Shown in pieces: positions 1-59,525 of a stretch of 59,525 bases of DNA (its first letter is position 1; every line of letters starts with the position of its first letter). The stretch comes from Desulfopila sp. (GTDB lineage Bacteria; Desulfobacterota; Desulfobulbia; Desulfobulbales; Desulfocapsaceae), in the NCBI GenBank assembly GCA_036350815.1, contig JAZBNU010000477.1, positions 1 to 59,525 on the forward strand, given 5' to 3'. Below the pieces are notes generated by a model. It did no database searches and was not told the origin of the DNA. It saw only the letters and a program-made list of their open reading frames with translations. A program made the position numbers and the translations under genes.

Positions 1-370
1 ATGGACTGCAGAGAATACCTCATCCCAGGCTGCAGGGGCGGCAATGTTTGGGGGAGGGGTGAGTGCGGAACGCCAATATCGCAAAGACAACAGCCAAATG
101 ACGGTTCAGATTGTCACTGATTCCCCAATACTGCAGGGAGTTATGATGATGCTGACAAATCCTGCGATGGCAACAGCATCCGGTGGAAAACTGAAGAAGA
201 TACAGGGCCAGAAAGCCATTGTCAATTATACCCCTGACAATGGCAGGGGTGAAATCCAGATCGCAGTAGCAGGGAAATTTCTGGTCACCTTAAACGGCAG
301 CGACATCACTCAGGATGAACTGGAAGGATATGCTGAGGCCATTGATTTCAGGAAAATGGCTGATATGTAA
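1..370 (+). CDS. Hypothetical protein, 5'-truncated by the window edge
   Basis: The frame is open upstream of the ATG at 44 to the window edge (WTAENTSSQAAGAAMFGGG...). Stop TAA at 368-370. Confidence 0.7.
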   Translation, partial: WTAENTSSQAAGAAMFGGGVSAERQYRKDNSQMTVQIVTDSPILQGVMMMLTNPAMATASGGKLKKIQGQKAIVNYTPDNGRGEIQIAVAGKFLVTLNGSDITQDELEGYAEAIDFRKMADM

Positions 371-657
371 CGGATGATTATTCTCCAATTGGTATAAGAG
401 AAGAGCTCGAGAAGGAAAGCACTTCCTGTTGAAAGATAATTGGCCAACTTCATTGTTTGCCTGGTCGATTGCTCCTCTGGAACCATCAGAGCGTTTTGAG
501 GAATAATGCGGTTGTACCAGTTTGTACAGGAAGAAAAAAATATGGATGTGTCGAATCATCAACTTACTGGACTGGACAACACGTTTCTGAAAATTCCAGG
601 CTAACACCGTGGTCCATCGTTTTTCTGAACTGCCGGTCACTATCAAGGAGAGAGAAC

Positions 658-1344
658 ATGAAATACCTGTTGTGTCTTGCTACGCTCTTCACACTTTGCT
701 TACCAGTATCTCCAGCTTCTGCTGAAAACAAGGTTGTGGTGATTCCGTTGAACAGCAGTAAATATGCACCCGGTGGGGTTAGCACTGTTATCTCTGCGGA
801 GGGCAAGGTCTGGATGGACCGTAATCTTGGGGCTCTTCGCGTGGCCACCAAAAGTGCTGATCCTGACAGTTATGGGACATTGTATCAGTGGGGTCGGGGC
901 GGTGACGGTCATGAATATCGCTCAAGCCCGACCGTTTCAATGCAGAGCAGTTCTGATCAGCCTAATCATGGCAGCTTTATCACAGAATTCAATGACTGGA
1001 GGAGTACGCCTAGCAACAACCTGTGGCAGGGAGAGTCTGGTCCCAATAATCCTTGTCCTGCCGGTTTCAGATTACCTACCGCTTCTGAGTGGCAGATAGA
1101 AATTGCTTCCTGGTCCTCCAGAGATTCTGCCGGGGCTTTTGCCTCGCCCCTGAGGCTTTCTGCGGCAGGTTATCGCAGTAATACTGATGGATCGCTCAAA
1201 CTTGTGGGCGGCCTTGGCAGCTACTGGTCCAGTACCGTGGATGGCAACCGAAGCTATTATTATGACTTCGGCAGCGGCTATAGCACTGAGTATCTCAGCA
1301 ATAGGCGCGCCAGCGGCCGCAGTATCCGTTGTCTTCAGGATTAG
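658..1344 (+). CDS. Secreted FISUMP-like (Fibrobacter succinogenes major paralogous) domain protein
   Basis: RBS AAGGAG before ATG 658 and a signal peptide. Motifs WMDRNLGA, GTLYQWGR, NPCPAGFRLPT, YWSS and SIRC. Confidence 0.75.
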   Translation: MKYLLCLATLFTLCLPVSPASAENKVVVIPLNSSKYAPGGVSTVISAEGKVWMDRNLGALRVATKSADPDSYGTLYQWGRGGDGHEYRSSPTVSMQSSSDQPNHGSFITEFNDWRSTPSNNLWQGESGPNNPCPAGFRLPTASEWQIEIASWSSRDSAGAFASPLRLSAAGYRSNTDGSLKLVGGLGSYWSSTVDGNRSYYYDFGSGYSTEYLSNRRASGRSIRCLQD

Positions 1345-1419
1345 TATCTTTGAGCTCAACCTTCTTTTGCTTATCATGCCGGCTTTGGGTATAATACATA
1401 CACCCACAAGGAGGTCGCC

Positions 1420-2622
1420 ATGGTCAGCAGAAAAACAGATCTTCACGAAGATACCCACATCGTGCATGGGCTGCGAACCATCCATACGACAAGTATGGAT
1501 CTTGTCCCGCCCATTCATATGACTTCCACCTTTTCCTTCAAGAACCAGCAGCACGGCGCGGATGTCTTTGCCGGCGTTGATGAAGGATTTCTCTATACCC
1601 GGATCGGCAATCCCACGGTTGCCCAGCTCCAGGAAAAAATGGCCATGCTCGAAGGCTGTGAAGAGGCCATCGCGGTCGCTTCAGGAATGGCGGCAACCGC
1701 CTCCGTGGTGATGTCACTGGCTCGGCCGGGTGACAATATTGTTGCCTGTAATGCCCTCTATGGCGGGACCTTTGCCCTGTTTCATGATCATCTTCCCGAG
1801 TTTTCCATAGAGAGCCGCTTCCTCTCACCCGCTGACAGCAACGATGGCGACAGGGTGGCCTCGATGGTGGATAACAAGACCCGTTTGCTCTACCTGGAAA
1901 CACCCGCCAATCCAACTCTTGCCGTCATTGATATAGCTCTATGGGCCGATATAGCCCATACGAACAGGATACCTCTGGTGGTGGACAATACTTTCGCCTC
2001 AACCTATCTCCAGAAGCCCGCCCGGATGGGGGCCGATATCGTTGTTCACTCGGCGACCAAATACCTTGGCGGACACGGTGATATCATAGGCGGCATCATC
2101 GTGACTTCAAAAGAGCTGGTCGAGGTCATTCGAAAATCCTATTTTCATCATTTCGGACCAACCATGAGCCCCTTCAATGCCTGGCTGATTCTCAGGGGGC
2201 TGAAAACCCTGGCACTCCGGATGCAGCGGCACTGCGCTTCCGCCCAGCACATTGCCCAATGGCTTGAGACCCAGCCTGCCGTAGAGCACGTGCATTATCC
2301 CGGGCTTCCCAGCCATGCTCAACACCAGCTCGCGTCCCGGCAAATGAAGGGATTCAGCGGCATAGTAGCCTTTGAGCTGAAGAGCGGGGTTGAGGGCGGC
2401 AAAAAAGTGATGGATGCAGTGAAACTGTGTAAACTCGCGGTCAGCCTGGGCGATTGCGAGACCCTGATCCAGCATCCCGCCTCTATGACGCATTCAACCT
2501 ATGGCAGCCGGGAACTGGCCCAGGCGGGAATTACCGAGGGTTTGGTTCGTCTCTCCGTTGGCCTGGAAGACCCTGCCGATATCGTTGCCGATCTTGAGCA
2601 GGCCCTGGAGGCCGCAAAATAA
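1420..2622 (+). CDS. megL: Methionine gamma-lyase / Cys-Met metabolism PLP enzyme
   Basis: YTRIGNPT, SGMAA, ETPANP, DNTF, SATKYLGGHGD (PLP lysine) and VSLGDCETLIQHPASMTH. RBS AGGAGG. Confidence 0.85.
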   Translation: MVSRKTDLHEDTHIVHGLRTIHTTSMDLVPPIHMTSTFSFKNQQHGADVFAGVDEGFLYTRIGNPTVAQLQEKMAMLEGCEEAIAVASGMAATASVVMSLARPGDNIVACNALYGGTFALFHDHLPEFSIESRFLSPADSNDGDRVASMVDNKTRLLYLETPANPTLAVIDIALWADIAHTNRIPLVVDNTFASTYLQKPARMGADIVVHSATKYLGGHGDIIGGIIVTSKELVEVIRKSYFHHFGPTMSPFNAWLILRGLKTLALRMQRHCASAQHIAQWLETQPAVEHVHYPGLPSHAQHQLASRQMKGFSGIVAFELKSGVEGGKKVMDAVKLCKLAVSLGDCETLIQHPASMTHSTYGSRELAQAGITEGLVRLSVGLEDPADIVADLEQALEAAK

Positions 2623-3014
2623 CAGGGTGACTTTTGGCGGCAGCTCCTCTGCTGCAAATAGAATCGGGCGGATAAGTGCGGACAGAGTAGAGTATCAGAT
2701 TCCATTGCTGATGCAAATACCAGAGATGTGATAATCTGGTTTTCGTCTTGAGAAAAAGTGTAGAGCCAGGCAGTGAAACTGTTTTTTTATGTAATGTAAT
2801 GGAATGGAGTGGCACAGCCGTTTTTGTCTTCTTGAGCTGTTGCGCGACATTCTGAATATAAACACGTGGAATACAGGAGGGCTGAAGCAGAAGTTTGTGA
2901 CAATTGATGGCATGCTGGTAGGAAGTTGAAGTTGCAGAAAAGTGGGGACGCTCTGAGAACAGCATCCTGTCACTTTTTACGAGTTCATCAATATTTACTG
3001 GAGAGGGATGAAAA

Positions 3015-4670
3015 ATGTGCTCGAATAAAGGTGGAGTTCATTGCAAAAAAGATCCTCAAACGGCATCACATTCAGCAAAAGTTGCAGAGCTACTTGGCAA
3101 AGTCGTTTTCCTCTTGGTTATTATTCCATTCACTGTGCCTTTATCAGCAAATGCGCTCATGGGGGGGAACGGGTTGATGTGGACGGTCTGGCAGAGCGAG
3201 CCGGTCAAGCTTGTGGTATGCTGGGAAGATCCAGGCGCGGCAAGTTCAGAGCGGCGTGAATGGGTACGGCTGGCATTGAAAAACAGTTGGGAGCGTGAAA
3301 CACGGATCATTTTTACAGGCTGGGAGCAGTGCCAGAATGAAGCTAGTCCGGCCACACCGCCTCACACCTTGGGGCCGCGACGCCCCGGCATTGCCGATGA
3401 AAACATAAAGATAGAGATCCTGACATCCGGTGGAGGGCAAAATCCGGCTCATGGCTCCTGGGGTGATTACCAGCAGCACGGGGTTAGACTTAATCTGCAG
3501 GGTGACAGGGCCAACACGGAGTTTCTCGCTATCCATGAATTCGGGCATGCCCTGGGACTCTACCATGGGGAAGAGCGGGGCGACTGGGATATCAGTGGAT
3601 GTCCCCAGCAAACTTACGCTCCATCCTGGCCATGGTGGCCTGTACCTACTGAAATGCGCTGGGGTGCTCCTGACCCCGACTCGATCATGGCGTACTGCTC
3701 CAATCGTCCCACTTCACTGAGCCCCGGAGATGTGGCGGGGATTCAGCGTGCTTACGGGCGGCATATACCCGGATCGCTGCTTTCATTGCCGGGTTCTTTA
3801 TGTCTCAGTGCGCATGCCGGCGCCGGCAACGGTTCTGATGCGTTTGGCTGGGCCTGTGACGAGGCCTTGGATGACCAGGAATGGCGTTGGGATATCACTA
3901 AAAAGGCTCTCTATGTTCAAGCACCTGACGACCCGACTGAGAACCGCCGCTGTCTTGATGTGGATACCAACAGTTACAGTGATGTCCAGACCTGGGATTG
4001 CCACTATGGCTCCAATCAGCAATGGCAATTTCAGAAGACCATGGTGCGCGGCTACGGCGGCCTTTGTCTCACTCGTCCGGCCGATGGGCAGGGAGCTGTT
4101 ACCATTGAGGAGTGTACCGGTGCCGATGAGCAGTTATGGCGCATCGAAAAGAGCGACATTGCTGCTGGTCGTGTTGCGCGTCTTCGGGCTGAATCAAAAA
4201 ATCTGTGTTTAACCCAGGAAGGACCATCCGGCAGTAATGCTGTGGTAAAGCCCTGCTCACCGAGCAATCTCTATGCACCTGTTAAGACAAAACCCACCGG
4301 AAAAAACCAAAATACGATAACGCTGGTGCATTTTCCCGGGAAACCAGTCACAGGGATACGTGATTTCTTGCTGGGCGATGGGGGACAGATTGGAATTATC
4401 AATTTCCTCTCCGGTACCCTCTGTCTGGATGTGCGTGATGTCTGGGATTCTCAATATCTTGCAGGCAACGGCGGGCCAAGGCCCGGTCAGGTCGTCCAAT
4501 TCTTTCAATGTTATGACAATCAGTTGAACCAGAGATGGAATTTCAGCGGCCAGCTTGTTTCAGGTGGGAAGTGTCTCGCCCTTGATGGGGACGCGGTTGA
4601 TAATGGAGCTGGAGCAATAGTAACTGATTGTACTAATGCGGACCAGCAGAAATGGGACTATTACTGGTGA
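3015..4670 (+). CDS. Secreted metzincin-like metallopeptidase with ricin-B lectin repeats
   Basis: Zinc motif HEFGHALGLYH and Met-turn SIMAY. C-terminal CLDV...NQQW/QLW/NQRW/QKW repeats and an N-terminal hydrophobic signal. Confidence 0.8.
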   Translation: MCSNKGGVHCKKDPQTASHSAKVAELLGKVVFLLVIIPFTVPLSANALMGGNGLMWTVWQSEPVKLVVCWEDPGAASSERREWVRLALKNSWERETRIIFTGWEQCQNEASPATPPHTLGPRRPGIADENIKIEILTSGGGQNPAHGSWGDYQQHGVRLNLQGDRANTEFLAIHEFGHALGLYHGEERGDWDISGCPQQTYAPSWPWWPVPTEMRWGAPDPDSIMAYCSNRPTSLSPGDVAGIQRAYGRHIPGSLLSLPGSLCLSAHAGAGNGSDAFGWACDEALDDQEWRWDITKKALYVQAPDDPTENRRCLDVDTNSYSDVQTWDCHYGSNQQWQFQKTMVRGYGGLCLTRPADGQGAVTIEECTGADEQLWRIEKSDIAAGRVARLRAESKNLCLTQEGPSGSNAVVKPCSPSNLYAPVKTKPTGKNQNTITLVHFPGKPVTGIRDFLLGDGGQIGIINFLSGTLCLDVRDVWDSQYLAGNGGPRPGQVVQFFQCYDNQLNQRWNFSGQLVSGGKCLALDGDAVDNGAGAIVTDCTNADQQKWDYYW

Positions 4671-4929
4671 AAAAAAGCCAACGCTGAAAGTCTTGTGAGT
4701 TTATCGGTAAGGCTCTTACTGTTATTTGTGGCCATATCTTTGCTGGACATAGTTGTTTTCACAAATGAACCCGGTAAAAAGAGTTTTCCCGTTTTTCAGG
4801 GGGTAATCAGATTTTTTTATATTATTGTGATTTCAATGATTGTGTAACGTTATTGCTTTCATGCCCTTTGCTCTGGCTTTATTCCGGGAGTACCACGGCG
4901 ATAAAACACCTACAGGCCTTACTGGAGTT

Positions 4930-5985
4930 ATGATGAAAATAGCAACTGTTTCAATTACTTCGCTCTTTTTGGCCGCTATTCTTGCGGCCCAGGCTGCTTC
5001 GGCTTATACCATTGGTCATCTGGACACGTGGCCGGAAGATATTCCTGATAGCTCTATTGCGGCAGCAAAAGAGAAGCTCCATATCGCCTACAACCATACT
5101 TCCCACGGGAGCCAGCTGATCACGGGCCTGAACAGCCTGCATGCATTTCCGGCCTTTGGCGACAGATACGCCTGGGTAAACGCAACTTCCGGCAGCACTT
5201 CGGCCCTCAGCCTGGGAGACAGGGTGATTCCCGGAAAACCAGATCTCAGCCAGGGTGACGGGGTCTATCCAGGCGACCCTGATGGCGTTGCCATGTGGGC
5301 AAGAGATACCTACACCTATCTCATCAGCAGCAATACCTCTCATGTCAATGTCATAATGTGGTCGTGGTGCAATATCGGTGGTCACGACATTGACCTTTAC
5401 CTCAACTCAATGGAATGGCTTATCGGCCTGTTCGGTGAAGGAGGAACGCATCCCAGGGCCTCCGACCATCCGGTGCAGTTTGTTTTTATGACGGGTCATG
5501 CCAACGGCGGCGGAGTTAATGACGATTCCGATATTGCCAACCGGCAGATACGGCAACACTGCCGGACGCATAACAGGATTCTCTTTGATTTCAGCGATAT
5601 CGAGAACTACGATCCTGAGGGCAACTACTTTCTCGATAAACGGGTTGACGATGCCCTCTATTATGATTCCACTCCGCCATACACCACAGGCGGCCGCGAT
5701 GCCAACTGGGCGGCGCAGTTCCTTGATCGTCATCCGGGCGGTGAACATGATCTTCTCGTCAATGGTACGGCAGGCTACCCGGGGTGTGGTTCCTGTGCCC
5801 ACTCCCCTGAAGGGGGAGAAACCTCTGATGCGCGCCTTAACTGTATCCTCAAGGGCAGGGCGTTGTGGACGCTTTTTGCCCGGCTGGCGGGGTGGGACCC
5901 CACCATTCACCCACCGCCACCGTCTCCACCCGGTACAGATGGGGACTCACTTACCGGGTTGATGCAGCTGCTGTTAAAGGAGTGA
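4930..5985 (+). CDS. Secreted hypothetical protein with Pro-rich linker and C-terminal LLL tail
   Basis: RBS GGAG before ATG 4930, signal peptide ending AQAASA, long open frame. Confidence 0.7.
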   Translation: MMKIATVSITSLFLAAILAAQAASAYTIGHLDTWPEDIPDSSIAAAKEKLHIAYNHTSHGSQLITGLNSLHAFPAFGDRYAWVNATSGSTSALSLGDRVIPGKPDLSQGDGVYPGDPDGVAMWARDTYTYLISSNTSHVNVIMWSWCNIGGHDIDLYLNSMEWLIGLFGEGGTHPRASDHPVQFVFMTGHANGGGVNDDSDIANRQIRQHCRTHNRILFDFSDIENYDPEGNYFLDKRVDDALYYDSTPPYTTGGRDANWAAQFLDRHPGGEHDLLVNGTAGYPGCGSCAHSPEGGETSDARLNCILKGRALWTLFARLAGWDPTIHPPPPSPPGTDGDSLTGLMQLLLKE

Positions 5986-6201
5986 TATCTGAAGTACAAC
6001 TGAAGCTTGCAGCATGGTAAATAAAACTATAGATAAAAGAAGCGAAAGAAGATAGTTTACCAAGCAAAGCAGACAGGTGACAAAAGAAAGGAAAGCGGCA
6101 GGATATACAACAGCTCGAAAAACAGGTATGTCTGGTACACTTCTGAGGTGAAGAAGACACTATCTTTTCCCGGTTCACTCCCTATTACTCAAAGAGCACA
6201 G

Positions 6202-7008
6202 ATGGAAAACGATAATCTGGTTTTTGCCTTTGCACTCACCTTATTTGCCGGGCTTTCAACCGGCATCGGCAGTGCCATGGCGTTTATGTCGAAGCAGTTC
6301 AACCCGAAATTTCTTGCCGGATCGCTGGGATTTTCCGCCGGAGTGATGATTTATGTGTCCATGATTGAAATATTCGTCAAGGCCAAGGATTCCATGACGG
6401 AACTGTATGGTATGCAGGCTGGCTATACGTATACCGTTATAGCCTTTTTCGGCGGCATACTTCTCATTGCTCTTATTGACTACCTGGTGCCTTCGGCAGA
6501 AAACCCCCATGAAATTAATAAAACGGGGGATCATGTTCCTGAGGAGATCAAAAAAAAGAAGCTGATGCGGATGGGACTTTTTTCCGCCCTGGCTGTAGGC
6601 ATTCATAATTTTCCCGAAGGGTTCGCCACGTTTATAGGAGCCCTCGATGATCCTGCCCTTGGTGTTTCCATAGCGGTGGCCATAGCTATTCACAATATTC
6701 CGGAGGGTATTGCCGTTTCAGTACCAATTTACTACGCCACCAGGAGTAGAAAAAAAGCTTTTGTCTATTCCTTCTTGTCGGGATTGGCTGAGCCCATTGG
6801 GGCACTGGTAGGTTTTTTCCTCTTTCTCACCCTTTTTAACGACGCATTCTTTGGCGTGACCTTCGCGGCTGTTGCCGGCATTATGATCTATATATCTCTG
6901 GACGAACTCCTGCCGACGGCGGAAGAGTATGGGGAACACCATGTTGCCATTATCGGCCTGATTGCGGGAATGGCGGTTATGGCGGCGAGTCTGCTTCTTT
7001 TTGTCTGA
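6202..7008 (+). CDS. zupT: ZIP-family zinc transporter ZupT
   Basis: IHNFPEG and AIHNIPEG motifs, multiple TM segments, GFSAGVMIYVS. Confidence 0.9.
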   Translation: MENDNLVFAFALTLFAGLSTGIGSAMAFMSKQFNPKFLAGSLGFSAGVMIYVSMIEIFVKAKDSMTELYGMQAGYTYTVIAFFGGILLIALIDYLVPSAENPHEINKTGDHVPEEIKKKKLMRMGLFSALAVGIHNFPEGFATFIGALDDPALGVSIAVAIAIHNIPEGIAVSVPIYYATRSRKKAFVYSFLSGLAEPIGALVGFFLFLTLFNDAFFGVTFAAVAGIMIYISLDELLPTAEEYGEHHVAIIGLIAGMAVMAASLLLFV

Positions 7009-7183
7009 TATGTTGGGTAAATGGAGATATTCCAAGTACCCGTCTCTCTTCTTTTTCAGACAGTGCGGTGAATGGCTTCTTTTCAGTTTTATTGAAGTGA
7101 TACATAACTGTCGGGTTTGTGTTATATCTCTTGATAAGCATAAAAATATGCGCTAGTTTAGGTATGTCTGGACAAAGTGTGTC

Positions 7184-7198
7184 CGGCAGTGTTTTTGC
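7184..7198 (+). promoter_or_regulatory. Possible sigma-54 -24/-12 promoter of the hdr-mvh-fdh cluster
   Basis: CGGCAGTGTTTTTGC has GG-N10-GC spacing with TTGC, about 100 nt upstream of ATG 7295. Confidence 0.35.
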
Positions 7199-7294
7199 GC
7201 GTCGTGATTTTTGGGGTTGATTGTCGGAGCGGGCTCAAAAGACATCTTCTCACGGTCGACCGGCTTATCGCCCTCTACTTTTCAAGAAGGAAGG

Positions 7295-8617
7295 ATGACT
7301 ATGGCTGAAGTGGCAATTAAGCTTGAAGGGAAGGCGAAAAGGTCTTTTCTGGACGATATCAAAGACATTCTGCCGGACGGCAATCTCAGTCTTTGTCTGA
7401 CCTGTGGGCTCTGCTCATCAGGGTGTCCGGCAACAGGTCTTGAAAACATGGATCCCAGGAAATTCCTGCGTATGCTGGTGCTGGGAATGGATGAAGAAGT
7501 CCGCAAATCCAACTGGCCCTGGATGTGCACCATGTGTCAGCGTTGTGTCTATGTCTGTCCCATGAAGATAGATATCCCCCAGCTTATCTTTAATGTCCGT
7601 GCATCCAGGCCAAGGGATGAACGACCCTCCGGTATTCGCGGATCCTGTGATATGGCCGTACAGAATGAAACCTGCAGTGCCATGGGCACACCGGTGGAAG
7701 ACTTCAAATTCGTCGTTAATGATGTTCTGGAGGAATACCGGGAGTCGCAGCCGGAGTTTGCCGACATGCAGGCGCCTATAGATAAAGTCGGTGCTGAGTT
7801 CTTTATCAATCAGAATTCCAGAGAGCCGATGACGGAGCCTGATGAAATGGTCCCTCTCTGGAAAATACTTCATCTGGCAGGAGTTGACTGGACCTATGGC
7901 AGTAAAGCATGGGCTGCGGAGAATTACTGTCTTTTTCTCGCGGATAACGACAGCTGGGAGCATATTGTCAAAGCCAAGGCCCAGGCAACCGATGAGCTGA
8001 AGTGTAAAACCTACCTTAATACGGAGTGAGGCCACGTCACTTTCGCAGTCCGGGCCGGACTGAAAAAATTCAACATCAAGCACAACTTCGAAACCAAAAA
8101 TATTTACGAGTACTATGCCAAATGGATTCGAGAGGGAAGGCTGAAGCCTAATTCCGACTGGAATAAAGAGCTGGGGGTTAAGTTTACGGTGCAGGACCCC
8201 TGCCAGATAGTGCGTAAAAGTTTCGGTGATAAAATAGCCGATGATTTCAGGTTTGCCATAACAGCGGCAATCGGTAAAGAAAATCTGGTGGAAATGTCGC
8301 CAAATAAGTCGAACAACTACTGTTGCGGCGGCGGCGGCGGTTTTCTCCAGTCGGGATTTAAAGAGCAGCGCCTGGAATACGGTAGAATCAAGGACGAGCA
8401 GATCAAGGCAAGTGGAGCGACCTATTGTATTGCCGGCTGCCATAACTGCCATGCCCAGATTCATGAGCTTTCGCATCATTACGAGGGCCACTATCAGGTT
8501 GTGCATTTCTGGACCATTCTCGCGCTTGCTCTTGGCGTGCTGGGCCCGAATGAACGGGCCTATTTAGGTGATGACCTTCGTGACGTCAATGTCTTTCATC
8601 CGGAAACGGCGTTCTGA
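7295..8617 (+). CDS. DsrK/TmcB/HdrD-like Fe-S (CCG-domain) oxidoreductase, selenoprotein (Sec245)
   Basis: Two ferredoxin motifs (CLTCGLCSSGCP, CTMCQRCVYVCP). In-frame TGA 8027-8029 lies in NTE-U-GH, and the frame continues into QDPC...CCGGGGG...GCHNC. A hairpin follows the TGA. Confidence 0.85.
8046..8062 (+). promoter_or_regulatory. SECIS-like hairpin
   Basis: CAGTCCG-GGC-CGGACTG, a perfect 7-bp stem 16 nt after TGA 8027. Confidence 0.75.
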
Positions 8618-8734
8618 GCTCTTTGGAGTAAAAGAGGACTTTTTTTTTCTTCGGAGGGAGATACTCCGAAGAGCAGCCTCATGATGAAATTTTTTTGATG
8701 AGTGTTGATACTGTTAACTGAACCAGGTCTGACT

Positions 8735-9847
8735 ATGCAGCTTACGAAACAGCAAATTGACTATTGCATGGAGTGCGGGGTATGCACGGGAAGCTGCCCT
8801 ATCAGCTATGAGCGCTCCGGTTTTTCTCCCAGGCAGATGATCAAACGGACCCTGGTTGAACCGGACGGCAGCATACTGCAAAGCGATGATGTGTGGGCCT
8901 GCCTGAGCTGCTCACGCTGCAGTGACCGCTGCCCGGTGGGGATTGATTTTCCTGAATTTATTCGCTCATACCGGGAAAAAGCTATTGCGGTGGGCAATCT
9001 GCCCAGACAGAGCCATCATGGAATCTTTCAGACACTCACCACTCTGCAGTCGGGTAATCTTAAGCAAAGCCGTATAGAGTGGACCAAGGGCTGCGGTACC
9101 ATTCGGGAGAAAGGGGAATATTTTTATTTTGTCGGTTGTGCTCCCTACCAGACTCCGGTTTTTGAGTATCTCAATCTTAACATTATTGATACGCCAAAAA
9201 ACATTCTCACTTTGCTCAATAAGGTCGGTGTTGAGCCGGTGGTGAGCAATGATGAGCGATGCTGCGGCCATGACGCCTTCTGGAGTGGTAACAGAGAGCT
9301 TTTTGAGACGCTTGCCCGGAAAAATGTGGCGACCATTCAGGCCTCAGGTGCCAAAACTGTCATTTTCGGTTGTCCCGAGGGGTACTCCAACTTTAAAGAG
9401 AATTATCCTGCAGTAGTAGGTGAGCTTCCATTCGAGATTGTTCATATTTCAGAGTTTCTTGCTGCTCGAATGGCAGAGATGGAAACGGTCTTCAGCCAGG
9501 AAGAACAGGGGACGGTGACCTATCACGACCCCTGCCGGCTCGGCAGAAGATCAGGAATTTATGACGAACCGCGGCAGTTGATCCGGATGGCTTCCAATTC
9601 TGCTTTCAAAGAGATGCAAAACAACCGGGAAAATGCGGTCTGCTGCGGCACGACAGCCTGGATGGAGTGCTCTTCCTGTTCCAAGACCATGCAGATCAGG
9701 CGATTGCAGGAAGCCATGGAGGCCGGTGCCGGCACGATTATCACGGCATGCCCCAAATGTCAGATACATTTGAGCTGTGCCAAATCCAACACAGATCTTG
9801 ATGTGGAGATTAAAGATCTCTATTCCTACCTTGCTGAAAAGTTATAA
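8735..9847 (+). CDS. HdrC/HdrD-like (Fe-S)-binding protein with two CCG domains
   Basis: CMECGVCTGSCP and CLSCSRCSDRCP. CCG domains: FVGC...RCCG...GCPEG and YHDPC...VCCG...ACPKC. Confidence 0.85.
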   Translation: MQLTKQQIDYCMECGVCTGSCPISYERSGFSPRQMIKRTLVEPDGSILQSDDVWACLSCSRCSDRCPVGIDFPEFIRSYREKAIAVGNLPRQSHHGIFQTLTTLQSGNLKQSRIEWTKGCGTIREKGEYFYFVGCAPYQTPVFEYLNLNIIDTPKNILTLLNKVGVEPVVSNDERCCGHDAFWSGNRELFETLARKNVATIQASGAKTVIFGCPEGYSNFKENYPAVVGELPFEIVHISEFLAARMAEMETVFSQEEQGTVTYHDPCRLGRRSGIYDEPRQLIRMASNSAFKEMQNNRENAVCCGTTAWMECSSCSKTMQIRRLQEAMEAGAGTIITACPKCQIHLSCAKSNTDLDVEIKDLYSYLAEKL

Positions 9848-9943
9848 AAGGCTTCGGTTGGCTGATTGGATAACGTAATAGCTTGAAAATACAAAAAAGC
9901 ACATAGAGAACACTATATCATTTTTGAGTATCGGAGAACTTTG

Positions 9944-12900
9944 ATGAAATCAGAAAATTCTCAGCAGGTTCAGGGTTCGGTCATGGTTGTCGGCAGCGGT
10001 ATTGCAGGTATGCAGACAGCGCTGGATCTGGCCGATTCGGGGTTTTATGTCTATCTGGTTGAAAAATCGCCTTCCATAGGAGGGGTCATGGCCCAGCTGG
10101 ACAAAACCTTTCCCACGAATGACTGTGCGATGTGAGTTATCTCACCTAAACTGGTCGAGGTCGGCCGGCACCTGAATATTGAACTCAAAACACTCTTTGA
10201 AGTAAAATCCATCGACGGTACTGCGGGAAACTTTGAAGTGGAACTGCTGCAGCATCCCCGCTATGTCGATATGGAGAAATGTATTGCCTGTGGGGAATGC
10301 GCCGAAAAATGCCCTAAAAAAGTAACTGATACATTCAATGCGGGCCTGGCTCCGAGAAAAGCTATCTACGTCGATTATCCCCAGGCGGTTCCGCTCAAAT
10401 ACGCCATTGACGCGGAAAACTGTATCTATTTTGTGAAAAACGGCAAATGTGGATTCTGTAAAAAAGTCTGCCCGGCGGATGCCGTAGACTTTGATCAGAA
10501 AGAGGAAACCGTCCACCTGCAGGTTGGTTCCGTTATTGTTGCACCAGGGTTTTCCACCTTTGATCCATCTGATCTCGATACCTATCAGTACAGCTCATAT
10601 CCCAATGTAATAACCTCCATGGAAATGGAGAGAATACTCAGTGCCACCGGCCCTTATCAGGGGCACCTGGTCCGTCCTTCCGACAAGAAGGAACCCAAAA
10701 AAATTGCCTGGCTGCAATGCATCGGCTCCAGGGATATCAATAAGTGCGGACATGGTTACTGTTCTTCGGTCTGCTGTATGTATGCAGTCAAAGAGGCGGT
10801 TATCGCCAAAGAGCATGCTGGTCATGACCTTGACACAGCGATCTTTTTTATGGATATGCGTACATACGGCAAAGAGTTTGAGAGCTACTATCAGCGCGCC
10901 AAACATGAGAAGGGTGTCAGATTTCTCCGTACCCGGGTGCATTCCATTGTCGAAGATTCTCATACGGGCGATCTGTCTCTCCGCTATGTCGACGAATCCG
11001 GCAAGGCTCTGGAGGAAACCTTCGATATGGTGGTGCTTTCCGTTGGCATGGAAACTCCTGCTGATCTGGTGGATCTTGCCAAGACCCTCGATATCCGGCT
11101 GAACTCCGATAATTTTGCTGAAACCGGCAGTTTCTCGCCTGTAAGCACATCACGCCAGGGTGTCTATGTCTGCGGCGCTTTCCAGGAACCGAAGGATATT
11201 CCCTATTCGGTAATGGAGGCCAGTGCCGCAGCCTGTGCGGCTGAAGCGGATCTTGCTTCCGCCAGGGGCAGTCTTACTAGAACCAAGGTCTTTCCTTCAG
11301 AAAGGGAAGTTGGTGTGGAAGAACCACGTATTGGTGTGTTTGTCTGCAACTGCGGTACCAATATAGGTTCCATCGTTGATGTTCCCGCGGTTGCGGAAAT
11401 GGCACGTTCACTGCCCGGGGTCCGCTATGTGGAAGAAAATCTTTTTACCTGCAGCCAGGACAGCCAGGAAAAGATCAAGGAAGTCATCACCCGGGAAGGG
11501 TTGAATAGGGTGGTTGTTGCTGCCTGTACGCCAAGAACGCATGAAGAGCTGTTTCAGGAAACTCTCAAAGATGCAGGTTTGAACAAGTATCTCTTTGAAA
11601 TGGCCAATATCCGCAACCAGTGCTCCTGGGTGCACAGCAATGATAAGGAAGAGGCAACCGTCAAAGCCAAGGATCTGGTTCGTATGGCAGTTGCTCGAAC
11701 CAGGCTGATACATTCCTTGAGCCAGCCAACTCTGCCTGTCACTAAAAGTGCCCTGGTCATAGGCGGCGGTGTTGCCGGTATGACATCCGCCCTGGGTCTG
11801 GCGGATCAGGGGTTTAGCGTTTATCTCGTAGAAAAAGAAGCCCGCCTCGGCGGAGTCGCTCGGGATCTTCTCTCCACCTGGCAGGGTGAGAAAATCGGTG
11901 AAAAACTCATCGAGATGGAACAGAGAATCGAGGCCAACGGACGCATTGAGGTATATGCCGAGGCCGAGGTCAAGACCTCTTCCGGCTTTATCGGGAATTT
12001 TGAGACGACCATTTCTCACAAAGGTGAGGATGTCTCTCTCAGACATGGTGCCGTAATAATGGCTACCGGGGCCCGTGAATATGTTCCGACGGAATACCTC
12101 TATGGTGAGGATGACAGGGTTCTGACCCATCTGGATCTCGACCGGGCCATCACCGCAGGAGAGAAACAAGTTGAGGAAGCTGAATCCGTTGTTTTTATCC
12201 AGTGTGTAGGTTCCAGAGAGCCGGACAGGCCATACTGCTCCAAGGTCTGCTGTACGCATTCCATAAAATCCGCCATCGCCTTCAAAAGCAGAAATCCCTT
12301 TACCACTGTTTTTGTCCTCTACCGGGATATTCGCACCTATGGCAGGCGCGAGTCCTTGTATAAAGAGGCGCGGCAGCTGGGGATCATTTTCATCCGCTAT
12401 GACAGCGATAAGAAACCGCGGGTGGCAAAAGAAGATGATGGCCTCTGGGTCACGGCGCACGATCATGTGCTGGACATGGATGTTCGTATCCATACCGATC
12501 TGGTGATCCTCGCCTCCGCCATTGTCCCCCGGGACAATGAACCTTTGGCCCAGATGTTCAAGCTTTCCTGCAACAGCGACAAATTTTTTAATGAAGCGCA
12601 TGCCAAACTGCGTCCCGTCGAGTTCGCTACGGCGGGAGTCTTTCTTGCAGGCATGGCCCATTATCCGAAACCGATAGAGGAAAGTGTCGCTCAGGCTGCC
12701 GCTGCCGCCTCGCGTGCCGCAGTGACACTCTCCCAGGAAAACATAACTGTTGAAGGCGTTGTCTCCTATGTGCAGGACTTTATGTGCAGGGGCTGCGGCG
12801 AGTGTGAGAGTGTCTGTCCTTTCAGTGCCATATCAGTACAAGTACGTGAGGATGAGGTGAAAGTGGCTGTTGTCAACGAAGCACTCTGTAAAGGTTGCGG

Positions 12901-13006
12901 TATGTGCGCAGTCGCCTGCCCCACCGGCGCGGCCTCGGTGCGCAATTACGATAATGAAGAGGTCTTGTCCATGGTGGAAACGGCTTTTGAGAGGGAGCAC
13001 TATTGA
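9944..13006 (+). CDS. hdrA: Heterodisulfide reductase subunit A-like, double FAD module, 1020 aa, selenoprotein (Sec64)
   Basis: GSGIAG Rossmann motif. [18 protein letters not shown] (TGA 10133-10135) is in frame with ORF 10238-13006. Second GGGVAG module, two CSxxCC motifs and a C-terminal 2x[4Fe-4S]. Confidence 0.92.
10151..10168 (+). promoter_or_regulatory. SECIS-like hairpin
   Basis: CTGGTCG-AGGT-CGGCCGG (7 bp, two G-U pairs), 15 nt after the TGA. Confidence 0.65.
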
Positions 13007-13182
13007 TGGAGGATCCTCATGGGGCACCGCCTGAAAAAATACAGTGCTTGCCACCGAAAAGGGCACGCATGGATGAGCATCTCCTGCGCTGCTGCACAGG
13101 AGATAAGGGATAGCAGCTTTTAGGAAAACAAGGTTTACCTTAAATGAAGTTTTAGGAATAATTCATAGAGAAGGAAGGGAAA

Positions 13183-13602
13183 ATGTCCGGGGAATTCAAG
13201 CCAAAAATAATTGCATTTGCCTGTAACTGGTGCGCATACTCAGCCGCCGACCTGGCCGGCGTGAGCAGATTTCAATATCCACCGAATATGCGCATTATTC
13301 GCGTCATGTGCTCTGGGCGTATCAACCCGAATTTTATTTTGAAGAGTTTTGAAAATGGGGCTGATGGGGTCCTTGTGGCCGGTTGACATATCGGCGACTG
13401 CCATTACCTGGATGGTAATGTTAGATGTGAGAAGATTTTCAAGACGGCCAGGGATCTGGTGAACATTCTGGGAATTGAGCCGGGACGGGTGCGACTCGAA
13501 TGGATATCTTCAGCCGAGGGAACAAAGTTTGCTGAAGTTGCCACCGGATTTACCGAAGAAATCAAATCGCTGGGGCCTCTCAACATTACCGAGGCCGCCT
13601 GA
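13183..13602 (+). CDS. mvhD: MvhD-family [2Fe-2S] subunit, selenoprotein (Sec68)
   Basis: [32 protein letters not shown] (TGA 13384-13386) and WISSAEG. True stop TGA at 13600-13602. Confidence 0.92.
13402..13420 (+). promoter_or_regulatory. SECIS-like hairpin
   Basis: CATTACC-TGGAT-GGTAATG, a perfect 7-bp stem 15 nt after the TGA. Confidence 0.75.
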
Positions 13603-13640
13603 ACTGGCCATTTTTTAACTGCCTTAACAGGAGGTAGATT

Positions 13641-15185
13641 GTGAATAAGGATATGCTTGTTATTGGTGGCGGTATCGCCGGGATTCAGTCCTCTCTGGAT
13701 CTGGCTGAGATGGGGTTTAAAGTTTATCTGGTTGAGCGGCTGCCCAGTATCGGCGGCAAGATGGCGCAGCTGGACAAGACTTTTCCCACCAATGACTGTG
13801 CCATCTGAATACTGTCGCCCAAAATGCTGGATGTCGGTCGACATCCCAATATTGAGCTGATGGCCTATAGTGAAGTGGAAAAAGTTGACGGCAGTGCCGG
13901 CTGTTTTACTGCCCGGGTCCGCAAAAAAGCCCGTTATGTGATGGCCGACAGATGTACCGGCTGCGGTGCCTGTGCCGAGAAATGTCCCACACTGGTGACG
14001 GATCTCTACAACGAAGGGCACAGTAAACGAAAAGCCATCTACAGCTGGTTTGCCCAGGGTATTCCTTCGACCCATGCCATTGACACGGACCATTGCCGGC
14101 TCTTCCAGGGGAAAAAGTGTGGTATCTGCCAAAAGATATGTGAAGCCAATGCCATTGATTACGAACAGCAGGACGAAGTGGTGCAGCTTGAGGTCGGAGC
14201 GATAATTGTCGCTTCCGGATATACTGTTTTTGATCCGGGCAAGATACCGGAGTACAGATACAGAGATCTGCCGAATGTGATAACAGCCATGGAATTTGAA
14301 AGGTTCCTCAGTGCCAGTGGCCCGACTCACGGTCATATCCACCGGCCTTCGGATATTCTGGTAACGGCTGAGATAGAAGAGCTGGACAAACAGGAGAAAA
14401 GAGCTGCCAAAGCCCTTGCCAGGCTGGAAGAAAAAAACGGTGAAACAACGGAGGCTTTTTATCAGAGATACACGTATGCCGCCCAGGAAGAAAAAGACGA
14501 TCCGGCCCTGCAGCAGTGGGCGCAGAAATATGAGGAATACCTCCCATTGCAAAACAGGCTGATAGAGCTGCGGGAAAAGGCGGCTGCCTTTACCACGGCC
14601 AAGAAACTTGCATTCATCCAGTGCGTCGGGTCGAGAGATCTGCGTTTTTACCCGTTTTGTTCCGGCTTCTGCTGCATGCATTCCATCAAGGAAGCGGTTA
14701 TTGCCCATGAACATGACAACGATACCACGTCGGTCATTTTCGGTATGGATATACGTGCTGTGGGCAAGGGGTTTGATGAATATAAGGTGCGCGGCAGTAA
14801 TAATTCCAATATCATCTATCGACGCAGCAGGGTGGCTGAGATTATCAAGGGGAAAAACGATAATCCCGTGCTGGTTTATGAAGACACGGTAAAGCAGGTA
14901 GTGTGCCGGGAAGAATTTGATCTTGTTATTCTGGCAACCGCCTGTGCTCCAGTTGATGGAATGAAAGATTTAGCCGATATCCTGGGAATTGGTATCAACT
15001 CCTTCGGTTTTTTTCAAACGAGCCATGAAAATCCTCTGGATACCACCAAGGAAGGTATTTTCGTCTGCGGCTGCGCTCACAGCCCGATGGATATCCCGGA
15101 ATCAGTTGCCCAGGCCAGCAGTGCGGCCTCTCGGGCGGTACAAACGGTAACCCTGACTCCTGAAGTATTACTCAAGGTCTCTTAA
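13641..15185 (+). CDS. hdrA: HdrA-like protein (N-terminal module), 514 aa, selenoprotein (Sec56), with ~80-aa insertion
   Basis: RBS GGAGG then GTG 13641: [14 protein letters not shown]...[18 protein letters not shown] (TGA 13806-13808), in frame with ORF 13824-15185. Confidence 0.9.
13829..13846 (+). promoter_or_regulatory. SECIS-like hairpin
   Basis: GGATGTC-GGTC-GACATCC, a perfect 7-bp stem 20 nt after the TGA. Confidence 0.7.
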
Positions 15186-15200
15186 AAGGTTTTCAAGACA

Positions 15201-16874
15201 ATGGAAAAAAAGAGCGATCGGACAACTGAAGATTTACGGGTCGGCGTATTTATTTGTGACTGTGGTTCCAATATTGCCGGGCATCTTGACTGCAAGGCGG
15301 TGACGGAATATGCCGGAACTCTGCCGGGAGTTGTTTTTACCAAGGAAAATCTCTATACCTGCTCTGAGGCGGGCATTGTTGAGATCCAGAAGGCTATAAA
15401 AGAGAATAAGCTCAACAGGGTCGTGGTTGCGTCGTGTTCGCCCCGAACCCATTATCCTCTCTTTGCCGGTTCCTGCGCCGAGGCAGGTTTGAACCCGTAT
15501 CTTTTTGAGATGGTTAATATCAGAGACCAGTGTTCCTGGGTCCATATGGGGAAAAGAGACATTGCTACTTCCAAGGCTATGGATCTGGTGCGCATGGGAG
15601 TTGCCAAGAGCACGACTCTGGAACCTCAGGATGATATCGAGTCATCTCTTGTGCGGAAAATACTGGTTATCGGCGGCGGTATAGCAGGACTTTCAGCGGC
15701 TCAGGCGCTTGCGGCCATGGGGCTTGAGGTTTTGCTGGTAGAAAAGGGAAAACGGTTTGGCGGGCTGATGCGTCAGCTGCATGTCCTCGATAACGGCATT
15801 TCAGCAGAAAAATATATCGATGAACTTGCTGAGAAGGTAAGCTCCACCTTTAATATCACTCCTCTGCTTGAATCGAAAGTCACAGATATTCAGGGCTATA
15901 TCGGCAATTACCGGGTCACCATCACCACGGCAGGAGAAAAAAGAGAAGAGACGGTGGGATGCATCGTGGTTGCTTCCGGTGCCGTTCCTTTGGTGGAAAA
16001 AGGACTGCTAGGGTATAATGGTGGCACGGTCATTACACAGATGGAACTTGAACAGCGGCTGAAACAGGGGACCTTTAAAGGGTCCAGGATCGTGATGATC
16101 CAGTGTGCCGGTGCACGCAACCAGCAGCGCGAATACTGTTCACGGATCTGTTGTGCCACCGCGGTAAAAAACGCCATGATCATAAAGAGGAATTTTCCTC
16201 TTGCTGATATCCATGTGCTCTATCGTGATATGCAGATGTATGGCGATGAAAAAGAAAAGATGCTCTGGGATGCGAGAGGCCTGGGCATAAGCTTTGATGT
16301 TTATGATGCGGCGCAGCCTCCGGAGGTGACGGAAGGCAAGGTAACCTTCCATCAGTCCGTACTTGGCGTCACCAAAGAGATGAACTGTGACCTGGTGGTG
16401 CTGGCCACGCCGCTTGTAGCCAGAGAGGATGCAGCGGAAATAGGGGGGCTCCTGCGGGTTCCCACGGACAAAAACGGCTTTTTTCTTGAAGCCCATGCCA
16501 AGCTTCGCCCTCTTGACTTTGCGGCTGATGGTGTATTTGTCTGCGGCAGTGCCCGCTATCCCAGCACATCGGTTGAGGCACGAACCCAGGGTATTGGGGT
16601 GGCATCTCGAGTGGGCGCCATCCTTTTCAAGGACAGGCTGGTGAAAAGTGCCATTGTGGCCCAGATAATCGAAGACTCCTGTGTCGGCTGTATGGGGTGC
16701 CTCAATGTGTGCCCCTATGACGCAATAAGCTATAACAGGGAAAAAAATATCTGCGAAGTAAAAGAGATTCTCTGTAAAGGCTGCGGCAACTGCGCTTCAA
16801 CATGTCCTTCCCACAGTGCTATCCTGAGAGGGTACAGGCCGGAGCAGCTTATGGCGCAGATTCGGGCGCTATGA
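15201..16874 (+). CDS. hdrA: HdrA-like protein (C-terminal module)
   Basis: [49 protein letters not shown] and a C-terminal 2x[4Fe-4S]. Confidence 0.9.
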   Translation: MEKKSDRTTEDLRVGVFICDCGSNIAGHLDCKAVTEYAGTLPGVVFTKENLYTCSEAGIVEIQKAIKENKLNRVVVASCSPRTHYPLFAGSCAEAGLNPYLFEMVNIRDQCSWVHMGKRDIATSKAMDLVRMGVAKSTTLEPQDDIESSLVRKILVIGGGIAGLSAAQALAAMGLEVLLVEKGKRFGGLMRQLHVLDNGISAEKYIDELAEKVSSTFNITPLLESKVTDIQGYIGNYRVTITTAGEKREETVGCIVVASGAVPLVEKGLLGYNGGTVITQMELEQRLKQGTFKGSRIVMIQCAGARNQQREYCSRICCATAVKNAMIIKRNFPLADIHVLYRDMQMYGDEKEKMLWDARGLGISFDVYDAAQPPEVTEGKVTFHQSVLGVTKEMNCDLVVLATPLVAREDAAEIGGLLRVPTDKNGFFLEAHAKLRPLDFAADGVFVCGSARYPSTSVEARTQGIGVASRVGAILFKDRLVKSAIVAQIIEDSCVGCMGCLNVCPYDAISYNREKNICEVKEILCKGCGNCASTCPSHSAILRGYRPEQLMAQIRAL

Positions 16875-16981
16875 TTTTGTGAAAAGAACGCTGTTGCCTG
16901 GTCTGATGGGGAAAACAGTGGACGGAAAGGCTGAAAAGCAGAATGCTTGTGTAGTTTCATATTAAGAAAAAGGATTGAACA

Positions 16982-17419
16982 ATGAGTGACGACATTTTTG
17001 AACCCAAGATCGTCTGTTTTCTCTGTACCTGGTGAGCATACGCCGCTGCTGACCTGGCTGGGGTCAGTCGTTTACAGTATCCGGCAAATGTTCGTACGGT
17101 CCGGGTAATGTGTAGTGGGAGTGTGTCTCCGCACCATATCCTTCTCGCCTTCCAGAAAGGCGTTGACGGGGTTTTTGTCGGCGGCTGACACCTTGGCGAA
17201 TGCAATTACCTGTATGGTAATTATTCCACCAAGAAGCGTGTAACCGTTCTGCGAGAGATGCTTGAATTCAGCGGGATTGAAGAAAAGCGTCTTAAGGCAA
17301 GCTGGGTTTCTTCGGCTGAGGCGCCGGAACTGGTCCATGAGTTTCTTTCCTTTATCGAAGAGCTGCGTGAGCTTGGTCCTTCTCCGCTGAGAAACGATTA
17401 CAGGAAAGAGTTGGTATAA
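16982..17419 (+). CDS. mvhD: MvhD-family [2Fe-2S] subunit with two selenocysteines (Sec18, Sec69); missing from the ORF track
   Basis: Hand translation: [30 protein letters not shown]...RVMCSG...VFVGG-U-HLGECNY...WVSSAEA...LGPSPL. TGA at 17033 and 17186, TAA at 17417-17419. Confidence 0.92.
17048..17068 (+). promoter_or_regulatory. SECIS-like hairpin (first Sec of mvhD2)
   Basis: GCTGACCT-GGCTG-GGGTCAGT, 8 bp with two G-U pairs, 12 nt after the TGA. Confidence 0.7.
17204..17222 (+). promoter_or_regulatory. SECIS-like hairpin (second Sec of mvhD2)
   Basis: AATTACC-TGTAT-GGTAATT, a perfect 7-bp stem 15 nt after the TGA. Confidence 0.75.
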
Positions 17420-17441
17420 GGGTTAAGGGCAGGGTGTTTCC

Positions 17442-18248
17442 ATGATTGACACTATCAGAAAAAAAGTAGAGGAACTGCTGGGATCCGGTGAGATCAAAGC
17501 TTTCCTGGGACTGGCTATGCAGAACGGCCATGTTGCCCCCCATCTTTTCCAGCAGGGAGAAGATCTCGAGAAGATGGTCCTGGGGGACTATAAACATGCC
17601 GGGGATGCCAGGTATCCGTTGAATAAATACCTCATAAATCTCTATCGCGCCTATCCCGACGATGTCTTTGGCGTTCTCGTCAGAGGATGTGACGACAGGG
17701 GACTGCAGACACTGTATACCTGGAATCAGCTTCATCCTAAAAAGGTGGTGCCGGTAGGTATAGCCTGCCCGCAGGAGCTCGCCGATGCCTGTGAGTGCAG
17801 TCAGCCGTATCCGGAAAACATCACCGCCGGTGAGCCCTGTGCGGCAGGCGAGGCAAAATCGGTTGCCGCGATCGATGCTCTTCCGGTGGCTGATCGATTT
17901 GCCTACTGGATGGAGGAGTTTGTCAAATGCATCAAGTGTTACGGCTGCTCCAATATCTGCCCCATGTGTTTCTGCAATGAGTGCAGTTTGAAATGTGACG
18001 ATCTCATTAAAAAAGGGGAACTTCCTCCGGAGATACCTGTTTTTCATCACACCCGGGCCATGCATATGGTTGGACGCTGTATCGACTGCGGCCTTTGTGA
18101 GGAGGCTTGTCCCTCGACGATTCCTCTGCGAACCTTGTATAAAAAAGTCAACTCTATCATGGATGATAATTTTGACTTCAAGACAGGGATGAAAAGAGGA
18201 CAACGATCACCACTGAATACTTTAGAGCCTGTAGAAGGTAATAAATAG
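17442..18248 (+). CDS. 4Fe-4S protein, FdhB/FrhB C-terminal-like (putative Fdh beta subunit)
   Basis: RGCD, GIAC, CIKCYGCSNICPMCFCNEC and RCIDCGLCEEACP. Lies between mvhD and fdhA. Confidence 0.75.
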   Translation: MIDTIRKKVEELLGSGEIKAFLGLAMQNGHVAPHLFQQGEDLEKMVLGDYKHAGDARYPLNKYLINLYRAYPDDVFGVLVRGCDDRGLQTLYTWNQLHPKKVVPVGIACPQELADACECSQPYPENITAGEPCAAGEAKSVAAIDALPVADRFAYWMEEFVKCIKCYGCSNICPMCFCNECSLKCDDLIKKGELPPEIPVFHHTRAMHMVGRCIDCGLCEEACPSTIPLRTLYKKVNSIMDDNFDFKTGMKRGQRSPLNTLEPVEGNK

Positions 18249-18261
18249 AAGGGGAGTTACT

Positions 18262-20304
18262 ATGGATTACAGGACAGTACTGACGACATGTACATACTGT
18301 GGCTGTGGCTGCAACTTTTTTCTCGAAGTGCTGGACGGCAATCCCATCGGGACCATACCCTGTAAAACCAGCCCGGTGAATGAGGGAAAGCTGTGCATTA
18401 AAGGCTGGAATGTCCATGAGTTCATTCGTCATAAGAAGCGGCTGACGGCACCGCTTCTGCGCAAGGATGGCCGGCTTGTCGAAGTTTCCTGGGACGAAGC
18501 GCTTGACTATGCCGCCGGCAGGCTCAAGGAGATACAGCAGAAAAACGGTCCTGACAGTATCGGTTTCTTAACGTCTGCTAAAGTGACGAATGAGGAAAAC
18601 TATCTCCTGCAGAAGTTCGCTCGCGCCGGAGTGGGAACCAATAATGTCGACCATTGCGCCAGGCTCTGACACTCTTCCACCGTGGCAGGTCTTGCCGCAG
18701 CTTTTGGAAGTGGTGCCATGACAAATTCCATCGAGGAGTTTGAGGAGGCTGATTGCATTTTTATTATCGGATCAAATACCACTGTTGCTCATCCTCTTGT
18801 CGCCACCCGGATCTTTCGGGCTAAGAAGAATGGTGCCAGGATTATTGTTGCCGATCCTCGTAAAGTACATATCTCTGAAATTGCTGATATTCATGTGAAC
18901 CAGAAAATGGGAACCGATGTCGCTCTTCTCAACGGCATAATGAATGTCATTCTGGCGAACGGCTGGCATGACCAATCCTATATTGATGAACAGACCGAGG
19001 ATTTTGAGTCCTGTCGAAAGGTGATTGAAGCTTTTTCGGTGGAGCAGGCATCTGAGATATGTGGAGTGTCCGTTGAAGACATTACGAAGATTGCTGAGTG
19101 TTATGCCACGGCCGACAAAGCTTCTATTGTCTATTGTATGGGGATCACCCAGCATACTACCGGGGTGGATAATGTTAAATCGCTTGCCAACCTGGCCATG
19201 CTCACCGGCAGCCTCGGCAAGGAAAGTGCCGGTGTTAACCCTCTACGCGGTCAAAACAATGTTCAGGGTGCCTGTGATATGGGAGGATTACCCAATGTTT
19301 TTACCGCGTATCAGCCGGTGACAAGCAGTGCTGCGGCGGAAAAGTTCGCCAAGGCCTGGCAGGTTGAATCCCTTTCACAGACGATAGGGCTTACAATTCC
19401 CGGTATGCTGGAAGGACTGGAAAACGATACTGTCAAAGCCCTGTATATTATGGGAGAGAATCCGGTTGTCAGTGACCCCGATGTTAATCATGTCAAAAAG
19501 GCACTGCAGAAGGCTGAATTTCTCCTGGTGCAGGATATCTTTCTCACGGCCACTGCGGAGATGGCTGATGTGGTTCTGCCGGGAGTTTCCTTTGCTGAGA
19601 AAGACGGCACCTTTTCCAATACTGAACGGCGTGTCACCAGAGTTCGTCAGGCAGTCGAGCCTCGAGGTGAAGCGCGGCAGGACTGGCAGATTATCCAGGA
19701 TATTTCCACCCGTTTTGGCTATGCAATGGACTATTCGTCTCCCGAAGAGATTTTTGATGAGATGACAAAATTGACACCTTCCTATGCAGGGATGAACTAT
19801 GAGCGGCTGGAGGGTGATGGCTTGCAGTGGCCGTGCCCCACGGTTGATCACCCGGGCACTCGTTTCCTCCATAAGGGCCGCATTGCCAGGGGCAAAGGCC
19901 TTTTCCACGGCATTGCCTATCTTTCCCCGGCGGAAAATGTGGATGAAGAGTTCCCCTTCTGGTTTTCAACCGGACGGGTTTTTGCTCATTACCACACCGG
20001 CACCATGACCAGAAACTCACCAACGCTGCACGCTGAAATAGAAGAGGGCTTCATCGAGATGAATGCAGAAGATGCCCAGAAACTTGGGGTTGGAAACGGT
20101 GAAATGGTCACTGTTTCTTCACGGCGGGGGACTGTCGATACCAAGGCAATGGTGACTAAGAGGGTTAATCAGGGCTCGGTTTTTATGCCCTTTCATTTTA
20201 TTGAAACCTGTGCCAATATATTGACTAATCCTGCCCACGATCCAATCTGCAAGATTCCGGAACTGAAGGTATGCGCGGTAAATATCGTTAAGGCAGCAGC
20301 ATAA
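18262..20304 (+). CDS. fdhA: Cytoplasmic formate dehydrogenase alpha subunit, selenoprotein (Sec136)
   Basis: TTCTYCGCGC...LCIKG, DHCARL-U-HSSTVAGL (TGA 18667-18669), PLRGQNNVQG. No Tat signal. Confidence 0.95.
18682..18698 (+). promoter_or_regulatory. SECIS-like hairpin (fdhF type)
   Basis: GTGGCAG-GTC-TTGCCGC, 12 nt after the TGA. The GCAGGTC apex resembles the E. coli fdhF SECIS. Confidence 0.75.
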
Positions 20305-20320
20305 GGTTATTTCCTGCATC

Positions 20321-20371
20321 ACAAAGAAAAAGGGCCTCCTGCGTGTAGCGGTGGAGGCCCTTTTTCTTTGT
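20321..20371. terminator. Bidirectional intrinsic terminator
   Basis: Perfect 19-bp inverted repeat ACAAAGAAAAAGGGCCTCC / GGAGGCCCTTTTTCTTTGT between convergent genes. Confidence 0.9.
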
Positions 20372-20397
20372 TAACTTCATTATATTCGCAACTGCTC

Positions 20398-20880
20398 TCA
20401 TCCACCCCAGGGCATTTCAGTATATTCCTGAAAAACCTTGTCATGCAGTTCCTGGAAAAAGGCTTCGTGCCCTCTTTCCCATTTGGCCAGTTGCGAGAAA
20501 GCCTGTTTCGCCTTTCCTGAAGACTGGCTGGCGGCATTTTCGTAGAATAAAGAAAGGTCATGTTCAATCAGATAGGCGGTACGCAGGACGGCGACATCTG
20601 GTATCATCGATTCTATCAGGCTTTGATCTAGAAGTTCTTTTTGGGCCCTGTTATCAAACCAGCCGTCATCGGTAAGGTCCATGTCGCTTTCTCCTGCCTC
20701 CTCTTCAGGGGAACTCATCAATTTCTCGATATATTTGATGTGCTTGAGCTCTTCATCCGCCAGCTTTTGAAAAATCTCCGCCGCTGCGGCATGAGTAGCT
20801 TTTTCGGCGTTTCTCGCAAAGAACTGGTACCCTTCTTTTTCTCGTTGCAAAGCATATTCATAAATTTTCTGCAGGTTCAT
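20398..20880 (-). CDS. Rubrerythrin/ferritin-like di-iron protein
   Basis: Duplicated E..F(Y)...ExxH helix pairs (EELKH, WERGH). Confidence 0.85.
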   Translation of the reverse strand: MNLQKIYEYALQREKEGYQFFARNAEKATHAAAAEIFQKLADEELKHIKYIEKLMSSPEEEAGESDMDLTDDGWFDNRAQKELLDQSLIESMIPDVAVLRTAYLIEHDLSLFYENAASQSSGKAKQAFSQLAKWERGHEAFFQELHDKVFQEYTEMPWGG

Positions 20881-21653
20881 GTAAGATCTCCCATTGTATG
20901 TTCTTTACCGAAAAGACGCCAGTAAAGCAGGTTATGGTTTTCATTGTCCAGATAGAATTCTTTTTGTTGTTACAGGATACAGAGTATCGTATTTTCCCTT
21001 TCTAATCCATGTTTTTTGCTACAGAACTTTCTGTGATTTTTTTCAGGGGAGAAAAAGATGCAGCGACTTGCTGTGAATCGCCGGGCAAACATTATGGAGT
21101 ATCCTCGGGTTCATCCCCAAAAGTATTCCTCTTCTTAATCATGCTTATGTAGATGAGAAACATTTATTAGAATTTTTTCAAAAATATCTGGGTTAGTGAG
21201 TGGCACTATCTGTGTTGAGCAGAGAAAATGCCTGGCCTAAAATAGTGCTATATGACAGTTTTGTACGGAAGGCACCAAAAGGTATTTTCCTGGCCATCAG
21301 GGGGGAATTGTCGCCGGGCGGTTTGTTAGACCATTTTTTTATGACGATAATTCTGTTACTTATCGAGGCAAGACCACAAATCTTACAGGTCTCGGCAGAA
21401 AATCGGCATAATTTTTATTGTCATCATGGCGAGGTTATGGTACCGGTTGTTAATCTCATAAATTCTGTATTACCAGTTGTTTTAGGCATTCTTTTCATTT
21501 GCAGTTCGTTTGGGTACCGCTTTGCGTTTTTGATTGACGACAGTGCTTCTGTCATCTGAAGTACCCGTGAAACGGGACAGATGCGGATGTTTCGTCGTTT
21601 CCATTACGCATGCTACTCTGAAGTTCTGTTTTAACCCTAAAAGAGGAGACCGT

Positions 21654-22835
21654 ATGATGAGGAAGCTAACGTATCTTGTGGTGGCATCCTGTGTTCTGAT
21701 GCTTTGTCTTTCGACAAATGCATGGAGCCAGAGGAAAACGACTATCAAAGTGGGAATTAATGCTCCCATGACCGGGGATATTCCCAAAGTAGGCGAGGGA
21801 ACCAAGTATGCTGCTGAAATGTGGCTTGAAGACGTTAAAGCGGCTGGCGGGATTGAAGTGGGCGGGGAAAAATTTCCGGTTGAGATTGTTCTCGAGGATA
21901 ATGAGTCAAAAGCTGAATCAGCGGTTACAGCCAACACAAAAATGATAACTCAGGATGATGTTCTCATAATTATCGGACCACAGTCCTCCAAGCAGGCTGT
22001 ACCGGCCGGCGATGTCGCCAACAATTATGAAACCCCCATGATCAGCCCATGGTCCACCAACCCGGCAACGACAGAAGATCGCCCCTATGTTTTCAGAGGA
22101 TGTTTTCTAGATCCCTTCCAGGGACCGGTGCTGGCAAATTTTATTTCTGAGGAATTTGGTTTTACAAAAGCAGCGGTGCTTTACGATGTGGCCAGCGACT
22201 ACCCTAAAGGACTGGCTGAGTTTTTTAAAATGGCATGGGAGGAGAAGCATGGTGCCGGTTCTGTGGTCGCCTATGAAAGCTTTACCACAAGAGATACCGA
22301 TTTCAGCTCTCAGCTGACGAAAATCATACGATCCGGAGCGCAGGTTCTTTTTACCCCTCAATACTACAACGAGGTCGCTTTAATCGTGCAGCAGGCCAAG
22401 GGGCTCGGCTGGCAGGGACCAATTGTCGGAAGTGACAGCTGGGGGTCAGCAGAAACCGTTGAACTCTGCGGCGAAGCCTGCTACGGACAGTTTTTCAGTA
22501 CCCATTATGCCGCTGCAGGAGCCGTCGGCGCTACAAAGGAATTTATTGACCGCTACAACGCAAAGTATGGGTATGTTCCTGATGATGTTGCCGCTCTGAC
22601 CTGGGATGCTCTCCGTCTTGCGCAGGCCGCTATTGAATCCAGCGGTAAGATCACCGGCAGGATAAAAGCCGATCGTAAGGCAGTCAGAGATGCTCTGGCC
22701 AAAATCGAAAATTTTGAAGGAATTACCGGAAACATGACTTTCACTGAAGAAGGCGATCCAAAGAAATGTGCTGTGATCGTCAAAATCAGTGATAAAGGAG
22801 AGTACGAATTCTACAAATCCATCTGTCCTGAATAA
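21654..22835 (+). CDS. livK: Branched-chain amino acid ABC transporter substrate-binding protein
   Basis: RBS GAGGAG, signal peptide, IKVGINAPMTG, FRGCFLDPFQG. Confidence 0.85.
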   Translation: MMRKLTYLVVASCVLMLCLSTNAWSQRKTTIKVGINAPMTGDIPKVGEGTKYAAEMWLEDVKAAGGIEVGGEKFPVEIVLEDNESKAESAVTANTKMITQDDVLIIIGPQSSKQAVPAGDVANNYETPMISPWSTNPATTEDRPYVFRGCFLDPFQGPVLANFISEEFGFTKAAVLYDVASDYPKGLAEFFKMAWEEKHGAGSVVAYESFTTRDTDFSSQLTKIIRSGAQVLFTPQYYNEVALIVQQAKGLGWQGPIVGSDSWGSAETVELCGEACYGQFFSTHYAAAGAVGATKEFIDRYNAKYGYVPDDVAALTWDALRLAQAAIESSGKITGRIKADRKAVRDALAKIENFEGITGNMTFTEEGDPKKCAVIVKISDKGEYEFYKSICPE

Positions 22836-22876
22836 AATGCATTGCCAGGCAGTGAAACAGCGCTGCATGGTTTCTT

Positions 22877-22912
22877 TTCTTCAGGATACGGCCTCGGCTG
22901 TATCCTGAAGAA
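22877..22912 (+). other. Intergenic stem-loop after the binding-protein gene (probable mRNA-stabilising structure)
   Basis: TTCTTCAGGATACGGC-CTCG-GCTGTATCCTGAAGAA, a 16-bp stem with no U-tail. Confidence 0.6.
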
Positions 22913-23053
22913 TCCGCCGGCTGTTTTTGCCTGTCCACAGCTGCACCACATCATACGAGATGGTCATCTGTCGACAGGCAGTATTTTGTCTCATTTTACA
23001 GAGCCTCAGGCTGAAGTGCTCTTTTTTTCATCAGAATAAACGGGAGCTGTGTA

Positions 23054-23968
23054 ATGGAATATTTTTTTCAGAACCTGATCAATGCCTTGCAATGGGGAAG
23101 TTTTTACGCCGTTATATCCATCGGCTACTCCATGGTTTACGGCGTCCTTATGCTTTTCAACTTCGCCCACGGTGATATTTTTATGGTGGGAACGTATATC
23201 GGCTTAGGTATCGCCACCCTTCTGCTGGCACTTTGCTCTGCTTTCATGCCGGGCTGGATGATCTTTGTTCTGACTGTAGTTGTCACCATGTTTCTTGCTT
23301 CATTTGTGGGTGTCTTTGTGGAAATGGTGGGATACAGGCCATTACGCGGTGCGCCCCGAGCATCCGCAGCCATAACAGGTTTGATGATTGGCATAATTTT
23401 TGAGACCGGCAACCTCATTATCCTCGGTGCCCAGCGTTTCAGCTTTCCGCCGCTGATGGAATCTGTTTCCTATAATGTTGGCGGAGTCTACTTCACCAAC
23501 GTCAAGGTTCTTATTATTGTCGTCTCTCTCATATTGATGCTTGCCCTGCACACTTTTATCCAAAAAACCAAATGGGGAATGGCGATGCGGGCCATGTCCT
23601 ACGACTTTCTTGCTGTTCCTCTTATGGGGGTTTCCATCAACGTTATCGCTCCTCTGACCTTTGCCATAGGTGCAGGGCTTGCATCGGTTGCCGGTATTCT
23701 CTACGGACAGGCGTACCCGATACTGGACCCCTATATGGGTATTCTTATAGGCTGGAAGGCATTCGTCGCCGCAATCCTGGGAGGAAGAGGCTCTATCATG
23801 GGAGCCGCACTTGCCGGGTATCTTCTTGGCTTTATCGAAATATTCGTGGCAATGGTTTTTCCTTCTACCTTCAGAGATCTGATCGCCTATTCCATTATCC
23901 TTGTCATTTTAACGTTCAGGCCTCGAGGATTTTTTGGAATGGCCCATAGTACCCAGCTCAGACTGTAG
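23054..23968 (+). CDS. livH: BCAA ABC transporter permease
   Basis: GYSMVYG..FNFAHG, GMAMRA, KAFVAAILGG. Confidence 0.9.
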   Translation: MEYFFQNLINALQWGSFYAVISIGYSMVYGVLMLFNFAHGDIFMVGTYIGLGIATLLLALCSAFMPGWMIFVLTVVVTMFLASFVGVFVEMVGYRPLRGAPRASAAITGLMIGIIFETGNLIILGAQRFSFPPLMESVSYNVGGVYFTNVKVLIIVVSLILMLALHTFIQKTKWGMAMRAMSYDFLAVPLMGVSINVIAPLTFAIGAGLASVAGILYGQAYPILDPYMGILIGWKAFVAAILGGRGSIMGAALAGYLLGFIEIFVAMVFPSTFRDLIAYSIILVILTFRPRGFFGMAHSTQLRL

Positions 23969-24015
23969 ATAGAGGCTGCAGGTTCTCCATTTTTTCAAGC
24001 ATACAGGAATCTCGC

Positions 24016-25293
24016 ATGAAAATGATTAAAAAATTTTTGGGGCTGTTTGCCGTTGTTCCTTTTGCCGGCTGGCTTCTTGGCGGTTTTGCGGCGGTGTTGA
24101 TGGAGTATTACCTGGGAGATTTGATCTCCTACTACCTCTATCTGCCGAAAATACCGGTTCTGTTCGGCACCCTCGTTGTTATGAAAGAGCCGCTTCTGAT
24201 TCCAAATGTACTGGCCTATGATCTTGTCATTTATTTTATCCCGATTTTGGTACTGGGGCGGGTTTTTGCACCATTGACCAACGGCATTGCCGCAATGCTC
24301 GAAAAAACTCCCGTATGGGTGGCAACATTGGTGCATCTGGTGGCTCTCTATGGGATACTGCACCTCTGGGCAGGGATAAACGACTATCGTACCTTGGTAG
24401 TCAAGATGACGATGATCTCCATTATTCTGACCATCAGTCTGAATGTCATCAATGGTTATCAGGGTGAATTTTCCTGCTCCCATCCCGGCTTCATGGCTTT
24501 GGGCGCATATACTTCATCGACTCTGACGCTGATGCTTTTTGCCAATGACAAGATGTTCGGACCAGCTCTGCTGCCTCCTGAACTGGGGCCCTGGCTTTTC
24601 CCTCTGATTCTCGTCGCCGGTGGTGCGGTAGCCGCTCTGGGTTCTCTTATTGTTGCAATTCCTTCGTTTCGCACCAGGGGGGATTATCTCGCCATTATCT
24701 CTCTTGCCTTTATGTTCATTGTTAAAAGCGCGGTGGAAAATCTTGAGGTTCTCGGCGGTCCTCGCGGCATGAGCAGTCAGCCGAACTATGCTTCTCTTCC
24801 GGTTGTCTTCTGCTGGATGGCGCTCTGTATCTGGATTATCCATAATTTTACTACTTCAGTTATGGGAAAAGCCCTCAATGCTGTGCGGGACAATGAAGCT
24901 GCTGCCAACTCCATGACGGTTAACACCCGTAAGACAAAAATGACTGCCTTTATGTTCGGCGCTTTCTGGGCCGGAGTGGCCGGCGGCCTTTTCGCGCATG
25001 TGCTGCGCTATGTTAATCCCGGCTCTTTCGGTATACAAAAGCTTGCGGAAATCCTGGCAATGGTCTACTTCGGGGGTCTTAATTCCATTTATGGTTCGAT
25101 CGTCGGAGCCGTCAGTATCAGTGTATTGAGTGAGGCTCTTCGGCCGCTTGAGCTGTTCAAATGGATTATCATTCCGCTCATTCTGATCCTGGTAATGATC
25201 TTCCGCCCCCATGGCCTGATCTCATTTACTGAACTGAACGTCAAGGCAATAATGCGGCCCAGAAACAAAAAACGCTCAGCAGGAGTTGAATAA
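24016..25293 (+). CDS. livM: BCAA ABC transporter permease
   Basis: SLNVINGYQG, RTRGDYLAI, AVRDNE, FRPHGL. Confidence 0.88.
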   Translation: MKMIKKFLGLFAVVPFAGWLLGGFAAVLMEYYLGDLISYYLYLPKIPVLFGTLVVMKEPLLIPNVLAYDLVIYFIPILVLGRVFAPLTNGIAAMLEKTPVWVATLVHLVALYGILHLWAGINDYRTLVVKMTMISIILTISLNVINGYQGEFSCSHPGFMALGAYTSSTLTLMLFANDKMFGPALLPPELGPWLFPLILVAGGAVAALGSLIVAIPSFRTRGDYLAIISLAFMFIVKSAVENLEVLGGPRGMSSQPNYASLPVVFCWMALCIWIIHNFTTSVMGKALNAVRDNEAAANSMTVNTRKTKMTAFMFGAFWAGVAGGLFAHVLRYVNPGSFGIQKLAEILAMVYFGGLNSIYGSIVGAVSISVLSEALRPLELFKWIIIPLILILVMIFRPHGLISFTELNVKAIMRPRNKKRSAGVE

Positions 25294-26066
25294 TGGCACC
25301 ATTGCTCGAAGTCCAGAACATGACGCATTACTTCGGTGGTCTCCGTGCGGTAAACAACTTCAATCTTTCGATCGAAGCCGGGCAGATAAGTGGTCTGATT
25401 GGTCCGAACGGAGCAGGGAAGACAACCGTCTTTAATCTTATCTCAGGAGTGTATACTCCCACGGAAGGCACAATAGAACTTGAGGGAAAAAATATCAAAG
25501 GAGTCGAAACCCATCGTATCGCCTCAATGGGATTGGGGCGAACGTTTCAGAACCTTTTGCTGTGGCGCCATATGAATGTGATTGATCATATCCGTATGGC
25601 TCATTACTCCCAGTTGACCTATGGCCTTTTCGGCGCCTTTTTTGGTACACCAGCCTGCAGAAGACAGGAGGATGAAGTCATTGCCAATTCGGAAAAATTG
25701 ATGGAAATTTTCGATATCAAGCAGTTTTCCAGTCATCTTGTCGGGAATCTCCCTTATGGTGCGCAACGCCGGGTTGAGATGGCCCGGGCGATGGCTACCA
25801 GACCGAAAATTCTCTTTCTTGACGAACCCACTGCCGGGATGACCCCTGATGAACTGATTCGGATGATTGAGATCATCCGTCAGGTGCATAGAGACTTTGG
25901 TGTGGCTATTTTTCTGATAGAACATCGTATGAAATTTGTCATGGAACTGTGTCAGTCCATCCAGACCCTGGTGTTTGGCGAAGTCATTGCCGAAGGCCCG
26001 CCGGAGCAGATTCAGAATAACCCGAAAGTCATTGAAGCCTATCTGGGCAAGGAGGATGTTCACTGA
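25293..26066 (+). CDS. livG: BCAA ABC transporter ATPase
   Basis: GPNGAGKTT, RTFQN, LPYG, DEPTAG, VIEAYLG. Confidence 0.92.
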   Translation: MAPLLEVQNMTHYFGGLRAVNNFNLSIEAGQISGLIGPNGAGKTTVFNLISGVYTPTEGTIELEGKNIKGVETHRIASMGLGRTFQNLLLWRHMNVIDHIRMAHYSQLTYGLFGAFFGTPACRRQEDEVIANSEKLMEIFDIKQFSSHLVGNLPYGAQRRVEMARAMATRPKILFLDEPTAGMTPDELIRMIEIIRQVHRDFGVAIFLIEHRMKFVMELCQSIQTLVFGEVIAEGPPEQIQNNPKVIEAYLGKEDVH

Positions 26067-26779
26067 TGCAATTAGTCGTGGAAAACCTCTCCGTATCTTA
26101 CGGTAAAATAAAAGCGCTGCATGGGATTAGCTTTTCCGTGGAGCAGGGTGAAATAGTCACCATAATTGGAGCCAACGGCGCAGGAAAAAGCACGACGTTA
26201 CGTGCCATTTCCCGCATGATTCCGGCGGAGCCCGGCTCAAAGATCGAGTTTATGGGACAGAATATTTTGAAATACAACACCGACAAAGTTGTCTCTAAGC
26301 TGGGTATTTCTCATGTCCCTGAAGGAAGGATGATTTTTGGCAACCTGACGGTAACGGAGAACCTCGTTTTGGCAACTTTTGCTCGCAAGGACAGCGATGA
26401 AGTCGTTAAGGACAGGAAATGGGTTTTTGATCTTTTTCCGAGACTGGCTGAGCGTAAAAATCAGCTTGCCGAGACGCTAAGCGGTGGAGAACAGCAGATG
26501 CTCGCAGTTGGCCGGGCTTACATGAGTGGTCGGAAAATTATGATCCTGGATGAGCCTTCCATGGGACTGGCACCTTTGCTCATGCTGGATATGTTTGAAG
26601 CGCTCAAAGAGATCAACAGCCAGGGAACCACCATATTGCTGGTGGAGCAGAACGCCAGGCTGGCCCTGAAGTTTGCTCAGCGCGGATACGTTCTGGAAAA
26701 TGGTCATTTAGTCCTGCAGGGTCCTGCCGGTGAGTTGCTTGACAACCCTGAGGTGAAAAAAGCATATCTCGGTGCTTGA
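26066..26779 (+). CDS. livF: BCAA ABC transporter ATPase
   Basis: GANGAGKST, VPEGR, LSGGEQQM, DEPSMGL. Confidence 0.92.
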   Translation: MQLVVENLSVSYGKIKALHGISFSVEQGEIVTIIGANGAGKSTTLRAISRMIPAEPGSKIEFMGQNILKYNTDKVVSKLGISHVPEGRMIFGNLTVTENLVLATFARKDSDEVVKDRKWVFDLFPRLAERKNQLAETLSGGEQQMLAVGRAYMSGRKIMILDEPSMGLAPLLMLDMFEALKEINSQGTTILLVEQNARLALKFAQRGYVLENGHLVLQGPAGELLDNPEVKKAYLGA

Positions 26780-26846
26780 TTTACAGCGGGTGCACGAGGA
26801 AAAAACGTTGCTACGGTAGAGGAAGGACAGGTGGTGACAGGGATCA

Positions 26847-27656
26847 CTATGCGTCTTTCCTGGCAAAAAGATAGAGGTTTTCCGGTTGGGGCTGCCAACT
26901 GCCCTCGTCAAATTTTCGCCGGATTTGACGGGCTGTCTCACGGACTTCCTGTTCTGTTGAAAGGGCCCAGTGGTTTTCTATCAGGTCGGCAGGCGGTTCA
27001 GCCTGGATTACTACTGTACAGTGTAATTGTTCCAGAATAGAGATTACCTGGGGTTGAGTGATATCGTATACTCCTTCGCGCAGATGAGGCGATTTCCCGA
27101 ACGCTTCTATCCATGTTCGCGCCAGGTTGCGCGAGAGAAACGGAACCCAGGGGATCTTACAGTGGCCCTCCCAGCCATTTCTGGCATCCTGGGCCCGGAT
27201 TGCAATGACCCCTCCTTTTCTGGTCACTCGAACAAGCTCACGGAGAACATGGCTTGGATGTCGAATGTGCTCAAAAACATACCAGGAGGCCACCGCTGAA
27301 AAAGAATTTGCCGGAAAAGGCAACTCCTCCCCGTCTGCAATTACACATCGATTTTTCCATGAGGCAGGGCTGTCAGTATACTCAATAAGTTTTTTATATC
27401 TGGTGATTTTCCCCGGCAGGATATCAACTCCCCACATATCCATGTGACGACGCAGTCCTTCAAGGACAAAATAGCCAACTCCGCAACCGAAATCCAGTAT
27501 AGGACCATTCTGCAGGGCGGGGTCTATTTGATCGAGCGCGCTCTGGAGTTGATTCCAGCGGGTGCTGCCTTTTCTTATCTTTTTCTCGTTGAGGAGACTG
27601 TTGCGGCTATATTTTTCACCCTGTTTAAACCGGTCCGTCGATAACGTTGCCTGCAT
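26847..27656 (-). CDS. Class I SAM-dependent methyltransferase
   Basis: ILDFGCGVG, ADGEELPF, VFEHI, RVTRKGG. Confidence 0.85.
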   Translation of the reverse strand: MQATLSTDRFKQGEKYSRNSLLNEKKIRKGSTRWNQLQSALDQIDPALQNGPILDFGCGVGYFVLEGLRRHMDMWGVDILPGKITRYKKLIEYTDSPASWKNRCVIADGEELPFPANSFSAVASWYVFEHIRHPSHVLRELVRVTRKGGVIAIRAQDARNGWEGHCKIPWVPFLSRNLARTWIEAFGKSPHLREGVYDITQPQVISILEQLHCTVVIQAEPPADLIENHWALSTEQEVRETARQIRRKFDEGSWQPQPENLYLFARKDA

Positions 27657-28156
27657 TTTGTGCTCGCTTGTTTACTTGAGGAGGAAGGAAAAGAATACAG
27701 TAACTGTTTGTATCTCTTTTCCTATAATAATCACAGTCTGAATCCGTTGCCGCAGATATTTCCAACACCACGATGTGCTCTTGTCTTATTGTACAAGCGG
27801 TGATAAAGTTAGAGATAATCATTCCTTTGCCCTCTGTAGCCTGGTGGAGTCTGCGTTTTCCAGCGGCGAGATCCGGCCGGCAAGGTGAGAAACTGCACAA
27901 ATCAACCTGTCGGGTTGCCGGAAGCATGTTTCAAATGGGGCGGTGGAGCGACAGATGTATGACGCAGGGCTGTTTTGCCTTTGCTCCCCTGCCACAGCTT
28001 TTCCTGAACTTCTTCTGGTGCGGTTTTTCCGGACGGTATGACCGCTGTGTTCCGAACCGATCTCCTTCTGCTGTAAAACGCTGTAATTCCTACAGATGGC
28101 AAAGATGTCTTTCGCTGCCTTATTATGTTGGAAACTGTTGAGGATGGAGGGAGAAT

Positions 28157-29308
28157 ATGAGAACAAAAATGGAGGGTTTTGCCAAGCGCTATATCACCGA
28201 GATGCTGGGAACAGCTGATATCAGAATAAATGGTTCAAGGGCCTGGGACATCCAGGTAGGAGATCAGCGTTTCTATACACGTGTTCTGCTGAACGCCTCA
28301 CTGGGACTGGGGGAGTCCTATATGGATGGTTGGTGGGAGTGTGAAGCACTGGATCAGTTTTTTTATAAATTGCTTCGCCGGAGACTGGATCGTACTGTTC
28401 TTCCTAAAATCAAGGCGTTTTCACATTCGTTGAAGGCAACGGTGTTGAATCGGCAAAACCGGCGAAAAGCCCATGAGGTCGGAGAAAAGCATTATGATGC
28501 CGGAAATGATCTTTTTGAATTGATGCTTGACTCCCAAATGACGTATAGTTGCGGTTACTGGAAAGATGTTGATGACGTTGATCAGGCCCAGAAAGCTAAA
28601 CTGGATCTGATATGCCGCAAACTTAAGTTGGAGCCTGGAATGCGGCTTCTTGATATTGGCTGCGGCTGGGGCGGTCTTGCCCGTTATGCGGCGGCTCATT
28701 ATGATGTTACAACGATAGGATTGACCGTCTCAAAAGAGCAGGCAGAATTGGCCCAGCAACGTTGCCGCGGATTGCCTGTGGAAATCCGGCTGGAGGACTA
28801 TCGCGATATCGACGGCACCTATGACGCCATAGTATCGGTTGGCATGTTTGAGCATGTCGGCTATAAAAATTATAAAAAATTCATGGAAGTGGCACGGCGT
28901 TCACTCAAAAAGGACGGGCTGCTGCTACTCCATACCATTGCTTCCAATAGAACAGTGCGTCATTGTGATCCCTGGTTTGATAAATACATTTTTCCAAACG
29001 GGATGCTGCCTTCCATTAAACAGATTGGTGAAGCCCTGGAGGATACCTTCGTAATGGAGGACTGGCAGAATATGGGAGCGTACTATGATAAGACTCTGAT
29101 GGCGTGGTATGGGAATTTCCAGCGTAACCGGGACCGGCTGAAAAAGAAATATAACGAGAGATTCCAGCGTATGTGGCAGTATTATCTTCTTTCCGTCGCG
29201 GGGGCATTTCGTGCCAGGACCATGCAGGTCTGGCAACTGGTGCTTTCTCCGGAAGGAGTTGTTGGTGGGTATCCAGGAATTCGGTGTGCCCGCTGTGTTG
29301 ATCAGTGA
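28157..29308 (+). CDS. cfa: Cyclopropane-fatty-acyl-phospholipid synthase
   Basis: GLGESYMDGWW, HYDAGNDLF, YSCGYW, LDIGCGWGG, YIFPNG. Confidence 0.92.
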   Translation: MRTKMEGFAKRYITEMLGTADIRINGSRAWDIQVGDQRFYTRVLLNASLGLGESYMDGWWECEALDQFFYKLLRRRLDRTVLPKIKAFSHSLKATVLNRQNRRKAHEVGEKHYDAGNDLFELMLDSQMTYSCGYWKDVDDVDQAQKAKLDLICRKLKLEPGMRLLDIGCGWGGLARYAAAHYDVTTIGLTVSKEQAELAQQRCRGLPVEIRLEDYRDIDGTYDAIVSVGMFEHVGYKNYKKFMEVARRSLKKDGLLLLHTIASNRTVRHCDPWFDKYIFPNGMLPSIKQIGEALEDTFVMEDWQNMGAYYDKTLMAWYGNFQRNRDRLKKKYNERFQRMWQYYLLSVAGAFRARTMQVWQLVLSPEGVVGGYPGIRCARCVDQ

Positions 29309-29409
29309 CCCTCTGGGTCAGTACACGCTTTGAGTTTCCATACAGGAAAGAGTGTTTAACCGGCTGCACCTTGCGGAACCGGTATGGCTGAGGTGGCCGC
29401 AAAGGTTCA

Positions 29410-30825
29410 ATGGTTTTTAATTCCTTAACATTTTTAGTCTTTTTTGCGGTGGTGCATTGTGTCTATGCACTACCGCTTTCCTGGCAGAACCGCAAGAAAC
29501 ACCTCTGGCTGTCAAGCTACATTTTTTACGCGGCATGGAACCCTCCCTTTGTTATCCTTTTGTGGATTTCCACTGTGGTCGACTGGTATGCCGGAAAAAG
29601 AATTGCCCAGGCAGACAGTATCAAACGAAAAAGAATATTCCTCTTCCTCAGCCTTATAACTAATCTTGGCCTCCTGGGGTATTTCAAATACGGTACCTTT
29701 ATTCTCGAGTCGCTGGTGCATCTTCTTTCTGCGGTGGGCATTGCCTATCAGCCGGCACCGTCGAACATTATTCTGCCTGTAGGAATTTCTTTTTACACCT
29801 TTCAATCACTCTCCTATTCTCTCGATATTTATCGCGGGAAAATGCAGCCGTGGGCAAAATTTTCCGATTTTGCCTTCTTTGTCACCTTCTTTCCTCAGCT
29901 TGTGGCTGGTCCGATAGTTCGTGCCGTCGATTTTCTGCCGCAGTGCCGCGAAGCCCGACGTGCAACCGCATATCAGATGGGATGGGGGGGATCGCTTCTT
30001 GTGCTTGGCTTATTTGAGAAGGTTGTTCTGGCTGATGCACTTATGGCACCTGTGGCTGATACTGTTTTTGCTGCGGTTTCTTCTGCGGGAAGCGGAGACG
30101 CCTGGTTCGGTCTTTTCGCTTTTTCCGCGCAGATTTTTTTTGATTTTTCCGGGTATTCGCTCTGTGCCGTCGGGGCGGCTATGACTTTTGGATTTGTTTT
30201 GCCGGACAACTTCAAGTTCCCCTACGCAGCGATCGGTTTTTCCGATTTCTGGCGGCGATGGCACATCTCTCTTTCCACCTGGCTGCGGGACTATCTCTAC
30301 ATACCCTTGGGAGGGAACAGAAAAGGAAATCTGCGGACTTATTTGAATCTGATGATCACAATGCTGGTGGGAGGGCTCTGGCATGGCGCTTCCTGGCGCT
30401 TTGTCGTCTGGGGTGGGTTACATGGACTGTATCTTGCCGCAGAGCGGTTCCTGGTATCTCTATATGGCGAGAGCCATTTCTTCAGGAGGGGAGTGGTCCG
30501 CTTGTTCCTTGCGCTACTGACCTTTGTCTGTGTTTCTGTAACCTATGTCTTTTTTAGAGCCCAGGATTTCCCTGATGCCTTTCATCTTCTGATAACCTTG
30601 TTTTCAGGAGCTGAGGGGCAGCTGCTTTCTTCCCAGGAGACCATCCAGGTGTCCATTGTTCTGGGTGGGTTATTGACGGGACAGTGGGTATTGCGTGACA
30701 GTAGCCTGGAAGAGATAAGTAGGAAAATTCCCGCGTGTGTAAAAATCATGCTGATTTGCGGGGCATTGCTTGCCCTGAGTCTGCATACAGGAGAAGACCG
30801 TGCCTTTATTTATTTCCAATTCTAG
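29410..30825 (+). CDS. MBOAT O-acyltransferase (AlgI/DltB-like)
   Basis: LPVGISFYTFQ, FPQLVAGPI, DFSGYS, FWRRWHISLS, GLWHGA, FIYFQF. Confidence 0.9.
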   Translation: MVFNSLTFLVFFAVVHCVYALPLSWQNRKKHLWLSSYIFYAAWNPPFVILLWISTVVDWYAGKRIAQADSIKRKRIFLFLSLITNLGLLGYFKYGTFILESLVHLLSAVGIAYQPAPSNIILPVGISFYTFQSLSYSLDIYRGKMQPWAKFSDFAFFVTFFPQLVAGPIVRAVDFLPQCREARRATAYQMGWGGSLLVLGLFEKVVLADALMAPVADTVFAAVSSAGSGDAWFGLFAFSAQIFFDFSGYSLCAVGAAMTFGFVLPDNFKFPYAAIGFSDFWRRWHISLSTWLRDYLYIPLGGNRKGNLRTYLNLMITMLVGGLWHGASWRFVVWGGLHGLYLAAERFLVSLYGESHFFRRGVVRLFLALLTFVCVSVTYVFFRAQDFPDAFHLLITLFSGAEGQLLSSQETIQVSIVLGGLLTGQWVLRDSSLEEISRKIPACVKIMLICGALLALSLHTGEDRAFIYFQF

Positions 30826-31831
30826 TACACGGGCTGCACACTATCTTGCCACAGTGCGCTGGTCTGTTATCTGGGCTGTTGCCCTCAGTATATTGGTTCT
30901 GCTCCTTGCCTTCTGGGAAATGTTCTGGCGTCTGAATGGTTTTATCCCCAGCATAACCGATGACTGGCCTGTCTGGGGCAGTATCCGACGAGAGGTAAAC
31001 GCTGACCGGGCCGGAACAGCTCTGGTAGGAGCATCACGTGTACTGGTGGGCGTAAATCCTGATGCTTTTGTCGATATGGCACGAGGCCGCGCCTATATGC
31101 TGGCAATTGATGGGAGTAATCCTTTGCCTGTACTGGAGAATCTTGCTGCTGATCCGGGATTCAGGGGAAGGGTGATCTGTTCCATCCCTCCCTTCTGGCT
31201 TGCGGGCAGCACCCTGTCACGCGGTGACAGGGCGGAAAAATGGCTGCGCAAATATGAGAATCAGTCTTTTGCCTCAAAAATAGAAACCCGGCTTACTCTG
31301 TCGCTGCAGGCAAGTCTGGTTTTTCGTTATAGTGGTCTTGCGCCGGCGAACATATGGGAAAAGTGGCGCAAGAGGGAAAAACTGCGTCCTCCTTATGCTC
31401 CCATGCGGATTGACAGGTACCGGCCTGCGGATTATTCAAAAACAGATCTTGAAGCCCTTCGCATGGCGAGAGTCAATCGAACGCGGCAGATGCACCAGGA
31501 AACCAGTCCACTTGACCGTAATGAGTTTGCCGCAAGAGTTCAGGGAATTCAGGAGGCAGTGCGGAGGATACATTTGCGTGGAGGAAAGGTTGCTTTTGTG
31601 AGAATGCCTTCCTGCGGCCAGGTAAAGGAGATAGAGGAACAGACAATGCCTCGGCATACCTACTGGGATTTTTTCGCAGGACAGGTAACAGCGCACACCA
31701 TCCATTTTGAGGATTATCTTGAACTGAACAGGTCAAAATGTACCGACGGCTCCCATCTGAATTATGATGATGCACACTATTTTTCCGGGCAGCTTCTTGC
31801 CATATTGAGCGAGAAAGGATTTTTTCAATAA
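30800..31831 (+). CDS. Membrane-anchored SGNH-like partner of the MBOAT (AlgJ/DltD-like)
   Basis: N-terminal TM segment, VGASR and DGSH motifs, overlaps the MBOAT stop. Confidence 0.65.
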   Translation: MPLFISNSSTRAAHYLATVRWSVIWAVALSILVLLLAFWEMFWRLNGFIPSITDDWPVWGSIRREVNADRAGTALVGASRVLVGVNPDAFVDMARGRAYMLAIDGSNPLPVLENLAADPGFRGRVICSIPPFWLAGSTLSRGDRAEKWLRKYENQSFASKIETRLTLSLQASLVFRYSGLAPANIWEKWRKREKLRPPYAPMRIDRYRPADYSKTDLEALRMARVNRTRQMHQETSPLDRNEFAARVQGIQEAVRRIHLRGGKVAFVRMPSCGQVKEIEEQTMPRHTYWDFFAGQVTAHTIHFEDYLELNRSKCTDGSHLNYDDAHYFSGQLLAILSEKGFFQ

Positions 31832-31891
31832 AAGGTGTAACTGGCCGTGGTGTCCAACTGTTCAGAAAGTGACAAAGCAGAGTGTCTTTCG

Positions 31892-32536
31892 TCAGCTCTG
31901 CTCAAATTTCTTTTTCAGTTTATGAAGAAGTATGAAGAGAAGAAGAAAAGCGACTAAAGCTGCGGAGAAGAGAGAGAGGTTCAGGTCGGCCCCTGATTTC
32001 CCTAGAAGGATAAAGGGCAAGCCTAAAAGAGACTGAACGATGCAGTTCATCAGGACACAGGAGCGAAAAGAGGCTCCGGCCAGAGGCAGGAGATAATTTT
32101 TCCCGGCATAGGGTATCCCCGGTATAGCCAGAAAGATAAAGCTGAATAAGGCCTCTCGTTCATAAGGAATAGCAGGGACAGTGTAACCCATTGTATTGCT
32201 TAGTAAGTTTTCAAGAAAAGGGCGGAGGCTCTTTACCGCGAGAAAGGCAATGGTGGTGTGCAGCGGCAAGATAAGCAGCCAGAGTAAAATCCCCCAGAAA
32301 ACCCCGAATTTAATGCCTGCGATAACAAGGAATATGCTGATTGGAAAACCAGCCACAGGCAGAAGAACCATGAGTACAAGGAAGAGCGGCTCCGGCAGGT
32401 CTTCGTTTATCAAAGCGATGATATTCTGGAAAAGTCCAAAGTGGATGACAAGATATATTCCGGCTGCTGCCAGAACTGCTCCAATACAGAGCATTATGAT
32501 GAGGGAGGTCTTTTTAAAAAACAGTGGGAGGGTCAC
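31892..32536 (-). CDS. DedA/TVP38 (VTT domain) membrane protein
   Basis: Hydrophobic, with GFPIS...AGIKFG and IPGIPY..NY motifs. Confidence 0.7.
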   Translation of the reverse strand: MTLPLFFKKTSLIIMLCIGAVLAAAGIYLVIHFGLFQNIIALINEDLPEPLFLVLMVLLPVAGFPISIFLVIAGIKFGVFWGILLWLLILPLHTTIAFLAVKSLRPFLENLLSNTMGYTVPAIPYEREALFSFIFLAIPGIPYAGKNYLLPLAGASFRSCVLMNCIVQSLLGLPFILLGKSGADLNLSLFSAALVAFLLLFILLHKLKKKFEQS

Positions 32537-32883
32537 CGGTAAGATTCCTTCTTGAGCGTATCATCTTATAAATGAATGAAAATACGGTGAGAGTATAAGT
32601 AAAGCACTCTTTTCTGTCACTTCTTTTCCACTTTTCTCTGATTTTTGCAGGAGAATTTTTCAGGAAGAAGGGGTGATGGAGTTGATCACAGATGTATGTT
32701 TTTACCTGCAGTTGCATAGTGGTTTCCTGCTAATAAAAAAATGGTTTGACAGCGTATATGCTTTTCATTCTTACCCTTATAAAATGAGCACTGGAATTAC
32801 AAGAGCAATAGAAGTGGTTCTGTGGTGTTTTTTTTTCGTCTCCTGTAAGGCAGAGTTGCTTTTGGGTGTTTTGCGGAAATGGG

Positions 32884-32912
32884 TTGACGGACTGTATGGT
32901 AGAAACCATATT
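32884..32912 (+). promoter_or_regulatory. Probable sigma-70 promoter of pruA
   Basis: TTGACG-N17-CATATT, overlapping the palindrome TATGGT-AGAA-ACCATA. Confidence 0.4.
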
Positions 32913-32968
32913 GATAGTATACAATATTTGCGTGCAATGTTTGCGGCGCATAAATCCAGTGGGAGGAA

Positions 32969-34615
32969 ATGATGATGAATTTACTGAATAATGGTGTCCT
33001 TCGGGTTCCCAAACCAGTCAACGAGCCAATTTATGAGTATGCCCCAGGTTCACCGGAGAAAAAGCTTCTCAAATCTGCTTTGAGCGAAATGGCAGGAAAA
33101 AAAATTGAAATTCCGCTTATTATCGGGGGTAAAGAAATTACGACCGGTAATCTCGGCAAAGTGGTAATGCCACATGATCATGCTCATGTTCTGGCTACAT
33201 ACCATAAGGCTGGTCCGGCGGAAGTTCGCATGGCTATTGATACGGCACTGGCCGCGCAGAAAACCTGGCAGTCTTTCAGGTGGGAAGAGCGGTGTGCTGT
33301 TTTTCTCAAGGCAGCTGAGCTCCTTTCCGTAAAATATCGGTATCGTATTAATGCCGGTTCTATGCTTTCCACCAGCAAAAATGTGTATCAGGCAGAAATT
33401 GATGCAGCCTGTGAGCTTATCGATTTTCTCCGTTTTAATGCTTACTTTGCGCAGCAGATTTATTCCGAACAACCTGAATCAGCAAAAGGCATTTGGAACT
33501 ACCTTCAATACCGACCGCTTGAAGGGTTCGTGCTTGCGGTAACACCATTTAATTTTACGGCTATCGCCGGAAATCTGCCCACTGCTCCCGCACTCATGGG
33601 GAACACCATTGTGTGGAAGCCTGCAAGCAGTTGCGTCTATACGCCGTATCTTTTTATGCAGATCCTGGAGGAAGCCGGGTTGCCTCCCGGGGTAATAAAT
33701 TTTGTGCCGGGGTCTGGTGCAGATGTGGGAGATATATGCCTGGCGGATCCTCATCTAGCCGGCATACACTTTACCGGATCTACGGCTGTTTTCCAGAAGA
33801 TGTGGAAGACGGTAGGAGAGAATATTGCGGGATACAGATCCTATCCGCGTATCGTCGGTGAAACCGGTGGGAAGGATTTTATCTTTGCACACCATTCAGC
33901 CGTTCCGGAGCAGCTTATAACCGCAATGGTTCGAGGGGCTTTTGAATATCAGGGACAGAAATGCTCTGCTGCCAGTAGGGCGTTTATTCCTGAAAGCCTC
34001 TGGAGTGTGGTCAGTGAGGGACTGAAGGCGGAAATCGCAAAGATTGCCATGGGGCCGACAACGGACTTTCGTAACTTTTGTAATGCCGTAATTGACCAGA
34101 AAGCCTTTGCTGCAATCAGTGAATATATCACCTATGCCTCAGAGAGCAGCAATGCTGAGATACTGGCTGGCGGAAAGTGTGATGACAGTGTCGGCTATTT
34201 CATTGAGCCGACGGTTATTGTAACTACAGATCCAGCTTTTCGGACAATGACGGAGGAGATTTTCGGCCCGGTCTTGACAATCTATGTCTACAAAGATGAA
34301 CACTATGAGCAGACGTTGGATCTGTGTGACCAGTCGTCAATGTATGCCTTGACTGGAGCGATTTTTGCCGCCGACCGTGAAGCAGTCAGTACGGCGCTGG
34401 CCAGACTTGAGCATAGTGCTGGAAATTTCTACATCAACGATAAACCGACAGGTGCTGTTGTCGGACAGCAGCCTTTTGGTGGAGGCAGGTCTTCGGGAAC
34501 CAACGATAAGGCAGGTTTCTACAGCAATCTGATGCGATGGGTTTCACCCAGGACCGTTAAGGAGACTTTCGTCCCTCCTGTCTCTTTTGGGTATAGCTTT
34601 ATGGAAGAAGAATAG
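32969..34615 (+). CDS. pruA: 1-pyrroline-5-carboxylate (glutamate-gamma-semialdehyde) dehydrogenase
   Basis: TPFNFTAI, FTGST, GETGGKD, FEYQGQKCSA, EEIFGP, NDKPTGAVVGQQPFGG. Confidence 0.93.
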   Translation: MMMNLLNNGVLRVPKPVNEPIYEYAPGSPEKKLLKSALSEMAGKKIEIPLIIGGKEITTGNLGKVVMPHDHAHVLATYHKAGPAEVRMAIDTALAAQKTWQSFRWEERCAVFLKAAELLSVKYRYRINAGSMLSTSKNVYQAEIDAACELIDFLRFNAYFAQQIYSEQPESAKGIWNYLQYRPLEGFVLAVTPFNFTAIAGNLPTAPALMGNTIVWKPASSCVYTPYLFMQILEEAGLPPGVINFVPGSGADVGDICLADPHLAGIHFTGSTAVFQKMWKTVGENIAGYRSYPRIVGETGGKDFIFAHHSAVPEQLITAMVRGAFEYQGQKCSAASRAFIPESLWSVVSEGLKAEIAKIAMGPTTDFRNFCNAVIDQKAFAAISEYITYASESSNAEILAGGKCDDSVGYFIEPTVIVTTDPAFRTMTEEIFGPVLTIYVYKDEHYEQTLDLCDQSSMYALTGAIFAADREAVSTALARLEHSAGNFYINDKPTGAVVGQQPFGGGRSSGTNDKAGFYSNLMRWVSPRTVKETFVPPVSFGYSFMEEE

Positions 34616-34954
34616 CTGCGATAAATACCAAGTGTTATCCAAATCGGATTTTTCACCATGCTGGTGAGTTATATCCGCCCGCCCGTAACTGAGAGAAGAT
34701 TGCTGCAGTGAATCTGCAGCAGCTCTCTTCAGGATGAGTTTAATTATCTGCCAGTGAGATGTGAGAGCCTGGTTATACCTGTATAATTCTAGCCCTATTG
34801 AATAAAGAATCTCTTTTTTACCCTGCAGGACTGGCATGGTAAGGACTTTGTGTTATTGTTTCTCCTATGATAATACAGAAAATCATGTTTATTCCTGTTG
34901 GCTTTCTGGAGCGTATAGTGGCTGTTGATTACAAGAAGAAGAAAAGGAAAAGGT

Positions 34955-35428
34955 ATGTTTCCTGTCAGATCGATATTATGGCCTAGTGATGGAAGTGAAA
35001 ATGCCTTCAAAGCCCTGGAAGCCGCCGCTGAGATTGCTGTGAGGTTCAGTGCTGATATTCACGCTCTCCAGGTAGTGCATCAGGTTCCAACGGTTGTGGG
35101 GGCAGGTTTTTCCCCTGTGGCCGTAAAAGGTTTTGACGTCCCTCTTTATGAACAGGAACTTCTCAGATCAGCAGAAGAAGAATTGAAGCAAACTTTACAA
35201 GTAAAACTTCCTGAGGAGGTTAAGGCTTCGGCTCACGTGATAGTGGGAATTCCATCTGATGAAATTGTTCTTTTCGCCCAGAATAATTCTATTGATCTGA
35301 TTGTGATGGCTACGCATGGACGTACCGGTATATCACGGTTTATGCTTGGCTCTGTGGCAGAAAAGACCATTCGTCAATCCACCATACCAACATTGGTGAT
35401 ACCGGTGAAGGAAACTGCAAATGACTGA
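34955..35428 (+). CDS. Universal stress protein
   Basis: ILWPSDGS, DLIVMATHGRTG..MLGSVAEK. Confidence 0.9.
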   Translation: MFPVRSILWPSDGSENAFKALEAAAEIAVRFSADIHALQVVHQVPTVVGAGFSPVAVKGFDVPLYEQELLRSAEEELKQTLQVKLPEEVKASAHVIVGIPSDEIVLFAQNNSIDLIVMATHGRTGISRFMLGSVAEKTIRQSTIPTLVIPVKETAND

Positions 35429-35565
35429 TGTGTTCCAGATGTGTACCCGGTTGCACAACTATTTAGGCGTTTCCGGGATATAGAAATTTAGAGAACTGGA
35501 TTAATGCGCAGTCATGAGATACTGTAACCTGGTAAACCAAGATTATGATTGTGAAGGAGGAAACT

Positions 35566-35820
35566 ATGTATACCAAAGAAGAACTCTGTAAAAAAATAAC
35601 CGAGCTCTATCCAGAGATAGGTGTTTGCGGGATAGATGTGGATGTTTTTTTCGATTCGGAAAAAGATGCTTGGGTGGTTGATTTGAAGAAAGATTCACAT
35701 GAATTGAAACATTATCTTGATCTCCCCGAAGCCGACAGCTGTATGGAGGGGCATAAATGCGTTCCGCTCGGCCTGGAAATCGCGCAATTGAAAAAAAATA
35801 TCGAGGGCAAGCAGTTTTAG
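35566..35820 (+). CDS. Small hypothetical protein (84 aa)
   Basis: Strong RBS AAGGAGG. Protein-like sequence (YPEIGVCG...WVVDLK...CMEGHKC). Confidence 0.7.
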   Translation: MYTKEELCKKITELYPEIGVCGIDVDVFFDSEKDAWVVDLKKDSHELKHYLDLPEADSCMEGHKCVPLGLEIAQLKKNIEGKQF

Positions 35821-35927
35821 CTACCTCAATTCATGGAATTTTAGCGGCACGATTCCAGGGTATGTCGACTTGCAGAAGAGTTGAGATACCCGAAAAAACA
35901 GGAAAATTGCAAGAGAGGTAAAGGCGT

Positions 35928-36398
35928 ATGATGCTATTTCATGCAGCACAGCAGAAAATGAAGCACGCGATAACAACAGGATTTATAGTGCTCCTTGTGG
36001 TGTTTCTTTCACCATCCGGTGCCATGTCGACAGAAAGTGATGTTGTCAAAGAGGTAAAGGAGGCTGCTGCTGCCATTGCTGAGTACAGCGTGGAACAGAA
36101 AGATGCGGCAATGGAAAAGGCCAGGGAGATGATGGTGAAACTCGATGCCCAGATTGATGCTTTGGAGCGAAAAATCAAAGAAGATTGGGGAACTATGCGA
36201 CAGGAGTCGAAAGAGAAGTATGCAGAGACACTCCAAACTCTTCGTCAGCAGCGCAACGAGCTTTCCGAGTGGTATGGTTCGATGAAGTACAGCTCCAAGG
36301 ATGCCTGGAGGGAAGCGAAAGAGGGGTTCTCGCAGTCGTATGACAGATTGATGCGGTCCTGGAAAAATGCAACAACGGAAATGGACGAACAAATCTAG
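35928..36398 (+). CDS. Secreted coiled-coil hypothetical protein
   Basis: Signal peptide followed by charged amphipathic helices. The start may be 35958. Confidence 0.7.
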   Translation: MMLFHAAQQKMKHAITTGFIVLLVVFLSPSGAMSTESDVVKEVKEAAAAIAEYSVEQKDAAMEKAREMMVKLDAQIDALERKIKEDWGTMRQESKEKYAETLQTLRQQRNELSEWYGSMKYSSKDAWREAKEGFSQSYDRLMRSWKNATTEMDEQI

Positions 36399-36413
36399 CT
36401 CCTTTCTGACCGC

Positions 36414-36677
36414 TACCCCGGATATTTCATGGCTTGAGATGGCTTGCTAGACAAGGAGACTTGCGATAGGCTATACGTGGTGTATGAATGTCGCAAAAGC
36501 GACGCGGGGCAGCGAGCCATATCGAGCCACCCGAAGGGTGAAAAACCTGTTGATGACAATTGCTCATCGAATGGACAAATGGTACCACAGAACCCTCCAA
36601 TAAACGCAATGATAATTGCCAGGAATACCAGTATATAAAAACCCTCATCGAGGGTTTTACATGAAATATTCGGACTA
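36414..36677. mobile_element. MITE-like non-autonomous element (264 bp)
   Basis: Ends TACCCCGGATATTTCATG and CATGAAATATTCGGACTA match 15/18 as an inverted repeat with TA at both ends. The left end recurs at 53029-53055. Confidence 0.6.
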
Positions 36678-36758
36678 AATTAAGTGGGTCGAAATTCGGC
36701 TCTAAACGATAGGTAAAACTGCCGGGATGCTGCAGGCAGAGACAAAAGGGGGACTGTG

Positions 36759-36959
36759 ATGGGAGTTGAGGTAGGGGGGGTGTTCGGGCTTCTTCTTCTT
36801 ATTGCCGATATATGGGCGATAATCAGTGTAGTGCAGAGTCCGGCCGGTATTGGGAATAAAGTTTTATGGGTTGTGCTTATTTTGATTTTACCCTTTCTGG
36901 GGTTGATTTTCTGGTTCCTGCTTGGGCCGAAAGCTGGGCACAGCAGGCGGAAAATCTGA
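36759..36959 (+). CDS. PLDc_N-like small membrane protein
   Basis: DIWAIISV...KVLWVVLILILPFLGLIFWFLLG. Confidence 0.8.
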   Translation: MGVEVGGVFGLLLLIADIWAIISVVQSPAGIGNKVLWVVLILILPFLGLIFWFLLGPKAGHSRRKI

Positions 36960-37062
36960 ATTTGTATGGAAGGCGGCAGTCGCTCCCGGCGCATTCTGCC
37001 ATGAGCACAGGGCAAGCCGACTCGTACCATTATAACGATACTATATGTAGAGAGGGGATGGG

Positions 37063-37833
37063 ATGAGAGCAATTCTTCGATGGGATGAAAGCTTACGTGT
37101 TGGAGTGGAGGTAATTGATAACCAGCACAAAATTTTGTTTGATCTGGCAAATGATCTTCATAATGCCGTAAATACAGGTGCCGGCCGGCAGGTTGTGGAC
37201 ACTTTATTTTCCGTTATTGTTAATTATTCCTTTAAACACTTTACTACCGAAGAAGAGCTTGTTGACGACCTAGGAAACTACCAAGACCACTGCTGCCAGC
37301 ATTATAAGCTCATCAAGCAGCTTCATCAGTATGTGCTGGATTTCCGTAACAACAGAACAGATGGAATTGGACCCGGTGAATTTCTGGAAACGTGGCTATT
37401 AGGACATATCAGGGAATACGATATTCCCGCACTTGAACCCAAGGTTGAGACAATTGCCTTTCAAGAGGTAGACAGCTTTGACGAATTCAGTGATCAAGAG
37501 AAGGAGCGACGGCTGCATAAGCGAATACGGAGCAGTAAAATAGTGGATGGTGACATCGTCGGGCATCTTTATAATGCAAACAACATGAAGACCGGAACAG
37601 CAACGGTGATGGATCTGTCTGTCGGAGGACTGAGGATTTCAACGAAACAGCGGCTTGATGTTGATGATCTTCTCATTATCAGCTGCATGGTGGGGAAAAA
37701 TTTTAAAATGCGGGAAAAGCTGAGGGTGGTCAGTCGACATGAGGAATTTTATGGAGTTGAGTTTGTTGCCCCTTCAGAAGAAACGAGGCGTTTTCTGACG
37801 GAACTGTGCGGTGCAATTCATAAATATCATTGA
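37063..37833 (+). CDS. Bacteriohemerythrin-PilZ fusion protein
   Basis: Hemerythrin motifs W...VGV..ID.QH, HFTTEE, H...H, WLLGHI...D. PilZ motifs ERRLHKR, DLSVGG, YGVEF. Confidence 0.8.
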   Translation: MRAILRWDESLRVGVEVIDNQHKILFDLANDLHNAVNTGAGRQVVDTLFSVIVNYSFKHFTTEEELVDDLGNYQDHCCQHYKLIKQLHQYVLDFRNNRTDGIGPGEFLETWLLGHIREYDIPALEPKVETIAFQEVDSFDEFSDQEKERRLHKRIRSSKIVDGDIVGHLYNANNMKTGTATVMDLSVGGLRISTKQRLDVDDLLIISCMVGKNFKMREKLRVVSRHEEFYGVEFVAPSEETRRFLTELCGAIHKYH

Positions 37834-37904
37834 GTCGGCTGGAAGTACCACTATGTGGTACTTTTTCGGTGACAGGGGGGAATAATCGTAGTATTCTTAC
37901 AATC

Positions 37905-37920
37905 AGGCATGAAGGATGCT
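37905..37920 (+). promoter_or_regulatory. Possible sigma-54 promoter of the nuoEF-fdh operon
   Basis: AGGCATGAAGGATGCT has GG-N10-GC spacing, about 65 nt upstream of the ATG. Confidence 0.35.
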
Positions 37921-37984
37921 TTCACTGTACGGGAGAAACCCGGGGCCCTGATGTTTCATTTATGCGGACTGTTGAAGAACTCGA

Positions 37985-38467
37985 ATGGAGATTCGTTTCA
38001 TGGAGAAAACACAGGAAGAAAAGCTGGAGTCGATATACCGCAGAACTTTGGCTCTGGGGGATAATATAATAACAGTACTGCAGGAGATTCAAAACGAGTT
38101 TGGTTACGTCCCGGAAGAGACCGTTGACTGGTTTGCGAAACGATCCAGTATCCCTGCCTCGAGGTTCTATGGTGTCATTACATTCTACTCTCAGTTTCAC
38201 TTAAATCCCCGCGGAAAGAATATAGTAACCGTTTGTTCCGGCACCGTGTGCCATGTAAAAGGTGCTCCCCGAATAATCAATAAGCTCAGGGGTGAGCTCA
38301 AGCTCAGTGAAGGTGTTCAGACAACGGGGGATTTGCAGTTCACCCTCGAAAATGTCAACTGTGTCGGGGCCTGCAGTATAGCCCCGGTTGTCATTGTCAA
38401 CGATAAGGTGTACGGCAAACAATCACCTGACAAAATGGTGAAGAATATTAGAACATACAAGGAATAA
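37985..38467 (+). CDS. NuoE/HylC-like [2Fe-2S] subunit
   Basis: TFYSQF, VCSGTVCHVKG, CVGACSIAP. Confidence 0.9.
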   Translation: MEIRFMEKTQEEKLESIYRRTLALGDNIITVLQEIQNEFGYVPEETVDWFAKRSSIPASRFYGVITFYSQFHLNPRGKNIVTVCSGTVCHVKGAPRIINKLRGELKLSEGVQTTGDLQFTLENVNCVGACSIAPVVIVNDKVYGKQSPDKMVKNIRTYKE

Positions 38468-38470
38468 AAT

Positions 38471-40252
38471 GTGAACAGCCGGATAACTATCAATGTATGC
38501 TTGGGAACCGGCGGTATAGCTGCCGGTGCTGTTCAGGTGATGGATGCCTTTCGAGAGGAGCTGGCTGCTGTCGGGCTTGGCGATGTTGCCTTAAAAGAAG
38601 GATGTAAGCTTCATAAGGTCGGTTGCCGCGGCTTTTGTGCCCGTGATGTACTGGTTGATATCAGTCGTGGTGATGCAACCGCTACCTACCAATATGTCGA
38701 AGCCAAAATGGTAAAACGACTTGTCTCGGAACATATTGTGGGTGGAAATCCGGTGCAGGAATGGCTGGTGGACGACAATTATCATACATTTCATGAAAAA
38801 CAGGAAAAGATTGTTCTGGCCGATCTCGGTAAAATTGATCCGGAATCCATAGACGACTATCTTGCTGTGAACGGATACAAGGCAACGGAAAAAGTGATGA
38901 CATCCATGGAACCGCAGGATGTTATCACGATCATTAAGGATGCCGGGCTCAGAGGGCGGGGAGGCGCGGGTTTTCTCACCGGAGTGAAATGGGGCTACTG
39001 TGCCGTGAATGACGCGGAGCAGAAATACATCATCTGCAATGCCGATGAGGGCGACCCCGGGGCGTTCATGGACCGCTCTATCATTGAAGGAAATCCGCAC
39101 GCGGTGATAGAAGGCATGATTATTGGGGCCTATGCCATTGGCGCAACTATTGGATATGTTTATATTCGGGCAGAATATCCCCTTGCCGTGGAACGATTAC
39201 GAACTGCCATAAAGCAGGCAGGCGAAAAAGGATATCTTGGAAAAAATATCTGTCAGTCGCATTTCAATTTTGAATTGAAGATAAAACTTGGAGCCGGTGC
39301 GTTTGTCTGTGGAGAGGAGACTGCTCTGCTGGCATCCATTGAAGGTGAGCGGGGCATGCCGCGATCCAAACCGCCTTTTCCCGCCCATAAAGGGCTGTGG
39401 GGTAAACCGACTATTATCAATAATGTCGAAACTCTGGCGAATATACCACCGATCATTAACAGGGGGCCGCAGTGGTTTGCCTCAATAGGAACAGAGACCA
39501 GTAAGGGCACCAAGGTTATTGCTCTTACGGGGAAGATACGTAACACCGGCCTGATCGAGATTCCCATGGGAATGACCCTCAAGGAAATAATTTATGATAT
39601 CGGAGGCGGTATAGAGGGTGACCGGCTTTTCAAGGCCGTTCAGACCGGTGGGCCTTCCGGCGGCTGTATTCCCCAGCAGCATATCGACCTTGCAGTTGAT
39701 TATGAGGGACTGCAGTCTGTTGGCTCAATGATGGGTTCAGGTGGCATGGTGGTTCTCGATGAGACTGATTGTATGGTTAACATCGCCAAATTCTTTCTCC
39801 AGTTCACCAAGGAAGAGTCATGCGGCAAGTGTGTACCCTGCCGTATTGGGACGAAGAGACTTTTGGAGATCCTTACCCGGATTACAGAAGGACAGGGGAA
39901 AAAGGAGGATCTGGATCTGCTGCAGACCCTGGCTGAAAACGTGAGGGATTCCAGCCTTTGCGGCCTTGGCATGTCGGCCCCCAATCCGGTATTGAGCACT
40001 CTCAGATTTTTCCGTCATGAGTATGAAGCCCATATTATCCAGAAGAAATGTCCAGCCAAGGTGTGCAGCGCGCTGCTGACCTTTTTCATCCGGGAGGATC
40101 ACTGTGTCGGCTGCGGTATGTGTCTGCGGGCCTGTCCTGCAGCCGCGGTTTCCGGGGAGAAAAAGAAAGTGCATAAGATAGATAACGCATTGTGTATCAG
40201 GTGCGGCGCCTGCTATGATGCGTGTAAGTTTAACGCGGTGCTGAAGGAGTAG
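38471..40252 (+). CDS. NuoF/HylB-like FMN/NADH-binding subunit
   Basis: LRGRGGAGF, NADEGDPGAFMDR, CGEET, GGPSG, ESCGKCVPCR. Thioredoxin-like N-terminus and a C-terminal 2x[4Fe-4S]. Confidence 0.92.
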   Translation: MNSRITINVCLGTGGIAAGAVQVMDAFREELAAVGLGDVALKEGCKLHKVGCRGFCARDVLVDISRGDATATYQYVEAKMVKRLVSEHIVGGNPVQEWLVDDNYHTFHEKQEKIVLADLGKIDPESIDDYLAVNGYKATEKVMTSMEPQDVITIIKDAGLRGRGGAGFLTGVKWGYCAVNDAEQKYIICNADEGDPGAFMDRSIIEGNPHAVIEGMIIGAYAIGATIGYVYIRAEYPLAVERLRTAIKQAGEKGYLGKNICQSHFNFELKIKLGAGAFVCGEETALLASIEGERGMPRSKPPFPAHKGLWGKPTIINNVETLANIPPIINRGPQWFASIGTETSKGTKVIALTGKIRNTGLIEIPMGMTLKEIIYDIGGGIEGDRLFKAVQTGGPSGGCIPQQHIDLAVDYEGLQSVGSMMGSGGMVVLDETDCMVNIAKFFLQFTKEESCGKCVPCRIGTKRLLEILTRITEGQGKKEDLDLLQTLAENVRDSSLCGLGMSAPNPVLSTLRFFRHEYEAHIIQKKCPAKVCSALLTFFIREDHCVGCGMCLRACPAAAVSGEKKKVHKIDNALCIRCGACYDACKFNAVLKE

Positions 40253-40257
40253 TTGGT

Positions 40258-42975
40258 ATGGTTCGTCTGACAATAAACAACATGGTCGCAGAGGTGGCGC
40301 AAGGAACAACGATTCTTGAAGCCGCTCAATCCTTGAAAATTGCTGTTCCGACTCTCTGTTACGACTCCCGCATGAAACCGCATGGCGGCTGCAGACTCTG
40401 CATGGTAGAGATTGAGGGTATGCAAAAACCGGTGACATCCTGCACTACGCCGGCGGAAAACGGCATGGTTGTTCGAACGGAAAGTGACAGATTGTACAAT
40501 CTGCGCAAGGGCGTGGTAGAGCTGTTGCTCTCCGACCACCCATACGACTGCATGGTCTGTATCAGAGCTGGAAACTGCACCTTACAGGAACTGGCCTATA
40601 CCTATAATATCCGTGAGAGTAAATATAAAGGTGAGATGCGTGATCATGATCGTGTCGATAATAACCCCTTCGTCCAGAGAGAGCAGAATAAATGTGTTCT
40701 TTGCGGCCTTTGCGTCAGAGTGTGTGATGAAGTGCAGGGGGTAGGCGCAATCGGGTTTGCAGGACGTGGCTTTGACGCCAAGATCTGCTCGCCTTTCGAG
40801 CGGGATCTCGACTGCGAGTTCTGCGGCCAGTGTATTTCCGTCTGCCCTACAGGGGCGCTTTCCGCCAAGCTCTGGGCAGGACGTCCACGTCACGAGGGCG
40901 TCGTTTTGACAGAGACAACCTGCAGCTACTGCGGGTGTGGCTGCAATATTACTGTACATGCCCGCGGCAATGAAGTCACCAGGATTTCGTCACGACCCGA
41001 TAACCATAATCGCGGCTGGCTCTGTGTAAAAGGCCGCTTTGGTTACGAATTTATTAATAGCGGAGATAGATTGCAGACGCCCTTGATTCGCTGGCAGAAA
41101 GGAGGTGAGCTTGAGCCGGCTTCATGGGAAGATGCTTTGGATTTGATAGCAACTCAGTTTACAGCTATCAGAGAAAAGTATGGCAGTGATGCCCTTGCCG
41201 GGCTGGCGTCCGCCAGGTGTACCAACGAAGAAAACTATATGTTTCAGAAGCTTTTCCGCGCTGTTATAGGGACGAACAATCTCGATCACTGTGCCCGCTA
41301 CTGACACAGTGCAACCGTGGCCGGGCTGGCCACCAAATTTGGTTCAGGAGCGATGACTAACTCGGTAGCCGAGATCGCACAGGCGGATGCCATGTTTGTT
41401 ATCGGCTCTAATACTACGGAAAACCATCCTATTATTGCCTTACGAATGAAGGAGGCTGTTCGTAATGGTGCTCAGCTGATTGTGGCCGACCCGCGAAGGA
41501 TACCTCTGACAAAGTTTGCAACGTTGTGGCTGCGTCATAAGCCGGGTACCGACTCTGTCCTGCTTAACGCCATTATGCATGTCATCCTGAGAGAGGGATT
41601 GGAAGATCGAGATTTTATTACCGACAAAACTGAAGGGTATGAAGAGTTTGCCGCAACACTTGACGAGTTTACCCCGGAGTTTGCCGAAAAGATTACCGGG
41701 GTCAAGGCCGATGATATCATCAAGGCTGCCCGTATTTACGGTGGAGCCGAGAATGCAGGCATCTATTATGCCATGGGGATAACGCAGCATGTTTTTGGAA
41801 CATATAATGTTCATGCGGTGGGGAACCTAGCCATGCTCACCGGCAATGTCGGCAAGCCTAATGCCGGAGTTAATCCTCTGCGGGGCCAGAACAATGTCCA
41901 GGGCTGCTGTGATATGGGGTGCCTTCCCAATGTTTATCCGGGGTACCAGAAAGTGGATGATCCTCTGGCGCGAGAAAAATTTGAAAAGATCTGGGGGGTT
42001 AAGCTTTCCGCGACACCGGGAATTCCCGCATCGGAAATGTCCCACGCCATGATATCCGGTACATTACGCGGCATGTATATTTTTGGAGAAAATCCAGCAG
42101 TTTCAGACCCAAACTCAGCCCATGCCGTAAAAGGGTTTGCCAGCCTCGATTTTCTGGTAGTGCAGGACATTTTTTTAACGGAAACAGCCGAGCTTGCCGA
42201 TGTTGTGCTGCCCAGTGCCTCTTTTGCGGAAAAGAGGGGAACGTTTACCTCTTCTGAAAGAAGAGTCCAGCTTGTTCGTCCGGCTATAGACCCTCCCGGG
42301 CAGGCGAGAGAGGACCTGGCCATTATAACGGATATTTATCAACGGATGAGTGGCAATAGTATCGACAACTTGGAACCTGAGACTGTTTTTGCAGAGATTG
42401 CAACGGTGTGGTCCGCTCTTGCTGGTATGGACTATGGCAGACTGGCCAATGAGGGGTTGCAATGGCCCTGTCCGTCGTCTGAACATCCTGGTACACCATA
42501 TCTCTTCAAAGACGGATTTACCAGAAATGAGAGCGGACGGGCCCTGTTTACCAAGGTTCCTCATGTACTCTCACAGGAATTGCCGGACAGTGAATATCCC
42601 TTTGTGCTGACCACCGGAAGACAGCTGTTTCATTATCATACCGGCACCATGACCAGGCGATCGACTGGTCTTCACAGCATTGCGCCTGAGGCATTTGTGG
42701 AGATTAATCCTGAAGATGCGCTTCGTTCTGATATTAGCGATGGAGAAAGACTGCGGGTTTCTTCAAGAAGGGGATCTATTCGGTTGAAAGCCAGGGTCTC
42801 CGATATTGTGCCGGCAGGGGTTGTTTTCATCCCGTTTCATTATAAGGAAGCGTCTGCCAATATGTTGACTAACGACGCCCTGGATCCGGAATGCAAGATC
42901 ATGGAAGCGAAGGTGTGTGCCGTCAAAATCGAAAAACAGGGGGCTCCTGAGCATTCAAATGCGCATCGAAAATGA
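40258..42975 (+). CDS. fdhA: Formate dehydrogenase alpha subunit with NuoG/HylA-like N-terminus, 905 aa, selenoprotein (Sec349)
   Basis: PTLC..CRLC, HPYDCMVC, 2x[4Fe-4S], TTCSYCGCGC. DHCARY-U-HSATVAGL (TGA 41302-41304) is in frame with ORF 41317-42975. Confidence 0.94.
41317..41333 (+). promoter_or_regulatory. SECIS-like hairpin
   Basis: GTGGCCG-GGC-TGGCCAC, 12 nt after the TGA. Confidence 0.75.
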
Positions 42976-43015
42976 GAGGAAGCCCACCTGTGTGCCGCCT
43001 TGTCGAAAAATTCAG

Positions 43016-43324
43016 TTAGTGGGTTGCTTGTTTGTTGATACCTTTATATTTCAGATAGATATCATGGAGGCGATCGCGCATTTTTCTGATTTTTTTCGAA
43101 TGCCCGGAACAACTCCAGCGCGGTTCGCTTAAAGAGTAGATGCTGTTTGAAAGGTCATCGATATCCCGTTCAATAGCTCTGCACCATTCGCCGGTACAGA
43201 TAGAATCTATTTCCTGTGCCTCACTGATGTGATGATCAAGCGCATCAAGTGATGAATTCAGGTTGGTCATGAAATTTTTATGATTAAGTTGAAAAGATTC
43301 AACCATTTCTTTTTGTTGTCGCAT
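43016..43324 (-). CDS. Hypothetical protein (102 aa)
   Basis: RBS GGAGG. Helical, with CTGEWC and SEPRW motifs. Confidence 0.65.
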   Translation of the reverse strand: MRQQKEMVESFQLNHKNFMTNLNSSLDALDHHISEAQEIDSICTGEWCRAIERDIDDLSNSIYSLSEPRWSCSGHSKKIRKMRDRLHDIYLKYKGINKQATH

Positions 43325-43481
43325 GATTTTCCTCCAATTGGTATGCAGTGTCCATCAACGTTTTCCGGCAGGTCAACTTTCTTAAGCGGCCGGACGTAGA
43401 ACCTGGCTGCTCAATCCGTCGGCAGAACCCAACAGGATTATGAAAGAGCACGGGTTTTTTCTGCAAGATCCGGCATTGATG

Positions 43482-43694
43482 TTATGTTTCATTCTGCCCG
43501 GCAAAGTCGATTTCCATGTCGATAAGTTCTCGGGCTCGTTCCAGGGCGCGCTTTTCCGTATCACCCCCCATGGAAACGTGTTGCCTTTTGCCGCTAGGAT
43601 CTGTAACGTCAAAGCTGAAATTTGAACACAGAACATTTTCAGTGCTGATGTCGATCTGCCAGCCATTGTATGTCTCACTGCGTATGTTCTTCAT
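43482..43694 (-). CDS. Small hypothetical protein (70 aa)
   Basis: RBS GGAGG before ATG 43694: MKNIRSETYNGWQI...RALERARELIDME. Confidence 0.65.
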   Translation of the reverse strand: MKNIRSETYNGWQIDISTENVLCSNFSFDVTDPSGKRQHVSMGGDTEKRALERARELIDMEIDFAGQNET

Positions 43695-44018
43695 TACTGC
43701 CTCCTCTGTATGATTTTCCAACCTTACGGTGAGGAAGAAAGGGCTCGAGCTTTGGTGCGGCTCTTTCCTGCAACGAAAAAAAGTCATAACCGTATCTCGT
43801 TTTCCACCCTTGTTCATAAACTATAAAACAGTCTCCCGGTTTTTCCAGTTTGGCTGCAATATGGATACTTCTGTTTGATGACGGAAAGTGGCAGAGGTAC
43901 TTCGCTTCTTTTTATCTTCATTGCTGATTGGAAGTAGATGCAATCCTCCTGTATCTCTGCTGTGGGAATATTTACGTACAAGGAATTCTGGCCAGATCGC
44001 GCATATTAAAAAAACAGC

Positions 44019-44047
44019 TTGCAATTCATATGAAGTTCGTGTATTAT
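44019..44047 (+). promoter_or_regulatory. Probable sigma-70 promoter upstream of the DEAD-box/csp genes
   Basis: TTGCAA-N17-TATTAT with an A-rich upstream tract. Confidence 0.45.
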
Positions 44048-44580
44048 GTTAAATTCACAGTTAATGAAGCATCCTTTTCAAGTTATCCTCTGTTGTCCTC
44101 TCGCAAGAAACGATACCTAAAAAAGTAGTGCTTGGGATTACCGCAGCGCGTTTGTGTAATTCTTTACTGGTATTGTATTTTTTGCGCTTTCTTTTTTCAG
44201 CATACGTTCCAGTCGCGGTAGAGAGATGTTCTCACCTCTCATACTGTCGAGGCAGCCTGACATCCTGTTGTTTGGACATGGTGAACATAAAAAAGTATCC
44301 TTGCCGGTATCGGTTGAGGGTGCAGAATAATACAAATAAAAGTGTACCCGTCAAGCGACTGGTGCCGGGAAAAGCAAGGGTATGAAATTACTTTTGTTCT
44401 CTCGTTATACATCAAAGCGTATTGCTTTGAGGAATCTGTGGGACAGTTTTAAGACTTTCTGAAGTTCTGCGGTTTTTTCGAGTGGCATGCTATTCCTGTT
44501 AAACAATAGACAGGTAGACATTTTTCCAGATCAGAAGAGGATTCTTTGAATATGAAGCTTTCTGGTCGTAAGGAGTAGTA

Positions 44581-45858
44581 ATGAGTTTTAATGATTTTCA
44601 ATTTAGAGCGCATATTGTAGGCGCGGTAATCAAATGCGGTTTCGTCTCACCGACACCTATCCAGGAACAGGCCATCAGGCCGTTGCTCGAGAGGCGTGAC
44701 CTTGTGGGGCTGGCTCAGACTGGAACCGGAAAAACAGCTGCCTTCCTGTTGCCGACAATTCATCACCTGCTGGCCGGAAAAGCCGGACATGTAAGAGCTT
44801 TGATCATGGCACCGACACGAGAACTGGCTGAACAGATTCATGCTTTTGCCGAGCAGATTATCGCTGGTACCAGCCTGCGCAGCATGGCAGTGTATGGCGG
44901 AGTCAGCAAAAATAACCAGATCAACACTCTCCGACAGGGGGTTGATATCGTTGTCGCCTGCCCCGGTCGTCTTCTTGATATTCTCCGTGACAAGGCGATC
45001 AACCTAGGTCGTGTCGAACACCTCATTTTAGATGAGGCGGACCATATGTTTGATCAGGGTTTTCTTCCAGACATCAGAAAAATACTTGGTTTTCTTCCTG
45101 TTAAACGGCAAACTATGGTGTTTTCTGCAACCATGCCTGCTGAGATCAGAAGGCTTGCCGAGGAAATACTGCATAACCCGGTGGCCGTGCAGGTCAGCCG
45201 TATTAAGCCTGCCGATACTGTTGAACATGCCATATTCCGGACCAGGCAGAATGAAAAAACTGCTCTTCTTCTTCACCTTCTAAAGGAGAAAGGAGACACA
45301 ACGACGCTGGTGTTTACCAGGACAAAGTTCAAAGCTAAAAATCTTGCTGTAAAATTAGCAAAATCCGGTTTTAGGGCAACTGCCTTGCAGGGAAACATGT
45401 CACAGAATAAGAGAAAGGAATCTCTGGACGGTTTTAAAAACGGCACCTTTAATATAATGGTGGCAACAGATATAGCGGCTCGCGGCATCGATGTCAGCGG
45501 TATTAGTCATGTGGTCAATTTTGACATGCCGGACACGGCTGAGGCGTATATTCACAGGACCGGACGAACCGGAAGGGCTTTGTGCAGCGGCAAGGCATTT
45601 ACCTTTGCTACTGCGGATGACGATAGAATTGTTCGCTCTATTGAAAAATCCCTTCAGAAAAACATGCTGCGTGAAACCGTTCCCGCGAGTCTTCCAGAAG
45701 AGCAGGAAACGGAAAGACCACAGCAGCGCAGTTATGGAAAAAGAACAGCCCAGCAAAAAAATAGAGCTCCGCAGAAAAAAGCTTTCCAACCGAAACGAAT
45801 TCGGCAGAACAGGGCTCAGGCAGCTTCGGTTTTTGGTCTGAATGCGCAGGGTAAATAG
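44581..45858 (+). CDS. rhlE: DEAD-box RNA helicase (RhlE-like)
   Basis: PTPIQ, AQTGTGKT, PTRELA, DEAD, SAT, ARGID, HRTGRTGR. Confidence 0.88.
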   Translation: MSFNDFQFRAHIVGAVIKCGFVSPTPIQEQAIRPLLERRDLVGLAQTGTGKTAAFLLPTIHHLLAGKAGHVRALIMAPTRELAEQIHAFAEQIIAGTSLRSMAVYGGVSKNNQINTLRQGVDIVVACPGRLLDILRDKAINLGRVEHLILDEADHMFDQGFLPDIRKILGFLPVKRQTMVFSATMPAEIRRLAEEILHNPVAVQVSRIKPADTVEHAIFRTRQNEKTALLLHLLKEKGDTTTLVFTRTKFKAKNLAVKLAKSGFRATALQGNMSQNKRKESLDGFKNGTFNIMVATDIAARGIDVSGISHVVNFDMPDTAEAYIHRTGRTGRALCSGKAFTFATADDDRIVRSIEKSLQKNMLRETVPASLPEEQETERPQQRSYGKRTAQQKNRAPQKKAFQPKRIRQNRAQAASVFGLNAQGK

Positions 45859-46039
45859 AAGATATATACAGGTTATGCAATTGCCGGGATTCCGCCAGAC
45901 AGGAAACGTCTGCTGGAGCTATATCCCTGCAAAACAAAAATGCCGTTCGTCAGTAAGACGTTCGGAATATACAATGGCCCTATAACAGGGCCGAACATTA
46001 CCGTGCAGAAAAATGCACAACGAACTAGGAGTTATTACA

Positions 46040-46240
46040 ATGGTTGAAGGTACAGTAAAGTGGTTTAATGATGCTAAAGGTTTTGGTTTTATCGAGCAGG
46101 ATGGTGGCAGTGATGTATTCGTGCATCATACAGCTATCCAGTCACAGGGTTTCAAAACCCTGGAAGAAGGTGAACGAGTCACCTTTAATGTGGTCGATGG
46201 TGCCAAAGGACCAGCAGCTGAGAATGTCATTAAAAGCTGA
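46040..46240 (+). CDS. cspA: Cold-shock protein
   Basis: [28 protein letters not shown]. Confidence 0.92.
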
Positions 46241-46256
46241 TATCTGAGTTTCTCAT

Positions 46257-46294
46257 AAAAAAAGCCCCGTCTTGAAAAAGGCGGGGCTTTTTTT
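46257..46294. terminator. Bidirectional intrinsic terminator
   Basis: AAAAAAAGCCCCGTCTT-GAAA-AAGGCGGGGCTTTTTTT. Confidence 0.9.
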
Positions 46295-46347
46295 ATGTCC
46301 GGAGGACAAGGAGGGTTGCAGGGCTGGATCTTCCCCTTTGTCGCAGC

Positions 46348-47853
46348 TTACGCCGCCTTGTTGTCGGCCTGGTGGTCACGGTCCAGGTGAAAATTAACCC
46401 AGGAGGAAGTGTCTTTGAGGTCCCAGAGACGTGGGGGCACAAATTCTCCGGTAAGTTCGTCGGTCTCTCCATATCTTTTCATGCGATAGTAGGCGCGAAC
46501 CCAGACACAGAGACGGTCTTCGTTAACTTCACAGTAGCCGAGACTGCTGCCGCCGCAGGCTCCGTTTCTGGTGTGCTTGGGGCAGCCTGATTCCGGACAG
46601 AGAAAACCAACATGCTGGATACCACAGTCACCACAGCTTTGACAGCTGAGCATCAGTTTCTTGAAAGGGTCTTCAAGGAAAAGCTTCAAGGCCCAGGATG
46701 TTTTGCTTTTGTCCAGAGAGCTGGAAATTTTTTTATAGACAGGCGCCAGTGCGGCATTTTTATCAAAGAACCAATCATGCGCGGTTCGCAGGAAAAGATA
46801 GTGGCAGTTGTCTCCAACAGTGAGCTTGATTTTCTCCTGGTAGGTGCGGGTACTTTTGGATTGTTGTTTCATCCCATATAGATAGAAGCACTGCGGGTCT
46901 CTTTCCTGGAATTCTTCTCGGTAATCTTCCCAGTTGTGTTCTATCTCATCCATGCGGTCGAGCACTTGGGCTACTGTGTCATAACTGTCATGAATGCCGC
47001 CGATATGAATACCATTATATCCTATTCCCTTGAGTACTACTCCAAGACGGGCGATCCTCTCCATGGCGTGTTTTTTGCCTTCGCCGGGGGTTTCGTATTC
47101 CTGTAGAACTTTGTTCAGAAGGCTGTCGGAAACATGGACTCCCGGAACTTTACCGGCATTCATGGGCTTGGCTGGTCCTTTTCCCAGAAGATAGAGAGAG
47201 GCCAGTACTGGTGCATCAATATTATGTTCTTTGTTGTAGAGAAGGAGTTCCTCATATTTGTCTATATCGTAACCAAGCTGAGTTATGCAGAAAGATGCTC
47301 CTGCCTCGATTTTTCTTTCGAGTTTCCGGTATTGTACCATTGTTTCCCCTTCAGTAAATTTAAAGGGTGAAACGGCACAGCCAACGTGGAAAAGTTCCGA
47401 ATGGCCCATCTTAATCAAACGTTTGTTGAGATCGTTGAGCATGGAGATCAGGATTACCGAGTCGAAATCAAAGACGGGAGTACCGCGCCCGCCAAAGCCC
47501 TGGCCTGAATAGTCGCCGGTGAGGGCGAGAATGTTTTTCATACCCATATGGGCGAGCTGTAAAGCCCTGCTTTCCATGCCCACTCGATTGGTATCTCTGC
47601 AGGTGAAGTGGACAATTACATCCATACCGTAGCTCTGCATTTCATGACCCAGTGCATCAGGGCTGAGAGCAGGATTTCCGCCGGGATTATCAGTTATTGA
47701 TACGGCGCTAATGCGACCATCCTCATATGCATCTCTGGCAATGGTCTTTATCTTGTCGAGTTTCTGACCGGAAATCTCTCTGCCGGGAACCAGTTCCAGA
47801 GTTACAATAAATTTATTCGGTGTTGAGATGTCATCATTGAAATTGCGTTTCAC
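46348..47853 (-). CDS. metF: Methylenetetrahydrofolate reductase fused to a Cys-rich MetV-like C-terminal domain
   Basis: ITDNPGG, HFTCRDTN, LALTGD, KIEAGA..ITQ. C-terminus CQSCGDC...CPESGCPK..RNGACGG..CEV...CVW. GTG start with RBS AAGGAG. Confidence 0.82.
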   Translation of the reverse strand: MKRNFNDDISTPNKFIVTLELVPGREISGQKLDKIKTIARDAYEDGRISAVSITDNPGGNPALSPDALGHEMQSYGMDVIVHFTCRDTNRVGMESRALQLAHMGMKNILALTGDYSGQGFGGRGTPVFDFDSVILISMLNDLNKRLIKMGHSELFHVGCAVSPFKFTEGETMVQYRKLERKIEAGASFCITQLGYDIDKYEELLLYNKEHNIDAPVLASLYLLGKGPAKPMNAGKVPGVHVSDSLLNKVLQEYETPGEGKKHAMERIARLGVVLKGIGYNGIHIGGIHDSYDTVAQVLDRMDEIEHNWEDYREEFQERDPQCFYLYGMKQQSKSTRTYQEKIKLTVGDNCHYLFLRTAHDWFFDKNAALAPVYKKISSSLDKSKTSWALKLFLEDPFKKLMLSCQSCGDCGIQHVGFLCPESGCPKHTRNGACGGSSLGYCEVNEDRLCVWVRAYYRMKRYGETDELTGEFVPPRLWDLKDTSSWVNFHLDRDHQADNKAA

Positions 47854-48218
47854 GACTTTTGCTCTCCTTGCTTCCGGCAGGAAAATTCTTTTGTCTTCGC
47901 TAACCGGTTAGTGTGCTGCTGTTGTTCATAAAAGTACGCCTGACATGCAAAATATTCCACATTGCTGTCGCGAGTATGCTACATCGTAGTATAATCATTG
48001 AACCTGGATGTGATAGAGAAAAATCTCTACTGGTAACAGAATTGACGCTTTGTATGGTTTCTTTATATTCTTTTACAGTGAAAACACAAAAAAATAATAC
48101 GATAAATACTGAACTGTATATTAATAAAGTTTGATAAAAAAGTGCCCATCGGGAAAAGTTGTGAGTTTGTAAAGTGTTACGATGTGGTATGGTGTGGCGA
48201 GGTTATCCATTTTCCCAT

Positions 48219-48248
48219 AAAAAAAAAGCGGGATAAAAAATCTCCCGC
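48219..48248 (-). terminator. Intrinsic terminator of sodN
   Basis: Minus strand GCGGGA-N9-TCCCGC followed by T9. Confidence 0.7.
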
Positions 48249-48293
48249 AAGGTGTGTACGAGAGGAACTATTTTGCGTTGTCTTGGTGTATTT

Positions 48294-48734
48294 TTAATGA
48301 GGGGCAAAGTAGAGTTTGTCGAATGCAGTGACCAGTTCTTTCAGTTTTGTGATATTTTCCAGATCAACCGTCTGTTTTGCTTTCATTGCATAGATCAGCA
48401 TCTGATGGAGAAGTGCCAGTTCCTCATGGTACATTTTTTCATCCGGCTTGATGCGCTGCGTCATGAAATACTGAGTGACGATGTTTTGAAATTGTTCAGC
48501 ATGATCCTCTTTATTCATCACCCAGCGAATCAGCTGATTGTTGTTGTTCCCTTTCTCTAGATCCAGTATCTGTCCCATTGATTTTTCCATAGTGGCGATA
48601 TGCTCTTCAAGCATGGTAATCCTCATTTTGTCATCGTAAATACCGCAAGGAATTTCGCAGTGTGACCAGGATGCTGCTGCGGAAAAAAATAGAATCGCTA
48701 TGAGCGTGAAACTGTGAATGGCATATTTAAACAT
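48294..48734 (-). CDS. sodN: Nickel superoxide dismutase precursor
   Basis: Ni-hook HCEIPCGIYD directly after a signal peptide (AAASWS). Also RWVMNKEDHA. Confidence 0.9.
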   Translation of the reverse strand: MFKYAIHSFTLIAILFFSAAASWSHCEIPCGIYDDKMRITMLEEHIATMEKSMGQILDLEKGNNNNQLIRWVMNKEDHAEQFQNIVTQYFMTQRIKPDEKMYHEELALLHQMLIYAMKAKQTVDLENITKLKELVTAFDKLYFAPH

Positions 48735-49022
48735 TGTATCCTCCCTGTTGGTTGAACATTTCTTCTTTGAGCTGGTTACCCTGTAATCTTGGCATTTATA
48801 GTTGAAACAGTATTACTGAATGCTGGAAAAACAAGGAGCTGTAAAGAGGAGAAGTTCGTGAAGCCCATCTGCTCTGCAAATTTATCATCTCTTTTTGAAG
48901 ATGGCGGATTTAGTGAAGGAAGGGCATCCGGGGGGACGGATGCCCTTTATGAAGGCAGCAGTCGATAAAAAATCAGACTGCTGTAGGGAGAGTTGGTTGG
49001 GATGCAATGCATCTGCTACTGC

Positions 49023-49754
49023 TTATACAATCATATCGCCGTATCCGTGTTTCAGATCATGCGGAAGGGGAAGTTCCAGCTCCAGGATCATGAATCTGGC
49101 GATCATTCGTGCGGCCTTGTAATAAAAGTCTTGACTCAGCCAGCCTTGGCCGCGTACCATTTCGATATGTTTTTTAGCCAGGGCGTAAAAGATTGCGTGA
49201 CTAAAAAGTGTGTCGGCCCAGACTGCTGCGTCGGTTTTGCTGATATCCGGGCGAACCAGCCTGCAGAATTTTTCTGAATTGACAACATTAGCCTGCATAA
49301 ACGTTTCTGCAAGTTGAGGAAGGGCGGCAGATGGGTTTACGATTTCCCGGACCAGCAAGCGAACTTCCCAATCCGGCCTGTCCGGTGCAAAGATGTTGCG
49401 GAAATAGCGCAAAACAGTCGTACGTATGACTTCTGCCAGACCTTCTGCCGTTTCTCCCAAGGCTGGATTTTCTGCTAATATCTCAAAAAAATCGACCTTT
49501 TTTTCCTTGTCATGCACGTAGCGGAAAGTTTCCAGATAAAGATTTTCCTTGGTGGAAAAATGATAATGTACCGCGCTGAGCTGAACTCCGGCAGCCTCAC
49601 TTATCATCCTCGTTGTTACCCCATCGTAACCGTACTTGGCGAAAAGTGGACCGGCACCGATCAGTAGCGCTTCTCGAGAATTTCTGCTCGTTTGCCTCAA
49701 AGAGGTGTCGTTGGTGGTCACGATAATAGGAGTCTGAGGATTAAAGTAAGTCAT
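49023..49754 (-). CDS. TetR-family transcriptional regulator
   Basis: LFAKYGYDGVTTRMISEAAGV...VHYHFSTKENLY. Confidence 0.9.
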   Translation of the reverse strand: MTYFNPQTPIIVTTNDTSLRQTSRNSREALLIGAGPLFAKYGYDGVTTRMISEAAGVQLSAVHYHFSTKENLYLETFRYVHDKEKKVDFFEILAENPALGETAEGLAEVIRTTVLRYFRNIFAPDRPDWEVRLLVREIVNPSAALPQLAETFMQANVVNSEKFCRLVRPDISKTDAAVWADTLFSHAIFYALAKKHIEMVRGQGWLSQDFYYKAARMIARFMILELELPLPHDLKHGYGDMIV

Positions 49755-49763
49755 CTGATCTGT

Positions 49764-49792
49764 AATTTAGGTCAAATGACCTGTAGTGTCAA
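49764..49792 (-). promoter_or_regulatory. Sigma-70 promoter with palindromic operator in the spacer
   Basis: Minus strand TTGACA-N17-TAAATT, with AGGTCA-AA-TGACCT at 49769-49782. Confidence 0.65.
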
Positions 49793-49988
49793 GTATGTTT
49801 TTAGTGGGCCTTTTTTCTGGAATAGAATAATGTTTCCGTGGTAGTTTGTTTATGCAGTATTGCAGATTGTAAAGGACTGTTGTATTGCAGCCCATTCATC
49901 AGGGTTTCCCATCAGCAATGGTTGCTGTGGATAGGGGAACGGTAAGACCGGCTTGATATGTGACTTCTATCTGGATTATTGAATCTTC

Positions 49989-52949
49989 ATGCCTCGATTT
50001 TCTCAGCTTTCACTTGCTTCCTCACCATTATATGTTTCTCTTTTTGTTATAGGGACGCTTTGCCTTTTTATCTCATCATTCTGGGCCTACAATGAGTATC
50101 AGGCCTATCAGGATACTGTTGCAAATATCAGGTTAAACTATCAGCAGCAGTACAGGATGCGGGTTAAGGAAGAAAACGAAAAAATAGTGGATTTTGTCGA
50201 GTACAAAAGGTGGCAGCAGGAGGTCAGCATTGAAACCGAGATACGGGACAAAGTACAGTCGGCCTATTCGATTGCTTCTCATGTTTACAGCCTCTACAAA
50301 GAAGAAAAGAGTATGGCGGACCTACGTCACATGGTTGTAGAGCTTCTTCGACCTGTTCGCTGGGACAACGGTTTGGGGTACTATTTTGCCGGTAATATAT
50401 CAAATGGGGTCATAGAACTTCTCGCCGATAATCCCGAACTGGAGGGGGTTCATTTCGATGCACTGGAAGACGATAACATCAAAGACGTCATTACCCTGAT
50501 TACAGAGATTGTTGCCAAAAGAGGGGCCGGCATGGTCCGCTACAATCTGACCAAGCCCGAATCTCTGGGGAGTTTCTATCCCAAAATTTCTTTTGTTAAA
50601 TTGTTTTCCCCATTTAACTGGTTTATTGGCGCCGGGGTTTATGGAGACGAGATAGAGCGACGAATCCAGGAAGATATCCTTGAGCGTATCCAACGCCTTG
50701 GTTTCGGCATGGATGGAGAGGTCCTGATTTTTAGACTGGACGGCGCCATACTGTGCAGTACTGATAAACGCTTGCTTGGGAGATCTGTTCTCTCCATTAA
50801 AGATGTGACGGCAAGTCTTCCAGGGGGGGCAGATTCATATGGCAGAAAACTTCTCTCTCTAGCGGCGTCTGCAGAAAAGAACGGTTTTTTTGAGTATAGC
50901 AGTTCTGTCGATGGCACTGCTAAAAGGTCTGAAAGACTAGCCTATGTTAACGCATATCCAGATTGGGGCTGGGGGATTGTTACAAGCATTTCAATGCTGG
51001 AAATGGAAAAACTTATCGGCCATGAGACATCGATGTACCAGAATATTGCTTTTAAAAACACATGGCTTTTTTTGGTTCTGTGCAGCACGGCAATAGTAAT
51101 TCTTTTGTTGATTTCATATTTTTATTCTCTGAAGATTAAAAAAGGGATAGATCATTTCACCGGATTCTTTCGAAAGGCAGCTGATTCCAAAGCCAGAGTC
51201 GAAATAGACCAATTGTCTTTTCGAGAGTTCGTTCTTCTTGGTGAATATGCCAACCAAATGAATGCAGACAGGCTTGCTCAGGAGAAGGTTATCAGGCGGG
51301 ATGAAAAAAGACTTGATACTCTGTTGCAGCTTAGCTTGATGGAAAGTTACAGCGTGAGGGAAATATTTGACTTTACCCTCAAAAGGATTGCCGAGATTAC
51401 AGAAAGCAAAGGGGCGTACCTTGTTACCATTGAAGAAGAGGAAGTACGGTTGCGCTCCCAGGTTGTATTGACTGACCAGGAGCTATGCTGCAGCAATGTG
51501 AGCAGAGCAGGATCGGCAAAGAATGATGCATCACTCACAAGAGTGATACAAAACTGCAGGATAGATATCGGCCGGGACATCGAAGAATCTCCGCAACACA
51601 CGTATTTTTCAATTACAGAGAAAATAGTACATCGTCTCGATGTTCCTGTTATGGAAAATGGTATTGTGGTTGCCGTCCTCGGGCTTTGCAACAAAAACGA
51701 CGGCTATACGGAAGATGATACTCGCCAGGTAATGCTGCTGCTTGAGGGGATGTGGCTTCATATCAATAAGGTAGAAAACAGAAAAGAGATGCTGCGCCTG
51801 CGGCTGCTTCTCAAAGATATTACCGACTCGATGCCCTCAGTGCTGATTGGTATAGATCGTAATTTTACAATAATGCAGTGGAACCGACTCGCGGAAAAGT
51901 ATTCCGGAGTTACAGGGGAAGAGGCTCAGGGGCGTTCATTACAAGAGATATTGCCGGAGATGCAAAAGCATGAAAAGGCTATCCAGAAGGTTATTCATCT
52001 GGGAGAGGAAACTGAAATCCGTAAAATTCCTGTTACGGTCAATGGTGAGAGCCGTTATGAGTCAATAACTATTTATCCCCTGAAATATAATGAGATGCAT
52101 GGGGCGGTAATACGCATAGATGATATAACGGATCTTGTCGGTATGGAAGAAATGATGATTCAATCGGAAAAAATGCTTTCCGTTGGCGGCCTGGCAGCTG
52201 GAATCGCACACGAAATCAACAACCCTCTGGCTTCAGTGTCGCAGAACCTTCAGGTGATCAAAAAGCGTTTTGCCCAGGAAATGCCTCAGAACAGAATCAC
52301 TGCCGAGCGTCTTGGTATCAGTCTGGATGACATACATTGCTATCTGAGAGAAAGAGGTATTGATGTGATGCTTGACATTATTGGTGCAGATTCCACCAGA
52401 GCAGTAAAACTTGTGCGTAATATGCTCTCTTTCAGTAGAAAAAGTGCCTCAATTTTTGAAGAATATGACCTGCGTATTCTTCTTGACAATGCTCTCCAAT
52501 TGGTTTTGGCCGACTCTGAACTGAAAAAATCCGTAGTCAGACAAATCGTTGTCATTAAGGAATATGAGGAGAATGTCGGTCCCGTTTGTTGTGAAGGTAC
52601 TAATATCCAGCAGGTATTCTTTAATATTATTCAAAACGCCGTCTTTGCCATTACAGAAAACAAAGACAAAGTAGAAAAACCGCGATTGATACTGCGTCTG
52701 GCTGCCAAGGACAGGATGGTAAAAGTAGAGATAGAAGATAACGGTATGGGTATGGACAGAGGCACCGCAAAAAATATATTTGAGCCGTTTTTTACCACAA
52801 AAGGTGCCGGCAAAGGGACTGGGCTGGGCTTGTCTATTTCTTATTATATTGTTGCTGAGCAGCACAAGGGCTCCCTTCTGGTGCAGTCGGAACAGGGAAA
52901 AGGTGCTGTCTTTACCCTTCTTTTGCCTGTGGAACAGATTGTGCGATAA
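49989..52949 (+). CDS. Membrane sensor histidine kinase (Cache-GAF-PAS-HisKA-HATPase)
   Basis: Two TM segments flanking a Cache-like domain. GIAHEINNPL, QVFFNIIQNA, DNGMG, FEPFFTTK, GTGLGL. Confidence 0.9.
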   Translation: MPRFSQLSLASSPLYVSLFVIGTLCLFISSFWAYNEYQAYQDTVANIRLNYQQQYRMRVKEENEKIVDFVEYKRWQQEVSIETEIRDKVQSAYSIASHVYSLYKEEKSMADLRHMVVELLRPVRWDNGLGYYFAGNISNGVIELLADNPELEGVHFDALEDDNIKDVITLITEIVAKRGAGMVRYNLTKPESLGSFYPKISFVKLFSPFNWFIGAGVYGDEIERRIQEDILERIQRLGFGMDGEVLIFRLDGAILCSTDKRLLGRSVLSIKDVTASLPGGADSYGRKLLSLAASAEKNGFFEYSSSVDGTAKRSERLAYVNAYPDWGWGIVTSISMLEMEKLIGHETSMYQNIAFKNTWLFLVLCSTAIVILLLISYFYSLKIKKGIDHFTGFFRKAADSKARVEIDQLSFREFVLLGEYANQMNADRLAQEKVIRRDEKRLDTLLQLSLMESYSVREIFDFTLKRIAEITESKGAYLVTIEEEEVRLRSQVVLTDQELCCSNVSRAGSAKNDASLTRVIQNCRIDIGRDIEESPQHTYFSITEKIVHRLDVPVMENGIVVAVLGLCNKNDGYTEDDTRQVMLLLEGMWLHINKVENRKEMLRLRLLLKDITDSMPSVLIGIDRNFTIMQWNRLAEKYSGVTGEEAQGRSLQEILPEMQKHEKAIQKVIHLGEETEIRKIPVTVNGESRYESITIYPLKYNEMHGAVIRIDDITDLVGMEEMMIQSEKMLSVGGLAAGIAHEINNPLASVSQNLQVIKKRFAQEMPQNRITAERLGISLDDIHCYLRERGIDVMLDIIGADSTRAVKLVRNMLSFSRKSASIFEEYDLRILLDNALQLVLADSELKKSVVRQIVVIKEYEENVGPVCCEGTNIQQVFFNIIQNAVFAITENKDKVEKPRLILRLAAKDRMVKVEIEDNGMGMDRGTAKNIFEPFFTTKGAGKGTGLGLSISYYIVAEQHKGSLLVQSEQGKGAVFTLLLPVEQIVR

Positions 52950-53028
52950 AATGTTACGTCAAGAAATCCGGACTAATTGTTGCCAAAATCGCAAAATTAG
53001 GCGACTATGGCCTGCGGCACAGCAGGGT

Positions 53029-53055
53029 TAGCCTGGATATTTCATGGCTTGAGAT
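53029..53055 (+). repeat. Solo end of the 36414-36677 element
   Basis: TAGCCTGGATATTTCATGGCTTGAGAT versus TACCCCGGATATTTCATGGCTTGAGAT (25/27 identical). Confidence 0.7.
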
Positions 53056-53094
53056 TCGGGTTAGAGTTGTAGTATAAAGCAGGGTTTAAAGGTA

Positions 53095-54306
53095 ATGAGT
53101 GAAATAATATTAATCAATATCACAGGCAAAGACCGCAGAGGGCTCAATTTCAAGTTCAGTGCCATTCTGGCGAACTATGATGTGAATGTCCTGGATATCG
53201 GTCAGTCTGTTATTCATGAACATATTTCCTTGGGAATTCTTGTGGAGATCCCCAATGGAGATGATTTTCCGGCTCTTTATAAAGATGTTCTTTATGAGGG
53301 GCACAATCTGGGCCTCTCCGTTGATATCCAACCGGTAAGTCATGATCGTTATGAAACCTGGGTAAAGGCAAAGGGGCAGGAGCGGCGTAAAATTACCCTA
53401 CTGGGAAAAAAGCTTACCGCAGAACAGATTGCCGCAGTAACTAACGTTATTCATCAAAACGGTCTCAACATTGACAGTATAACGCGTCTTACCGGTCGGA
53501 TATCTCTAGTTTCTCCCCAGCAGAAACCGCGGGCGAGTATTCAGTTGAGTGCCAGTGGAGTGCCAAGAGACACTCAGGGAATGCGGCGGAGCTTCATGGA
53601 GATTTCCCAGCAGACCGGCATAGACATCTCCTTTCATGTTGACAACATTTATACCCGAAACAGGAAACTTGTTGTTTTTGATATGGACTCTACTCTTATA
53701 TCCGTAGAGGTTATCGATGAGCTTGCCAGGCTCGCCGGGGTGGGGAATGAGGTTGCGGCCATCACCGAATCGGCCATGCGGGGCGAGATTGATTTTCAGG
53801 AAAGTTTTCGTCGCAGAGTTGGATTACTAAAAGGGCTCGATGCAGAAAAGCTGGCTGGCATAAACGAAAAGCTGCCGCTTGCCGAAGGGGCGGAAATTGT
53901 CACTAAAACCCTGAAAGGACTGGGGTATAAACTGGGAATTTTGTCAGGTGGCTTCACTTTTGTGGGTGAGTTCCTCAAGGAAAAGCTCGGTTTTGATTAT
54001 ATCTATGCGAATACACTTGATATTGTTGATGGTAAAGTCAGCGGTAAGGTGGTAGGTGAGATCATAGACGGCGAGAGAAAGGCGGAACTGCTCAAAATGA
54101 TAGCCCATAAAGAAAATATCAACCTGGAGCAGACCATTGCCGTGGGCGACGGTGCTAATGACCTTCCCATGATCAGTCTGGCAGGTCTCGGGGTTGCCTT
54201 TCATGCCAAACCGATTGTCAGGGAAAAGGCGGGCAACACCATCTCCAGCGTCGGGCTTGACGGGCTGTTGTACCTTATAGGTATCCACGACAGAGAAATC
54301 CGTTAG
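53095..54306 (+). CDS. serB: Phosphoserine phosphatase with ACT domains
   Basis: VFDMDSTL, AMRGEIDF, LSGGF, GDGANDL, N-terminal ACT domains. Confidence 0.93.
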   Translation: MSEIILINITGKDRRGLNFKFSAILANYDVNVLDIGQSVIHEHISLGILVEIPNGDDFPALYKDVLYEGHNLGLSVDIQPVSHDRYETWVKAKGQERRKITLLGKKLTAEQIAAVTNVIHQNGLNIDSITRLTGRISLVSPQQKPRASIQLSASGVPRDTQGMRRSFMEISQQTGIDISFHVDNIYTRNRKLVVFDMDSTLISVEVIDELARLAGVGNEVAAITESAMRGEIDFQESFRRRVGLLKGLDAEKLAGINEKLPLAEGAEIVTKTLKGLGYKLGILSGGFTFVGEFLKEKLGFDYIYANTLDIVDGKVSGKVVGEIIDGERKAELLKMIAHKENINLEQTIAVGDGANDLPMISLAGLGVAFHAKPIVREKAGNTISSVGLDGLLYLIGIHDREIR

Positions 54307-54357
54307 GAACAACAGGTACACCTCTGCGGGTAAATCAGGCGGAGGTGCACCATGCAC

Positions 54358-54480
54358 TTATTTCTTGTCGGGTTGTGGTGGTTTGTAGGACAGGCATTTT
54401 CGCAGGATGGCCTGGAAGGTGTCCCAGTCCCTGGTTGTCAGAACGGCCTGTTTGGCAAATGCAATCTCGTTTTTCATCAT
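54358..54480 (-). CDS. 40-aa micro-protein downstream of the cobalamin riboswitch
   Basis: RBS AGAGGAGG 5 nt before ATG. Peptide MMKNEIAFAKQAVLTTRDWDTFQAILRKCLSYKPPQPDKK. Confidence 0.55.
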   Translation of the reverse strand: MMKNEIAFAKQAVLTTRDWDTFQAILRKCLSYKPPQPDKK

Positions 54481-54517
54481 GGTAAGCCTCCTCTTTCTGG
54501 GTATGAAGGCCTGGAGC

Positions 54518-54557
54518 AAAAAAATGCCCCCAGACCAATGAGTGGTGATCTGGGGGC
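54518..54557 (-). terminator. Attenuator terminator of the riboswitch expression platform
   Basis: Minus strand GCCCCCAGATCA-N8-TGGTCTGGGGGC followed by ATTTTTTT. Confidence 0.7.
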
Positions 54558-54676
54558 CCTGATTTCTCCACAGATGCATTGCAACGACCCCGTATCCTCG
54601 GAGGTCGTTATCGTGTCCGGATGTTTTCAGAAGCGGCGACCGGTCAACCGGCACGCAAAAGAATCCAGACCAGGCA

Positions 54677-54830
54677 TGAGGCAGGTATTCTGACTCCCGG
54701 ATCAACCATTGCCTGCGCCTTCCCAACCTGTGGTCAGTGGCATATGCAGAGTCTGTCCCCGGTTACAGCGGCGGGCCCGTTTCCGATTTACACGGAATTC
54801 CCTTTTCTGTCGTATCGACACCTCATAAAG
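54677..54830 (-). ncRNA. Cobalamin (B12) riboswitch
   Basis: Minus strand AGGTG...AAAAGGGAATTCCGTGTAAATCGGAAACGGGCCCGCCGCTGTAAC...GCCACTG...TGGGAAGG...GAGTCAGAATACCTGCC, with canonical B12-box elements. Confidence 0.92.
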
Positions 54831-54924
54831 AGATCATACCCGAGATAAGACCACTGGTCAACTGGTATGTTCGCGATATATTCTTGTACCACATGTAGTG
54901 GTCCTTCTCGGGTCCCTGGCGCTT

Positions 54925-56208
54925 CTATCTGACCGTCGGCCGGAGCAGGAGGAAATTGGCCGGAGCCGGATTAGCCGGCTCGGTCTCAGCTTCTGGGTCA
55001 GGTATGCTGCCATATTGCAGATAGGTGGCGGCGCAACCCACTCTGGCGGATTGGGCCTGGATGCGCATGTATCCGTCTTCACCCCAGTTTTTTCCCCAGG
55101 AATTGCGTAGAATCCAGTAGACTCCAAGGACTGGGTCCGTTCCCCAGCCGACCAGGGCGACAGCGTGATTTGTTGCCGTATAGGCTCCATATTCACAGGC
55201 GGTCTTGGTGTCGCTGAACACGCCGCCGATATAGTCTTCGAAGGAATTAGAAACCAACACTGCAACGTCGAGGACGCCGTATGTTGCCAAAGCCTGCTGG
55301 ATAGCTGTGGTATTGTTTGGTGCGATTCGCCCCCAGCTCTTGAACCTGGTTCTGGGAGTGTTCCAGGAGCTGCAGCCGCCCGGGTCAGTACCGGTATATG
55401 GAAAAAGGGACTCGAGAATGATACCCTCCTTGGTTAAAGCTGTCAGTTCGGCATAGTCATAGTCAGCTCCGTCGCAGCCACTGAAATGTTCTGAATATGG
55501 CCCATATTTACCCAGGCACCAGGCGATAAAGGATTCGGAAAAATCGATAACCTGGTTATTGTATCTGCTGGTGGCGTAGTTATAGGTACCTTCTGCCGCT
55601 GCTGCTGCCCCGAAGGCATAGCAGGAGCCGCAGCTGCCCTGGTTCCGAACAGCTCCGATATAGGATTTTCCGTTGAAATTACGCCAGTCCAGAGCCTGCG
55701 GCAGAGCTGCCATGGTTTTTTGTGCACTGAAAAGCGGGGTATCGGTTGGGGTGGGAGAGAGGTTTCTCACTGGCCGTCTCCTGGCCGGTTTCATCAGGTT
55801 TTCTGCTTCCAGCAATTCCAGCATCTGGATCCGTTTTCCAGAACTACTTTTCGAACGGGGTACGCAAACAGGTACATCTCTGACAAAATTCCGTTCCTGG
55901 ATTCGTTCGGTTTCCATGGAAAAGCCCTTTTGTTCACAGAAAGAAAAATGCTGCGCCTCCCTGCCGCGAAAAAAACTCCAGGCATCTGCACTGCTGTGGT
56001 CCGGGAAGGTGCAGACGTCTATTGTATTCCCTTCTCTGTCTCTGCTGATGGAGTAGTCGTAACCCATTGCTTCGCAATAGATAGCCGCTGGATTGGCAGC
56101 TGCCCGGCATTCTGTACTGGCCAGTGTCAGAAAGTAAAAAGCACATACAAATATGCCATGAAGTTTCAGCATCTTTTGAGAACATGCGCTGTGGAACATC
56201 CTGCTCAT
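54925..56208 (-). CDS. Secreted C1A (papain-family) cysteine peptidase with N-terminal DUF333-like domain
   Basis: ANPAAIYC..MG (DUF333-like), LDWR, QGSCGSCYAF, NHAV.LVGWG, RNSWG. Confidence 0.85.
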   Translation of the reverse strand: MSRMFHSACSQKMLKLHGIFVCAFYFLTLASTECRAAANPAAIYCEAMGYDYSISRDREGNTIDVCTFPDHSSADAWSFFRGREAQHFSFCEQKGFSMETERIQERNFVRDVPVCVPRSKSSSGKRIQMLELLEAENLMKPARRRPVRNLSPTPTDTPLFSAQKTMAALPQALDWRNFNGKSYIGAVRNQGSCGSCYAFGAAAAAEGTYNYATSRYNNQVIDFSESFIAWCLGKYGPYSEHFSGCDGADYDYAELTALTKEGIILESLFPYTGTDPGGCSSWNTPRTRFKSWGRIAPNNTTAIQQALATYGVLDVAVLVSNSFEDYIGGVFSDTKTACEYGAYTATNHAVALVGWGTDPVLGVYWILRNSWGKNWGEDGYMRIQAQSARVGCAATYLQYGSIPDPEAETEPANPAPANFLLLRPTVR

Positions 56209-56356
56209 GGAGTTTTTCTCCTGTAATTATAGTGATATCCTTTTTCCCCTGCGATATATAACGTCCCAGGAGAAATACCTCGAGCTGCAATCAAAGCAAG
56301 GGTGTAAACTGCCATAGCATCTTGCCTTACCTCTCCCAGATCCTCTGGATTCTCGA

Positions 56357-56530
56357 ATCTGATTACCCCTAAAGATCAGCAAGCCTTATGGGGCAGGATC
56401 ACTCTTTTCACGGGTCGCCATAAACCCATCCATGGGGGCTTGACTGCAGCCGTCCTGGCTGCAGACACCCGAGAAAAGAGCGACCCTGCCCCCTTCAAAT
56501 TACGATGCTGAGTTTCGGGGGGAATCAGGT
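56357..56530. mobile_element. Nested-palindrome MITE/REP-like element (174 bp)
   Basis: 25-bp terminal inverted repeats (19/25), flanking TCTCGA direct repeat, inner 26-bp inverted repeat at 56390-56492. Confidence 0.65.
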
Positions 56531-56755
56531 TCTCGAATGGCGAAGAAATCCGGTTATCCCTTGAAAACCATAATACCCACGTTGAAGCAAGAAGCAAAAC
56601 AATTATTGTGTAGCACGCCAGAAAGGGATATGAAAGGTATTTTCTTGGCTTTTGTCTGTCATGTTTTAAAGTGTGGCTCAGAAAGGCAGACTGTCCTGAA
56701 AGAAGAAATGTGGGAATCGGATGTTTACCGGTAAGTTGAAAAATACAGGTGCAAA

Positions 56756-58165
56756 ATGATCGATGGCACGATAGTGGTGGAGCTCGGGAAAATTGTAGGG
56801 GAGGCCAATGTCTCGGCAGCCGAGAGTGACAGAATAACTCACTCATATGACGCAACAATGGCACAATCCCTACCCGACGTCGTGGTGTATGCTGGAAGTA
56901 CGGAGGAGGTCAGCAGGGTAGTACGGTTGGCTGCCTGCCATAAGATTCCGATACTTCCACGAGGGGCAGGCTCGGGTTTTACAGGTGGAACTCTTCCTGT
57001 TCGTGGTGGTATTGTTCTGGTTCTCACCAAAATGAACAAGATCCTGGAGATAGACAGTGATAATCTTATCGCAATAGTACAGCCTGGAGTCGTTACTGCT
57101 GACCTGCAGCGCGAGGTGGAGAAACTGGGGCTGTTTTATCCGCCTGATCCGGCTTCAAAGGAATTTTCCACCCTTGGTGGTAATGTCGCTGAATGTGCGG
57201 GCGGCCCTCGGTGTGTTAAGTATGGAGTCACCAAAGATTTCGTTCTGGGACTTGAGGTTGTCACTGCGCAAGGAGAAATTATGCGGACAGGAGGGCAGAC
57301 TCTGAAGAATGTTGTCGGCTATGACCTTACCAAACTTATGGTCGGCTCAGAGGGTACACTTGGGATCATTACTGAAATTACTCTGAAACTGCTGCCCAGG
57401 CCTGAGGCGAAAAAGACCATGCTGGTACAATTTGAGACTATTGAAGGGGCGGCCCAAGCCGTATCAGCCATAATACGGGCCAAAATTATTCCCACTACCC
57501 TTGAGTTTCTTGATTCTGCAACCATAGACTGCATCAGGGAAATCTCACCTATACATCTTCCGCCGACCTGCAGTGCCTTGCTGATAATAGAAGTTGATGG
57601 CGACAGGCAGCTTATTGAGAAGCAGGCTGGAAAAATTCTCGAAGTGGTCCGGCCATTAGGCGTCGTTGCGGTCAGTGTGGCTGATACAGCGGAAGAATCA
57701 GAAGAGATCTGGCAGGTGCGGCGCAATGTCAGTCCCAGTCTGAGGAAAGTCAACCCCGATAAGTTTAATGAAGATATAGTAGTCCCGCGTTCGCGGGTAC
57801 CGGACATGATCCGTGCCCTGGAACAGATTTCCCGGGAATTTGAAGTTCCCATCGTGAATTTCGGGCATGCCGGGGACGGAAATATTCATGTGAATGCCAT
57901 GGTGGATTTACGGGAGGAGGGCATGGCGGAAAAAATCCATGTGATTATGGAAAAGATCTTTGCCGCGGCAGTTGCGTTGAAAGGATCTTTGAGTGGAGAA
58001 CATGGTATCGGTACTTCGAAAGCCCGGTATCTCTCCATGGAACTTGACCCCGTAGCTATTGCTGCCATGCGGGCGGTAAAACAGGCTCTTGACCCTGATA
58101 ATATTTTGAACCCCGGTAAAATTTTCACGGAACCGGAAACGCAGCAGATTCCGGCAAAGATATAA
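56756..58165 (+). CDS. glcD: FAD-linked glycolate/D-lactate dehydrogenase subunit
   Basis: PRGAGSG, YPPDPAS, KYGVTKD, GSEGTLG, GHAGDGNIH, GEHGIG, LNPGK. Confidence 0.88.
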   Translation: MIDGTIVVELGKIVGEANVSAAESDRITHSYDATMAQSLPDVVVYAGSTEEVSRVVRLAACHKIPILPRGAGSGFTGGTLPVRGGIVLVLTKMNKILEIDSDNLIAIVQPGVVTADLQREVEKLGLFYPPDPASKEFSTLGGNVAECAGGPRCVKYGVTKDFVLGLEVVTAQGEIMRTGGQTLKNVVGYDLTKLMVGSEGTLGIITEITLKLLPRPEAKKTMLVQFETIEGAAQAVSAIIRAKIIPTTLEFLDSATIDCIREISPIHLPPTCSALLIIEVDGDRQLIEKQAGKILEVVRPLGVVAVSVADTAEESEEIWQVRRNVSPSLRKVNPDKFNEDIVVPRSRVPDMIRALEQISREFEVPIVNFGHAGDGNIHVNAMVDLREEGMAEKIHVIMEKIFAAAVALKGSLSGEHGIGTSKARYLSMELDPVAIAAMRAVKQALDPDNILNPGKIFTEPETQQIPAKI

Positions 58166-59430
58166 TGAGTACGAATAAGAAATTACAGGACTTTGAAAAA
58201 GAGATTCAGCAGTGCGTAAAGTGTGGTGTGTGTCAGGCTCATTGCCCTGCCTATAGAGAAGGGAGAAAAGAGGGAGATGTGGCCCGGGGAAAGATTGCGC
58301 TGGCAGCGTCACTGCTGGGCGGAGGAGTTACCCTTGAGGAACGCCTTCTGCAGGATATCAGCATGTGCCTGATGTGTGGTTCCTGTGTGAATAAATGCCC
58401 AAACAAGGTGCCGACTCCTGAGATTGTTGGCGCAATTCGCCGGGAAATTACTGAAGACAAGGGACTTTCTTTCATAGGAAAATCAGTCTCCACAGTGTTG
58501 CGCTCCAAGGCATTGATGAAGACATTGACTCGAGGAGGTGCTCTTCTCTCTCCTCTGGTGTTGAAAAAAGTTCCAAGCAGCAGTGGGCTTCGCCTCAGAT
58601 TCCCTTCGCCTGTGATGAAAGGACGAACAGTGCCGAAGCTGCCTTTTCGCAATCTTTTTGACAAGATTCCCGAATTTATCCAGGGCGATCAGGATAAGCC
58701 TGTGCTGGGTTTTTTTGCCGGTTGTTCCATAACCTATGTCTACCCGCAGATTGGCCTGTCCATGATTGCTCTTCTCAAAAAAATGGGATACTCCATCCAT
58801 ACGCCTCGGGCACAAAAATGTTGTGGAATCCCGGCATTGTCCTCAGGAGCTGGAAAAGTAGTTGAAGAACTGGCTGAAGTGAACAGAAAAGCTTTCGGCC
58901 GATACGGAGAGGAGCAGATTCTTACGGCATGCGCTTCCTGCAACGGTGGTATTGGGGAGTATTATTCCACTATGGTGGGGAATGATGACAGCTTCACCGA
59001 CAAGGTTGTTGACTTTACGGTGTTTCTTCAGCAAAACGGCATTGTAGAGGAGCTGGCCGCCATGAAGCGTTGGTCCATGCCGCACAAAGTAACGTATCAT
59101 GATCCCTGCCATATGAAAACTCAGGGGATCATCAGAGAACCTCGGGCACTGTTGCGTGCTTTGCCGAATGTTGATTTTGTTGAGATGGAGAATGCTTCGC
59201 TCTGTTGTGGTCTGGGAGGGACCTTTTCCGTTTATCATTATGAGTGCAGCAGGGCAATTGGGGCACAAAAGATTCCCGGCTTGCGGGAAAGTGGTGCGAC
59301 CCTTTTGGCAACCGCCTGTCCCGGCTGTATCATGCAGCTTCAGGACACCATAAACCACGCCGGACTGGCGGTGAAAGCCATCCATCTCCTTGATCTGATT
59401 CATGAGGCGTATGATAGGAAGATGACCTGA
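58165..59430 (+). CDS. glcF: Glycolate/lactate dehydrogenase Fe-S subunit
   Basis: CVKCGVCQAHCP, CLMCGSCVNKCP and two CCG domains. Translationally coupled to glcD. Confidence 0.85.
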   Translation: MSTNKKLQDFEKEIQQCVKCGVCQAHCPAYREGRKEGDVARGKIALAASLLGGGVTLEERLLQDISMCLMCGSCVNKCPNKVPTPEIVGAIRREITEDKGLSFIGKSVSTVLRSKALMKTLTRGGALLSPLVLKKVPSSSGLRLRFPSPVMKGRTVPKLPFRNLFDKIPEFIQGDQDKPVLGFFAGCSITYVYPQIGLSMIALLKKMGYSIHTPRAQKCCGIPALSSGAGKVVEELAEVNRKAFGRYGEEQILTACASCNGGIGEYYSTMVGNDDSFTDKVVDFTVFLQQNGIVEELAAMKRWSMPHKVTYHDPCHMKTQGIIREPRALLRALPNVDFVEMENASLCCGLGGTFSVYHYECSRAIGAQKIPGLRESGATLLATACPGCIMQLQDTINHAGLAVKAIHLLDLIHEAYDRKMT

Positions 59431-59525
59431 GCACTCTGGGGGATGAGGCAGCCGGGGCGGAGGAGCGGCTGGTTTCTGCGCAAAGATCAGTCTATGGCAG
59501 TAACTTTCAAGTGTTTTTCTCGATC

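Follow-up and report, generated by a model that had tools for sequence, protein, structure and literature searches.

A cobalamin riboswitch cassette with a conserved small protein as its apparent sole target in the Desulfobulbales

On the minus strand of the window, the 59,525-nt stretch of Desulfopila sp. DNA analysed here as a whole (contig JAZBNU010000477.1), a cobalamin riboswitch with a terminator platform precedes a 40-codon open reading frame (ORF). Judged from comparative sequence data, this ORF very probably encodes a real, undescribed small protein under purifying selection. It belongs to a new family of small proteins and is a B12-riboswitch target of a new kind, one that falls within the known class of small regulators under riboswitch or metal control. 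The favoured reading, to which we assign a probability of roughly 0.45, is that B12 shortage leads to production of the protein, which then acts in trans by binding a protein of cobalt or corrinoid handling that faces the cytoplasm, so as to raise supply. A wider view is somewhat better placed: the cassette may be the first case in which the output of a B12 riboswitch is a stand-alone regulatory micro-protein, a relay from cobalamin level to post-translational control of cobalt or corrinoid traffic or of B12 enzymes. Its origin would lie in leaders or N-terminal extensions of genes for B12 uptake, from which it would have been freed several times in one order that includes the cable bacteria (Ca. 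Electrothrix).

The regulons of B12 riboswitches comprise transporters, synthesis enzymes and B12-independent isozymes. Were a conserved 30-residue protein to be the only target, cobalt/B12 homeostasis would gain a layer of post-translational control. The host order, Desulfobulbales, comprises sulfate reducers, sulfur disproportionators and cable bacteria, and the peptide family accounts for many of its apparently orphan B12 riboswitches. Leader, fusion and free gene form a natural series for studying the origin of small proteins, and the peptide is short enough to be synthesized and used as bait.

Architecture of the cassette

A predicted sigma-70-like promoter (54833–54861, minus strand as for all elements up to the ORF), absent from an earlier note on this DNA, has 10 of 12 consensus matches in its −35 and −10 elements with a 17-nt spacer and would place the transcription start near 54826, where the aptamer P1 stem has its first base. 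The aptamer (54663–54840) is the sole Rfam match in the window. It scores 116.6 bits against the cobalamin model RF00174 (E = 1.3e-28; cut-off 31.5 bits) over model positions 1–189, and the canonical B12 riboswitch that the note had read at 54830–54677 is its core. The expression platform begins with a hairpin carrying a purine-rich conserved loop (54583–54609; −15.5 kcal/mol, z −3.25), a candidate P13/L13. It continues with a candidate antiterminator (54566–54575), a conserved segment that can pair with the 5′ arm of the terminator, and with the intrinsic terminator itself, a 12-bp stem followed by a U-run (54518–54557; stem 54557–54526, −24.3 kcal/mol, z −4.11). Behind it lies a segment (54508–54514) that, by covariation, pairs with the terminator 3′ arm in the read-through fold.

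The Shine–Dalgarno sequence GAGGAGG (54487–54493) stands 6 nt 5′ of the ATG at 54480. The ORF (54358–54480) has a conserved core of codons 1–30 (54391–54480) and a variable tail; extended versions of 122 aa (from a TTG start) and 98 aa were rejected, as they traverse the terminator and are unconserved. Between the ORF and a convergent serB-like gene (53095–54306, plus strand, with ACT and HAD domains), a stem-loop (54312–54355) can form on either strand (z −2.9 and −3.0); its end is 6 nt away from the serB-like stop codon. It is likely a terminator shared by the two genes, with a U-run that is weak on the minus strand. All three hairpins are more stable than shuffled sequences (z −2.9 to −4.1), and a hairpin at z < −2 occurs downstream of 57 of 95 stand-alone copies of the ORF. 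Hairpin, terminator, strong ribosome-binding site, 40-codon ORF and 3′ stem-loop were all found where the earlier note had placed them, and its remark that there is no room for a usual B12 target holds, the next gene being the convergent serB-like one.

Upstream, a gene for a secreted-looking protein with DUF333 and a papain-like C1 peptidase domain (54925–56208, minus strand) separates the cassette from glcD. It is an insertion in the window, glcD lying directly upstream of the cassette in the other nine genomes of the genus, and no obvious terminator is seen between it and the riboswitch promoter. About 6.5 kb from the cassette, an MTHFR + DUF5981 gene (46348–47853, minus strand) adjoins genes for a Ni-superoxide dismutase (48294–48734) and a TetR/CecR regulator; no link with the cassette was found. 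In one RNA run (X1, share 0.22, contigs only), a single contig of depth 4 spans 54526–54825 and stops at the terminator stem; transcript ends, strand and level cannot be read from it, and it continues upstream unlike the window.

A platform with two exclusive folds

The switch was analysed in an alignment of 43 of 92 short-spaced leaders, with the window as row 1. Fold 1, formed by the first hairpin and the terminator, has 90.9% of cells paired and 11 of 15 pairs compensatory, and fold 2, formed by the antiterminator and the helix capturing the terminator 3′ arm, has 87.4% and 7 of 12, both having been derived from the same alignment that scores them, which favours them. At the level of single elements, all six counted pairs of the first hairpin are compensatory, the terminator stem has 94.8% of cells paired (5/9 pairs compensatory) and the helix of segment 54508–54514 has 93.4% (5/6 compensatory). 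The antiterminator reaches 81%, with two of six pairs changed on both sides and one pair mismatched. For each fold, none of 500 shuffles scores as high on four of five measures. A strict script finds a terminator-like element in 65 of 143 leaders versus 1 of 47 shuffles. These patterns identify, at the level of predicted pairing, a platform with mutually exclusive terminator and read-through folds. In cobalamin riboswitches an L5–L13 kissing loop couples ligand to platform (PMC9600662); here L5 is nearly invariant (125/130), and a crude search singled out no partner loop for it.

The leader permits several alternative pairings, and folding alone leaves unsettled whether B12 turns the switch ON or OFF. 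By analogy, B12 binding would favour termination (OFF with B12), because the same leader precedes btuB and cbiK operons, genes that B12 riboswitches repress; deltaproteobacterial RF00174 leaders precede btuB, btuFCD, cbiK and nrdDG (PMC545781). Under B12 shortage, polymerase would pass the terminator, and read-through would allow translation of the 40-aa protein.

Distribution and linkage to the riboswitch

With the 40-aa peptide as query, 23 of 60 other genomes match at E < 2e-6, including 9/9 of the genus, and six weaker matches (E 0.002–0.05) turned out to be 30–31-aa relatives. A 30-sequence profile finds the small protein in 186 of 401 genomes of Desulfobulbales (one match each in 181 of the 186), with 102 of 126 genomes matching in the window's family. 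A deeper profile gains 1 of 70 formerly negative genomes, and that genome has the riboswitch too. In two phylum samples of 401 genomes nothing matched outside Desulfobulbales; the matches were the window's genome and two others from the order. The window's genome holds a single copy. Because many complete relatives are without the gene, the small protein is dispensable. Named relatives fall in Desulfobulbaceae, Desulfocapsaceae, Desulfurivibrionaceae and Ca. Electrothrix, all as ‘hypothetical protein’ or unnamed. The family is mostly unannotated or mis-started, the window's gene itself being stored in databases as both 40 and 98 aa. Searches of open-licence papers and bioRxiv found no description of the peptide; subscription papers, supplements and RegPrecise-type tables lie outside that scope and could list the gene.

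A set of 144 non-self loci was assembled from 29 found with the peptide query, 15 further from the profile and 100 fetched; it leaves out 10 listed and 41 unlisted profile matches. RF00174 lies upstream on the same strand in 28 of the first 29 loci by Rfam, the one miss starting 71 nt from a contig end. Over the whole set the riboswitch is upstream on the same strand at 141/144 loci (within 250 nt at 134), as counted with a profile built from those 28 Rfam loci, whose own matches are thereby guaranteed. A spot check with Rfam itself, in which doubtful loci were over-represented, confirmed it in 14 of 18. A Shine–Dalgarno-like word is present at 140/144 relatives.

In L058 (370–1470) a 367-aa ORF, possibly a mobile-element gene, stands between riboswitch and peptide gene. 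The complete genome G655 has two copies (L123, L125), one in the usual dapL position that has lost its riboswitch and a second with one. L177 is a member on a contig labelled as Patescibacteria group, likely a binning or naming matter.

Conservation, selection and predicted structure

The core, about 30 residues in total, aligns gap-free from residue 5 to 27. Counted with the window and without L121, a fused copy that has lost the D-W-D motif and its Trp, W19 and Q23 are present in 144/144, an aromatic F/Y22 in 144, D20 in 142, E5 in 140, R27 in 139, K10 in 130 (Arg in 13) and D18 in 130. Cys recurs at W+10 in 73/144. Length varies from 28 to >60 aa owing to unconserved tails, and 30 aa recurs in several lineages.

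Synonymous codons are freely swapped at the invariant residues. Within the genus third codon positions are the most variable (entropy 0.94 versus 0.31 and 0.23). Selection acts on amino acids and not on RNA sequence, because third positions vary and Arg27 is encoded by both CGN and AGR. The ratio pN/pS is 0.16 in the window's stand-alone genus, where synonymous sites are near saturation. For five further stand-alone groups it lies at 0.17–0.33 and for a group that leads btuB at 0.15, so that all 7/7 groups fall between 0.15 and 0.33. Reading the same DNA out of frame on the sense strand yields ratios of 1.9 (13 stops) and 1.5 (8 stops), and the only antisense frame to score low (0.28) contains seven stops. 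The proposal of the earlier note that the riboswitch controls an undescribed small protein is borne out by the conserved family, the riboswitch at 141 of 144 relatives and the purifying selection.

AlphaFold2 predicts a two-helix hairpin (residues 3–15 and 19–31) with a mean pLDDT of 77, rising to 84–89 over residues 11–30. The peptide is soluble-looking, with two amphipathic helices in the prediction, and has neither a transmembrane helix nor an invariant metal ligand. No Pfam or NCBIfam family exceeds its cut-off; an NCBIfam phage O N-terminal domain was rejected (E 0.018, 15.5 bits against a cut-off of 45.5). PDB sequence matches were judged chance, the best being a RING domain (E 0.017) and another a DWDSFQ-like word in actin-like 6A (E 0.14). 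Foldseek finds 0 matches in the PDB at E ≤ 0.001, and the best ESM Atlas match (0.86) leads to unnamed clusters. Among the best 150 of 158 matches in 1.8 billion representatives there are one real long protein, a receptor fusion, and one repeat artefact, the top match (5183 aa, 31 short stretches), which was set aside.

Genomic arrangements

The peptide gene leads a TonB-dependent BtuB-like receptor gene at 31 of the 144 loci and cbiK at three; at eight it is in frame with the N-terminus of CbiK and at one with a BtuB fragment. No btuB or cbiK lies within 350 nt at 92 loci, six are cut by contig ends, and at three either gene is >1.5 kb away, one of these (L116) leading a DUF2162 operon; for 44 loci only ∼1.5 kb downstream is visible. 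In eight of the nine examples listed, among them all eight receptors scanned, the best NCBIfam match is a B12 receptor model, with partial sequences that score below the cut-off. Operon orders are btuB-exbB-exbD-tonB-btuF-btuC-btuD and cbiK-btuC-btuD-btuF-cbi, with several names given by inspecting translations. Most CbiK fusions have no Shine–Dalgarno-preceded start ahead of the hydrophobic stretch; L111 and L113 have a possible internal Shine–Dalgarno and start and may be overlaps rather than fusions. Protein searches add two further receptor fusions. In the fusions, the peptide core lies upstream of the hydrophobic stretch or apparent signal peptide. At L017 (763–1210), cobalamin and TPP riboswitches stand divergently back to back, the former driving a peptide–CbiK fusion.

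The neighbours of stand-alone copies are constant within a genus and differ between genera (serB, panE, feoB, dapL, an oxidoreductase gene). Within the window's genus, a convergent gene follows at 10–175 nt. A tree of 126 leaders (riboswitch plus ORF), midpoint-rooted so that no direction of change is given and leaving out 18 loci (no or distant riboswitch, undetermined context, duplicates), requires nine changes of the stand-alone label, seven of them forced by well-supported branches, and three for fusions. Because the stand-alone state needs these nine changes and the peptide is retained, the cassette moves as a unit, keeping the peptide with or without a following B12 gene.

Proposed mode of action

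That the peptide acts in trans is quite probable, because constraint persists although most copies are not followed by a B12 gene. Given trans action, a target on the supply side is somewhat favoured. In the proposed mechanism, W19, D20, Q23 and R27, on one helix face, would form a binding surface with E5 and K10. Through it the peptide would act on a cobalt or corrinoid transport or handling protein: on the cytoplasmic side because it precedes an apparent signal peptide in the fusions, and on that class of target because of the gene context and the analogy with MntS.

The strongest competitor, a tentative one, places trans action on the demand side: the peptide would bind an enzyme that uses B12 or stands at a tetrapyrrole branch point, or else a regulator, and thereby spare or redirect B12 or its precursors. 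All the evidence for trans action applies to it equally, as does the soluble-looking pair of amphipathic helices. Its genomic hints are four loci (L029, L047, L055, L131) where B12-dependent nrdJ follows the cassette by 0.5–0.9 kb on the same strand, three of them with the aptamer 376–693 nt from the ORF, and three (L026, L027, L114) with the cassette directly after a gene that we take to be hemC-like. It also has a precedent in IF17, which lies behind a glutamine riboswitch and inactivates glutamine synthetase (PMC6212724). However, the neighbours vary by genus, every recognizable B12 operon with the peptide concerns uptake or cobalt insertion, and the B12-using enzymes NrdJ and MetH do not track the peptide. 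Among 40 carriers and 39–40 non-carriers, hand-picked across families and including kin that are not independent, nrdJ occurs in 36/40 versus 31/40 and metH (E ≤ 1e-60) in 8/40 versus 11/39, MetH not being found in the window's genome.

The same comparison bears on the partner in general. Neither cbiD (31/40 carriers versus 33/40 non-carriers) nor the membrane protein heading the cbi operon (34/40 versus 35/40) tracks the peptide, so that no B12 gene tested does; the BtuC/FecCD-type permease (40/40 versus 38/40) is non-discriminating. On gene content, BtuB would be excluded as the partner, and CbiD, NrdJ and MetH are probably not it, since each is missing from some carriers; an ABC importer is possible. 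A predicted complex between the peptide and two copies of the genome's BtuD-like ATPase scored 0.00 with an uncertain partner fold, and speaks neither for nor against binding.

Less probable again, though not negligible, is a cis-acting leader peptide for btuB or cbiK, working by translational coupling or as a ribosome-arrest sensor in the exit tunnel, with stand-alone copies as relics or serving only a local neighbour. The ribosome exit tunnel holds ∼30 residues, and the conserved part of the peptide begins at the first codons and runs gap-free over about that length. Moreover, in many btuB-leading loci its stop overlaps or abuts the btuB start, the in-frame fusions to exported CbiK retain the motif, and B12-riboswitch uORFs of M. 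tuberculosis offer a precedent (PMC11260477). Against this, the stop position is unconserved, the peptide has been kept at each of its repeated detachments, and the window has no co-transcribed gene downstream; 92 of 144 loci have no adjacent btuB or cbiK (43 have one), yet constraint in the genus is as strong as noted above.

An RNA product, with the ORF incidental, is improbable. It could be B12-controlled antisense transcription into serB, as the earlier note suggested, or an sRNA that works in trans, as Rli55/EutX and AspocR reportedly do. A nearby, convergent serB-like gene is present in the window and in 9/9 other genomes of the genus, and the weak minus-strand U-run of the 3′ hairpin may let some read-through occur. 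But the loci where serB adjoins the cassette number just 9 of 144 and all belong to the window's genus, which leaves no conserved convergent target, and the variation at third codon positions and the mixed Arg27 codons speak for a protein.

Least probable, and already largely refuted, is that a longer gene (cbiK, btuB or a DUF1778/TacA antitoxin) is decaying and has left this fragment behind an orphaned riboswitch: in-frame CbiK and BtuB fusions exist and the C-terminal tails are unconserved, but every stand-alone group tested is under purifying selection with Shine–Dalgarno and ATG intact, the peptide gives no alignment to the genome's own CbiK and no Pfam, NCBIfam, PDB-sequence or fold match, and the best 150 of the representatives matched yield no real long protein beyond the one receptor fusion. 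The earlier note's idea of a deleted-operon remnant stands as history, 43 of 144 loci being at the head of or in frame with btuB or cbiK, and fails as decay, stand-alone copies being equally constrained.

Comparison with known systems

The supply-side reading owes most to MntS of Escherichia coli, a protein made under metal shortage that is homologous to the N-terminal signal region of an importer and binds a transporter (10.1101/2023.06.02.543501). Both are proteins of <50 aa, expressed under metal shortage (as proposed here for the peptide), that stand alone in some genomes and in others are linked to an exported metal-handling protein at its N-terminus (SitA for MntS, CbiK/BtuB here). Homology of the peptide to MntS or to a signal peptide was not found, with no Pfam or NCBIfam family over its cut-off, and in the fusions the core sits ahead of the hydrophobic stretch. 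With the cyanobacterial glutamine riboswitch–gifB/IF17 pair (PMC6212724) the peptide would share a riboswitch that controls a small trans-acting regulatory protein. Ligand and RNA class differ, however; the IF17 switch raises synthesis on binding, whereas the cassette has a terminator and would be OFF, and the target of IF17 is known (glutamine synthetase), whereas one is only proposed here.

The M. tuberculosis metE and ppe2 uORFs (PMC11260477) likewise are short ORFs directly behind a B12 riboswitch, with a stop/start overlap that recurs in the btuB-leading copies. In contrast, they act in cis on the next gene, whereas most copies of the peptide have no B12 gene downstream and its residues are conserved across an order. 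The peptide is a member of none of these three systems. Deltaproteobacterial RF00174 leaders have the same aptamer class, a terminator platform and, for 43 of the 144 loci, the same kinds of target operon; the passages on them in PMC545781 mention no small first cistron, whereas here it is the sole gene controlled.

A loose likeness to DUF1778 C-termini had also been suggested in the earlier note. What the peptide shares with DUF1778/TacA is generic, an amphipathic helix behind an acidic N-cap. DUF1778/TacA antitoxins have an N-terminal ribbon-helix-helix and an adjacent GNAT toxin. Unlike them, the peptide has no ribbon-helix-helix part (its core starts at Met1, with two predicted helices only), and no GNAT gene is among the downstream genes listed. 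Its context is that of B12, none of 116 members matches in Pfam at E ≤ 1, and the PP motif is present in 3/144, so the likeness falls away.

Other B12 riboswitches of the host genome

The window's genome has five B12 riboswitches, four besides that of the cassette, together with BtuC/D-like genes, a second CbiK and nrdJ; with the queries used, no BtuB-like gene, CobN or MetH was found in this 93.6% complete assembly. One riboswitch precedes cbiK, and another an operon of a membrane protein gene followed by btuF-cbiA/cobB-cbiC-cbiD-cbiET-cbiL-cbiF-cbiG. A further one (G000, C532:22834–23039; L003, L169) stands before a ThiC-like gene, over the cut-off for ThiC and below it for the BzaB model, a candidate benzimidazole synthesis gene. 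The weakest (G000, C24:11988–12194; L005, L170), at 64.6 bits, stands before a trpD-like gene that is accompanied by a 70-aa ORF and a gene resembling zinc dehydrogenases, an unusual set of B12 targets that is possibly related to the lower ligand.
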